From positions 570,001 to 602,000 of the forward strand of contig CP064992.1 of assembly GCA_016699935.1 (NCBI GenBank): a stretch of 32,000 nt of DNA, given 5' to 3'. The translations under genes were made by a program, and so were the position numbers. How positions within the stretch are numbered: position 1 is the stretch's first letter; each line of letters starts with the position of its first letter. The DNA is from Candidatus Saccharimonadota bacterium (lineage in GTDB: Bacteria > Patescibacteriota > Saccharimonadia > Saccharimonadales > UBA4665). Positions 1 through 32,000 of the stretch are shown one piece after another. The notes below the pieces were generated by a model. The model was not told the origin of the DNA. It saw nothing but the letters and a program-made list of their open reading frames with translations, and searched no databases.

Positions 1-858
1 CCGTCCGTTTTTCACGGTAACGGGCGGTGATATTTTGTCTGGCGGTTCTATACGGTCATGGAACGAAGACAGTGGATCATACTTTGGAGCCGGAACGCAG
101 CTTGCCGCAATAGCAACAGGTAATATCCAGAATTTCGTGTCGGGGTTTGGCCTACCCGGAGGAGCCGCCACTCGTAGTGGGAGCGCTCTGAGCTTCGCCA
201 ATACAACTGCAAGTGGTACGACATACGGAGGTGGCTATGCAGTCAACCCATTTAGCCCAGAGCTACCAACAAATACGACTCCATGGCCGGCTTCAAGCTT
301 AGGCCTAGGTGATGCGACGTTAGTAGATGGAGCTACGTACGTGCATAGCGGTGATCTCACATTGTCGGGTACACTACCTGCCAATAAACGTATCACCATA
401 ATCCTGGAAAGCGGAAATGCCATCATTGCCAGTAATATACTATATGGCGCATATGCGAACGTTGCCAGCATACCGCGTCTGACGTTATTGATTCGAAGTG
501 GCAATATTCTTGTTGGGAGTGCGGTGACCGAAATGCATGGAATTTATTATGCAGGGGTGTTAGTCCTGGCAACGGCAACTTCTACAGTTGTGCGAGTGGC
601 GCGCTGCCAATCGTTATGACAACTTCTGGCGCTTACACAACCTGCCAGAATCGGCTGACGGTATACGGCGCGGTTGCCGCTAACAAACTGGTGCTGTCGC
701 GGACGTACGGAAGCCTTATAGCCGTACCTGGCGTGCCAGCCGAACCAGCCGAGAATTTCTACTACAGCCCTGAGCTGTGGTTGGCACAAGACGGCGCAAA
801 CACCGCTAATGGCCCAGTACGCTATGATTCGTATGTCAGTCTGCCCCCCGTGTTGTAA
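1..858 (+). CDS. C-terminal part of a large secreted protein, paralog of 7332-9399. It runs off the window's 5' edge and carries one frame break at the G-run 554-557.
   Basis: ORFs 35-619 and 616-858 join into one reading (..EMHGIYYAGG/VSPGNGNFYSCASG..). They align colinearly, by eye at a clear majority of positions, with 8540-9399 (GTQLAAIATG.IQNFVSG, IPRLT.L, LTVYGAV.ANKLVL.RTYG, YYSPELWLA.DGA). Stop codon at 856-858. Confidence 0.6.
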
Positions 859-1013
859 TATTGTTTTTGAATAATGAAATGGTCGAAGAACAGTGTAATG
901 TACTACGGCAGGCGCTGAAAACGGAGGCACACAAACACGCTTGAATGAAGCTGTGCTCTATCGTGAGTTCGAGGAAGAGATTGGTATGGCGCCGTAAGTT
1001 TCTGGGGTTTGGC

Positions 1014-1499
1014 TTATAGGTTAACAGTGGCAAATTCAACAGCCGGGTCGTGGCACTCGGTACCGAAGTACGCTTTCTTTAGGTCGATTGTTGAATAATC
1101 GGTACATGGTATGAGTACCGGAGTTGCCGTAAAGTAATGCCAGGCTTTATCTGGGGTCTGATAGTAGTAGACGGGTACCGGCTCCTCACCGTCTTGTAAT
1201 TGTACAAAGCCACTCGCTGTATTATAGCCTCTGGTTGGGCTTGCATCTTGCACCAAATTTGCTATAACAACATCCTTTTTTTTGCTTGGATGATTCGCGG
1301 TAAACAAATCGTTGAACTGCTTTGTCTGCTTTGCTGATTTTTCATACTCAGCACTGTTTGCGCAGGTAACTTGCAGACCGTGACCATTCGTGAGCTGTTC
1401 GGTGGACAGCCTACAGCGCACAAAAGCATTTACGAAGGACTTATTGGGAGTAGTATTTCGTTTGGTGTCTGGGATTATTTTCTCATCTAATCCCTGCAA
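1014..1499 (-). CDS. Hypothetical protein; possibly the C-terminal half of a single gene with 1487-1921.
   Basis: 161-aa ORF that overlaps the upstream ORF by 13 nt in another frame. I recognised no motif. Confidence 0.35.
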   Translation of the reverse strand: MQGLDEKIIPDTKRNTTPNKSFVNAFVRCRLSTEQLTNGHGLQVTCANSAEYEKSAKQTKQFNDLFTANHPSKKKDVVIANLVQDASPTRGYNTASGFVQLQDGEEPVPVYYYQTPDKAWHYFTATPVLIPCTDYSTIDLKKAYFGTECHDPAVEFATVNL

Positions 1500-1921
1500 G
1501 TACAGTATGTGTCGTGCCTTATTGTATGTTTTTCAAGCTTGTCGGTCGGAACTTTGTATTCGATAGCACTATAGTTAGTAGGTAATACGGAGAAGGTATA
1601 GCCAGCAGGTTGATACGGTGTCGGCGTTACACCACTTTTTGTGTCACTAGAGCCACCAGACAGGGAGCTTGTGAGTGCATCCATGACCTGACTAACATCG
1701 CGAGCGGTTGTACGCTTGTAGTTGATAGTCCAGTAGGCGCCAAGCCAAGGAAGTACCACGAGCAACAAAAAAACAAGCGCGAGTATTTTCTTTTTAGGAG
1801 ACCACTGCAGTAAGCCCGACTTCTTGGCTGAAACACCGTCACTCGTCACAATTTTATAGTCGTCCGAACCGTCTTTTGGCGGTGCTGTGTCCTCTGTTTT
1901 TTGTGCCTTGGTATCACTCAT
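1487..1921 (-). CDS. Hypothetical type-II membrane-anchored protein.
   Basis: Start MSDTKAQ at 1921, preceded by AGGTAGGGGGGAG and a TGCTATACT extended -10. One TM segment (ILALVFLLLVVLPWLGAYW). Confidence 0.4.
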   Translation of the reverse strand: MSDTKAQKTEDTAPPKDGSDDYKIVTSDGVSAKKSGLLQWSPKKKILALVFLLLVVLPWLGAYWTINYKRTTARDVSQVMDALTSSLSGGSSDTKSGVTPTPYQPAGYTFSVLPTNYSAIEYKVPTDKLEKHTIRHDTYCTCRD

Positions 1922-1950
1922 AAGCCGCTCCCCCCTACCTTTAGCCTTAG

Positions 1951-2240
1951 TATAGCAGAACGGTGGAGAGTGAATACATAGTTTCTTACACAAGTTTCGC
2001 ACCAGCCAGCCTGCTCAGATGCGGAGCATCTGACACCGCTTGCTTCTCTAAACTCCTGTACGTTTTCCTCTCCAGTACATCGGTTTCACCTCTTTTTTCG
2101 CTGCTCGCACAAAGAAAAAACAAGTATTTACTTTACTGCACGGCTGCGACACCACTTCACCCTGCTAAAATACGGCTCGTTCCGTTGTTTGAGGAGAAAA
2201 TGAACATGATTTCAAAGTGCGAAACTTGTGCATAGTAGGG
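1951..2240. repeat. Copy A of a leader-like structured element (family A/B/C).
   Basis: Shares blocks with 3071-3287: ctccagtacatcggtttcacctc, tacggctcgttccg, gagga.aaaatg, gtgcgaaa.ttgtg, tatagcaga.ggtggag.gtgaat..atagtttcttacac. Confidence 0.55.
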
Positions 2241-2342
2241 CACACCACTAACAACTCAGATACAGTTAATGTATGCAGTAGCAGTAAACCAGTCTGTATA
2301 CTATTTGTGACTATCAAGACAAAGAGTAAAAATACAGACAGT

Positions 2343-2941
2343 TTAGAAGTGTGTGGTGGGGTACTTATGCTTGAAGCGCTTCAGGAGGCCGCTGGAATTG
2401 TCGAGGTGTTGTGCTTCAAGATAGGTAATGAAGGAGTCAATCGAGTACTGCGAGCTGATTGCTTCGACTTCATTTCGGCAAGGAAAGGGGTAATCCAGGT
2501 ACTCCGTTGTAGCTGGAAGCAGCCCATGTGGCGAAGCTGTCGGGTAAGATTACGGCGTGCGGCTGCATGCTCTTCGGGTATATCGTATATGATGACACGC
2601 CATGTTTTATCCCAGACCTCTTGTGGTCGTATGATAACATCACTCAGACGAACTCGTGTTAGGCGCCGTCGCGCCTTCTCGGTTATCTGCAATCCATGTT
2701 CGTAATCACCCGCCAGGTAGCCTCTACTTTTCATGTAGTAGATAATTCGGCGGATTTCTCTTTCTCGTTCGCGCTCATCAAGTTTAGAGTAAAGAGCGCC
2801 GAACGGCTTCCTTAAGCCAATGAGCACACCAGGGGCAAGTAGCCCCGCCGAAACCAGAGCTCCAAAAGACCCTATACGGATTAATTCATCAATAATATGA
2901 GCAGTTGTATCCCGACGGTGTGCTTGCTCGATCGTCTTCAT
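2343..2941 (-). CDS. PaaX-like (ferredoxin/Cas2-like fold) regulator-family protein with an N-terminal hydrophobic segment.
   Basis: The motif WRVIIYDIPEEHAAARRNLTRQLRHMGCFQLQRSTWITP matches the PaaX C-terminal pattern. The assembled ORF is 2381-2941. A 1-nt shift near 2484 restores a natural tail, ..PCRNEVEAISSQYSIDSFITYLEAQHLDNSSGLLKRFKHKYPTTHF*. Confidence 0.5.
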
Positions 2942-3070
2942 AGCTTACTATTTTACTCGATAGTCATAAATAGTAAACTGGGTGGTGGTGTGGGTATGGT
3001 GGGATGTAGAGGGGAGGTATTGGTGGTGGTTTGGCTGTAGTCGGTAACGTAGCTTTGTCGAGCTATTATT

Positions 3071-3287
3071 CCGACGCCTTTTGGGCGTATCTTAGCTACT
3101 CTAGACTCCTTACATTTTCCCCTCCAGTACATCGGTTTCACCTCTTTATTGCGCGGCTTCGACACCGCTATCACCGTACTGTGGTACGGCTCGTTCCGTG
3201 CTTCGAGGATAAAATGCTTTATGAGCGTGAGAGTGCGAAATTTGTGTATAGCAGAATGGTGGAGCGTGAATGTATAGTTTCTTACAC
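3071..3287. repeat. Copy B of the leader-like structured element, directly upstream (minus strand) of the PaaX-like gene.
   Basis: See copy A. On the minus strand it reads TGCTATACA (-10-like), about 95 nt, AAGAGGTGAAACCG-ATG (ATG at 3132), then the ORF MYWRGK.., which ends at 2953, 12 nt before the PaaX-like start. Confidence 0.55.
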
Positions 3288-3477
3288 GATTGGGGGAATA
3301 GAGGGGGTTTGTAACAGATATAAATAATTGACAGCAAAAGCATTATGGGTTAAAATAATCTAGTTCAGTGCACCTATATGGGTGGTTTCCGCCGTTGTAG
3401 GCGTTTTTTTAACGACTCCGGTGTTGAGACGCTACGGGCGCTTGTACATTAACAAGTCAGACTGCACCATGCACTTA

Positions 3478-3640
3478 CACCGACTGGCCTGTTTGTCGGC
3501 AGAGCCGCCAATTTTGCCAGTCTCTTTGGCTCATGCACATTTTTCGGCTGTGCTGCTCACTTCGCCGTATTTAGATACGGCTCGGTCCGCTGCTCGCCCG
3601 AGAAAATGCACCTGAGCTCAACGTGTAAGCACATGGAATA
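3478..3640. repeat. Copy C, a more diverged and more GC-rich member of the same element family.
   Basis: Keeps cggctg.gc..c, the hairpin gccgta-tttaga-tacggc followed by tcggtccg, and gagaaaatgcac. It lacks the ctccagtacatcgg block. Confidence 0.35.
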
Positions 3641-3682
3641 ACTAGATATAGGTTTTTATAAAACAAATATTTTTCAAAAAAA

Positions 3683-3737
3683 CCTAGTGTCACGATATGT
3701 GCGCGTGAACTTCATGCCTACACATCGTGATACTAGG
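3683..3737. repeat. Imperfect inverted repeat at the left edge of the high-GC island.
   Basis: CCTAGTGTCACGATATGTG, 19 nt, CACATCGTGATACTAGG. The arms pair over about 16 bp with a 2-nt bulge and one G-T pair. Confidence 0.6.
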
Positions 3738-3846
3738 ACGCAAGCCCCCAGCAATGGACCGGCAATGGGAATGGAAACCCCAGCAAACTAGTTCTCGATC
3801 CGCTCGCGCCTGCGAGTGGAAGCCAAAAACGAAAGGACCACGTCAT

Positions 3847-5346
3847 GTGGACCTTTGGAAAGAGTGGTGGCCCCGCCGCCACCCGAACCGCCCCCGGCGG
3901 CGTGGCGTCTTCGCCAGCATCGCCGTCGCCCTCGTCGCCCTCGTCGCCCTCGGCGCGCCCGCCGCCATGGCGACATACAACCCAACGGTCTCGGTGACCG
4001 TTGACGCGCCATCGAAGTGTTTCCCAGCCGGCACCGAGGAGGTGAGCTTTGGGTACACGATCACCAACGGCACGGTTCCGCAAGGAGCCAACGTGTCGCT
4101 CAAGGACACGACCAGGGGGTGGGTCATCGGACCCAACGCCTCCATTGAGGAGGTGCTGCCATCCGGCGGTACCTTCTCATCGATTGAAACCCGGCGGTGA
4201 TGAACCACTCGTACGAGTTGACGATCAAAGGGCCTCGTGGGCGGCACCGACACGGTGACCTTCACCATCCCCGGTGTCTGCCCGGTCGAGAAGACCAAGG
4301 TCACCGCGGTCGACGGGAAGTTCTCGAACCTCTGCGGTCCGGGCTACAACCTTTCGTTCGCGGAGACCCCGACCGATGGCGTGAAGTACGTCCAGACCCG
4401 GACGGGCAACACGCTCAAGGTCACGCCGGAGGTCACGGACAGCTCGAAGTACGAGCTCACCAACCCCGGCTGGTCGCAGACCAAGACCGACGACCTGGTC
4501 GCCTGCCCGGTCGAGAAGACCAAGGTCACCGCGGTCGACGGGAAGTTCTCGAACCTCTGCGGTCCGGGCTACAACCTTTCGTTCGCGGAGACCCCGACCG
4601 ATGGCGTGAAGTACGTCCAGACCCGGACGGGCAACACGCTCAAGGTCACGCCGGAGGTCACGGACAGCTCGAAGTACGAGCTCACCAACCCCGGCTGGTC
4701 GCAGACCAAGACCGACGACCTGGTCGCCTGCCCGGTCGAGAAGACCAAGGTCACCGCGGTCGACGGGAAGTTCTCGAACCTCTGCGGTCCGGGCTACAAC
4801 CTTTCGTTCGCGGAGACCCCGACCGATGGCGTGAAGTACGTCCAGACCCGGACGGGCAACACGCTCAAGGTCACGCCGGAGGTCACGGACAGCTCGAAGT
4901 ACGAGCTCACCAACCCCCCTGGTCGCAGACCAAGACCGACGACCTGGTCGCCTGCCCGGTCGAGAAGACCAAGGTCACCGCGGTCGACGGGAAGTTCTCG
5001 AACCTCTGCGGTCCGGGCTACAACCTTTCGTTCGCGGAGACCCCGACCGATGGCGTGAAGTACGTCCAGACCCGGACGGGCAACACGCTCAAGGTCACGC
5101 CGGAGGTCACGGACAGCTCGAAGTACGAGCTCACCAACCCCGGCTGGTCGCAGACCAAGACCGACGACCTGGTCGCCTGCCCGGTCGGCACCCAGAAGGG
5201 GCCGGACAGCGACGACGCCGTGTCGTTCGAAAGAACATCACCCCGCAGGGTGGCTGCTGATTGGCTTCGGTGGCGCGGCGTTGTTCGTCATTGTTCTCCT
5301 CTCCGCCTTCGCGGGTCGGCGGAACGGTGCCCGGTCTCGGTCGTAA
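3847..5346 (+). CDS. High-GC secreted repeat surface protein of actinobacterial style, with three or more frame breaks as assembled.
   Basis: GTG start at 3847 after GAAAGGA. Signal peptide ..RPRRRGVFASIAVALVALVALGAPAAMA|TYNP. Four identical 75-aa repeats. C-terminal GWLLIGFGGAALFVIVLLSAFAGRRNGARSRS* ends at 5346. GC3 is nearly saturated. Frame breaks near 4200-4237, 4914-4919 and about 5220. Confidence 0.6.
4281..5179 (+). repeat. Four tandem 225-bp repeats, identical except for a net 1-nt deletion in copy 3; a truncated fifth unit starts at 5180.
   Basis: Unit starts (cccggtcgagaagacc) at 4281, 4506, 4731 and 4955. Copy 3 reads caacccccctgg where the others read caaccccggctgg. Confidence 0.95.
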
Positions 5347-5359
5347 GACCGGACTGTGG

Positions 5360-5716
5360 GTGCGAGTGGTCTTCGGACTTATCGCACTCGCGCTGATGGT
5401 GCGCGGCTTCGGGCTTCGGGAGGATGTACTTCTCCCAGAGGACCCGGAGCCGAGCCCATCGGCAACGGCGCCGTCGGTGACGAGCAACGCAGCTACGGCT
5501 TCGCCGAGCTCGTCACCGACAGTCGTCGGACCGACCGCCACGTCGGTACCGACAATGACCGCACCTTCGCTCCCCGCTGTGGGTGAGTCGATGCCGGTCA
5601 AAATTGTCATCGACACCGTCGATGACAAAACCGCTATCCACATCGAGCGGAGATCGCAAAGGTGCCCGTCCGGCCAGTTCTGGTCGACGGTCGCTGGCGT
5701 GTTCGTCCGCCCGTAG
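5360..5716 (+). CDS. High-GC membrane-anchored protein with a Pro/Ser/Thr-rich linker; function unknown and possibly truncated.
   Basis: TM segment VVFGLIALALMVRGFGL, then PEDPEPSPSATAPSVTSNAATASPSSSPTVVGPTATSVPTMTAPSLP, then PVKIVIDTVDDKTAIHIE. The GTG start at 5360 is tentative. Confidence 0.3.
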   Translation: MRVVFGLIALALMVRGFGLREDVLLPEDPEPSPSATAPSVTSNAATASPSSSPTVVGPTATSVPTMTAPSLPAVGESMPVKIVIDTVDDKTAIHIERRSQRCPSGQFWSTVAGVFVRP

Positions 5717-5722
5717 ATAGTG

Positions 5723-5756
5723 CTGAGGCGCTTCGGCAGGTGTACCTGCGCCTCAG
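5723..5756 (+). terminator. GC-rich hairpin after the island's last ORF; no U-tract.
   Basis: CTGAGGCGC, 16 nt, GCGCCTCAG; a 9-bp perfect stem 7 nt after the stop at 5716. Confidence 0.4.
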
Positions 5757-5782
5757 TGATGTACCAGAACTAGTTCCGGCCG

Positions 5783-6130
5783 TCATGCCGTCGAATCCTG
5801 CTCCGGCGGGAATCTACTTCGACGGACACATGTCGTGACCGTAACGGTAAGGTCTGTGATGGCGCCTTCGACCGTCTTCAGGAAACTGAAGGTCGGCCAA
5901 TCCAGGTCAAGCTTTTCCTCGAAAACGGGTTTACACTCGTTTTCGAAAAGTTTTGGTCGGACACCATTCAAAAGGCTCTCCGCGCACAGCGCCGAGTTTT
6001 ACGATGGCGTCCCAGGCGTTCTTCACCTCGTGGGCTGTAACCTACGGAAGATGGAGCCGCCTCCACCCACAATTACCTCGTCAAGGGGAAGCTTGTGGCG
6101 GTCGAGCGCTGGAGGTAGTGGACGCTAGTC
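5783..6130 (-). pseudogene. Degraded ORF of unknown family, readable only by joining three frames.
   Basis: Minus-strand pieces ..ALDRHKLPLDEVIVGGGGSIFR / VTAHEVKNAWDAIVKLGAVRGEPFE / NGVRPKLFENECKPVFEEKLDLDWPTFSFLKTVEGAITDL.. Confidence 0.3.
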
Positions 6131-6150
6131 TACGGAAGGAGGTGAGCACA

Positions 6151-6288
6151 ATGCTCCCGACGTCCACTACTCAGCCTCGGCTGGAAAACCTATCAGTTTG
6201 TTTCGCCCTCGGCGGAGCATTGCAGTCTGACAGTTTTTCCATGACTCGTAAGGGGGAATGGAGAACGAAGAACGGGAATGAAGAATGA
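6151..6288 (+). CDS. 45-aa small ORF behind a near-perfect Shine-Dalgarno sequence.
   Basis: GGAAGGAGGTGA (6134-6145), 5-nt spacer, ATG at 6151. Encodes MLPTSTTQPRLENLSVCFALGGALQSDSFSMTRKGEWRTKNGNEE*. A terminator follows at 6307-6328. Confidence 0.3.
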   Translation: MLPTSTTQPRLENLSVCFALGGALQSDSFSMTRKGEWRTKNGNEE

Positions 6289-6545
6289 AGAATGAAGAAT
6301 GAGTAGGCGCCGGAGAGGCGCTTTTTTTGGTGCCTTTAAATTAGAGATTAGAGATAAGAGATAAGAGTTAAGAGATAAGAGGGGGTGGAAGGTGGGGGTG
6401 GTTGGTGGGGGGTGGAAGGTGGGGGTTGGAAGGTGGGGGGTTGGAAGGGCGATGAGCAACTGGCAACTGGCAATGATTAAGGTATCAACAAACTAGCAAC
6501 TTCCAACTATCAACTTCCAACTATCAACTTCCAACTATCAACTTC
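6276..6545. repeat. Composite tract of heptanucleotide tandem repeats in several families.
   Basis: GAATGAA x4 (6276-6303); TTAGAGA/TAAGAGA x6 (6341-6382); G-rich GGTGGAA/GGTGGGG-type (6381-6448); GCAACTG-type x3 (6454-6474); CAACTTC/CAACTAT x7 (6497-6545). Confidence 0.9.
6307..6328 (+). terminator. Rho-independent terminator.
   Basis: GCGCC-GGAGA-GGCGC followed by TTTTTTT. Confidence 0.6.
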
Positions 6546-6551
6546 CTATGT

Positions 6552-6812
6552 CTATTTGTAGAGTTGGCTGTGGGTGCCGATGGCGACGAAGAGGAGGGTA
6601 TCGGCCGTGAAGGCGAGGAAGTGCAGGCGTAGGTCACCACCTGCGCTTATGGAGCAGTACCCCGCCCACTCGCCCTTTAGCCGGTGCAAGCGTAGGGCTG
6701 GAGCTGCCGGGTTTTCAAGATAGAGCGCTAGGGCTGCTTTGGCGCGGAGTTGCTTGGGGCGAGTAAGTTTTGCGAACTGTTTATCAAATTCTTTAGTGAA
6801 ATCTACCTGCAT
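6552..6812 (-). CDS. Type II toxin, RelE/YafQ-family mRNA interferase.
   Basis: 86 aa. Family-typical pattern ..NPAAPALRLHRLKGEWAGYCSISAGGDLRLHFLAFTADTLLFVAIGTHSQLYK. Located 6 nt downstream of the antitoxin. Confidence 0.75.
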   Translation of the reverse strand: MQVDFTKEFDKQFAKLTRPKQLRAKAALALYLENPAAPALRLHRLKGEWAGYCSISAGGDLRLHFLAFTADTLLFVAIGTHSQLYK

Positions 6813-6818
6813 ATATGA

Positions 6819-7099
6819 CTAGCTCATGAGCGAATCAAGGTGGGCGAGGGCGTCATTTTTGCTATGCGCGTGGGTAATGTTGCGGCCAAGTGCGTGGTTG
6901 GACTCTGCGCGGTGCATGACAGTTTGCAGATAGGGGTAGGCTCAAAGGTGGTGCTCAGCACGACTCGACGGTCACGCAGGGCCTGTTTGACCACAAGGTT
7001 GACGAACGCAGTCGTGGAAACGCCGAGCTCGGCTGCGAACTCTTTCAGCTCTCGCTTCGTAAGTTCATCTGTTTTGACTGTGAGTAAAGTAGTAGACAT
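6819..7099 (-). CDS. DinJ/RelB-like antitoxin.
   Basis: MSTTLLTVKTDELTKRELKEFAAELGVSTTAFVNLVVKQALRDRRVVL.. The assembled ORF ends at 6824. A 1-nt shift at the run 6933-6936 gives the tail ..YLQTVMHRAESNHALGRNITHAHSKNDALAHLDSLMS*, with its stop at 6819-6821. Confidence 0.7.
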
Positions 7100-7114
7100 A
7101 CATACATTGTATGT
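7100..7114. promoter_or_regulatory. Candidate operator palindrome of the TA operon.
   Basis: ACATACA-T-TGTATGT: 7-bp arms abutting the antitoxin start codon. Confidence 0.45.
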
Positions 7115-7146
7115 GTAACGTATGATTTTGTCAATAAGCTGTGGGG

Positions 7147-7209
7147 GCAACGATCAACGAGCAATTGATCAAGGTATCAACAAACTATCAATTAGCAACT
7201 ATCAACGAG
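7147..7209. repeat. Degenerate heptanucleotide tract of the CAACNNN family.
   Basis: caacgat caacgag caattga tcaaggt atcaaca aactatc aattagc aactatc aacgagg. Confidence 0.7.
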
Positions 7210-7331
7210 GAATGATTATCGGTTAACAACCAATTACTAGGATTCATCTGGGATGGGTGTTTAACAGAGGGCGGTTTAGTCCGGGATGCTTATTTGTTCA
7301 CATGACGCTTGTGGTTTGGTATGATAACGAT

Positions 7332-9399
7332 ATGAAAAGAAAGATCCTCCTCCAAGCATTTGCGGTAATAGCGGGATCCATAATGTGTGCGTTGTTTCTA
7401 GCAGGCGGGACAGCAAATGCTCAGGGTGGGGGTGGTATTGGCTCGGGGGTAGTGGTGGTGGAGGAGGAGCTGGGAACGGCTGGCCACACTCATCCTACGG
7501 TTGGGGTTGGAGGATATATCCCGTAAGTGGCGGCGGACCTTCACGCGGTTTTCACACCGGTAATTGGGCTAGTGTACAAGCGGCTTGCAATGGTTTTAGC
7601 ACGAGCGTAGCCATTTTTGTCATTAATGATTCAGCCGGAAGGCAGATGGGGTACGACTATCATACCGTTTACTATGGGCCACCGCGGTTTAGTGCCTATA
7701 GATATACGAGTCCTTATATTACGGTACCTGCAGCAAAGGCTGCATACGACGCACTTACCGTTAGTAAGGTTGGCTACACTTGGGGGGATAATGTTTCATG
7801 GTTCTGCTATGGACTCATACCACCCAATAATATGGCTACCTTAGACGGTTACAAGATTGAGGATACTGGGGCATGGGCTACAGCAACGAGCGCGGTTAGT
7901 GTCAGTGTTTCAGGTTCAGGATCTGATGGTAACAATCCTTTCTTCTTTACAAACAGCGCTGGCGGCGGCAACTCTATAGATATGGGAAGTGCTACGAGTA
8001 CAACGCGTACTGTATCTATCAGTGGTGTACCGCCTGGCTGGCAGCTTCTGGGGCATAGCATTTGCGAAAATGGGGCGAGTTGTACGTCCGCATGGCTAGC
8101 GAGTAATATCGTGAGTCCGGGAGTGACATCGTTTAACCATACGTTTCGTAGTGGTGCCTCGTACCATATGCGTTGGATGTTTCAACGGATTTCAGCAACG
8201 TGTACGAGCCATACATTCCCGGGTCAAATGGTTGTGGGTGGTGGGAATCAATTTACTGTTTCGATGGGGGTAACACACTGGGGTCCTCCGCTTGTCGTTG
8301 GTAATCCTGCTTTAACTGTTGAGGTGAAGGATCCAAACGGTGTCGTAACAACGAGCACTCCAGGCTACTCGGTTAGTGCCCTACATGATCCGGCCACAAT
8401 TACGAGTAATCCCATAAGTTTTAATTCAACCGTAGCCGGCAGATACGATATGCAGTGGTCACTTGTTGGCAACGGATTAAATGTACTCTGTCCTATTGGT
8501 AACAACGGTAGCTGGATCAATACGATTGACGGTTATGCCGGCTACCGTCCGTTTTTTGATGTCGTAGGCGGCGATATTTTGTCTGGCGATTCCATAAAGG
8601 CATGGAACACCGATACTGGTTCCTACATAGGCGGAGGGACACAGCTTGCCGCAATAGCAACAGGTGATATCCAGAATTTTGTGTCGGGTTTGGCCTGCCC
8701 GGAGGAGCCGCCACGCGTAGCGGGAGCAGCCTCGGTTTCGCAAACACCGGTGCTACTGGCACTACCTACGGGGAGGCTATACTGTAACGCCATTCGTACC
8801 GGAAGTGCCCGCTCAAACACACACGCTTTCGGGTGCTGTGAATCTTGGGAGTCTTGCGACTGACGGGGTTTACTATGCTAATAGCAGCATCAGTCTATCT
8901 GGTACGTTAGCGACTGGCAGGCAAGTGACAATATATGTGTCCTCCGGTAGCGTCTATATAAGTGGCTCTATTTTGTATGGGGCGTACGGTGCAAACATCG
9001 CAGATATTCCGCGTCTTACCGTGTTAGTTGAGGACGGTAACATTTCCGTAGCGAGAACCGTAAGCGAAATGCGGGTATTTTTACGCCGGTGGCAGCGGAG
9101 TGAACGGTAATTTTCAAAGCTGCGCAAGCGCAATCAACACACCCATCACCTTTACGACGGTGAATGCGTACAACTTATGTAATGCGCCCTTGACTGTATA
9201 CGGCGCGGTAAGTGCTAACAAATTAGTCTTAGGCCGGACGTATGGCACGTATCTGGCGAATGTAAATAGCGTGCCCGTGACCTATGCTGAACGGTTTTAT
9301 TACAGTCCGGAGCTGTGGTTGGCAGAAGACGGCGCTGGCACTGCTTCATCTGGTGCCAACAGATATGATTCCTTCGTCGATCTACCTCCAGTTCTATAA
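7332..9399 (+). CDS. Large secreted protein (about 690 aa) with a Gly-rich linker and a beta-rich C-terminal region, directly upstream of pilM.
   Basis: Signal peptide MKRKILLQAFAVIAGSIMCALFLAGGTANA. ORFs 7257-7526, 7385-8863, 8805-9110 and 9100-9399 join if one G is added at each of the runs 7445-7449, 8686-8688, 8770-8773 and 9073-9075. The paralog at 1-858 supports the joined reading. Confidence 0.65.
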
Positions 9400-9464
9400 G
9401 ATGTGGAAAATAGTATGAAAAGTCTTGCAGCATAACATAACGCTCATGCTATAATCGAATTAAC

Positions 9465-10505
9465 ATGAGTATATTGAGTGGGGTATCATCGTTCTTCGGA
9501 CTCGACATCGGAACCACGGGCATCCGTATTGTTGAGCTGCGTGGCTCTGGGCCGACCAGAAGCCTCGTCAAATATGCGTATGTGCCGATTGATGTGAAAA
9601 TGGCGCAAAGCGATAGCAAGGCTGACCAACAAAAACTCGCGCAAGTACTATCGAACCTCATTACTGAGGCGCGGCTGTCAACGCGTAATGTCGCAGTCGG
9701 CTTGTCGAGTAGCCGTGTTTTTACGACCGTTATTGATTTCGATCGTATTCCACAGGGAGAAATGGGCAAAGCCATTTCGTACCAGGCGGAGTCGCTCATA
9801 CCGACGCCGCCCGCTGAAAGCAAGATAGACTGGTCAATTATTGGTGACTCACCGAAGGATAAAACTAAAGTTGAGATCTTGCTCAGTAGTGTGAGCGATA
9901 ACTATGTCGAGCAACGACTTGATATGATAGAGTCCATTGGGCTAAATGTTATTGCCTTTGAACCAGACAATCTTGCCCTGACTCGTTCGCTTGTGCCCGC
10001 CGGCACAACAGCGCCACAGCTTATCATAGACATGGGTCAACTTAGTACTGACCTTGTTATTACGATGGCGGATGCACCACGTTTGACCCGATCAATACCG
10101 ACAGGCGTAGAAGCGGTGATTCGATCGGCCACGCAGAACCTGAATATCGACGATAAGCAAGCACAGCAGTTTGTGTATAAGTTTGGCGTGAGCAAAGACA
10201 AGCTCGAAGGCCAGGTGTACCAGGCTATCATCGCAACCGTAGATCTGCTGGTGAGCGAAATTGATAAATCTGTTAAGTTTTTCCAAACTCGCTACCCCGA
10301 AACACCTATCGAGCGCATGATTGTCACTGGCGGCGCATCGGCCATACCTGAGTTTCCGCTGTACCTGGCAAATAAGTTTGGGGTTAATGTCGAGATTGGC
10401 AACGCGTGGCGCAATGTGGCTTTTGCATCAGATAGACAAAACGAGCTTCTCGCTGTTTCTAACCAGTTTAGCGTTGCCGTCGGACTTGCGGAAAGGAACG
10501 AATAA
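9465..10505 (+). CDS. pilM: Type IV pilus assembly ATPase-fold protein PilM.
   Basis: 346 aa with an actin-like N-terminus FGLDIGTTGIRIVEL. First gene of the pilMNO order. Confidence 0.8.
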   Translation: MSILSGVSSFFGLDIGTTGIRIVELRGSGPTRSLVKYAYVPIDVKMAQSDSKADQQKLAQVLSNLITEARLSTRNVAVGLSSSRVFTTVIDFDRIPQGEMGKAISYQAESLIPTPPAESKIDWSIIGDSPKDKTKVEILLSSVSDNYVEQRLDMIESIGLNVIAFEPDNLALTRSLVPAGTTAPQLIIDMGQLSTDLVITMADAPRLTRSIPTGVEAVIRSATQNLNIDDKQAQQFVYKFGVSKDKLEGQVYQAIIATVDLLVSEIDKSVKFFQTRYPETPIERMIVTGGASAIPEFPLYLANKFGVNVEIGNAWRNVAFASDRQNELLAVSNQFSVAVGLAERNE

Positions 10506-11269
10506 TGGTGCAGTTTAACCTTCTACCAGACATAAAGCTTGAATTTGTAAAAGCTCGGCGCATGAAATACCTGATGTCGTTTGTCTCATTCATTGTGGGG
10601 GGCGCTGCGATTACGGCGCTGTTGTTTGCCTTCTTCTTTGTTAATGTTATTCAAAAAAAGAGCCTCAATGACTTACAATCTGACATAAAAACCTATAGCA
10701 ACGATCTAAAGAATACAAAAAATCTGGACAAGATTCTCACGGTGCAAAATCAGCTCGGTGCGCTCACATCGGTTAATAATAAACCAGGGCTTCATGAGCA
10801 AAAACCAGTCGGAAGCCGATTATTTGGCTACCTGACGCAAGTCACACCAGACAAAGCAAGTCTCACGAAGCTAACGGTCGATTTTTCTCAAACAACGATG
10901 TCTATTGGTGGCAAGGCGCCGACACTTGACGTCGTCAGTGTGTACACTGATACGCTGAAGGCTACGGGCTATAAGATTGGTCCAGATGTACAGCCTAAAT
11001 CAATAACTGACGTGTGCCCAAATATTGACGGCAACCAACTGGCTTTACCAGATCGGATGATTCTCGATAAAGATGCAAACTGCGTCATGCCGCCCAAAGC
11101 GTTTAGTGAGGTCGTCTTGAGTCAGTTTGGCCGCGATGATAAGGGAGCGACTTTTACCATTACGCTCAAGTACAATGCCGATATCTTTGATGATACCAAA
11201 CAGGTTCAAATTGTCGTGCCGTCAGGTCTTCAGACGAACCAAACTAATTTATTCGAGGCGGGGATTTAA
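10505..11269 (+). CDS. pilN: PilN-like pilus assembly protein.
   Basis: FNLLP motif followed by a single TM segment. Its start overlaps the pilM stop (TAATG). Confidence 0.65.
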   Translation: MVQFNLLPDIKLEFVKARRMKYLMSFVSFIVGGAAITALLFAFFFVNVIQKKSLNDLQSDIKTYSNDLKNTKNLDKILTVQNQLGALTSVNNKPGLHEQKPVGSRLFGYLTQVTPDKASLTKLTVDFSQTTMSIGGKAPTLDVVSVYTDTLKATGYKIGPDVQPKSITDVCPNIDGNQLALPDRMILDKDANCVMPPKAFSEVVLSQFGRDDKGATFTITLKYNADIFDDTKQVQIVVPSGLQTNQTNLFEAGI

Positions 11270-11270
11270 T

Positions 11271-11941
11271 ATGGCAGACATACAGTTGTCAAAGAGGAAG
11301 CTGATTGATAAAGCGAACACAACGGTTGTTATTGTTGTGAGTACTGCAGCTTTCTTGCTTGTGTTTTCGGCTGTCGCTACAAAACGCTTATTAGCCAAGC
11401 TGGCTATCAAAACCGTGTTATATCCGAAAAGCGCAAAGCACGTGATCAGCTTACTGCCGATAAAGCAGCCGTGAAGGAATTAAAGAAATCATACGAAGCG
11501 TTCAACAATACCGCTATAAATATTTTAGAGGGTAACCCTGCTGGCACTGGTCAGAAAGATGGTAACAACGCAAAAATTGTACTCGATGCTTTGCCAAGCA
11601 CCTATGATTTTCCGGCACTAGCAACGAGTCTAGAGGCGCTTGTGGTGAGCCAAAACTTGAAGATCAACAGCATAACAGGTACTGACGATGAAGTTATCCA
11701 AGCACAAAATAGAACAAGCACTAACCCTCAGCCAATTTCAATCCCATTCGATCTATCGGTTTCATCGAATTACGATGGAGTGAAGAATGTTATTGGAGCT
11801 TTTGAAAAATCGATCCGGCCGATTCAACTGAAAACGCTTGATATCTCGGGCGATAAAGACGAATTGACGTTGGTTATTGGTGCTCAAACGTATTTCCAGC
11901 CAGCTAAATCCCTGAACATCTCAACAAAGGTGGTCCAATGA
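11271..11941 (+). CDS. pilO: PilO-like pilus assembly protein.
   Basis: N-terminal TM segment followed by a coiled region. ORFs 11127-11474 and 11471-11941 join if the A-run 11381-11384 is one A longer (..AVATKTLISQAGYQNRVISEKRKARDQL..). Confidence 0.55.
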
Positions 11942-12186
11942 AACAAAAAGACCTCAGTATCATTATTGTCGTAGCTTTCTTGAGTGCGATTGTTTCTTTT
12001 CTGATTTCAAATAAGCTATTTGTTACTGCTGAAAATCGCCAGCAGAAGGTAGAAGTAGTCGACGTTATCGTGGCTGACTTTAACGAGCCGAGCAAGCGCT
12101 ATTTTAATGCCGAAAGCATCAATCCAACGCAGAACAGTCAGCTGAACAGCACTAACCAAACGCCATTTAACGCGTCCACGCAGTAG
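11938..12186 (+). CDS. Small single-pass membrane protein in the pilus operon.
   Basis: 82 aa with TM segment IIIVVAFLSAIVSFLI. Its start overlaps the previous stop (ATGA). Confidence 0.45.
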   Translation: MKQKDLSIIIVVAFLSAIVSFLISNKLFVTAENRQQKVEVVDVIVADFNEPSKRYFNAESINPTQNSQLNSTNQTPFNASTQ

Positions 12187-12195
12187 GGGACGCCT

Positions 12196-13997
12196 GTGAG
12201 CGTCCTTTCAGCTACCGAACAGACGCAAGTCGAAGATAAACTCGTTGAGGATGCAGTGCTCACCCGGGCTGATTTGGCGGAGTTCAAAAAACAATCAAAA
12301 GATACAAGCACTCCTCTATTCGGGCTGCTTGTTATGAGCGGGAAGGTTACGAACGAACAGCTCACGAAAACCATCGCACACGTTTCGAAAATCCCATATG
12401 TGAATCTCCTTGAGGCTAGGATAGATGCGAAAGTGCTTGAGATGCTACCGCAGGATATCGCAGAGCGGTATATGGCTGTGCCGCTTGGAGAAATACAGCA
12501 CAGGCTCGTCGTGGCTATGCTAGAGGCCGATAACGTCAGGCGGTAGATTTCTTGAGTAACCGTATCGGTCGGCCACTGAAGGTCTACGCAGCAAGCGAGG
12601 AAGGCATCCGTCAAGTTCTGCACAATACTCAGCCAGGCTCTCCGACAATCTGGTGAATGAAATCGGTAGGATGGGTGATGATCTAAAAGTAGATACGGCG
12701 GTACAGGACGAACAAAAAGCCCAAAAAGGCTGCCGAAAATATCACCTCTATCGTCCAAGACTCCCCGATTAGTAAGGCTCTATCGACCATTCTTGAATAC
12801 GCTGCAAAAAACCGGGCTAGCGATATTCATATCGAACCTCTCAAGGGAAGTCTCAAGATACGCTGCCGGATCGATGGTATCTTGCGAGAGATCATGAACC
12901 TCCCGAAAAGTACGGAGCCACCCCTCGTTTCGCGCATAAAGATACTGTCGAACCTTAAGATTGATGAACACCGCGTGCCGCAAGACGGTGAGTTTACGAT
13001 TAGTGTTGGCGGTAAGGACATCGACCTGCGCATATCCATCAGTCCTGTGATATGGGGTGAGCAGGTTGTCATTCGTCTGCTTGACAAAAGCGGTACGAGT
13101 CTCAAGCTTGAGGACATGGGGTACCACGGGCGCAGTTTGCGAACAATCCGAAACGGCTTGGAGCGCACTAACGGTATGATTCTTACGTCAGGCCCAACCG
13201 GATCAGGTAAATCAACAAGCCTCTACGCACTCTTACAAGAAGTGAAGAACGATGGGGTCAATATTGTCACGCTTGAAGACCCGGTTGAATACAAGATGGA
13301 CGGTATTAACCAAATACAAGTCAACGCTGACGTCGGGCTGACGTTTAGTGGCGGTTTGCGTTCTATACTACGACAAGATCCTGACATCGTCATGGTGGGA
13401 GAGATCCGCGATAAAGAGACGGCCGAACTCGCTGTGCAAGCAAGTCTGACCGGTCACCTAGTCTTCAGTACGCTACACACAAACAGCGCCGCAGGCATTT
13501 TACCTCGACTTCTCGACATGGGTGTCGAACCATTTCTTATCGCGAGCACAGTACATGTCGTCATTGGTCAGCGACTTGTAAGGCGGATCGGTAATAGCAG
13601 CGAACAGTATCAATCTAGCGCCGTCGAGACGGTGGCAATCAAGGAGGCTCTGAAGGGTCTGTTACCGCCGGACGCAGAACACATGGCTGCGGTTGCCCAA
13701 GATTTAGGCTACGAGAGCTTGCCTTTAGCAACTGATAGCGCTTATACTTTAACCAAGGGCAAAGACAGCCCCGGTTCCCCAGGTGGCTACAAGGGCCGAA
13801 TGGGGTTGTACGAAGTGTTCGAGGTGAGCGAAACAATCCAACAGCTTATCTTGAAACGAGCCACGAGCTCTGAGATCCAAGCTCAGGCTGAACGTGAAGG
13901 AATGGTTACCATGCGTGCGGATGGTTTTCTGAAGGCGCTGGCAGGCCAAACCACCGTCCAAGAGATAAATCGTGTGGCATCAGCAGATAGCGCTTAG
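12196..13997 (+). CDS. pilB: Pilus extension ATPase PilB (GspE family).
   Basis: T2SSE N-domain-like start. Walker [10 protein letters not shown], then ..LRQDPDIVMVGEIRD..TGHLVFSTLHTN. Several frame breaks between 12540 and 12880. Confidence 0.85.
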
Positions 13998-14135
13998 ATT
14001 AGAACTAAGACTTTAAGAGATATGAGATAAGAAAGAGGGCGGGAAAATGAGAAGCAGAAACAGACTAGAGCAGAGCAATCAGAACACAGAGAATTCACGC
14101 TTTTCTCTAATTTTGAAGCTGAAAGGAGCCAAGTG

Positions 14136-15202
14136 ATGTCTGGTCAACCACGGATTGAAATACTTCTTGAAGAAGTCGTGAAAAAAAAGGCTTCTGACCT
14201 ACATCTTCAGGTTGGCCTACCGCCGATGCTTCGTGTGGATGGTGCGCTTGTGCCCGTTGCGGCAGCAGACATTCTTACCGAGGAAACTGTTGAAACCCTC
14301 ATTTTTGCCATTCTAGATGAAGACCAGAAACAAATATTGCTGAAAGATAAAGAATTTGACTTTAGTTTTGCTTTTGGAGATCTTGGCCGTTTTCGTGTCA
14401 ATGCGTTTCATGAGCGTGGCAATCTAGCCGCTGCCTTGCGCCTCATTCCCAATGAAATGCTGACCATTGAACAGCTCGGCCTTCCTCAGATTGTTGCAAA
14501 GTTTGCAGAGTACCCACGTGGCCTTGTTCTTGTGACTGGCCCGACTGGCTCAGGTAAATCCACTAGTCTAGCGGCACTTATCCATAAAATAAATATGGAA
14601 CAGGGTAAGCACATTATTACCATTGAAGACCCAATTGAGTATACGCACAGGAGTAAAAATCGATCATTGTGCAGCGTGAGGTTCACTACGATACATACTC
14701 ATTTAGTGCGGCGCTTCGTAGCAGTCTTCGCGAAGACCCAGATGTCGTACTCATCGGTGAGATGCGCGATCTTGAAACTATCGCCAGTGCTATTACTATC
14801 GCCGAAACAGGCCACCTCGTGTTCGCGACGCTGCATACAAATAGCGCGGCACAGAGTATCGACCGTATGGTCGATGTCTTCCCGCCTCACCAACAGCCAC
14901 AAATCCGCGCTCAACTCTCAAACATCCTTATGGCAATTTGTTCGCAGCGGCTTGTTCCGTCTATAGGTGGCGGGCGGATTGCGGCAGCCGAAATTTTGAT
15001 AGCAACACCTGCGGTGCGAAATATCATCCGAGAAGGTAAAACCCACCAGCTTGATGCGGTTATCCAGACCGGTGGAGAGTTTGGGATGCAGAGCATGGAC
15101 AAGCAACTCGTTCAGCTTATACATTCCGGTACCATCAGTTACGACGAAGCACGCAACTATGCCATAGACATCGATGAACTAGACAGGTTAATGAGGGACT
15201 AA
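14136..15202 (+). CDS. pilT: Pilus retraction ATPase PilT.
   Basis: AAAGGAG 7 nt before the [45 protein letters not shown]. Frame break at the A-run 14655-14659. Confidence 0.85.
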
Positions 15203-15208
15203 TAATGA

Positions 15209-15289
15209 GAGTCAAGAGTCAAGAGTCAAGAGTCAAGAATTCGTGCCTCAGAGACGGTATCCTCATTCTTCATTCTTCACTCTTCATTC
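15209..15289. repeat. Two heptanucleotide arrays between pilT and pilC.
   Basis: GAGTCAA x4 (15209-15236). CTCATTC/TTCATTC/TTCACTC x4 (15262-15289), which is the reverse complement of the GAATGAA family at 6276-6303. Confidence 0.9.
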
Positions 15290-15311
15290 AGCGACCGAAT
15301 GGAGCTACGCC

Positions 15312-16519
15312 ATGCTAAATTACAGCTATACAGCTCGCAACCCACAGACCGGCAAGCAGGTGAAAGCAACTGTGCAGGCAGACAGTGAGTATGCCGCAGC
15401 GAAACTGATTAGTGCGCAGGGGCTTGTGGCGACAGACGTCATTATGCAGGGTGAAAAGGGTGGTTTTGGGTTCAAGAGCAAGGTAAAAGCGAAAGACAGA
15501 GTGTTGTTTAGCCGTCAACTCAGTACGCTCATTAACGCTGGTCTACCCCTTTTGCAGGCGCTCAGAAGTGTGGCCAACCAAACAACTAGCAAGCCGTTTA
15601 AGATTATACTGAGTCAAGTGATTAGTGATGTTGAAGGCGGTGGTACTCTGGCCAATGCCATGGGTAAACACCCCGTGTTTTCAACCAGGTATACCTAAGC
15701 TTGATTTCGGCCGGTGAATCATCTGGTACGCTTGACCAGGCACTTGACCGTCTGGCGATACAGCAGGAGAAAGAAGCTGACCTAAACAGTAAAATCCGGG
15801 GTGCAATGATATATCCACTTGTCGTTGTTGTCGTGATGACAGTAGTTGTTGGGTTTATGGTTGTGAAGGTACTTCCACAGGTTGAGGTTATGTATCAAGG
15901 TATGAAAAATGCAAAGCTACCTTTCATTACCCAGATGCTTCTAGGGTTGTCGCACTTTATTATTGATTTTGGTGGATTGTTATATTGATAGTGGGATTTG
16001 GAGTTTTCTTTACGACCAGGTGGGCACGCACCGGACCGGGTAAAGTTATTGACCAATGGAAGATGAAGGCATGGCCCATCGGTCCACTTTTCATGAAAGT
16101 ATACATGGCACGTTTGCGCGAACTGGCACAACGCTGGTTTCTAGCGGTGTGCCGCTGCTACAAATGCTTAGTATTACCGGCAAGGCTGTAAACAACGTGC
16201 ATATAGAAAGAGCTATTATGCGGGCAGCAGATAAGGTTAAAGGTGGAAAAAGTCTGGCGGATAGTATCGATAATGATTTGCATTTCTTGCCGCTAGTACC
16301 AAATATGGTTCGGATAGGCGAACAGTCGGGCTCTATCGAACAAATGTTGGCCAAAGGTAGCCGATTATTATGAAAAAAGTTGATACCGAGGTAGAAAACA
16401 TTTCAAGTATCATTGAGCCTGTGATGATGGTGATGCTTGGAGTTGTTGCTTTTATAATAGTTGCCGCAGTCTTGCTGCCAATTTACAGCCTCGCTGGCAA
16501 TAGCAGCCTTGGTGGATAA
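15312..16519 (+). CDS. pilC: Pilus platform protein PilC (GspF family).
   Basis: FSRQLSTLINAGLPLLQAL, ..ISAGESSGTLDQAL.., ..VRIGEQSGSIEQML.., C-terminal ..LLPIYSLAGNSSLGG*. Four or more frame breaks. Confidence 0.8.
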
Positions 16520-16563
16520 ATTGTAAGAAATATTACTATTTTCAATAAAGTGAATAATAACGC

Positions 16564-16592
16564 TTGCATTTATAGGATAACCGCCGTATATT
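16564..16592 (+). promoter_or_regulatory. Candidate sigma70-type promoter of the major pilin gene.
   Basis: TTGCAT, 17 nt, TATATT. Confidence 0.5.
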
Positions 16593-16635
16593 TGTAACCA
16601 TAAGCATAAACTTAAGAGCAAAGGGCACTTGCACT

Positions 16636-17070
16636 ATGCGAAAGACACTACAACAACGTAAAGAATCTGGCTTCACCATTATTGAAGTTTTGATTGTGCT
16701 GGCTATCGCCGGTTTAATCATGCTTATCGTTTTCCTTGCCGTACCAACCCTACAACGCAACGCGCGTAACAATGCACGTAATAGCGAAGCTTCTCGTATA
16801 TCAGCATTAATCACCGACTGCTTGGCCAATCGTAATGGCGTGACAGCTAGTTGCCAATCCGATGCAAATACGGGTTACACCGCCGGAGACTTTCAGCAGT
16901 TAACCGCGCTGACCTATGGCGCCGGTGCGGGTAGCACTACTGCTGCAACTGTTCAGTACGCAGTGAAATGTAACGTAGACGGGTCGGGTACTGCCGCTGG
17001 CTCTGCTCGTGACTTTGCAGTCCGCTATGTTCGCGAACCAGCCATCGCTCGCTGCATAGGTTCACAGTAG
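16636..17070 (+). CDS. pilA: Major type IV pilin.
   Basis: Prepilin leader MRKTLQQRKESG|FTIIEVLIVLAIAGLIMLIVF with Glu at +5. Two Cys pairs in the C-terminal region. Confidence 0.85.
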   Translation: MRKTLQQRKESGFTIIEVLIVLAIAGLIMLIVFLAVPTLQRNARNNARNSEASRISALITDCLANRNGVTASCQSDANTGYTAGDFQQLTALTYGAGAGSTTAATVQYAVKCNVDGSGTAAGSARDFAVRYVREPAIARCIGSQ

Positions 17071-17091
17071 ACCTGAACAATGTCAACGACA

Positions 17092-17122
17092 AACGGAGCC
17101 TTCGTGGCTCCGTTTTCGATTT
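17092..17122 (+). terminator. Intrinsic terminator or attenuator after the pilin gene.
   Basis: AACGGAGCC-TTCGT-GGCTCCGTT followed by TTCGATTT. Confidence 0.6.
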
Positions 17123-17148
17123 ACAAACTTAGTGATACCATAATTACA

Positions 17149-17967
17149 ATGATTATAGTCATACTCCTCTACGGGTTAATATGTGGTAGTTTTGTGAATG
17201 CGCTTGTGTGGCGGCTGCGGCAGCAGGGCAAAGGGCAAAGGGCAAAGGACAAAGGGCAAAGCCTATCCATACTGCGTGGAAGAAGTATGTGTCCAGACTG
17301 TCGTCATACGCTTGCTGCGAGAGACCTTGTACCGGTACTGAGCTGGCTTAGCCTGCGCGGTCGGTGTCGATACTGCCAGAAACCCATATCTGTACAGTAC
17401 CCGCTCGTAGAGCTGCTCACCGGCTTGCTTTTTGTTGTATTTTACCTGGGATGGACATTATCTCTCAGTGGACTTCACCTGATTTGGTTTCTGTATGGTC
17501 TGGTGTATGTAGTCTTCTTTGTCGCACTGGCTGTGTATGACTTCAAGTGGTTCTTGCTTCCCGACAAGCTAGTCTTTCCACTCATAGGGGTAGCGGCAAG
17601 CCAGGTGCTGGTGACGAGCCTGTGGCAGCAAAGCCTTGGCGTGCTGTGGATGTCTGCGGTAGGTGCGGGGCTGTATTTCGGGCTATTTTGGGGGCTTTAC
17701 CAGGCGTCAGACGGAAAGTGGATAGGCGGTGGGGACGTAAAGCTTGCGCTTGCCCTTGGCCTGATAGCAGGGTCGCCCCTGAAGGTTATGCTTGCGCTGT
17801 TTATTGCCTCGCTCATTGGAACACTCGTAAGCATACCGCAGATTGCAGGCGGTAAACATGGACTGAAGCAGCATATTCCGTTTGGACCGTATCTGCTAGC
17901 CGGTACATTTGTGGTGATGGTGTGGGGTGAGCGATTGGTTAACTGGTACACAGGTCAATTTCTGTAG
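17149..17967 (+). CDS. pilD: Prepilin peptidase / N-methyltransferase PilD.
   Basis: GSFVNALVWRL, CPDC..RYC Cys motifs, LVELLTG, GGGDVKL. The start at 17149 is preferred over 17080 because the terminator hairpin lies inside the longer ORF. Confidence 0.85.
   Translation: MIIVILLYGLICGSFVNALVWRLRQQGKGQRAKDKGQSLSILRGRSMCPDCRHTLAARDLVPVLSWLSLRGRCRYCQKPISVQYPLVELLTGLLFVVFYLGWTLSLSGLHLIWFLYGLVYVVFFVALAVYDFKWFLLPDKLVFPLIGVAASQVLVTSLWQQSLGVLWMSAVGAGLYFGLFWGLYQASDGKWIGGGDVKLALALGLIAGSPLKVMLALFIASLIGTLVSIPQIAGGKHGLKQHIPFGPYLLAGTFVVMVWGERLVNWYTGQFL
17226..17260 (+). repeat. Heptanucleotide tract inside the pilD coding sequence.
   Basis: GGGCAAA GGGCAAA GGGCAAA GGACAAA GGGCAAA (35 nt), encoding ..QGKGQRAKDKGQ.. 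Confidence 0.95.
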
Positions 17968-17976
17968 GATTTCTTA

Positions 17977-18143
17977 GAGCTAATAAACAGCTCCCCGTTA
18001 TAGCCGAAACTGAAGCAGTACTCATGATTTGCCATCTGTTATTTTGAACTGTGGCCATAGCTGTAGCTACGGCCCTGCTCGGAAGAACAGATGACAAGTG
18101 AGTAACCTTCAGTTTTTAGGCAACAGGGGATGTTTATTAGCTC
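17977..18143. repeat. Imperfect inverted repeat of about 167 nt (a long hairpin) between pilD and the minor-pilin genes.
   Basis: Outer arms GAGCTAATAAACAgCTCCCC / GGGGATGTTTATTAGCTC. Inner arms AAACTGAAG (18007-18015) / CTTCAGTTT (18107-18115). Near-palindromic centre ggccatagctgtagctacggcc. Confidence 0.7.
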
Positions 18144-18190
18144 TTTATCATGCTTGTGGTATACTTATCCATATGAATAGGGGTGGCAAC

Positions 18191-19034
18191 ATGCAATCTA
18201 CCCGAGGTTTTACCATTTTGAGACCCTCATTGTGCTCGCGGTGACCGCATTTTTATTCATGGCTGCGGCTATAACTATTAATGGGCGGCAGCAGAGGACT
18301 GATTTTCAGGTTGGCTCACGCGATTTGCAGCAGCAGATTCGAGATCTAGTGAACCAAACCAGGAGTGGGTATTATCCAAACAACTCAGACTTTAAATGCA
18401 CATTGAGCGCTCCAAACTTACAGATAGATTCTGGCAGTACAGAACAGGGCAAAAACAAGGATTGCATATATGCCGGGACAGCATTGGTCTTTAATCCTGC
18501 TACTGTAGAGAATGAGCGGTTCTATGCTTATCCACTTGCAGGTCGTAGGACGGTGGCTGTAGTTGGAGGGGAGAGCGTGAAGTTGAAAACCCGGGTGAAG
18601 CTTCTATTACGGCCATTGCTCATACGACGGCTGCCCCAAATAATACCGCGCCGCAAGTTACGCCTCGGCGACTTCCGGGGGCTAACCTATGTTGGTGGAC
18701 GCAACCAGGAGCGCCCAGCTTTACTACCACAAGTAGGTTTGCGTTTACGTTCATGAGCAGTTTTGCTAACTTTGTTTCAGTTGCAGGTACTTCGTCTGGA
18801 GCACAAAGCCTTGAGCTGAGGAGATTTACAAGTACGTGGCCTAATGCTGCGGTCAATGACAATGCAGAAGCTATCAACGCCGAAGCACAACGGCCCACCC
18901 CTTACGGAACACCAGTTAATCAAGGTGTTGAACTCTGTTTTCGCAGCTCGGGGACAAGGCAGTCTGTATCTATACTTATTTCGAATGGTCTTGAGGTGAC
19001 AAGTCGTGTGTTTAACGGAGTGGCATGTTTATGA
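18191..19034 (+). CDS. Prepilin-type minor pilin 1.
   Basis: MQSTRG|FTI(F)ETLIVLAVTAFLFMAAA once the T-run 18216-18219 is lengthened by one. Continues through ORFs 18232-18756 and 18753-19034. Confidence 0.6.
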
Positions 19035-19442
19035 TACACCTGACAGCCCTGAAGGGAAGACAACGTGGGGATACGATTATCGAGGTGCTTATAGCATCAG
19101 CCATAGCAAGTCTTGTCTTGACGTCTGCGTACGCGTTGACCAATAAGAATGTTGGAGCCATACAGGAAGCGCAAGAACAAAGTGTTGCACAAAAACTCGT
19201 AGAGCAGCAAGTAGAGCTTCTCCGTGCTGCCAGTGCGGCTCCGGTAGATGCGGGTTGCTATAGTGGTGCTACGTACGTCCTAACACCGAATTCTGCATGC
19301 AACGTTACGAACGGAGGTGCGCAATACCAAATCCAGATTACTCCGCCCAGTGGCGGTAGTGTTTTCACCATTCAAAGCACAATGGATCACCTTGAGTGGT
19401 AAAACGAGTTCGGTTAGAGTGGTTTATAGCAGGGCATCGTAA
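19025..19442 (+). CDS. Pilin-like minor pilin 2.
   Basis: ..RG|DTIIEVLIASAIASLVL... A corrected C-terminus ..QWITLSGKTSSVRVVYSRAS* ends at 19442. Confidence 0.5.
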
Positions 19443-19443
19443 T

Positions 19444-20112
19444 ATGAAGAAAATTTTGCCCTTGCGCTCACAATCAGGTTTTACCATTACAGAGCTGATG
19501 ATTTCATCATTAGCATTTGCGGCTCTCTTACTTTTGTTATCTTACGGTGTAATATCGTTTTCGAATAGGTATTACCGGGGTAAATGTTGCTCTTACCCAG
19601 GGGGTGACTCGCTCGGTTATCGACACAATTAGTCAATCAATTCAACTTGGCAGTGCACAGATTACGCCCACAGACTCATCAAGGAATTTCTTTTGTGCTG
19701 GGGTTATTTCTTCATATACAATAACGCTGGACAAATGTTTATGGGCGATACTGCTACCCAGACCGGTCTGTATATGACTCCTATGCTATCTGATGTTTGT
19801 TCGTTGCCGCCAGTTATCCCAACCGCTACGGGTAAGCAACTGCTCGCTGAGCGGATTCGGATCAGTAGATTATCGGTTCAACCTTCAGCTACGCCAGATA
19901 GCTTCGTCGTTGATGTAGTGCTTGCTTTTGGAGATAGAGACTTGATATGTGCTCCCACAACGCACTCAGGTAGCTGCGCTGAAGGTGCAACAGACCTCCT
20001 CGACGCACAGCTTGCTAACGCGCCAGACGCCCAATGCAAGCTCAACAGCGGCAACCAATATTGTGCTGTCTCGAAGCTAACAACAACAGTTCAAAGAAGA
20101 GTAGCGAACTAA
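19444..20112 (+). CDS. Prepilin-type minor pilin 3.
   Basis: MKKILPLRSQSG|FTITELMISSLAFAALLLL. Joined to ORF 19693-20112 across frame breaks. Confidence 0.55.
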
Positions 20113-20140
20113 CAAGGTTTACAGTACAATGGTAATAAGT

Positions 20141-21197
20141 ATGAGCAGAAAGATAAGTAAACCAAAGCGGACTCGTATCTTTTATGGTGACCATGATACT
20201 GACCTTAGTGATTACGCTCGTGGTCATGGGCTTTACGCAAGTCGCAAATAGAAACCGTCGGGAAGCGCTTGATCGTCAGCTAAGTACACAGGCATTTTAT
20301 GCTGCAGAATCTGGAGTGAATAGTGCAATTGATATAATTAAAAATCGTCAGACGGCGGGGCTCGCGGTTCAGCCACAAGACGATTGCAACACAGGCCCAT
20401 ACACCGTAAATCCTGTTCTTAGCACGAGTCCTCGGGTAGAGTATACCTGTGTTTTTGTGAGTACTACTGTTCCGGATTTAGTCGTAGATCCTTCTACTAC
20501 ATCAGCGATTGTTATTCCGATAGACCTAACCGATAAGCAAGGCGGAGCGTTGCCTCCAGCGACTTCGGTTGACATTGAGTTTGAATGGACCGTCGCAGAA
20601 GGCGCGAGTACAGACCCAACGGACTGTCCATCTTATTTGAGTTTTCCTGCTAACAACGCCGCTAACCAGTGCGGCTATGGGCTTCTCAGATTTGATCTTA
20701 TGCAAATGACTGCATTTAATAGTGCTGCTTCAGCGGCAAATATAACCAAAACGTTTTTCATGCAGCCGGTCATTTCCACGCCGGGCAATCGGGTAGGTAT
20801 AACTAATTTTGGTGATCCGAAAGGACATATTGTTCCAGCGAGCTGTACTGCGGCTACGCAATCATGTAAGGCGGTTATTCGTGTATCTGTAAATGCCATG
20901 ACGCCGCTTTTACACTGCACGCATCAGCACCCTCTATCGTGATAGTCCACGATTGGTGATTGACGCCAGGACGGCGTCGGGTTCGAATGCCTGGTTTAGC
21001 AAGGCTCAAGCGACCATAGATGTTACCGGTAAAGCTCAGGATGTCTTGCGTCGCGTGAAAGTGCGTGTGCCGTTGCACGATCGAGGTGGCAAAAACGTTC
21101 CTCTGGGGGCATACACTCAGTATCGAGTGTTTGTAAGCGTTTTACGGCGTCAGCAGTCACTCCCTACACACCTGAAGACCCCACAACGTGCCCATAG
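20141..21197 (+). CDS. PilX-like pilus assembly protein or minor pilin.
   Basis: N-terminal TM segment followed by ALDRQLSTQAFYAAESGVNSAI (PilX N-terminal pattern). Joined through 20184-20942 and 20953 onward to a stop at 21195-21197. Confidence 0.5.
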
Positions 21198-21243
21198 CAA
21201 GTTTTTGAGATCGCAGGTAGCTCTCAATTATCTTGGAAGTGGG

Positions 21244-22151
21244 CTACTTGTGGTGGAATTTTTCGTGTACAGCTTTCAGGTGCGGGTCGGTGACGTGGGT
21301 GTATATCTGCGTAGTTGAGATATTACTGTGACCCAGCATGGCCTGGACAGAGCGGAGGTCGGCGCCGTTCATCAGTAAATTCGTCGCAAAACTATGCCGC
21401 ATCGTGTGGGGCTGACGTGCTTGGTAATACCAGCCAGCAAGGCATAGTGCGCAACCAGTCGCTGGATGCTCCGCGCCGTTAAGCGGTGAAAATTCCCACT
21501 ACGGTCAACCGTTTTTCGGCCGCTGTAGCGCATAAATAATGGTTTGGTGGTGTCGGTTCGCTTGTCGAGGTACTGCTGTAGCCACTCGGCAGTTTCCAAG
21601 CTGATAAAGATCGGGCGATCTTTTTGACCCTTACCGCGCACCATGAATTCTCGTCGCTTGAGGTTAATATGGTCGCGGTCGAGCCCAACTAGCTCTGATA
21701 CGCGTAATCCGGAGCTGAATAGTAGCTCTAGGATGGCACGGTCGCGCAGGCCGGCTACAGTGTTTGTATCTGGCTGGTCAAATATGCGCTGCAGCTCTTC
21801 CTCATTCAGGAAGGTTACCTGGGGTCGTTTCGTCCGGGATAGCTCTATGGTATCTGGTGCCATACACTTCATTCCGCGTTTGTGGCAGAACTTCAAGAAG
21901 CTGCGAAGAGCAATGAGGTGGTAGTTGAGGGTGCTTTTCTGTAACTCATCATGAACATTTGTTCCGAGTCGGTTGAGCCAGAGCCGCCACTTGCGCACAA
22001 GCTCTTGGTCGATATCTTCGACAGCTAAGTCGCCACCGTAATCAACGAGCCGGGTGAGGTAATGGTCATAATTGCGAATCGTTTTTTGGGAGCGGTTTTG
22101 CTCTATTTCGAGATATTCGAGAAAATCTGTCTTGGCTTTCGTAAACTGCAT
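21244..22151 (-). CDS. Tyrosine recombinase of the XerC/XerD-like family.
   Basis: The N-terminal SAM-like domain reads ..[23 protein letters not shown]... The catalytic tail [39 protein letters not shown] is restored by adding one base at the run 21408-21411. Confidence 0.8.
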
Positions 22152-22152
22152 A

Positions 22153-22208
22153 TGAATAAGTATCAAGTATCGAGTATGAAGTATCAAGTATCAAGTATCA
22201 AGTATTTC
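22153..22208. repeat. Heptanucleotide array in the divergent recombinase/ndk intergenic region.
   Basis: TGAATAA GTATCAA GTATCGA GTATGAA GTATCAA GTATCAA GTATCAA GTATTTC. Confidence 0.9.
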
Positions 22209-22274
22209 CTAACCTTCGGTTTCAATGTGTGTCTGTATCTGTTACAATGCATCTGAAAGAAAGGATGTTGTAAT

Positions 22275-22787
22275 ATGGAACAAACACTAGTTGTCTTTAA
22301 GCCAGATGCGGTGATGCGCGGTATTGTTGGTGAGATTTTGACCCGTTTTGAAAGAGCTGGTTTCAAGGTGATTGGGATGAAAATGGTGCAGCCCGATTAT
22401 GAACACTTCCATGGGCATTACGAGGGAATTGGTACGCTTAAAACTCGCAAAGGAGCTGAGATATTTGAAAGCCAGCTTGCAGCCATGCAAGTTGGTCCGG
22501 TGATTGCCATGGTGCTGGAAGGGGTAGAATCAGTTGAGTTTGTTCGGAAAATGGTTGGCGATACCCAGCCAAAGACCGCACTCCCTGGTACGATACGCGG
22601 CGATTACGCCCATGTCACCTATGGTCAGGCATCATCCGCAGGATTCGGTGTGGCCAACTTAGTGCATGCATCGGCAACCGCAGAAGAAGCAGAGAAGGAA
22701 ATTGCTCACTGGTTCAGCGAGAGCGAACTTTTTGCGTATGAAACTGTGCACGAATTCTTCACGCAGCCTCGGAAAAAGGCCAAATAA
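22275..22787 (+). CDS. ndk: Nucleoside diphosphate kinase.
   Basis: LVVFKPDAV.RG.VGEI..RFE..GFK; GTIRGDYA; NLVHAS. Confidence 0.9.
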   Translation: MEQTLVVFKPDAVMRGIVGEILTRFERAGFKVIGMKMVQPDYEHFHGHYEGIGTLKTRKGAEIFESQLAAMQVGPVIAMVLEGVESVEFVRKMVGDTQPKTALPGTIRGDYAHVTYGQASSAGFGVANLVHASATAEEAEKEIAHWFSESELFAYETVHEFFTQPRKKAK

Positions 22788-22800
22788 CACCTTAAAATCT

Positions 22801-22817
22801 GAGCACTTTTTGTGCTC
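22801..22817 (+). terminator. Hairpin after ndk.
   Basis: GAGCAC-TTTTT-GTGCTC; weak tail. Confidence 0.4.
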
Positions 22818-22822
22818 ACTAT

Positions 22823-22856
22823 GTCCCGATAGTTCAACGGATAGAATAACTCCGTC
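22823..22856 (+). pseudogene. Exact copy of the first 34 nt of tRNA-Arg(CCT), from the 5' end into the anticodon loop.
   Basis: 34/34 identity with 23069-23102. The sequences diverge after ..ACTCCGTC. Confidence 0.9.
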
Positions 22857-23068
22857 AAATTTACCCCATGAAATCTAGTGATTTCATGGGGACCCCATTA
22901 ACAGACCGGGAAGGTGAGACTCGCCTGCTAAGCGAGTCTCAGGGGAATCTTCCGTGTCAAGCTATGCCTGACGCCACGCAAGTACCGGGGCCGCCGAAGC
23001 CAAACGAGCCCTTCTCTAAAGAATTCGAGATGTTATGTCGAGTTCGGGTTATGGTAAGATTATCTCGT
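22857..23068 (+). other. Hairpin-rich spacer between the tRNA-Arg fragment and the intact gene; candidate structured RNA.
   Basis: Perfect 12-bp hairpin at 22864-22891. Hairpin GAGACTCGC-CTGCTAA-GCGAGTCTC at 22916-22940, enclosed by CGGGAAG/CTTCCG. Hairpin GTCAAGC-TAT-GCCTGAC at 22956-22972. TGgTAAGAT, an extended -10, lies 8 nt before the tRNA. Confidence 0.5.
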
Positions 23069-23143
23069 GTCCCGATAGTTCAACGGATAGAATAACTCCG
23101 TCCTAAGGAGCAGATGTTGGTTCGATTCCAGCTCGGGATACCA
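23069..23143 (+). tRNA. tRNA-Arg(CCT)
   Basis: Manual cloverleaf: acceptor GTCCCGA/TCGGGAT, D arm GTTC..GAAT, anticodon loop GTCCTAA, T arm GTTGG-TTCGATT-CCAGC, encoded CCA. Confidence 0.85.
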
Positions 23144-23154
23144 AACGACACACT

Positions 23155-24065
23155 ATGAATATGAAACCGTATGATGTTATAGCATTTGGGGGCTGTTACC
23201 TCGATATCAATACAGTTGGTTTGCCATTTGCTGGTCGTGGTATACCTGTCGAAAAAGAGATTCGCGGTAAAGATTATGAGGTTTTGCCTGGTGGCTCCGG
23301 TATAAATTTTGTCCGAAGGCTAAAACTGTTTGGGCTACAGGGTTTATTCATTGGAATGAAGGGTGATGACGCAGCGGGCACGTTGATTGAACAGCTTCTT
23401 GTCGAAGAAAATATACAAGTATGCCTTTTGCCTGCAATGGGTAGTCGGACGAATATCGGGCTGAATATGGTAGGTGAGCGAGGTGATCATGTGGTGTTTA
23501 GCTTAGGGAATGCAAACCAGGCATTGTCGAGCAAGTTACTTCTGCCCGAGCTCGCCAAAGAAGTAACGGATAAAACATTCTTGTATATGGGTACGTTGTA
23601 TAAGCTTGATGGCTTGCGCCTGACTTTGGAGCGGTTATTGCACTTGCAAAACGGCAAGGCGCAATGACGGTGGTAGATCATGGTAGGATTACGCCCGGCG
23701 TACCCTGAACGATTTCGGCAAGTTCGAAATGTCGTTCTGGCGGCGGATTATTATTTACCGAGTAAGGCTGAGTTTCTCGAGACTTGGGAGGTGAGCAGTG
23801 TCGAAGAGGGCTTCGACTGCTGCAAAAATGGCACCGCAGCTCGTGACAATCGTAAAGATGGTTCCCGCGGAGCGCACTATCTCGTGGAAGGCTCCTTCAA
23901 AACCGTCCCGGCCGTAGAGGGCATACATTCTGGCAATGTTACCGGTGCGGGAGATACCTTTAACGCGGGCTTCATAGCTGCTATGAAGCAGGGTCAATCA
24001 TTGCAATTAGCAATCAAAACGGTTGTGAAATAGCCGCGACTCATATTACAAAACCACTACGCTAG
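23155..24065 (+). CDS. PfkB-family carbohydrate kinase.
   Basis: GG..LD, PGGSG.NF and the signature NVTGAGDTFNAGF. Frame breaks near 23665 and at the A-run near 24017; the corrected stop is at 24063-24065. Confidence 0.7.
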
Positions 24066-24090
24066 AAGGGAAATCTGGTACAATACGCTT

Positions 24091-24663
24091 ATGGCCAAGG
24101 AAAAACTGGCAAGGTTGACAGCCGGAGGTCGGCCCAAATATTTTGAAGACCAGATGGACGACGAGGAAGTGCTTTACGTGTTTCGAAGCACCCCATCGTG
24201 ATGCGCAAAGGACTTATTGTCGGGTCGCTAGGTTTGCTGGTCGGTCCGCTATACACGCTCATACTGACATACACTCAGCCCAACGACCCACCAAGCATGA
24301 CATTCTTTTACGCCAGCTTTTTAGTAAGTGTCGCGGTGAGCGCGCTCCTGTTTTTCCCTTCATGGATGAGTTGGTATTTTAGCGTCTTTATCGTGACAAA
24401 CGAGCGGTTTATACAGATAACGCAAAAGGTTTTTTCCATCGGGTGTCGTCGATATGGGTCTCAGCCAGATACAGATGGTCAATTATGAGGTGAAAGGCCT
24501 CCAAGAAACCCTTCTAGGGTATGGTACTATAATGATGCAAACATTTGTGGGAGACCTGCTGATTCACTACATACACCACCCAGCAAAAACCCAGAAACAT
24601 TTGCTCGAAATATTGCGCAAAGAAGGGGTGGAGGCGGCCGGTATGCCGCAGCACGAGGTATAA
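24091..24663 (+). CDS. Bacterial PH-domain (YdbT/DUF304-like) membrane protein.
   Basis: ..EEVLYVFR.HP.., two TM segments, ..FSVFIVTNERFIQITQK.., ..TIMMQTFVGDLLIHYIHHP... Three ORF pieces are joined. Confidence 0.55.
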
Positions 24664-24670
24664 CATTGAG

Positions 24671-25798
24671 ATGAAAAAGCTATCACTTAAGAAAAAAGGA
24701 CGTTCTGAGCGCACGAAGAGAGTTCGTGCCATTGTGCCTCAGGTGGCCCAGAGATTTCGCAAACCATCACTCCAGCAGCAAACCGAAGCTGCGCTAAGTA
24801 ATGTTCCTCGTATCACGAACGAGACGGTCGCTGAACATAGAGAAGAGGTACTCAAGGGCGCGCGTAAGTACAAATACCCACTTGAGCACTCAAAGCGCCG
24901 TATCATCATAGTTTCATCCGCCTTGCTGGTGACGGCACTCATCGGGTTTTTTGTGTATACGGGTTTAAGCCTGTATCGTTATCAGTCGACCTCGTTGTTT
25001 ATGTATCGGGTAACTCAGATTCTTCCGTTTCCGGCTGCAAAAGCGGGTGGACGGTGGGTGTCATATGAAAGTTATCTCTTTGAGCTAAGGCGCGTGATGC
25101 ACTACTATGAGACTCAGCAGCAGGTAGACTTTACAAGCGAATCTGGCAAGCGCCAGCTGGAAACGTATCGGCCACGAGCCCTACAGCAAGTTATTAGCTT
25201 TGCGTACGTCAAAGATTTGGCCGCTCAGAACAACATTAGAGTTACTCAGCAGGAAATAACCGATGCTGTTAATATCCTACGTACGCAAAATCAACTCGCT
25301 GCTGGAGATGATGAGCTTGAGGCGGTTATGCAGAAATTTTTTGGGTGGTCTCTGGGCGATTTACGGCGGCAACTAAAAGACGAACTGCTTGCACAAAAGG
25401 TAGCTGCGAAGCTTGACAAACCTGCCTTTGCGAAAGCGCAAAATGTTATTGTGCAATTGAACGGTGGAGCAGATTTTGTGGCTTTGGCTGCTCAGGCATC
25501 TGACGACGTGAATACAAAATCAAACGGAGGCCAATACAATGACACGGCTATCACCATGAAGAGCCAAGAAGTCCCACCCCAAATCGTGCGCGAACTCGGC
25601 AAACTTCAGCCGGGAACGGTTTCGGGGATCATTACAACACCAACTTCGTTTGAAGTCGTGAAGCTGCTCGGTAAAGAGAACGGAACGTATAAAGCAGCTC
25701 ATATACAGATAACGTTTTCGCCTATAGAATCGTTCATCCAACCATTGGAGAAAAAGAATCCGCCGAAGAAGTTTATTTCTGTTGAGCTCCCGAAATAG
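24671..25798 (+). CDS. Membrane-anchored PpiC/parvulin-type peptidyl-prolyl isomerase with a SurA-like N-domain.
   Basis: 375 aa. N-terminal TM segment. ..GGADFVALAAQASDDVNTKSNGGQY.. resembles the parvulin motif region. Confidence 0.55.
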   Translation: MKKLSLKKKGRSERTKRVRAIVPQVAQRFRKPSLQQQTEAALSNVPRITNETVAEHREEVLKGARKYKYPLEHSKRRIIIVSSALLVTALIGFFVYTGLSLYRYQSTSLFMYRVTQILPFPAAKAGGRWVSYESYLFELRRVMHYYETQQQVDFTSESGKRQLETYRPRALQQVISFAYVKDLAAQNNIRVTQQEITDAVNILRTQNQLAAGDDELEAVMQKFFGWSLGDLRRQLKDELLAQKVAAKLDKPAFAKAQNVIVQLNGGADFVALAAQASDDVNTKSNGGQYNDTAITMKSQEVPPQIVRELGKLQPGTVSGIITTPTSFEVVKLLGKENGTYKAAHIQITFSPIESFIQPLEKKNPPKKFISVELPK

Positions 25799-26193
25799 TT
25801 GCATTTTTATTGTTTGCTTGGTAAACTGACCTCTGTTATCCTATTGAGGCAAACAGTGTTGTTCTCGATGGTCGTTGAGGAACCTACTCTCATTGAGCAA
25901 ATGTATAGCAGCCTTGCGGAAGACCAAATCGGGGAGAGAAATAGACCGTTAGGCTTATGAGAGGATGAGCATAGGCATTGGTCGAAGCTTTTACCGAATA
26001 GGCATAATGAGACTGAGCCGTTAGTTCCGATAAGCGACCGCAAACAAAGGGGCTTATCACGCTTCTTTTGATCTTGAGGAGATCGTCAGCTTGGCGGACG
26101 AGGAACGGAATCAAAAAGATGCTTGCATATTTCTGGCGATTGTCCTGGTCGAGCCGACCACATTAACAACTAGTTTGATACAATGTACAGCAT

Positions 26194-26259
26194 GCGCCCG
26201 TAGTGAAGAGGCCTATCACGCCTCCCTGTCCTGTCACGGAGGAGATCGCCGGTTCGAAC
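26194..26259 (+). pseudogene. tRNA-Asp(GTC)-like sequence with a 12-nt anticodon loop and no canonical T arm or acceptor 3' strand.
   Basis: GCGCCCG TA GTGA AGAGGCCTA TCAC G CCTCC CTGTC|CTGTC|AC GGAGG AGATC GCCGG TTCGAAC.., after which the cloverleaf is lost. TGaTACAAT, an extended -10 (26176-26184), lies 9 nt upstream. The hairpin CCCCAG..CTGGGG plus TTTTT lies at 26293-26321. Confidence 0.6.
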
Positions 26260-26752
26260 GGTCAGATCGCCGGCGTACGCCAGGAGTAAAAACCCCAGTT
26301 TAAAAACCCCCTGGGGTTTTTGGTCCGTGTCCGCCGGTTGAAACCGGCGATCAGCGAACGAACTTACAGATCGGAGTTCGTACAGGTTTGAGCGTGCAGG
26401 AGCTTGCTCCGAAAAGCGAAAATGCCATTTGAAAAACCCCGAAGACTAAAAAGTCCGCCGGTTCGTCGGGCGAAATTTTAGTGGAACTTATCGAAAAAGA
26501 TTTAGCGGAGAAGGGCGAAGCCCGTTATCCGGTTGGTTCTGTCTGCCGGGTACGGATCGGCGATAGTCCCGCCATCGCGGGACGTAATCGCCGGGGCGGA
26601 CGCCAATAAATAGCGCCAAAGAACTCGTTGCTTAGCTGCATGCGATACAACCTGGTCGTAAGGTGGCGATACATCCATTTTCCTTCTTGCGCTTTAAAAT
26701 ACCATGCCGTATACTTCGAATTACAACAGAGGTAATAAGGGAGATACTACAC

Positions 26753-27087
26753 ATGGCAAAAGTTAATCACGCAAAAGGTTTTGTGGATTTTGTTCGCGAA
26801 CAAGGAGTTGTGGGTCTAGCGGTCGGTCTAGCTATTGGTACTGCGGCTGGCGCTGCGGTCAAGGAAATTGTTGACCAGTTCATCAGTCCTATCGTGGGCT
26901 TCATCCTCGGGGGCGCTGACCTCAATGGACTTAAGTGGAATACTGGGCTTAGTCGTGGTGGCGAAGACCTGGTGTTTGGCTGGGGCGCCATCCTTGGTGC
27001 AGTTATCACACTGCTGGCTACCGCTTTTGTGGTTTATCAGATTGTCCACATGGCCAAACTCGATCGCATGGACAAGAAAAAGACTAG
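26753..27087 (+). CDS. mscL: Large-conductance mechanosensitive channel MscL.
   Basis: GFVDFVREQGVVGLAVGLAIGTAAG..IV..FISPIVG. The as-assembled ORF reads through the terminator and tRNA-Thr. One extra A in the run 27077-27081 gives ..DKKKKD*. Confidence 0.8.
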
Positions 27088-27106
27088 TTTCTTCTTCGTA
27101 AGGTAT

Positions 27107-27132
27107 AAAAGAGCCCTGAAAAGGGCTTTTTT
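27107..27132 (+). terminator. Rho-independent terminator of mscL.
   Basis: AGCCCT-GAAA-AGGGCT followed by TTTTTT. Confidence 0.7.
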
Positions 27133-27140
27133 ATACAGGG

Positions 27141-27170
27141 TTGTACACCTTGTACCGACTCGTTTATACT
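27141..27170 (+). promoter_or_regulatory. Candidate promoter of tRNA-Thr.
   Basis: TTGTAC, 18 nt, TATACT, then 9 nt to the mature 5' end. Confidence 0.55.
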
Positions 27171-27179
27171 TTACATCGT

Positions 27180-27252
27180 GCCACCTTAGCTCAGTTGGTA
27201 GAGCATCTCATTCGTAACGAGAAGGTCGCCAGTTCGATCCTGGCAGGTGGCT
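27180..27252 (+). tRNA. tRNA-Thr(CGT)
   Basis: GCCACCT TA GCTC AGTTGGTA GAGC A TCTCA TTCGTAA CGAGA AGGTC GCCAG TTCGATC CTGGC AGGTGGC T. CCA is not encoded. Confidence 0.85.
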
Positions 27253-27418
27253 CAGGCTTTGCCAGAGGCAAAGCATGTATCAATTCGCAATTTTCAGTTT
27301 TCATTTGTGGTTATTCCGGCGAAGCTGGTTTATAAAAGCAAAAGCAAAGCTTTTGCCTGTAACAATTGCTAATTGTAAATTGCTACATGATAACTGCTTT
27401 TTGCCATTTGCAAAAAGC

Positions 27419-27470
27419 GCGGGTGTCGTATAACGGTCATTATGTAGCCTTCGTGAAGGCTGAGACGGGG
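27419..27470 (+). pseudogene. Copy of the first ~52 nt of tRNA-Gly(CCC), with an altered 8-nt anticodon loop.
   Basis: Identical to 27623-27673 except for one D-loop base and the loop TTCGTGAA in place of TTCCCAA. Homology ends in the T-stem G-run. Confidence 0.85.
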
Positions 27471-27622
27471 TGAGACCCGCCTATGGCGGGTCGCAAGGCC
27501 GGAGACTGATTTGAAGCTATGCTTCAAGTATGTCGAGGCGGGGTCGAGATCCGGCTGATTATGAAATAATCACCGAAATCGTGACCGACTCAAGTCGAAC
27601 CTTGTATAATTATTATTGCTGA
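27471..27622 (+). other. Hairpin-rich spacer between the tRNA-Gly fragment and the intact gene; candidate structured RNA related to 22857-23068.
   Basis: Three perfect 7-bp hairpins with triloops: ACCCGCC-TAT-GGCGGGT (27475-27491), TTGAAGC-TAT-GCTTCAA (27511-27527) and TGATTAT-GAA-ATAATCA (27556-27572). TATAAT at 27605-27610. Confidence 0.5.
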
Positions 27623-27696
27623 GCGGGTGTCGTATAACGGTTATTATGTAGCCTTCCCAAGGCTGAGACGGGGGTTCGACTCCCCCACCCGCACCA
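27623..27696 (+). tRNA. tRNA-Gly(CCC)
   Basis: The cloverleaf, with anticodon loop TTCCCAA and encoded CCA, is clear. As assembled, the C-run 27682-27686 is one C short of closing both the T stem and the 7-bp acceptor stem. Confidence 0.8.
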
Positions 27697-27870
27697 ACAA
27701 GAGGCCCACGAAAGGAAACGGTGGGTATCTTGTTGGTTGAGGCGAGCAAACCAACTCAGCCGCCCTTGGCTTACGAGCAGGGGGAGCCGAACGGCTGGAG
27801 CGATGTCTGAGTTTTGGCCAATGTACCACGGAATTTCTCGATATTTCTGTTACAATACACTACTAGATTT

Positions 27871-28229
27871 ATGTCATCACACAAGCATTTTATTCAGGAC
27901 CGGTCGGCGTTGTTGCTCGTGAGCCTCAATACGTTTTTGGCGCTGGCAGCAATTGTTCTCGTCGCTCTCAAACTCGATTCGAGCAAGGGAACGGTCAATT
28001 ACATCGTGTCGTTCCGTTCATCGCTTGGATTTGATGGCTATACTCAAGGTACGGCTTGGGATGTCGTGAGTTTATGGTTGCAGCTGTTCTTGTCCTTGTT
28101 GTCGGAGTGGCGTTGTCCTACTGCACTTACAAAATTAAGCGGGAACTCTCGCTCGTTGTTCTGGCGCTCACCATACCACTCCTAATTTTGCTCATTATTG
28201 TTAGTAACGCGTTACTTCTTTTGCGTTAG
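27871..28229 (+). CDS. Small polytopic membrane protein.
   Basis: TGtTACAAT extended -10 at 27848-27856. TM segments ALLLVSLNTFLALAAIVLVAL and, after a frame break near 28075, ..VAAVLVLVVGVALSY..LSLVVLALTIPLLILLIIV. Confidence 0.45.
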
Positions 28230-28300
28230 CGTATGACTGACTTAGAAATACCGCACGCAAGATAGAAGAGGCCACTACCGGTTTTTGAAGTTTTACCGGA

Positions 28301-29847
28301 GTGCTTAGCTGGAGCATGCTGGCGGTGCCGTTTATTTTGAGTTTTATCGATGTCAGGATTGCTGCACTATTTATGTTTATTTACGTCCTGATTAACTTTT
28401 CGCGAGGGTCAGCAAGTGCTATTCGTTCGATGCAAGGGTTTCGGACCCTTCGCCAGCACCAAAAATTGCCGTGGCTAACTATGCTCGAGGAGCTTGCCGC
28501 AGGCGAAGTGACCCTGAGGGCAAAGCGTCCACGTTGGCACCATTACGCTGTTGCAGGTACCAAAGAACGGCCAATTCTCATGAAGCCCAGTAAAGTAGTG
28601 CATGCGGTTATTATCGCAACGTATAAGGAATCCCGTGATGTACTTCAGCCTACTATAGAGGCTCTCCTGGCCTCTGATTACAATATGAAGCAGGTTATAT
28701 GCATTCTTGCGTACGAAGGACGGGCGGGGAGGCGGTTGAACAGCAGGCGACAGACCTTATGAAGACATACAAATCTCACTTTATGGACGCTTTTGCTGTG
28801 AAACATCCTTCGAATATCCCCGGTGAAATTATTGGTAAAGGGGGAAATGTTACCTATGCTGGCCGCGAACTCGAGAACTATCTGAAGACAAAGGGGATAG
28901 ATCCGCTTCGCGTGCTCGTTACGACACTCGATGCAGATAATCGTCCAGACAAACAGTATCTAGCCGCCCTTAGTTACGCGTACATCGTCTGCCCAGATCC
29001 AATCCATTCATCGTTCCAACCAGTGGCGCTCTTCTCGAACAATATTTGGGATGCTCCAGCGCCCATGCGGGTTCTTGCGACTGGAAATTCCATATCTCAT
29101 CTTGTGTTTTCGCTTCGTTCTCATGCGCTGAGGAATTTTTCGGCACATGCTCAACCCATGGTTGCACTCATAAAAACAGATTTTTGGAGCGTGCGGACTA
29201 TAGTCGAGGACGGTCATCAGTTCTGGCGTTCGTATTTTCGGTTTGAGGGGAATTACCGCGCATTGCCACTCCATTTGCCCATTTACCAGGACGCTGTACT
29301 GTCAGATACCTACTGGAAAACACTTAAGGCCCAGTTCCTCCAGTATCGTCGGTGGACGTATGGCGCATCCGATCTCGCGTATGTGGTACACATGGGATTT
29401 TTCCGTAAGAATACTATTTCCAAGCGAGATCTGATTGCGAAAACATGGCGGTTGCTCGAAGGTCACGTGACGTGGGCGGTTGGCCCCATACTGGTTTTAT
29501 TTGGCGGCTTTATACCGGTACTTTTTCACCCGAAAAGCTATGCGGCGCTCGAACTACCACTCATCGTCAGCCGCATACAGACAGTCGCCATCTTTGTCGC
29601 CGTAGTTACCGTGTTTTTATCATTAAAAACACTTCCCCCGAAACCCAAAAGGTACAAGCGTCATAAAAGTATCTTCATGGTACTACAGTGGGCGTATTTG
29701 CCCTTCACGACACTATTCTTTAACTCTTTTGCGGCACTCTATTCCCAGACTCGACTGATGTTGGGCAAATACATATCGAAATTCGACGTTACAGACAAAG
29801 CGGTCATATTCCAGGCGGCTGACGGTACAACCAGTAAAAAACTATAA
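28301..29847 (+). CDS. Family-2 membrane glycosyltransferase (processive, cellulose/chitin-synthase-like architecture).
   Basis: ..VIIATYKES.., TLDADN, the motif QYRRWTYG (Q-x-x-R-W) and C-terminal TM segments. Frame break at the G-run 28726-28729. The true start may be the ATG at 28233. Confidence 0.7.
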
Positions 29848-29849
29848 GG

Positions 29850-30263
29850 TTACAATTGGGGAGTGTCGTTATGGTAGGCGCTATAGTGTGCTGCTGCCAA
29901 TGTATCAAAACGGCTCAGTACGTCGTAGGCTTTGTTCGTGATATCTTTGACATCCACAGAGCCATTTACGGCTGTTATCAGGAGTTTTTGTGTGATAGTT
30001 GCTACTAATGCTGCGGCGTCTGCTACAGCGCTTGTGCGGTGTCCTAGTGAAGCCGCTAGACTTATGAGCAGCTTATCTCGCTCAAACGACTCCAGGTGTG
30101 CCTTGTGTTTTACTATTATTGCGGCAGAGTAGTCAATGCTTTCGTTGGTCGTAAATATCGCATCACAGGCACGACATTTACGCCGACGCCACGTTTGATT
30201 CAATCGCTTCTGCGGACGTGAATTTACGACTTCAGTCCTAGATCCACAATAGAGACATACCAT
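29850..30263 (-). CDS. nrdR: Transcriptional repressor NrdR.
   Basis: Zinc-ribbon CLYCGS..CRAC followed by an ATP-cone-like region. Confidence 0.85.
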   Translation of the reverse strand: MVCLYCGSRTEVVNSRPQKRLNQTWRRRKCRACDAIFTTNESIDYSAAIIVKHKAHLESFERDKLLISLAASLGHRTSAVADAAALVATITQKLLITAVNGSVDVKDITNKAYDVLSRFDTLAAAHYSAYHNDTPQL

Positions 30264-30278
30264 GTCTATATATTGACA
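30263..30278. promoter_or_regulatory. NrdR-box-like palindrome abutting the nrdR start codon.
   Basis: On the minus strand, TGTCAATATATAGACA. Its core CaATATATaG fits the published NrdR-box core C-w-A-t-A-T-a-T-w-G. Confidence 0.5.
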
Positions 30279-30297
30279 TAGCGCTGGTAAAAAAGCT

Positions 30298-30327
30298 AGT
30301 GGATAAACTGATGGAAAGCGTGGATAA
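30298..30327. promoter_or_regulatory. Two DnaA-box-like 9-mers upstream of nrdR.
   Basis: Minus-strand TTATCCACT (30298-30306) and TTATCCACG (30319-30327), each 8/9 to TTATCCACA. Confidence 0.4.
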
Positions 30328-30329
30328 AC

Positions 30330-30512
30330 AAAAAACCCGGCTTTCCTGCGGAAGGCCGGGGCATTGTCTTATGAAGGAAACCGGTACTTATGCTGTCCTT
30401 ACCCTGCGTACGCGCGTAACGCGTTTAACGCTCGGGAGTTCTTCATAAAACAACTGGAAGCTCGCAAGTGAGCTTGGTTGTTTCGTACTCAGTGGGAACA
30501 CCTCGTTTAACG
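30330..30512 (-). ncRNA. Candidate small RNA of about 180 nt with its own promoter and terminator; class unknown.
   Basis: On the minus strand, TTGACT (30547-30542), 17 nt, TAGACT (30524-30519). Two internal hairpins. Terminator CCCGGCcTTCC-GCA-GGAAaGCCGGG plus TTTTTT (30360-30330). No credible ORF. Confidence 0.35.
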
Positions 30513-30620
30513 TGGTATAGTCTAGCAAACGAATACTTGCAAGTCAAGCAAAAACATTGTATACATAAGCACAATAACAGATTGGCACAATGAATTATTG
30601 TTCCATATAGCGTCTTTCGC

Positions 30621-30857
30621 TGGTGGGCGTTATCACTAGTGGAATCGGCCTGTTTCATCACGAAAAAGGCCAGCACTGCTGACCTTCTCTCGTGGTGGGC
30701 GATATCACTTCGTGGAATCGGCCTGTTTCATCACGAAAAAGGCCAGCTGTGCTGAGCCTCTCTCGTGGTGGGCGATATCACTTCGTGGAATCGGCCTGTT
30801 TCATCACGAAAAAGGCCAGCTGTGCTGACCTTCTCTCGTGGTGGGCGATATAGGATA
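30621..30857 (-). repeat. Three tandem 72-73-bp repeats plus a partial fourth; on the minus strand each ends with the 3'-terminal 13-18 nt of tRNA-Val including CCA.
   Basis: Plus-strand units start with tggtgggcg at 30621, 30693, 30766 and 30839. The tRNA's own copy is at 31013. Units 2 and 3 differ at two positions; unit 1 is more diverged. Confidence 0.9.
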
Positions 30858-30976
30858 GCAGGCTGCGCCTTTTTACGGGCAATCTTTCTCAGAACAAGTT
30901 CCTGCGAGAGCTTGCCCTCCACCGAACCTTCGTTCGCTAAGCTCACTCTTACGGTTCTCTCCTATTCGTTAGCACC

Positions 30977-31012
30977 ATATATAAATACCCCAAATGAAGG
31001 GGTATTTATATA
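30977..31012 (-). terminator. Perfect 15-bp AT-rich hairpin immediately after tRNA-Val.
   Basis: ATATATAAATACCCC, 7 nt, GGGGTATTTATATAT. Confidence 0.55.
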
Positions 31013-31089
31013 TGGTGGGCGATATAGGATTCGAACCTATCACCTCCACAACGTCAATGTGGCGCTCTAGCCAAATGAGCTAATCGCCC
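31013..31089 (-). tRNA. tRNA-Val(GAC)
   Basis: GGGCGAT TA GCTC ATTTGGCTA GAGC G CCACA TTGACGT TGTGG AGGTG ATAGG TTCGAAT CCTAT ATCGCCC A CCA. Confidence 0.9.
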
Positions 31090-31191
31090 AGATGATATCT
31101 GGTGTAATGCATGTAAGCAGCTTGGCAATCTCAATAAAGTGCATTGGCTAAAGCGCCTGGGGTGAGTTGCAAATAACTCGCCACACTTGCC

Positions 31192-31214
31192 TTGCCAAAT
31201 GAGCCTATAGCCCA
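31192..31214 (-). pseudogene. Degenerate copy of the tRNA-Val 5' end (acceptor plus D arm), about 100 nt upstream of the intact gene.
   Basis: 19/23 identity: cttgccaaatgagcctatagccc against ctagccaaatgagctaatcgccc. Confidence 0.55.
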
Positions 31215-31336
31215 GTCGGGACATACGAAATATAACAGATGAGGCGGTGTATTTCAACTGTCATACCGTGGTATGACAGTTGAAAGTGCGAACCTAGCAG
31301 CTATACCATTGCTGGTATAGAATCTCATAAATTGGG

Positions 31337-31353
31337 TTATCCACTTATCCACA
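31337..31353. promoter_or_regulatory. Two overlapping DnaA boxes.
   Basis: TTATCCACT (31337-31345) and a perfect TTATCCACA (31345-31353). Confidence 0.45.
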
Positions 31354-31454
31354 GGTAACTTTGGAAATAGAACAAAAAAGTACTAGCATAATGCAGCTAG
31401 GCCGTGTATACTAGCGTGTGAGGTGAGGTTTTGCCGAGAGGTTTTACCAAACTA

Positions 31455-31496
31455 GAAAGCGCTTGGATGTCTTTGCGAGAGCATCCAAGCGCTTTT
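31455..31496 (+). terminator. Strong rho-independent terminator.
   Basis: AAAGCGCTTGGATG, 12 nt, CATCCAAGCGCTTT, with a TTTTT tail. Confidence 0.7.
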
Positions 31497-31540
31497 TGTT
31501 ATAGTTGTGATGGATAGTTTATGCGGTGTATACTGGTTGC

Positions 31541-31709
31541 AAGCGCTGATGTGGACTAACCAGCTACGGAGCTTCGTTGGTGTGGCAACAGAGTACGATA
31601 ACTACAGTTGCAAGAGTAAACGCCCCAGGTGGAACCCCCCACACTTGTACACAGGTGAGGGGCCCGAGGCACGCTAGAGTAGACAAATAGTCTAATTGGC
31701 GTGTTTTTT
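31541..31709 (+). promoter_or_regulatory. thrS leader with a T-box-like motif and a terminator; candidate tRNA-sensing riboswitch.
   Basis: Promoter TTGTGA (31505-31510), 18 nt, TATACT (31529-31534). UGAUG; two AGAGUA boxes; candidate specifier ACC-A. AAACGCCCCAGGUGGAACC (31628-31636 = GGUGGAACC). Terminator CACGC..GCGTG plus TTTTTT at 31670-31709. Confidence 0.35.
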
Positions 31710-31729
31710 GTTTATAAGGAGGTTTGAAA

Positions 31730-32000
31730 ATGAGTGATAGTCAAGACAACCTATATGCCATGCGGCATAGTCTGGCGCATATATTGGCGACGGCGGTGCA
31801 AGACCTGTGGCCAGAGGTAAAGCTCGGTGTGGGGCCTGTGGTCGATAATGGATTTTACTACGATATAGACCTCGGGCCAGACGTGAAGCTTAGCGAAGAC
31901 GATTTTCCACGCATAGAGGAAAAGATGCACGAAATCATTAAAAGCGCACAGCCTTTTGAAAGGTTTACTATGCCAGTACTTGAGGCATTGCACTGGGCTC
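31730..32000 (+). CDS. thrS: Threonyl-tRNA synthetase, N-terminal part; runs off the window.
   Basis: AAGGAGG 7 nt before the ATG. MSDSQDNLYAMRHSLAHILATAVQDLWPEVKLGVGPVVDNGFYYDIDL.. matches the ThrRS second-additional-domain pattern (RHS.AH.LA, NGFYYD). Confidence 0.8.
   Translation, partial: MSDSQDNLYAMRHSLAHILATAVQDLWPEVKLGVGPVVDNGFYYDIDLGPDVKLSEDDFPRIEEKMHEIIKSAQPFERFTMPVLEALHWA

What the first reader, a model, noticed from the sequence alone, without database searches (positions are those of the whole stretch)
3683..5777. A roughly 2-kb island of about 65% GC encodes an actinobacterial-style repeat surface protein inside a genome below 50% GC
Sampled lines in 3850-5750 are about 65% GC by my hand count of one 60-nt line, and the third codon position is almost always G or C. 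Flanking DNA is below 50%. The main ORF has an Arg-rich signal peptide (RRRGVF..APAAMA), four identical 75-aa repeats with two Cys each, and a hydrophobic C-terminus with an RR tail. The next ORF has a TM segment and a Pro/Ser/Thr-rich linker. The left edge carries an imperfect inverted repeat (3683-3737). The 9-mer AACTAGTTC occurs at both edges (3786-3794 and 5768-5776). If the host lineage is a Saccharibacteria-like epibiont, whose known hosts are high-GC Actinobacteria, this could be a host-derived surface protein or adhesin acquired by transfer. The alternative is a chimeric assembly join at the shared 9-mer.
Basis: partly seen in the sequence, partly recalled or inferred. Interest (0 to 1): 0.7.

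Follow-up and report, generated by a model that had tools for sequence, protein, structure and literature searches.

The report
High-GC surface-protein cassette in Saccharibacteria
A real 2-kb GC-rich island in a Saccharibacteria genome encodes a repeat surface protein plus a stub of a sortase-like gene; its only detectable relatives are equally GC-rich genes in other Saccharibacteria, not in their actinobacterial hosts.

Summary
Positions 4001-5500 are 63-66% GC against about 48% in the flanks, and codon third positions (GC3) are 0.82-0.96 GC against about 0.5 in neighbouring genes. There are four 225-nt repeats, a signal peptide, a C-terminal anchor and a strong left-edge hairpin.

The gene is not one open frame. 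It changes frame five times, each at or next to a short C/G run. Two native genes also carry homopolymer frameshifts, so sequencing error and real decay cannot be separated. The second ORF is only the N-terminal third of a sortase-like gene.

The window comes from a Candidatus Saccharibacteria MAG. The 75-aa domain has no Pfam match, no match among solved structures, and about 37 relatives among 1.84 billion representative proteins. Every relative whose contig could be read and that had flanking DNA lies in roughly 50% GC, Saccharibacteria-type DNA. Eight independent contigs carry a GC3-rich surface-protein gene, six of them with a sortase-like gene, next to tlyA and/or ychF.

A chimeric assembly is therefore unlikely, and direct transfer from an actinobacterial host is unsupported. 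I found no donor homolog in genomes, plasmids or phages.

The best reading is an ectopic, damaged copy of a Saccharibacteria-wide, hypervariable, compositionally anomalous surface cassette. Why its GC3 stays high is unexplained.

The parts
3683..3737 (+). Imperfect inverted repeat forming one long hairpin at the left edge of the island. It is preceded by an A-run, so on the minus strand it is followed by TTTTTTT.
   Evidence: dG -34.1 kcal/mol, z = -8.4 versus 200 shuffles. The right arm is conserved in L005. Its function (5' leader structure, terminator or recombination boundary) was not tested.
3738..3844 (+). Conserved 5' leader of the surface-protein gene
   Evidence: Aligns with the sequence upstream of the P0021 gene in L005, L006 and L007 (alignment A5, mean column identity 78% over the 286 aligned columns). 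GC of 3683-3844 is 0.55.
3845..3972 (+). Start codon and signal peptide: MWTFGKSGGPAATRTAP, a frameshift at the C5 run 3891-3895, then RRRGVFASIAVALVALVALGAPAAMA.
   Evidence: Homologous to the N-terminus of P0021, MWSPFRGGRHATRTVPKRRGVFA.... The DNA alignment shows the window one base short at CCCCC-GG.
3973..4277 (+). N-terminal domain of the mature protein, broken by two frameshifts (about 4190-4199 and 4227-4234) with in-frame TGA TGA at 4198-4203.
   Evidence: Three-frame translation. The frame-0 stretch NHSYELTIKG plus TFTIPGVC parallels P0024's GHEYVLTVNG...TFTVPGVC by visual comparison of the sequences. GC3 is 0.82.
4278..5187 (+). Four tandem 225-nt (75-aa) repeats, each a Cys-bracketed all-beta domain. 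Copy 3 carries a 1-nt loss at the C6 run 4914-4919.
   Evidence: TRF gives period 225, 4.0 copies, 99% matches. Copies 1, 2 and 4 are identical. GC3 is 0.95-0.96. The AlphaFold model has pLDDT 92.9 and 7 strands. There is no Pfam hit and no Foldseek PDB match. The family has 37 representatives.
5188..5347 (+). C-terminal sorting and anchor region: GTQKGPDSDDAVSF, a frameshift at the C4 run 5241-5244, then PAGWLLIGFGGAALFVIVLLSAFAGRRNGARSRS and a stop.
   Evidence: It parallels the C-termini of P0021 and P0024, GPDxD(D/E)TGFP + hydrophobic stretch + RRR. There is no LPXTG motif.
5345..5641 (+). N-terminal third of a sortase-like gene (TM segment, Pro/Ser/Thr linker, first strand SMPVKIVIDTV). 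The catalytic part is missing.
   Evidence: A profile of the second genes of L008, L016 and L015 (A6) matches only its positions 3-98 here (E = 3e-6), and nothing else in any frame of 5200-7200. tblastn agrees. GC3 is 0.74.
5642..5840 (.). High-GC tail of unknown nature at the right edge (GC 0.62). It contains the second AACTAGTTC.
   Evidence: Composition. No homology found.

Best explanation
The island is real DNA of a Candidatus Saccharibacteria genome. It is an ectopic copy of a two-gene surface cassette found across this lineage: a secreted surface protein, then a membrane-tethered sortase-like enzyme. In other Saccharibacteria the cassette normally sits between tlyA and ychF, and its coding sequences are always far GC-richer at third codon positions than their neighbours.

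The encoded protein has four parts (shown from sequence): an Arg-rich signal peptide, an N-terminal domain, a stalk of four DNA-identical 75-aa disulfide-bracketed beta domains, and a C-terminal hydrophobic anchor with a positive tail.

Inferred function: it is exported and held at the cell surface. The N-terminal domain is presented on a stalk whose length changes by gain or loss of repeats, for contact with the host cell or the environment.

This copy is damaged, or at least misread. It has five frame changes, each at or next to a short C/G run, and its partner gene is cut off after about 98 residues. So it is either a decaying paralog or an error-laden assembly of a live gene with a lost partner.

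The high GC points to an origin or process outside normal Saccharibacteria mutation pressure. The immediate relatives are Saccharibacteria genes, not actinobacterial ones.
For: Identity of the genome: (NCBI name) and the type IV pilus genes in the window.

Composition.

Architecture.

Family:
- The profile search found 37 relatives, 28 of them at E <= 1e-10.
- P0021 and P0024 share the signal peptide, N-domain and C-terminal motif.
- P0021's loci L005-L007 also share the leader DNA.

Conserved locus with anomalous composition in eight independent contigs:
- L008: GC3 0.86 for the surface gene and 0.72 for the second gene, against 0.44-0.64 in neighbours.
- L011: 0.87 and 0.73.
- L002: 0.85 and 0.67.
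- L009: 0.76.
- L001: 0.86. L003: 0.87.
- L015: 0.90 and 0.76.
- L016: 0.88 and 0.71.

Flanking genes are conserved: tlyA 67-73% and ychF 77-86% amino-acid identity. The surface proteins share only the 75-aa domain, and the second genes of L008, L011 and L002 show no significant pairwise BLAST similarity.

Second gene as sortase:
- PF04203 on L011, P0040 and P0041.
- PF04203 on one of three members of the L008 type, E = 2.8e-4.
- hhalign aligns the GHT and Cys motifs.

The window's ORF2 matches only the first 98 profile positions.

Native genes in the window also have homopolymer frameshifts: the PilT-like gene at an A5 run and 7257-8863 at G5 runs.
Against: - The window copy is not at the tlyA-ychF site, and no flank synteny with that site was found. 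'Ectopic copy' is therefore inferred from homology alone.
- No independent assembly of this exact locus was found, so neither the junctions nor the frameshifts could be checked.
- The C-terminus has no LPXTG motif.
- Adhesin function is inferred from architecture only.
- The sortase assignment for the L008 and L002 types is weak: hhalign probability is 6%, and neither Pfam nor PDB sequence searches gave a hit.
- Why GC3 is high is not explained.
Confidence: 0.58

Rival explanations
1. Recent direct transfer from a high-GC actinobacterial host: the epibiont captured a host surface-protein/sortase operon.
For: GC3 of 0.95 and a strongly G/C-ending codon choice (TCG, ACC, GTC, CCG, AAG), which I know to be typical of Actinobacteria but did not compare against any reference genome. 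An Arg-rich signal peptide. A sortase-like partner gene. The window carries a type IV pilus cluster; such pili are linked to the host association of Saccharibacteria (established knowledge), and cultured Saccharibacteria live on Actinobacteria (established knowledge).
Against: - No actinobacterial homolog among the 1.84 billion representatives, in the GTDB species genomes (motif-limited), or in plasmids or phages.
- The only 'Microbacteriaceae' label is on a 42-49% GC contig.
- The leader and gene are homologous to copies elsewhere (L005-L007), and the family resides at a conserved Saccharibacteria locus behind AT-rich, native-looking promoters.
- The same domain occurs in normal-GC LPXTG-type proteins.
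Confidence: 0.17
2. The frame changes are real, and the island is a decaying pseudogene remnant with no present function.
For: Five frame changes in 1.5 kb, in-frame TGA TGA at 4198-4203, a truncated partner gene, and a neighbourhood of ORF-poor DNA and fragmented ORFs at 2942-3682 and 5790-6550.
Against: All five sites are at or next to short C/G runs. Native genes (the PilT-like gene and 7257-8863) show the same kind of homopolymer frameshift, as expected from residual long-read errors. Apart from copy 3's single indel, the four repeats are still identical, and GC3 is still 0.95, which would not be expected after long neutral decay in a 48% GC genome (inference).
Confidence: 0.17
3. Assembly chimera: a fragment of a high-GC organism was joined into the Saccharibacteria contig at the shared 9-mer.
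For: An abrupt composition change. AACTAGTTC occurs near both edges, 3 hits against 0.18 expected for that word.
Against: - Both flanks continue in the same genome. A 2-kb A-B-A insertion is not how chimeric joins look (inference).
- Eight other assemblies, from five data sources and with differing contig-naming styles (k141_, k127_, NODE_, Logan, JGI), show homologous GC-rich genes embedded in Saccharibacteria-type DNA.
- The left 9-mer lies inside the conserved leader, not at its edge, and is not conserved in L005-L007.
- Short repeats of this length are common here.
Confidence: 0.03
4. Cargo of a phage, plasmid or other mobile element integrated here.
For: A hairpin at the left edge. Toxin-antitoxin genes at 6552-7150 and a PaaX/Cas2-like gene at 2381-2941 lie nearby. 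The P0021 protein is found unchanged in three samples on short contigs.
Against: No integrase, transposase or att-like repeat lies at the edges; the only integrase is at 21372-22187. No relatives in plasmid, phage or IMG/VR collections.
Confidence: 0.05

Closest known systems
Sortase-anchored Gram-positive surface proteins (LPXTG proteins with a housekeeping or dedicated sortase, Pfam PF04203 / PF00746)
   Same: A signal peptide, repeat domains, then a C-terminal hydrophobic segment and positive tail. The adjacent gene is a membrane-tethered sortase-like enzyme. Relatives P0022 and P0023 carry LPGTG and LPSTG, and the normal-GC relatives carry LPETG, LPHTG or LPRTG.
   Different: The window protein and its nearest relatives (P0021, P0024) have GPDxDD(TG) instead of LPXTG. 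The window's sortase-like gene lacks its catalytic part. Several cassette sortases are too divergent for Pfam.
Variable-length 'periscope' surface proteins with DNA-identical tandem repeats, such as Rib / alpha C of Streptococcus and SasG (from my own knowledge; not tested)
   Same: Tandem repeats of about 75-80 aa that are identical at the DNA level, forming a stalk between an N-terminal domain and a wall or membrane anchor. Copy number also varies in relatives: there are two copies in P0003, P0004 and P0006, and a scaffold gap inside the repeat in L002.
   Different: No sequence or fold match to Rib, G5-E or any solved structure. The domain is bracketed by a Cys pair. Length variation within a population was not examined.
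Flexible surface-antigen islands at conserved chromosomal sites (such as O-antigen or capsule loci between conserved flanking genes) and the GC-rich vls antigenic-variation locus of Borrelia (from my own knowledge)
   Same: A hypervariable cassette between conserved housekeeping genes (tlyA, ychF), with a composition that departs from the genome and persists across lineages.
   Different: Here the deviation is upward in GC and confined to coding sequence; the intergenic spacers are 0.42-0.50 GC. No silent cassettes or recombination machinery were identified. The window copy lies outside the conserved site.

Membership tests
LPXTG sortase substrate (PF00746 / TIGR01167 type sorting signal) | An LPXTG-like pentapeptide just before the C-terminal hydrophobic segment | tested here: not met
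   The window reads GTQKGPDSDDAVSF...PAGWLLIGFGG... with no LPXTG in any frame of 5188-5347. Pfam Gram_pos_anchor is not hit. The relative P0021 gives only E = 0.24.
LPXTG sortase substrate (PF00746 / TIGR01167 type sorting signal) | An N-terminal signal peptide, a C-terminal hydrophobic stretch and a positively charged tail | tested here: met
   RRRGVFASIAVALVALVALGAPAAMA at the N-terminus and WLLIGFGGAALFVIVLLSAFAGRRNGARSRS at the C-terminus.
Sortase (Pfam PF04203), for the second gene | A match to the sortase domain with the catalytic His and Cys (TLxTC-like) | tested here: not met
   The window's ORF2 covers only profile positions 3-98 (TM segment, linker, first strand). No His/Cys part exists in any frame of 5200-7200, and there is no Pfam hit. 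Full-length counterparts elsewhere do hit PF04203.
Saccharibacteria 75-aa Cys-bracketed domain family (unnamed; defined here by profiles A1/A2) | A significant profile match with the conserved C...VTAV(N/D)G.F.D.CG..FN..F...T.GV.Y....GNT..V.A.....Y.L.NP.W.Q..TD.L..C pattern | tested here: met
   The window repeats seeded the profile. Non-self members score E = 1.9e-66 to 1e-12. Invariant G18, G25, N29, G39, Y42, D76 and L78 across 29 domains.
tlyA-ychF GC3-rich surface cassette of Saccharibacteria (defined here) | A location between tlyA (S4 + FtsJ) and ychF | tested here: not met
   The window flanks are a PaaX/Cas2-like gene (2381-2941) and a YafQ/RelB toxin-antitoxin pair (6552-7150). tblastn with tlyA, ychF and neighbouring proteins from L016, L015 and L002 found nothing in the window.
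tlyA-ychF GC3-rich surface cassette of Saccharibacteria (defined here) | A surface-protein gene with the 75-aa domain, followed by a gene for a TM + PST-linker protein, with coding GC3 far above the neighbours | tested here: met
   GC3 is 0.82-0.96 in gene 1 and 0.74 in ORF2, against 0.46-0.63 in the flanks. Gene order as in L002, L008, L011, L015 and L016.
Horizontally acquired actinobacterial gene | The closest homologs lie in Actinobacteria genomes | tested here: not met
   All relatives with readable flanks lie in roughly 50% GC Saccharibacteria-type DNA. Limits: the GTDB scan used two peptide motifs only, and not all 37 relatives could be placed.

The most novel reading that the evidence does not exclude
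Saccharibacteria keep a hypervariable surface-protein/sortase cassette, at a conserved tlyA-ychF site and in ectopic copies like this one. Its coding sequences are held at GC3 0.76-0.95 in roughly 50% GC genomes, while the promoters and spacers inside the cassette stay AT-rich. That pattern is not what simple transfer followed by neutral amelioration predicts. It would imply an active process: repeated capture from high-GC hosts into a fixed expression site, or GC-biased gene conversion driven by intense recombination. It would also mark the cassette as a fast-evolving determinant of host attachment or host range.
Probability: 0.3. Interest if true: 0.8.

Novelty: new variant of a known kind. 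Interest (0 to 1): 0.55.

Why it matters
Saccharibacteria and other Patescibacteria live attached to host bacteria, and the molecules that set host contact and host range are largely unknown. This island belongs to a small, uncharacterised family of surface proteins with a confidently modelled domain that matches no Pfam family and no solved structure.

The family is paired with divergent sortases and is hypervariable between conserved housekeeping genes. It also stands out in composition in every genome examined. That makes it an easy-to-find candidate locus for host-interaction genes.

It also raises a concrete evolutionary puzzle: how do third-position GC values of 0.76-0.95 persist in roughly 50% GC genomes when the spacers inside the cassette are AT-rich?

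On the practical side, the case shows that a GC island in an epibiont genome need not be either a chimera or a fresh host gene.

Tried and rejected
- Pfam and NCBIfam gave no family for the reconstructed protein or ORF2.
- A word-indexed homolog search with the family alignment A2 returned nothing, although the family exists. I take this as a limit of the tool. The same search with the L011 sortase gave only three unnamed hits and no information on a donor.
- The first attempt to scan genomes with A2 failed because the alignment had no conserved stretch. A narrower alignment, A3, worked.
- The empty-site test failed. An exact look-up of the PaaX-like flank protein found nothing. The metagenome scan returned two short contigs that do not reach the island side.
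- PDB sequence searches with the second-gene proteins gave nothing.
- I tested whether the window shares synteny with the region downstream of ychF (a large protein, then PilM). tblastn found nothing, so I rejected it.
- I tested whether the fragmented minus-strand ORFs at 5790-6130 are ychF remnants or another known family. There was no Pfam hit and no similarity.
- Rfam found nothing for the hairpin or leader.
- I rejected the 9-mer as an att-like direct repeat.
- A neighbour-joining tree of the 80-aa domains has no support values. It groups most high-GC copies together but places P0004b with the normal-GC P0009 and P0012. This is too weak to settle single versus multiple origin.
Full report
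**1. The observation**

The window is about 48% GC overall. The 500-nt windows from 4001 to 5500 are 0.628-0.658 GC, the edge windows are 0.56-0.58, and nothing else in the 32 kb exceeds 0.54.

The excess is concentrated at third codon positions. In the inferred reading frames GC3 is 0.82 (3844-4197), 0.96 (4237-4917) and 0.95 (4917-5237). Six flanking genes give 0.46-0.63.

Tandem Repeats Finder reports one array at 4278-5187 with period 225, 4.0 copies and 99% matches. Copies 1, 2 and 4 are identical in DNA. Copy 3 differs only by CCCCGGCTGG to CCCCCCTGG, which is one base shorter.

The inverted repeat 3683-3737 folds into a single hairpin of -34.1 kcal/mol, with z = -8.4 against shuffles. 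AACTAGTTC is at 3786-3794 and 5768-5776.

**2.

Three-frame translation and comparison with relatives give this coding path:
- ATG 3845 in frame 2 (MWTFGKSGGPAATRTAP)
- shift at the C5 run 3891-3895 into frame 1 (RRRGVFASIAV...APAAMA, then the N-terminal domain)
- in-frame TGA TGA at 4198-4203 and a shift into frame 0 for 12 codons (NHSYELTIKGP)
- back to frame 1 at about 4227-4234
- shift at the C6 run 4914-4919 in repeat 3
- shift at the C4 run 5241-5244 into the frame that encodes the hydrophobic C-terminus and stop (5345-5347)

Relatives support the reconstruction. P0021 begins MWSPFRGGRHATRTVPKRRGVFA, and its DNA aligns with the window with a one-base gap at CCCCC-GG. By visual comparison, P0024 has GHEYVLTVNG...TFTVPGVC where the window has NHSYELTIKG...TFTIPGVC.

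All five shifts lie at or next to short C/G runs. Two native genes in the window show the same defect. A PilT-like ATPase is split at an A5 run (14133-14966 and 14669-15202 hit consecutive parts of PF00437). The 7257-8863 gene is split among G5 runs.

The contig is 1.23 Mb, which fits a long-read assembly. That is my inference, not a tool result. I therefore cannot tell sequencing error from real decay. My judgement, not a computed figure, is that error is somewhat more likely for the frame shifts. The truncation of the second gene (section 4) is not a homopolymer effect.

**3. Whose genome, and who else has this?**

The window's own ORF 4237-5058 is in NCBI as 'hypothetical protein IPL68_03740 [Candidatus Saccharibacteria bacterium]'. 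The window also carries a type IV pilus cluster: PilM, PilN, two T2SSE ATPases, a prepilin peptidase and PilX.

The reconstructed protein has no Pfam or NCBIfam family. A profile of the 75-aa unit, scored against all 1.84 billion representative proteins, found 37 proteins at E <= 1e-3 and 28 at E <= 1e-10. This is a small family.

I could read the encoding contigs of twelve members. Eight contigs show the same picture:

| Locus | Source | Arrangement | GC3, surface gene / second gene | Neighbour GC3 |
|---|---|---|---|---|
| L008 | 134-kb ENA contig | rpsF-ssb-rpsR-efp-tlyA, surface protein P0011, TM + PST-linker protein, ychF | 0.86 / 0.72 | 0.44-0.64 |
| L011 | NCBI GCA_964596965.1, 102 kb | tlyA, surface gene, second gene, ychF-like gene | 0.87 / 0.73 (second gene hits PF04203 Sortase) | 0.50-0.59 |
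| L016 | JGI | tlyA, surface gene, second gene, ychF | 0.88 / 0.71 | 0.53-0.57 |
| L015 | NCBI, 'Candidatus Saccharimonas sp.' | surface gene, second gene, ychF | 0.90 / 0.76 | 0.44-0.52 |
| L002 | the only hit among GTDB species genomes, 'Candidatus Saccharibacteria bacterium' | surface gene, second gene, ychF | 0.85 / 0.67 | 0.44-0.48 |
| L009 | ENA | surface gene, ychF | 0.76 / none | 0.59 |
| L001 | ENA | tlyA, surface gene | 0.86 / not on contig | 0.49 |
| L003 | Logan | tlyA, surface gene | 0.87 / not on contig | 0.51 |

Across these contigs tlyA is 67-73% and ychF 77-86% identical in protein. The surface proteins share only the 75-aa domain, in local alignments of 62-195 residues at 39-74% identity. 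The second genes of L008, L011 and L002 show no significant pairwise BLAST similarity.

The spacers inside the cassette are 0.42-0.50 GC. By eye they carry AT-rich TTTACA...TATAAT-like sequences. So the GC excess is confined to the coding sequences.

The domain also occurs in proteins encoded at ordinary GC. P0009 has GC3 0.50 and carries LPETG with a YFAQPKRxYE tail; its contig L010 is about 50% GC but carries no taxonomic label. P0012 is similar. NCBI labels it both 'Microbacteriaceae bacterium' and 'Candidatus Saccharibacteria bacterium', but its contig is 42-49% GC. I read that as a Saccharibacteria contig binned with an actinobacterium.

No relatives were found in 72,556 plasmids, 50,697 phage genomes or IMG/VR.

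**4. The second ORF**

ORF2 (5345-5641) has a TM segment, a Pro/Ser/Thr linker and the stretch SMPVKIVIDTV. A profile of the second genes of L008, L016 and L015 (A6) matches only its positions 3-98 here (E = 3e-6). Nothing resembling the His/Cys part occurs in any frame of 5200-7200.

The full-length counterparts are sortase-like. PF04203 is recorded for L011, P0040 and P0041. One of three members of the L008 type hits PF04203 at E = 2.8e-4. hhalign places GHTW/GHTY and the Cys region in register, but with weak statistics: E = 0.006, probability 6%.

In the compact P0021-type operon the second gene overlaps the end of the first, as it does in the window. The window therefore keeps a surface-protein gene and only the stub of its partner. 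The 200 nt after the stub (5642-5840, GC 0.62) are unexplained.

**5. How it most likely works**

Shown from sequence:
- an N-terminal signal peptide ending in AMA
- an N-terminal domain of about 100 residues
- four identical 75-aa units
- a C-terminal hydrophobic segment with an Arg-rich tail

The unit models confidently as a seven-strand all-beta domain (pLDDT 92.9). It has a conserved Cys near each end and no Foldseek match among solved structures.

Inferred: the protein is exported and retained at the surface, either by its own anchor or by a sortase-like enzyme acting on the GPDxDD(TG) or LPXTG-like tail seen across the family. The repeats form a stalk whose length changes by unequal recombination. 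Two observations support such change: the window copies are identical in DNA, and copy number varies among relatives. The N-terminal domain is the candidate binding part. An adhesin or host-contact role is plausible for an epibiont but is not shown.

**6.

The chimera alternative can be set aside (confidence 0.03). A 2-kb foreign piece with the same genome on both sides is not how chimeric joins look. The same kind of GC-rich gene is embedded in Saccharibacteria-type DNA in eight other assemblies. The left 9-mer lies inside a leader that is conserved in L005-L007, and the 9-mer itself is not conserved there.

What remains in its favour is the composition and the strongly G/C-ending codon usage.

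Against a simple recent import are three points:
- the conserved chromosomal site
- the AT-rich, native-looking spacers between GC-rich coding sequences
- the presence of the domain in normal-GC proteins of the same kind

A neighbour-joining tree of the domains groups most high-GC copies together but puts P0004b with the normal-GC P0009 and P0012. It has no support values and cannot decide.

**7. What is unexplained**

Third-position GC of 0.76-0.95 persists in divergent cassettes at one conserved site, while spacers and neighbours are at genome composition. Neutral amelioration after transfer does not predict this.

The possibilities I can name are:
- repeated capture from unsampled high-GC donors into a fixed expression site
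- GC-biased gene conversion in a recombination-prone locus
- selection on the coding sequence

None was testable here. I found no paper describing the pattern. The library is limited, so this is not proof of novelty.

**8. Verdict**

The surface protein and the foreign-looking composition hold. The assembly artefact is rejected. An actinobacterial host donor is not shown, and its own refutation test came out against it.
- The object is a new variant of a known kind: a sortase-type repeat surface protein cassette with an undescribed domain and a lineage-wide compositional anomaly. The window copy is itself damaged or misread.
- Interest is 0.55. The window copy alone is modest. The family-level pattern it led to is the part worth following.

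Noticed in passing
window 3328-3660 (+): A near-consensus sigma-70-like promoter (TTGACA-17-TAAAAT, 11 of 12) is followed by about 300 nt with no credible ORF (only a 77-aa mechanical one, 3382-3615). This stretch folds much better than shuffles (z = -4.8), and its ends pair (AUCUAGUU...AACUAGAU). There is no Rfam match. It could be an unannotated small RNA just left of the island.
   Followed up: partly
window 14133-15202 (+) and 7257-8863 (+): Two native genes are split by frameshifts at homopolymers. A PilT-like T2SSE ATPase is split at an A5 run near 14655, and a secreted Gly-rich protein is split among G5 runs near 7420-7450. This suggests residual indel errors in the assembly and bears on whether the island's frameshifts are real.
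   Followed up: partly
window 6254-6546: A chain of short tandem arrays: GAATGAA x7, AGAGATA x5.6, GGGGGTGGAAGGTG x5, AACTATCAACTTCC x4. The G-rich and C-rich arrays are partly complementary (23-nt arms, 78%). They lie between the island and the toxin-antitoxin pair. Their nature is unknown.
   Followed up: no
window 5790-6130 (-): Fragments of a minus-strand reading frame spread over three frames (for example LLNGVRPKLFENECKPVFEEKLDLDWPTFSFLKTVEGAITDL). There is no Pfam match and no similarity to ychF. This is possibly another broken gene at the right edge.
   Followed up: partly
L001, L002, L003, L008, L009, L011, L015, L016: In eight independent Saccharibacteria-type contigs, the genes next to tlyA and/or ychF are a hypervariable surface protein and, in six of them, a divergent sortase. 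Their GC3 is 0.76-0.90 (surface gene) and 0.67-0.76 (second gene), against about 0.44-0.64 in neighbours. The spacers inside the cassette are 0.42-0.50 GC.
   Followed up: yes
L014 (NCBI GCA_014378905.1, JACMMU010000039.1): A protein labelled 'Microbacteriaceae bacterium' in NCBI (MBC7764438.1, P0012) sits on a 42-49% GC contig and has an LPETG/YFAQ-type tail like other normal-GC family members. This is probably an epibiont contig binned with its actinobacterial host.
   Followed up: partly
L008 12049-16564: Directly after ychF lies a block with a large serine recombinase, a resolvase, an AAA_25 protein and an HTH regulator at 0.40-0.47 GC. This is a possible integrated mobile element next to the cassette site.
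   Followed up: no
window 3360-3788, 5770 and 6493: CTAG is under-represented in the window (64 sites against about 124 expected from base composition), yet five sites cluster in 3360-3788. AACTAG-containing words recur at 3640, 3786, 5768 and 6491. No function is evident.
   Followed up: partly
window 21372-22187 (-) and 23069-23143 (+): A tyrosine recombinase (Phage_integrase plus SAM-like N-terminal domain) lies about 0.9 kb from tRNA-Arg(CCT), downstream of the type IV pilus cluster. It is far from the island and shows no GC anomaly.
   Followed up: no

Follow-up and report, generated by a model that had tools for sequence, protein, structure and literature searches.

The window analysed here is the whole 32,000-nt stretch of DNA, and the region of interest lies between ndk and the gene for tRNA-Arg(CCT). 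The relatives and loci compared with it are referred to by L numbers. The features found in this region were as follows.

22275 to 22787, forward strand: ndk (Pfam NDK, E = 3e-40), the conserved upstream neighbour, used as synteny anchor
22801 to 22817, forward strand: hairpin GAGCAC-TTTTT-GTGCTC after ndk, conserved in L011, L012, L013, L014, L017, L018 and L020
22823 to 22856, forward strand: displaced 5′ fragment of tRNA-Arg(CCT), nt 1-34, an exact repeat; the ancestral gene position, judging from empty sites
22864 to 22891, forward strand: 12-bp hairpin CCCCATGAAATC/GATTTCATGGGG, seen in the fold, the left part of a host module carrying the structured element termed here the A-core
22915 to 23005, forward strand: decayed A-core, Arg copy (nhmmer E = 1.5e-14; covariance model (CM) R1 48.6 bits, E = 5e-11)
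22915 to 23005, forward strand, A-core helices according to CM R1: P1 22915-22941; P2 22945-22953 with 22979-22986; P3 22956-22972; P4 22990-23005, broken, with its non-pairs marked
23006 to 23022, forward strand: right flank CGAGCCCTTCTCTAAAG of the host hairpin module ("C-module") holding the A-core; it aligns with the CGAGCCCCTCTTT flank of the L015, L058 and L016 copies
23027 to 23052, forward strand: weak likeness to the tRNA-Arg 3′ half (variable loop, T-loop, acceptor 3′ strand); local alignment score 22, reached by 39 of 2000 shuffles
23052 to 23060, forward strand: putative extended -10 promoter TGgTAAGAT, ending 8 nt before tRNA-Arg +1
23069 to 23143, forward strand: intact tRNA-Arg(CCT) with encoded CCA (ARAGORN; Rfam tRNA, 53.7 bits)

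An earlier note on this DNA had reported an exact copy of the tRNA-Arg 5′ half upstream of the intact gene. This was confirmed and the repeat proved to be one base longer: positions 22822-22856 and 23068-23102 are identical over 35 nt, at a spacing of 246 nt, and include nt 1-34 of the tRNA. An exact match of 34-35 nt to a tRNA-Arg fragment is far beyond chance. Sequence comparison bore out that the flanks of the two copies are unrelated, and the view that a duplication on the 5′ side of a tRNA is atypical of classical att scars was supported. The spacer is indeed hairpin-rich, with strong hairpins at 22864-22891, 22915-22941 and 22956-22972, and folds better than its shuffles (z = -3.8; z = -3.6 for the equivalent spacer at tRNA-Gly). 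Its supposed lack of a credible ORF has to be qualified: a mechanical ORF of 75 aa exists (22868-23095), but it has no Pfam family, crosses covarying helices and extends 27 nt into tRNA-Arg.

A strict -35/-10 scan of the spacer found no canonical promoter, and the -10-type box alone is supported. The sequence GTTATGGTAAGAT is common to the insertion-bearing L001/L011, L010 and L020 and is missing from empty sites. The stretch resembling the tRNA 3′ half (23027-23052) may, to judge from its alignment, be the remnant of an older tRNA-Arg pseudo-copy. The Arg copy of the A-core sits inside a separate small repeat module, the C-module, and not directly in the tRNA fragment. The same layout of a hairpin, about 10 nt and then an A-core is found in L015 and L058, a hairpin related to that at 22864-22891 is present in the L020 spacer, and the CGAGCCCTTCTCTAAAG flank also aligns with the CTAAAG ends of C-modules in L010, L012 and L015.

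Comparison of the same tRNA loci in relatives revealed presence/absence polymorphism. Homologues of ndk were found in Saccharimonadales MAGs with 70-92% identity, whereas an exact look-up of the window ndk sequence gave no record. The hairpin after ndk directly precedes either the tRNA or the fragment. Empty sites were found in seven sister genomes (L003, L005, L012, L013, L014, L017 and L018); sister Saccharimonadales have ndk, a hairpin and tRNA-Arg in direct succession, the hairpin ending 3-5 nt before the tRNA in insertion-free genomes. The fragment and spacer thus represent an insertion of about 246 bp. Other relatives carry different insertions at this locus, with fragments of 0-2, 28, 33 and 56 nt. 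The alternative raised in the earlier note, that the spacer is the decayed end of a larger integrated element, holds in spirit only, as the insert is tiny.

Partial tRNA copies are not confined to this locus. Among 65 Saccharimonadales sequences they occur within 300 nt of many of the 141 tRNAs, upstream as well as downstream. A search of whole loci for distant tRNA fragments found none, every fragment lying within 300 nt of its tRNA, and a large element with a distant fragment was rejected on this ground. Some copies lie beside no A-core (at the window tRNA-Val, downstream in L007 and in L030), and 3′ duplications occur at other tRNAs, for example the window tRNA-Val. A second spacer family, B, occupies the same position at other loci.

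The earlier note had regarded the tRNA-Gly(CCC) locus of the window as equivalent. The features there were as follows.

27419 to 27470, forward strand: displaced tRNA-Gly(CCC) 5′ fragment, nt 1-52, 92% identical, its 8-nt anticodon loop altered; directly adjoins the ancestral upstream flank
27471 to 27556, forward strand: second A-core copy, after the T-stem 5′ strand GGGG (nhmmer E = 1.9e-12; CM R1 47.8 bits; P4 degenerate)
27595 to 27610, forward strand: T-loop-like box TCGAACC, then TATAAT (27605-27610), 12 nt before tRNA-Gly +1
27623 to 27696, forward strand: intact tRNA-Gly(CCC) (ARAGORN; Rfam)

A fragment is therefore present here too, but it is 52 nt long and ends in the T-stem rather than the anticodon loop. 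Empty sites were found in L016 and L017, and the ancestral upstream flank joins the fragment, not the intact tRNA. Of three blocks said to be shared by the Arg and Gly spacers, GGTGAGACyCGCC (exact occurrences in the window at 22913 and 27469 only) and AAGCTATGC are homologous and belong to P1 and P3 of the A-core. The two occurrences of the third, TATGTCGAG, are not homologous, one being part of the A-core in the Gly spacer (P2 3′ strand) and the other standing about 30 nt past the A-core in the Arg spacer, and a 9-mer common to two spacers of this size is expected by chance about 0.1 times by our own estimate. The compensatory stem changes between the two spacers are real and fall in P1 and P3. 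Both window A-cores are decayed, and the Gly-locus A-cores of the window and L010 diverge far more than their flanks; the broken P4 helices and this divergence would fit relics and turnover.

The A-core is an element of about 90 nt with four helices. An nhmmer profile gave 156 matches in 122 fetched loci, so the further copies looked for were found. Covariation also held once these were aligned: 24 of 33 pairs show compensatory changes, 95.4% of alignment cells are paired (75.3% in shuffles), and the covariation score is 0.528, compared with 0.173 in shuffles and at most 0.10 in slid controls. Invariant bases are GTGA, single-stranded GCAAGG and GGG, and a GAA triloop. Conserved non-canonical features are an A·G in P1 and a G·U in P4, the latter in 54 of 59 sequences, which implies that the element folds on one strand only. 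As the earlier note had anticipated, no known RNA class fits the spacers. Searches of Rfam 15 at gathering and permissive thresholds (E up to 10), with the window and with intact A-cores, returned only tRNAs and a SAM riboswitch elsewhere. Profile and BLAST searches of the viral, phage and plasmid collections gave no match to the A-core; a phage or plasmid origin was considered and dropped, the four pattern matches in viral contigs all being due to chance. A literature search found no description of the element. As far as sequence comparison can tell, the A-core is an uncatalogued family, widespread beside tRNA genes in Saccharibacteria; one of the metagenome contigs has a taxonomic placement.

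Its usual seat is the T-loop position in truncated tRNA copies flanking intact tRNAs: of 96 A-cores near a tRNA, about 36 come after a 5′ fragment and 33 before a 3′ fragment, across all isotypes. A-core-bearing fragments have a regular build: variable loop, T-stem 5′ strand, A-core and T-loop, plus a T-loop-like box and either a promoter or a terminator. Upstream of a tRNA the order is 5′ fragment, A-core, -10 box, tRNA; downstream it is tRNA, terminator, A-core within a 3′ fragment, in some loci with cargo genes in between. Such cargo comprises a NUDIX gene (L095), a hydrolase and a racemase (L069), and three successive cassettes (L108). Of 40 upstream-type inserts, 28 have a -10 box (5 or 6 TATAAT positions matched, 4-15 nt before +1); the corresponding shares are 11% for shuffles and 29% for other tRNAs. 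The metagenome loci were picked by sequence pattern, so that context statistics could be biased, and it is with this reservation that 91 of 96 A-cores near a tRNA lie on the tRNA strand and that 26 tRNAs have them upstream only, 44 downstream only and 9 on both sides. A composite transposon of the type element-tRNA-element was rejected from the last figures (9 against 70). The proposal of a conserved RNA element tied to tRNA 5′ fragments thus stands as regards a conserved structured element and its link with tRNA fragments; the restriction to 5′ fragments does not, since 3′ fragments are as frequent and loops outside tRNAs are also occupied.

The targets of A-core insertion are G-rich hairpin loops, namely tRNA T-loops, D-loops and terminator loops. 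In a clean pair of filled (L015, L058, L016) and empty (L010) sites, GAGGG^element^GCGAGCCCC, the A-core lies within a terminator loop, with neither tRNA duplication nor target-site duplication. A G always precedes the element, mostly as part of GGG or GAG, and no longer fixed target motif was definable. The two ends of the A-core (TGAGA... and ...GAAGGTG), where P1 and P4 are located, do not constitute inverted repeats.

The possibility that an enzyme is encoded nearby was investigated. A phmmer search with an Xer-type query found no tyrosine recombinase in the A-core loci (120 metagenome loci, about 0.7 Mb), which fits mobilisation in trans. The Xer-like gene at 21372-22187 was rejected as a cis-acting recombinase, as it is housekeeping-like and syntenic also in genomes with empty sites. 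A GIY-YIG nuclease was likewise rejected as the driver: its homologues abut tRNA 5′ ends in three loci only, so that there is no general link.

Several origins can be envisaged for the repeat and spacer. Least probable of these is that the repeat arose by chance or through faulty metagenome assembly. The source is probably a MAG, conserved tRNA repeats can mislead assemblers, and other genes of the window are damaged (a split PfkB, a short Xer and a broken tRNA-Asp). The length of the exact repeat speaks against chance, however, and the same architecture recurs in independent assemblies, among them L007, L008 and L009, which stem from three sources, and in over 100 contigs of many different projects; moreover, contig names such as k141 imply k-mers longer than repeats of 34-56 nt. 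Scarcely more credible is that the spacer is an intron (group I or other) or one half of a split or trans-spliced tRNA. The Arg fragment does end in the anticodon loop, the seat of bacterial group I introns, such introns are known from tRNA-Arg(CCU), and the loop positions of A-cores recall non-canonical archaeal tRNA introns. Against this, the spacer matched neither Intron_gpI nor any other Rfam family, even at E up to 10, the element is far below the size of a group I core, its junctions shift by 1-2 nt, and a complete tRNA rather than a 3′ exon follows the spacer. None of about 140 A-cores interrupts a tRNA with both acceptor strands or joins a full 5′ part to a full 3′ part, and an intact tRNA adjoins wherever the contig allows. 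A by-eye likeness to group I R/S boxes, and a hammerhead-like CUGAUUA...GAAA stretch in the Gly spacer, were also set aside: neither has Rfam support, and a full tRNA after the spacer does not suit such an architecture.

A host-beneficial non-coding RNA, serving as a leader or trailer for transcription, processing or stability of the tRNA or as a tRNA-like decoy, is improbable, though less so than an intron. Covariation is very strong, the conserved unpaired bases and the A·G and G·U pairs are what functional RNAs typically show, the preference for the tRNA strand agrees with such a role, and upstream A-cores would share the tRNA transcript. Yet close relatives differ in its presence at one and the same locus, copies are decayed or truncated (both window copies among them), some A-cores are antisense to the neighbouring tRNA and inside its terminator, downstream copies lie beyond a terminator, and there are arrays with unrelated cargo genes. 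At the Arg locus the evidence points to relics of mobile cassettes rather than to a maintained host RNA. A tRNA-like or tmRNA-like RNA was separately rejected, there being no conserved 3′ acceptor strand complementary to the fragment. The alternative that deserves most attention, although we still consider it rather unlikely, is that two separate processes are superimposed: a MITE-like or IS200/IS605-PATE-like A-core colonising redundant hairpin loops, and tRNA duplications left by decayed integrase elements or unequal recombination. The clean entry into a terminator loop, the A-cores in non-tRNA hairpins downstream of pth, the partial tRNA copies lacking an A-core, spacer family B and the seating of the window Arg copy in a C-module all favour it. 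Random colonisation, on the other hand, does not predict the regular build of A-core-bearing fragments. The downstream fragments lacking an A-core begin at nt 58-60 and have no T-stem 5′ strand, and so cannot have been targets; the pth hairpins too show a one-sided duplication beside the element; the A-core lacks the terminal inverted repeats and target-site duplication of a MITE; and integrase remnants were present in no locus searched.

The insertion with its empty sites, the structure, abundance and contexts of the A-core, the filled/empty pair, the -10 boxes and the cargo genes are direct observations. The origin that we favour, and hold to be reasonably probable, is that the tRNA-Arg fragment and spacer are the relic of a non-autonomous, tRNA-regenerating mobile cassette with a decayed A-core. 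About 246 bp of DNA would have been inserted in or right before the tRNA-Arg(CCT) gene, bringing its own tRNA 5′ part and a -10-type promoter, so that an intact, expressed tRNA would be rebuilt downstream, and the original 5′ end would have been left on the ndk hairpin as a dead fragment. The spacer would then be a patchwork of tiny non-coding mobile modules with the decayed A-core at its centre. The A-core itself appears to insert after a G, into G-rich hairpin loops, without target duplication. We infer that recombination at tRNA hairpin loops mobilises such cassettes in trans, with the A-core, folded on the tRNA-sense strand, as a recognition or recombination site; the recombination chemistry, a trans-acting enzyme and a fold formed as single-stranded DNA or RNA are likewise presumed parts of this scheme. 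The near-universal conservation of tRNA sequences would aid spread between lineages.

Some observations do not sit easily with the cassette origin. The conserved non-canonical features of the A-core look more like those of a functional RNA than of a DNA site, and the excess of one-sided over two-sided arrangements counts against it. No recombinase or transposase could be connected with the A-core, nor was a circular or excised form observed. Fragment end points vary (0-2, 20, 28, 33/34, 52 and 56 nt), which accords poorly with one fixed crossover site; deletions after the event may be the reason.

Few mobile elements have been recognised in the tiny genomes of Saccharibacteria, whose gene gain is poorly understood. 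The A-core family, which is absent from Rfam 15, marks hundreds of small insertions at tRNA genes, some with accessory genes. If the cassettes move in trans, gene flux and the turnover of tRNA promoters in CPR bacteria would have a new route, and the cassettes would be among the rare insertions that reconstruct a tRNA gene on its 5′ side and supply the promoter themselves. The fragments and pseudo-tRNAs can misdirect tRNA annotation and island finders based on att sites, and the A-core covariance model provides a marker for such tRNA-linked islands.

Phages, ICEs and genomic islands reportedly integrate site-specifically at tRNA genes, with a partial tRNA repeat as attL/attR and with sublocations in the anticodon loop and T-loop. 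The present loci resemble such scars in the direct repeat of a partial tRNA around the insert (35 nt here), the empty sites in relatives, the regeneration of the tRNA gene from element-borne sequence, end points in the anticodon loop (34) and T-loop (52-60), and tandem accretion at one tRNA (L007, L108). They differ in that nt 1-34 and nt 1-52, not the 3′ part, are duplicated at the Arg and Gly loci, that a 5′ part with promoter is supplied about as often as a 3′ part, that the units are of about 130-250 bp, that there is no integrase gene or remnant in the 212-nt spacer or the A-core loci searched, and that a covarying 90-nt fold lies at the junction. In Caldiarchaeum subterraneum a tRNA-Thr 5′ fragment lies 1.8 kb upstream, with a recombinase-encoding element in between (Sugahara et al. 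2012, PMC3293823). There too mobile DNA leaves a 5′ fragment upstream of a functional tRNA, and the arrangement is heterogeneous within the population; that case is, however, archaeal and 1.8 kb in size, has its own recombinase and involves introns, with no structured 90-nt module reported (PMC3293823). The Tycheposons of Prochlorococcus are cargo elements that gather at tRNA genes with scattered partial tRNAs and tandem arrays seeding genomic islands, but their length is in kilobases and they have tyrosine recombinases as well as replication modules; a structured element at the junction is not mentioned in the text consulted (Hackl et al., bioRxiv 10.1101/2020.12.28.424599).

With other small structured repeats the A-core shares a non-coding, hairpin-rich sequence of about 100 nt, many dispersed copies and entry into intergenic hairpins and even RNA genes. 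Known repeats of this kind are REP/BIME, Rickettsia palindromic elements, Correia/ERIC-type MITEs and IS200/IS605-derived PATEs. The dispersed copies with filled/empty polymorphism are MITE-like; the ends are not. Like the A-core, IS200/IS605 types have neither terminal inverted repeats nor target-site duplications; their insertion is on the 3′ side of a short motif. We know of no partner transposase for the A-core, and to our knowledge a tight linkage to one-sided tRNA duplications, promoters and terminators is undescribed for REP/MITE/PATE-type families.

Integron cassettes carry folded attC sites of about 60-140 nt, in which shape counts over sequence, and are moved in trans by way of one strand. 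The A-core has no RYYYAAC/GTTRRRY boxes and four helices instead of a single imperfect hairpin; there is no intI, attI or Pc here and no integrase was found; the arrays (L108, L069) start at a tRNA gene, the anchor is the tRNA T-arm and many units have no ORF. On the other hand, it is structured, strand-specific and conserved in shape above sequence, and the units are small, recombinase-less and, in L108, L069 and L095, found in same-orientation arrays with miscellaneous cargo. It is conceivable, though we put it forward as speculation more doubtful than the two-process alternative, that the A-core and its T-arm flanks are the folded attachment site of an undescribed tRNA-anchored cassette system, in which recombinase-less promoter, terminator and cargo units enter tRNA loops, regenerate the gene on either side and are moved by a trans-acting enzyme, perhaps RNA-guided or RNA-licensed. 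Saccharibacteria and other CPR bacteria would then possess a gene-acquisition platform of their own, integron-like or RNA-assisted.

An earlier note had reported a 5' half-copy of tRNA-Arg(CCT) in front of the intact gene. This arrangement is real, the exact repeat being 35 nt long and comprising one upstream T plus nt 1–34 of the tRNA. The sequences flanking the two copies are unrelated.

22822–22856: first copy of the repeat (upstream T plus the fragment)
22868–23095: mechanical 75-aa ORF
23068–23102: second copy of the repeat
23069–23143: intact tRNA-Arg(CCT), called by ARAGORN and Rfam

The 212-nt spacer between fragment and tRNA folds more strongly than its shuffles (z = −3.8), and Rfam, searched up to E = 10, contains nothing that matches it. 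It had been described as lacking a credible ORF; the 75-aa ORF is present, crossing the structured core and ending inside the tRNA, but belongs to no Pfam family.

The gene upstream of tRNA-Arg is ndk, whose nearest homologues are from Candidatus Saccharibacteria/Saccharimonadales, and the order Xer-like recombinase, ndk, tRNA-Arg, (PfkB), SurA-like gene, tRNA-Asp, MscL is kept in relatives. Among the fetched sister loci and metagenome contigs (L numbers), L003, L005, L012, L013, L014, L017 and L018 have empty sites, in which ndk and a small hairpin are followed directly by the tRNA and both fragment and spacer are absent. Other loci carry different insertions: nt 1–56 plus an unrelated spacer of 128 nt (L001/L011), nt 1–33 plus another module (L015), nt 1–28 plus about 214 nt (L020), an 82-nt insert essentially without a fragment (L010), and two to three tandem units of nt 1–52 plus ~130 nt, with a 3' fragment further downstream (L007, L008, L009). 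The fragment and spacer of the window are therefore an insertion of ~246 bp, at a site with rapid turnover.

The PfkB-family kinase, a single 307-aa gene in L001, is represented at 23155–24033 by separate ORFs of 170 and 117 aa; the split reflects a frameshift, a pseudogene or an error in the sequence. At 21372–22213, the Xer-like ORF is shorter than its relatives (271 vs 302 aa), its Pfam match ends at profile position 129 of 172, and a tandem repeat of the heptamer AAGTATC lies at its 5' end (22158–22213). In the region 26040–26285, the syntenic tRNA-Asp(GTC) is damaged: its anticodon loop contains a 5-nt duplication, its T-arm and acceptor 3' end are altered, and it is not called by ARAGORN. 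It is preceded by a decayed 5' fragment of tRNA-Asp and by a spacer of a second family, B (GCGGACGAGGAACGG..., 26094–26139), which also occurs at tRNA-Arg in L001/L011 and at tRNA-Asp in L010, L016, L017 and L020.

A survey of 65 Saccharimonadales sequences containing 141 tRNAs showed that partial tRNA copies adjoin many of these genes within 300 nt. Upstream copies are 5' parts ending at about nt 20, 28–34 or 52–58 and downstream copies are 3' parts starting at nt 50–60, in roughly equal numbers. On the minus strand of the window, 3' of tRNA-Val(GAC) (30700–31012), two tRNA 3' fragments (30839–30856 and 30766–30778) are each followed by a terminator-like hairpin, and a tandem ~73-nt repeat is included.

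The tRNA-Gly(CCC) locus, which the earlier note regarded as equivalent, is analogous to the Arg locus but not identical, its fragment being longer and altered.

27419–27470: 5' fragment, a copy of tRNA-Gly nt 1–52 with an altered anticodon loop (8 nt)
between fragment and tRNA: spacer, 152 nt
27623–27696: intact tRNA-Gly(CCC)

Empty sites were found in L016 and L017. In the window and L010 it is the fragment, not the intact tRNA, that adjoins the ancestral upstream flank; the block that was inserted is therefore made up of spacer, promoter region and a single copy of the 5' part.

BLAST and a six-seed nhmmer profile linked both spacers to copies of a common ~90-nt element, the A-core, in L007, L010, L012, L015, L016 and L058. 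A metagenome pattern scan returned 120 loci, nearly all true matches, bringing the total to 156 matches in 122 loci; one of the contigs comes from a named Saccharimonadales MAG. Viral contigs, phage records and plasmids yielded nothing comparable, there is no copy downstream of the window tRNA-Val, and a search of Rfam with intact copies, as with the spacer, matched no known class.

The consensus of 59 diverse copies has four helices. It begins with GUGA and P1, in which an A·G is conserved; after single-stranded GCAAGG, P2 encloses hairpin P3 (loop AARCU), and single-stranded GGG leads to P4, which is capped by a GAA triloop and retains a G·U in 54/59 sequences. Compensatory changes, suggested earlier from two copies, hold in this larger alignment for 24 of the 33 pairs; pairing holds in 95.4% of cells (75.3% when shuffled), and a covariation score of 0.528 compares with 0.173 for shuffles and ≤0.10 for slid-partner controls. 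The G·U and A·G pairs restrict the fold to the tRNA-sense strand.

The covariance model, R1, matches the Arg spacer at 22909–23011 (48.6 bits) and the Gly spacer at 27465–27562 (47.8 bits), with P4 damaged in both. Two of the three sequence blocks noted earlier as common to these spacers correspond to P1 and P3; the third, TATGTCGAG, is not homologous between them. A weak match directly after tRNA-Thr (27247–27336, 16.6 bits, E about 0.008), in a region kept in L010, L016 and L017, may represent an old copy that has degenerated or may be due to chance.

Where a tRNA lies within 700 nt, the A-core is on the tRNA strand in 91 of 96 copies. About 36 copies are of the upstream type, in which tRNA nt 1–52 precede the A-core; a remnant of the T-loop, in many cases another T-loop-like box TTCGAACC, a −10 box and the intact tRNA follow it. 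In the downstream type (about 33 copies) the intact tRNA and its terminator are followed, after about 30–45 nt, by the variable loop, the 5' strand of the T-stem, the A-core, the T-loop, the acceptor 3' strand, CCA and a terminator. Some copies come after the D-loop sequence TAGAG, and others lie in non-tRNA hairpin loops, e.g. downstream of the peptidyl-tRNA hydrolase gene pth. The conserved hairpin there (L074, L080, L094, L116; loop GGGGGTGGGCACC) shows a one-sided partial duplication, as at tRNAs. No copy interrupts a tRNA with both acceptor strands kept; arrangements are one-sided in 26 upstream and 44 downstream cases and two-sided in only 9. A TATAAT-like hexamer (5 or 6 positions matched) ending 4–15 nt before +1 is present in 28/40 upstream units, compared with 11% of shuffles and 29% of other tRNAs. 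In the window, TATAAT precedes tRNA-Gly, and tRNA-Arg is preceded by TGgTAAGAT, a motif also present at the other insertion-bearing Arg loci.

In the tRNA-Gly terminator, L015, L058 and L016 contain an A-core antisense to the tRNA, where L010 has an empty hairpin. Between the two states the insertion is clean, GAGGG^[TGAGAG...GAACGTG]^GCGAGCCCC; the target is not duplicated and there are no inverted termini. The window Arg copy shares the right flank (CGAGCCCTTCTCT) and therefore sits in a small host hairpin module of this kind, the C-module, and not directly in the tRNA fragment. This third small dispersed module recurs around tRNAs as well as at the ndk 3' end, and occurs without an A-core in L010, L012 and L015. 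It consists of a GAGGGGCTCGCCCCTC hairpin, a TTCGGAATGAATCCGAA hairpin and the end ...CCTCCCTCTAAAG.

L010, 9820–9890: C-module (also at tRNA-Gly terminators in L010)
L012, 10500–10570: C-module, apparently inside the end of the ndk reading frame
L015, 10620–10690: C-module

The Arg locus reads, in order, fragment, hairpin, A-core inside C-module, a weak remnant resembling a tRNA 3' half (p about 0.02), −10 box and intact tRNA. Its spacer is a decayed, nested example of the insertion units, and the locus itself a relic.

Downstream units may enclose cargo genes: a NUDIX gene in L095, an alpha/beta hydrolase and an Asp/Glu racemase in L069, and HTH, DUF6326 and other genes in three successive cassettes in L108. 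No tyrosine recombinase ORF was found in element-bearing loci, and the Xer-like gene near ndk is also present in genomes with empty sites. Free-standing small GIY-YIG nuclease genes lie directly 5' of tRNA-Gly or tRNA-Ser in L015 (15822–16298; Pfam E = 3e-10; ORF end overlapping the tRNA 5' end), L014 (15472–15846) and L179 (1774–2082), and may be mobile genes using tRNA flanks. A Saccharibacteria-like contig, L098, has a SAM riboswitch match (625–729; 43.5 bits, just under the Rfam gathering threshold of 44.4).

These results reveal a family of very small insertion units that are non-coding and use tRNA hairpin loops as landing sites; afterwards a functional tRNA gene and a dead partial copy stand side by side, with a covarying 90-nt fold at the junction. 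The units would be non-autonomous cassettes recombined in trans, the fold serving as the recognition site, either as RNA or as single-stranded DNA in the manner of integron attC or CTX-type sites. The chief alternative is that the A-core is a selfish hairpin-invading repeat and that the tRNA duplications have a separate cause. The earlier observation is confirmed, but its reading as a conserved RNA element associated with tRNA 5' fragments is supported only in part: a host-RNA role for fragment and spacer is disfavoured by the presence/absence polymorphism, the decay of copies, the antisense copies and the cargo arrays. Readings of the spacer as an intron or an assembly artefact are essentially excluded.

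Relic though it is, the locus leads to an uncatalogued, abundant structured element in Saccharibacteria, and points to an unusual mode of insertion that regenerates tRNA genes. No description of the A-core was found in Rfam 15 or the literature searched; that it represents a genuinely new cassette or recombination system is rather unlikely. Among known systems, the A-core comes closest to integrative elements that target tRNAs, in which the duplicated portion is normally the 3' part and the integrase is encoded by the element itself; to the case of the archaeon Caldiarchaeum, in which a 5' tRNA fragment accompanies a recombinase-encoding element (PMC3293823); to integron attC cassettes; and to REP/RPE/MITE/PATE repeats. 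Each has some features in common with the A-core, yet appears to differ from it in at least one defining feature.

Follow-up and report, generated by a model that had tools for sequence, protein, structure and literature searches.

Elements that integrate into tRNA genes are well known to leave a partial duplication of the gene behind (PMC9897764). In the islands and prophages mobilized by tyrosine integrases, an intact and a partial tRNA copy flank the insert, the junctions lie in the T-loop or the anticodon loop, the insert supplies the part of the tRNA that would otherwise be missing, and repeated hits produce tandem fragments, all of which resembles the arrangement described here. Known inserts of this kind, however, are kilobases long and encode a recombinase, whereas ours measure 150-250 bp, hold neither an open reading frame (ORF) nor an integrase, and carry a structured core of ~100 nt inside the loop for which we found no phage or plasmid relative. 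Moreover, classic integration supplies the 3′ part of the tRNA. This is also what we see at four of the compared loci (L003, L005, L007, and L011; L-numbers label the compared loci, which come from genomes or metagenome contigs), but not at the tRNA-Gly locus at the center of this study, where in mirror image the 5′ portion of the gene is rebuilt together with a promoter.

An archaeal case comes closer in its outline: in Caldiarchaeum, a 5′ fragment of tRNA-Thr lies 1.8 kb upstream of the gene, which a mobile element had disrupted (Sugahara et al. 2012, PMC3293823). There too, a 5′ tRNA fragment was left upstream of a functional copy and the locus varies within the population, but the element is 1.8 kb long and has a recombinase, the host is an archaeon, and its introns are removed by a splicing endonuclease.

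Two further classes of small elements share some features with the one described here. Group I introns, which occur in tRNA-Leu(UAA), tRNA-Arg(CCU), and tRNA-Ile(CAU), likewise put a structured RNA of about 200 nt or less into a loop of several tRNA species; in our case there is no match to RF00028, and most insertions lie in the T-loop, with imprecise junctions and an intact copy of the gene alongside. Miniature inverted-repeat elements (MITEs) and palindromes derived from IS200/IS605 are also short, ORF-less, rich in hairpins, present in multiple copies, and patchy among close strains, yet our core lacks terminal inverted repeats and a fixed target duplication, occurs in tRNA loops only, and comes with a long partial gene duplication; the end hairpins of an IS200-like element found in one relative (L013) also differ from those of the core. 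In the literature, we found no description of ORF-less, ~200-nt versions inserted into tRNA genes.

Partial tRNA copies at the tRNA-Gly and tRNA-Arg loci

The window, by which we mean the whole stretch of 32,000 nucleotides that was analyzed, is a bacterial chromosome segment encoding type IV pilus genes, a Xer-like recombinase, Ndk, a PfkB kinase, a SurA-like PPIase, MscL, and NrdR, in the gene order of many Candidatus Saccharimonadales contigs. ARAGORN and Rfam identified four tRNA genes in it: an intact tRNA-Arg(CCT) (23069-23143, + strand) preceded by TGGTAAGAT, which resembles an extended -10 element; tRNA-Thr(CGT) (27180-27253); an intact tRNA-Gly(CCC) (27623-27696, + strand), which we compared with its counterparts in L013, L015, L017, and L019; and tRNA-Val(GAC) (31013-31089, - strand). 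A tRNA-Asp was overlooked by the gene finders. Partial tRNA copies occur at four of the five tRNA loci, and tandem 3′ fragments are found at tRNA-Val as well as at the tRNA-Ser of L011.

At the tRNA-Gly locus, sequence and repeat comparison bore out the architecture proposed in the initial annotation, namely a 52-nt 5′ copy with an 8-nt anticodon loop, a 152-nt spacer, and the intact gene. The copy (27419-27470, + strand) corresponds to tRNA positions 1 to ~52, with 33 of 34 nucleotides identical between 27419-27452 and 27623-27656 and 15 of 15 between 27456-27470 and 27659-27673. Its anticodon loop, TTCGTGAA (27450-27457), is one nucleotide longer than the intact TTCCCAA, and the copy departs from the gene sequence after GGGG (27470). 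The spacer (27471-27622) starts with a core of ~115 nt made up of three hairpins (27471-27586), and no ORF is found in the core or in the 152-nt insert as a whole.

The three perfect triloop hairpins reported for the spacer are present: GACCCGCC-TAT-GGCGGGTC (27474-27492), with a stem of 8 bp, TTGAAGC-TAT-GCTTCAA (27511-27527), and TGATTAT-GAA-ATAATCA (27556-27572). The accompanying claim that they are nested inside CCGGA..TCCGG was only partly right, since CCGGA (27500) and TCCGG (27550) enclose the middle hairpin alone, with the other two lying outside, and covariation across the family supports other outer pairings. According to the consensus fold and pair counts, hairpin H1 (27471-27495, + strand) consists of a U-G pair, a bulged A, GACCCGCC-UAU-GGCGGGUC, and then C-A. 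H2 (27498-27539, + strand), which comprises helices 2-4 of the consensus, is long and interrupted and has UUGAAGC-UAU-GCUUCAA at its apex, whereas H3 (27542-27586, + strand), defined by single-sequence folds, joins a conserved base, GGUCG/CGUGACC, to a variable tip.

Between the core and the intact gene lies a 36-nt linker (27587-27622, + strand) delimited by sequence, promoter scan, and an inverted match, which would have arrived together with the core and shows no resemblance to the native upstream region of tRNA-Gly. It holds a T-loop vestige (GACTC), the sequence AGTCGAACC (27593-27601), which is the reverse complement of tRNA-Gly positions 51-59, and a TATAAT (27605-27610) 12 nt upstream of the intact gene. 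In the promoter scan, the 3′ end of H3 (GTGACC) doubles as a -35-like hexamer, which with a spacing of 18 nt to the TATAAT gives a promoter-like site with 10 of 12 matches.

The same architecture had been suggested for the tRNA-Arg locus, and we found there a 35-nt exact 5′ copy followed by a structured spacer. The orphaned 5′ part of tRNA-Arg(CCT) (22822-22856, + strand; positions 1-34, 100% identity over the repeat) is broken in the anticodon loop. It is followed by a 12-bp hairpin, CCCCATGAAATC-TAGT-GATTTCATGGGG (22864-22891, + strand), evident in both sequence and fold, and fragment and hairpin are common to the relatives L023 and L030. Farther downstream is a second, decayed copy of the core (22913-23006, + strand), which retains H1 and H2 but has a broken H3; it lies within its own T-arm-like stem, GAAGG/CCTTC, and its flanks are homologous to those of the copy at L004. 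The layout of the two inserts (152-246 nt) is alike, as the initial annotation had noted, neither has an ORF, and both spacers fold into structures more stable than those of shuffled sequences, with z-scores of -3.6 for Gly and -3.8 for Arg.

A family of structured cores in tRNA genes of Saccharimonadales

The Gly and Arg spacers share GGTGAGACYCGCC, its hairpin partner, and AAGCTATGC. A pattern of these two blocks was found at four loci in public genomes, all of them Saccharimonadales MAGs, and at seven in metagenomes, and covariance-model searches of the loci collected by pattern scans contributed four further distinct copies that are more divergent. The family comprises, by our count, 15 distinct copies in at least three subfamilies, is limited to Saccharimonadales as far as sampled, and occupies eight tRNA species: Gly-CCC, Arg-CCT, Arg-TCT, Pro-CGG, Pro-GGG, His, Lys-CTT, and Ser-CGA. 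Several copies may reside in one genome, at different tRNAs. The relatedness of the two spacers, noted earlier as shared colinear blocks, was upheld by a second covariance model built from the 14 non-window copies only, which matched the window at Gly (27469-27548; 86.4 bits, E 2e-21) and at Arg (22913-22995; 45.7 bits, E 4e-10), with no third match in the whole window.

Searching Rfam 15 with both spacers, at the gathering threshold and at E ≤ 10, we obtained only the tRNA family, the best other score being 22.8 bits and falling on the tRNA; cmscan at E ≤ 10 gave no group I, group II, or self-cleaving ribozyme family in either spacer. Hammerhead, HDV-like, and group I motifs, for which we looked by eye, were also rejected: the candidate CUGAU...GUAAG near H2 is not conserved, and its position 2 may be U, A, or G. 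BLAST searches of phages and plasmids and pattern scans of IMG/VR recovered no core copy, the sole viral match (L012), to a terminator hairpin of high GC content, having arisen by chance. Nor did we see the core in a free or circular form.

Short forms of the core measure 87 nt, exactly so in five of the six subfamily-2 cores, and long forms 106-115 nt. Core identity between genomes lies far above the genome background, as the window's Gly core matches that of L007 with 95% identity over its first 81 nt, while the Ndk proteins of the two genomes are only 57% identical and their tRNA-Arg genes, compared by eye, have clearly diverged further than the cores. This suggests that the core spread horizontally in recent times, with very strong constraint as the alternative.

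Across the first 80 positions of the family alignment, 96-98% of paired cells can form the consensus pairs, in contrast to 79-83% after column shuffles and 32-43% with slid partners, and 10-15 of the 24 consensus pairs there have compensatory changes on both sides. H1, evaluated in the model set without the window, has 10 pairs that are 98% paired, six of them with compensatory changes, and 9 of the 14 pairs of H2 changed on both sides. H3 forms in 15 of 16 copies despite differing sequences, the exception being the decayed Arg copy of the window. H1 begins at the first base after the tRNA-derived GG, with 8 bp and a loop of 3-7 nt, and in the third subfamily it reads ACCAGCA/UGCUGGU in place of ACCCGCC/GGCGGGU. 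H2 is capped by a UAU triloop in most copies, and H3 has 7 bp and a GAA-type triloop in the 87-nt forms, with the same base and an extended variable tip in the long forms. Close copies (L007 vs L009, L008 vs L010) differ by structure-preserving substitutions. The stems contain eight G-U as against three A-C combinations, an excess that mildly favors an RNA read in the direction of the tRNA.

Two arrangements of core and tRNA sequence

All well-preserved copies are flanked on both sides by tRNA-derived sequence and lie in the T-loop or the anticodon loop of a disabled tRNA copy, with the junction after G52/G53 of the T stem in most and after position 36/37, in the anticodon loop, in three Pro copies. 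An intact tRNA gene adjoins 11 of the 15 copies, either upstream or downstream, and three others lie where a contig ends or on a short contig; the solo copy at L004 has housekeeping genes as neighbors. Where an intact gene adjoins, the copy-to-copy distance is 156-247 nt and the ends of the core are well defined. The combination of an intact tRNA with a direct partial repeat, 52 nt for Gly and 35 nt for Arg in the window, recurs at 14 further loci, and the flanking repeats vary in length from 14 to 57 nt of tRNA. We found neither terminal inverted repeats nor a fixed target duplication: the core ends (TGAGAC... and ...GTGAC) are direct-like, and H1 and H3 are separate internal hairpins. Features of a plain tandem duplication are absent as well, the core having relatives at eight tRNA species and the decay being uneven along the copy.

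In the downstream type (L003 Lys, L005 Arg-TCT and His, L007/L009 Arg-CCT, and L011 Ser), the intact tRNA and a terminator hairpin come first. A 5′ vestige in degenerate form follows, then 5-12 nt that match tRNA positions 43-54 exactly, then the core, and finally an exact 3′ part from position 55/56 to the 3′ end. The vestiges of the Lys, Arg, and His copies retain an acceptor-like strand and a D-like hairpin without an anticodon arm, giving acceptor-like stems such as GUUCUGG/CCGGGGC at L007 and GGGCUUG/CAGGCCC at L003, and several downstream-type copies terminate in CCA. The upstream type (the window's Gly copy, L001 and L002 Pro-CGG, L008/L010 Pro-GGG, and two copies at L019-L022 Arg-CCT) runs from an exact 5′ part through the core, a short loop or 3′ vestige, and a -10-like box to the intact tRNA, and these copies, window Gly included, have no 3′ acceptor strand. 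Judged by eye, the fresh tRNA part starts exactly at the mature +1 position in six upstream-type cases. Irrespective of type, identity to the intact gene is 97-100% in the outer tRNA part, while the stretch from the core to the intact gene has degenerated, leaving an inner vestige that is unrecognizable.

L002 also holds a complete tRNA-His, with G-1, C73, and CCA, that is broken only by an 87-nt core, and in-silico removal of the core led ARAGORN to call a complete tRNA-His. The same removal in 12 other copies yielded no junction-spanning tRNA, the one call at L011 not being cognate. Only 14 nt separate the interrupted gene from the end of the L002 contig, so that an intact copy may lie beyond it.

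Linkers contain reverse-complement pieces of the cognate T-arm not only at the window's Gly locus but also at L019 (AATCGAACC) and after tRNA-Asp (GAACCGGCGATC). As primer-binding sites these pieces were rejected for their wrong orientation, in which priming would yield the reverse complement of the core.

Presence and absence at orthologous sites

The closest relative with a sampled Gly locus is L013, whose Ndk is 91% identical to that of the window. There, a spacer of 157 nt separates tRNA-Thr from an uninterrupted tRNA-Gly, and the core is missing. Its Thr-Gly spacer is colinear with the window's spacer between tRNA-Thr and the 5′ fragment, including a hairpin that abuts position 1, and hence the 5′ copy in the window marks the ancestral gene start, while the insert consists of the core, the linker, and a new 5′ part. 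The first ~53 nt of the intact tRNA-Gly belong to the inserted block and the rest is the ancestral 3′ part. A merely decayed paralogous tRNA-Gly, which had been raised as a possible reading of the fragment, is thus the wrong description: the fragment is the displaced ancestral 5′ part. Conservation of the region among relatives, on the other hand, was not borne out, as the element is absent at the tRNA-Gly of L013. The core is also absent at the orthologous Gly locus of L015, and it is lacking in many close relatives (L013 at Gly, L015, L017, and L023-L033).

Both Gly copies of the window carry lineage-specific bases, which suggests local copying of the new 5′ part, its origin in a very close strain, or later homogenization; a simple import from afar would not fit these shared bases.

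At the locus between Ndk and tRNA-Arg(CCT), the state differs in nearly every sampled lineage. It is empty in L015 and L017, where tRNA-Arg lies 43-66 nt after Ndk and no core match is found. L007 and L009 have a downstream-type copy of subfamily 1, L019-L022 have two tandem upstream-type copies and a further 3′ fragment, L013 has a 56-nt 5′ copy followed by a different insert ("family 2"), L023 has a 34-nt fragment, a hairpin, and a different tRNA-Arg allele, and L030 has a nested mixture. The last of these reads as a recombinant of L023-like and L013-like alleles, with one junction at the T-loop motif GGTTCG and the other in the 3′ strand of the acceptor, which indicates that recombination at short conserved tRNA motifs shuffles the modules. 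Homology-facilitated illegitimate recombination during natural transformation is known from Acinetobacter, Streptococcus, and Pseudomonas, and the L030 junctions at GGTTCG and in the homologous 3′ gene end and flank resemble its products; that process, however, is a general recombination route and would account neither for the fixed core boundaries nor for movement between unrelated tRNA species.

No recombinase, transposase, or reverse transcriptase could be tied to the elements, and no integrase or phage gene adjoins the core copies. We rejected the tyrosine recombinase 640 nt upstream of the Arg locus as the element's integrase: it is a syntenic chromosomal gene of 302-305 aa present in 9 of 10 distinct sampled relatives, with or without the core, and missing only in L013. 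The IS200-like transposase of L013 was likewise dismissed as a source, its end hairpins of 19-27 bp sharing at most GAGACTC with H1.

A proposed mobile cassette and competing explanations

On balance, and with moderate confidence, we read the core as a mobile cassette without an ORF, one that enters tRNA genes by recombination and always leaves an intact gene in place or rebuilds it. At the window's Gly locus, a block of ~204 bp would have recombined into the tRNA-Gly(CCC) gene at the T-loop, bringing in the ~115-nt core with H1, H2, and H3, the 36-nt linker with its own promoter, and replacement tRNA positions 1 to ~53. The old 5′ part would have remained at its ancestral position, fused to the core and dead as a tRNA, and the new 5′ part, joined to the old 3′ part, would have restored a working tRNA-Gly, a rebuilding of the 5′ end that mirrors what integrating elements do at the 3′ end. 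The incoming DNA may have been a tRNA gene with the core in its T-loop and a short promoter or terminator backbone, in which case the upstream and the downstream arrangement would each result from a single exchange to one or the other side of the core, and double exchanges between strains, as at L030, would spread and nest cores. As a discrete cassette, the core would spread between genomes and also between tRNA species, which share only ~10 nt of T-arm sequence across which it moves. We infer that insertion and the shuffling of modules are driven by recombination at short conserved tRNA sequences (the GG-T of the T-loop), probably aided by natural transformation; tRNA promoters probably drive transcription of the core into a structured RNA under selection. 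Several observations count against the cassette: the elements could be tied to no recombinase, transposase, or reverse transcriptase; neither a free or circular form nor a copy in the phage, plasmid, or IMG/VR collections turned up; terminal inverted repeats and a fixed target duplication are missing; both Gly copies share lineage-specific bases; and the core substitutes for 1-3 loop nucleotides at junctions that are not base-exact. The fully replaced 8-nt anticodon loops of the window's Gly fragment and of the tRNA-Asp fragment at L023, whose flanking stems are perfectly conserved, are not accounted for by the model, and neither are the reverse-complement T-arm pieces in the linkers or the move between unrelated tRNA species.

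A more radical version, which we regard as rather unlikely, is that the core is an RNA-structured, autonomous-looking cassette of ~90-115 nt that enters the single-stranded loops of tRNAs or tRNA genes by its own catalysis or through an RNA intermediate. Hints in this direction are the +1 start of the fresh tRNA part, the footprint-like 8-nt loops, and the inverted T-arm copies in the linkers. Were it true, the core would leave tRNA-scaffolded RNAs behind and would represent either a new ribozyme class or the bacterial equivalent of tRNA-derived retro-elements.

The structural conservation could instead mean that the core is a domesticated noncoding RNA that uses the tRNA frame as a scaffold and tRNA promoters and processing enzymes for its production, with the duplications as by-products of recombination. 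The structure-preserving substitutions between close copies, the excess of G-U over A-C, the acceptor-like stem and D-like hairpin without an anticodon arm in three different tRNAs of the downstream type, the CCA ends, and the high sequence conservation all agree with this. A domesticated RNA is nevertheless difficult to reconcile with the lack of the core in so many close relatives, with multiple copies per genome at different tRNAs, with decay such as that of the window's Arg copy, and with the missing 3′ acceptor strand of the upstream-type copies. We consider it unlikely as a replacement for the mobile cassette, with which it is compatible and to which it is not a true alternative.

It is also quite unlikely that the loci are remnants of kilobase-sized integrative elements whose tyrosine integrase acted at the T-loop or anticodon loop and whose interior was lost, the core then being an attP-arm region. 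A tRNA gene duplicated in part, with one copy intact, is what characterizes such integrations (PMC9897764), there is an archaeal precedent for a 5′ fragment lying upstream of the intact gene (PMC3293823), and the tandem 3′ fragments at the tRNA-Ser of L011 and the window's tRNA-Val would be in keeping. With the sizes observed, in contrast, the loss of an interior fits poorly: all copy-to-copy distances fall within 156-247 nt, the core ends are defined, and five of six subfamily-2 cores have exactly the same length. Beside none of the copies is there an integrase or phage gene, and phage, plasmid, and viral collections held nothing similar. The junctions in the T-loop and anticodon loop would agree with an integrase, for which these loops are reportedly crossover sites, but the core sits inside the loop between the T-stem halves, where an integrase overlap could not tolerate ~100 nt, and protein arm sites are not expected to show hairpin covariation.

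Very unlikely, in our assessment, is an intron-like insertion into the T-loop or anticodon loop, self-splicing or removed by an enzyme, with the tandem intact copies being secondary. Bacterial group I introns are reportedly found in tRNA anticodon loops, including that of tRNA-Arg(CCU), the core is a compact, covarying RNA structure, and the tRNA-His of L002 is restored when the core is removed. Yet the searches described above returned no group I, group II, or self-cleaving ribozyme match at E ≤ 10, and with 1-3 loop nucleotides missing at the exon junctions, removal of the core leaves no canonical TΨC loop. The interrupted copies also lack an anticodon arm or a 3′ half, and 11 of 15 adjoin an intact gene, with three others at a contig end or on a short contig; the L002 gene itself may be followed by an intact copy.

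Scarcely credible is the locus-specific, ~200-nt leader implied by the initial annotation, in which the 5′ fragment and ACCCGCC switch pairings to control the downstream tRNA-Gly: the locus is strongly structured and ACCCGC can pair with the GCGGGU of the fragment's 5′ end, but H1 is kept, with compensatory changes, beside unrelated acceptor stems and irrespective of the attached tRNA, so that this pairing is a coincidence of the Gly acceptor stem; both the minimum-free-energy and the centroid folds of the Gly leader use H1, the core also occurs downstream of tRNAs, past terminators, and not at a constant position, the Gly locus of the closest relative is empty, and the intact tRNA-Gly has its own promoter-like site between core and gene.

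Implications for Saccharibacteria

Returning to the mobile cassette, the core looks like a previously undescribed tiny mobile element or a tRNA-borne RNA. For annotation, the window serves as a warning, with its partial tRNA copies at most tRNA loci and a tRNA-Asp that was missed. The modules would offer natural markers for strain-level recombination in Saccharibacteria, and with the core, a phylum for which, to our knowledge, few structured RNA families have been described would gain a new one. If the proposed explanation is true, tRNA genes of these ultra-small episymbiotic bacteria are remodeled by elements ~50 times smaller than the islands to which tRNA fragments are usually attributed, elements that carry no gene and are organized around a conserved RNA fold. 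This raises the question of how a structured cassette of 100 nt moves among genomes and tRNA species without killing single-copy tRNA genes.

A second insert family and the window's tRNA-Asp and tRNA-Val loci

Apart from the main core family, the three-hairpin module found inside disabled tRNA copies, we identified a second family of inserts in three of the related Saccharimonadales loci, L013 (8816-8946), L023 (13822-13967) and L030 (931-1078), and in the window (26093-26150). These inserts begin with G(C/T)GGACGAGGAACGGAG directly after the GGTTCG of the T-loop, contain a long hairpin and GAGTACCGCAGGGAGGAG, and are hosted by tRNA-Arg in L013 and L030 and by tRNA-Asp in L023 and the window. 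The covariance model of the main core family did not detect them. Their left end is similar to the main family's linker together with the 3′ strand of its hairpin H1; on this sequence resemblance, the two families may be related.

A tRNA-Asp(GTC) gene is expected by synteny within 26028-26620, where neither ARAGORN nor Rfam at its gathering score called one. The gene-like stretch at 26195-26275 scores 19.6 bits; its anticodon loop carries a 5-nt tandem duplication (CTGTC), its T-arm has about 10 extra nucleotides, and its 3′ end does not match. Upstream of it lie a decayed 5′ copy and the remnant of the second-family insert (GGCGGACGAGGAACGG..., from 26093), while T-arm-like fragments form an array downstream. 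tRNA-Asp is intact in L013, L023 and L030, the relatives compared at this locus.

The array on the 3′ side of tRNA-Val(GAC) (30766-31089, minus strand) represents two successive events of another insert family. The tRNA terminator is followed by an unrelated, structured insert of about 125 nt. Next comes an 18-nt copy of the tRNA-Val 3′ end (30856-30839), which has a terminator of its own, and after it a 13-nt copy (30778-30766) whose terminator is nearly identical.

Inverted T-arm copies

Short reverse-complement copies (9-12 nt) of T stem and T-loop sequence from the cognate tRNA were found in inserted linkers or just past tRNA terminators: at 27593-27601 in the window, ~10851-10859 and 11034-11042 (minus) in L019, 11955-11966 in L013, and 56 nt downstream of tRNA-Asp in L015. 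Seven of the 11 inverted matches of at least 9 nt fall at tRNA positions 42-63, and the L019 locus has an 8-bp hairpin between an inverted copy and a T-loop remnant.

Neighboring genes and base composition

Three genes in the window appear disrupted: a Xer-like recombinase (21372-22187, minus strand) has a truncated C-terminus (271 aa versus 302-305 in relatives), a PfkB kinase (23155-24033, plus strand) is split into two ORFs, and the MscL ORF (26663-27217, plus strand) continues into tRNA-Thr. Either the assembly contains frameshift errors here, or these are real pseudogenes of this lineage. L013 carries an IS200-like element (2365-3212) between its pilin and prepilin-peptidase genes. It encodes a 205-aa Y1 transposase, and its ends form perfect hairpins of ~19-27 bp (GCAAGGAGACTCCCTG...); the element is absent from the window, where the pilin and prepilin-peptidase genes are 10 nt apart. 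G+C content reaches 62-64% at window positions 4001-6000, compared with 43-54% in the remainder, and the long ORFs of that segment had no Pfam match.

Anticodon loops and host tRNA species

Two orphaned 5′ fragments, of tRNA-Gly in the window (27450-27457, TTCGTGAA) and of tRNA-Asp in L023 (~13803-13810, GTTTGATC), have anticodon loops that are one base longer and largely replaced. The surrounding stems match the intact gene, with one base of the Gly D-arm as the sole difference; the loop replacement in these fragments is not random decay. Among the eight host tRNA species of the main core family, five have C34 (Gly-CCC, Arg-CCT, Pro-CGG, Lys-CTT and Ser-CGA). Codons read by C34 isoacceptors can also be decoded by U34 tRNAs, which often makes the C34 species dispensable, and this dispensability may bias where insertions survive.
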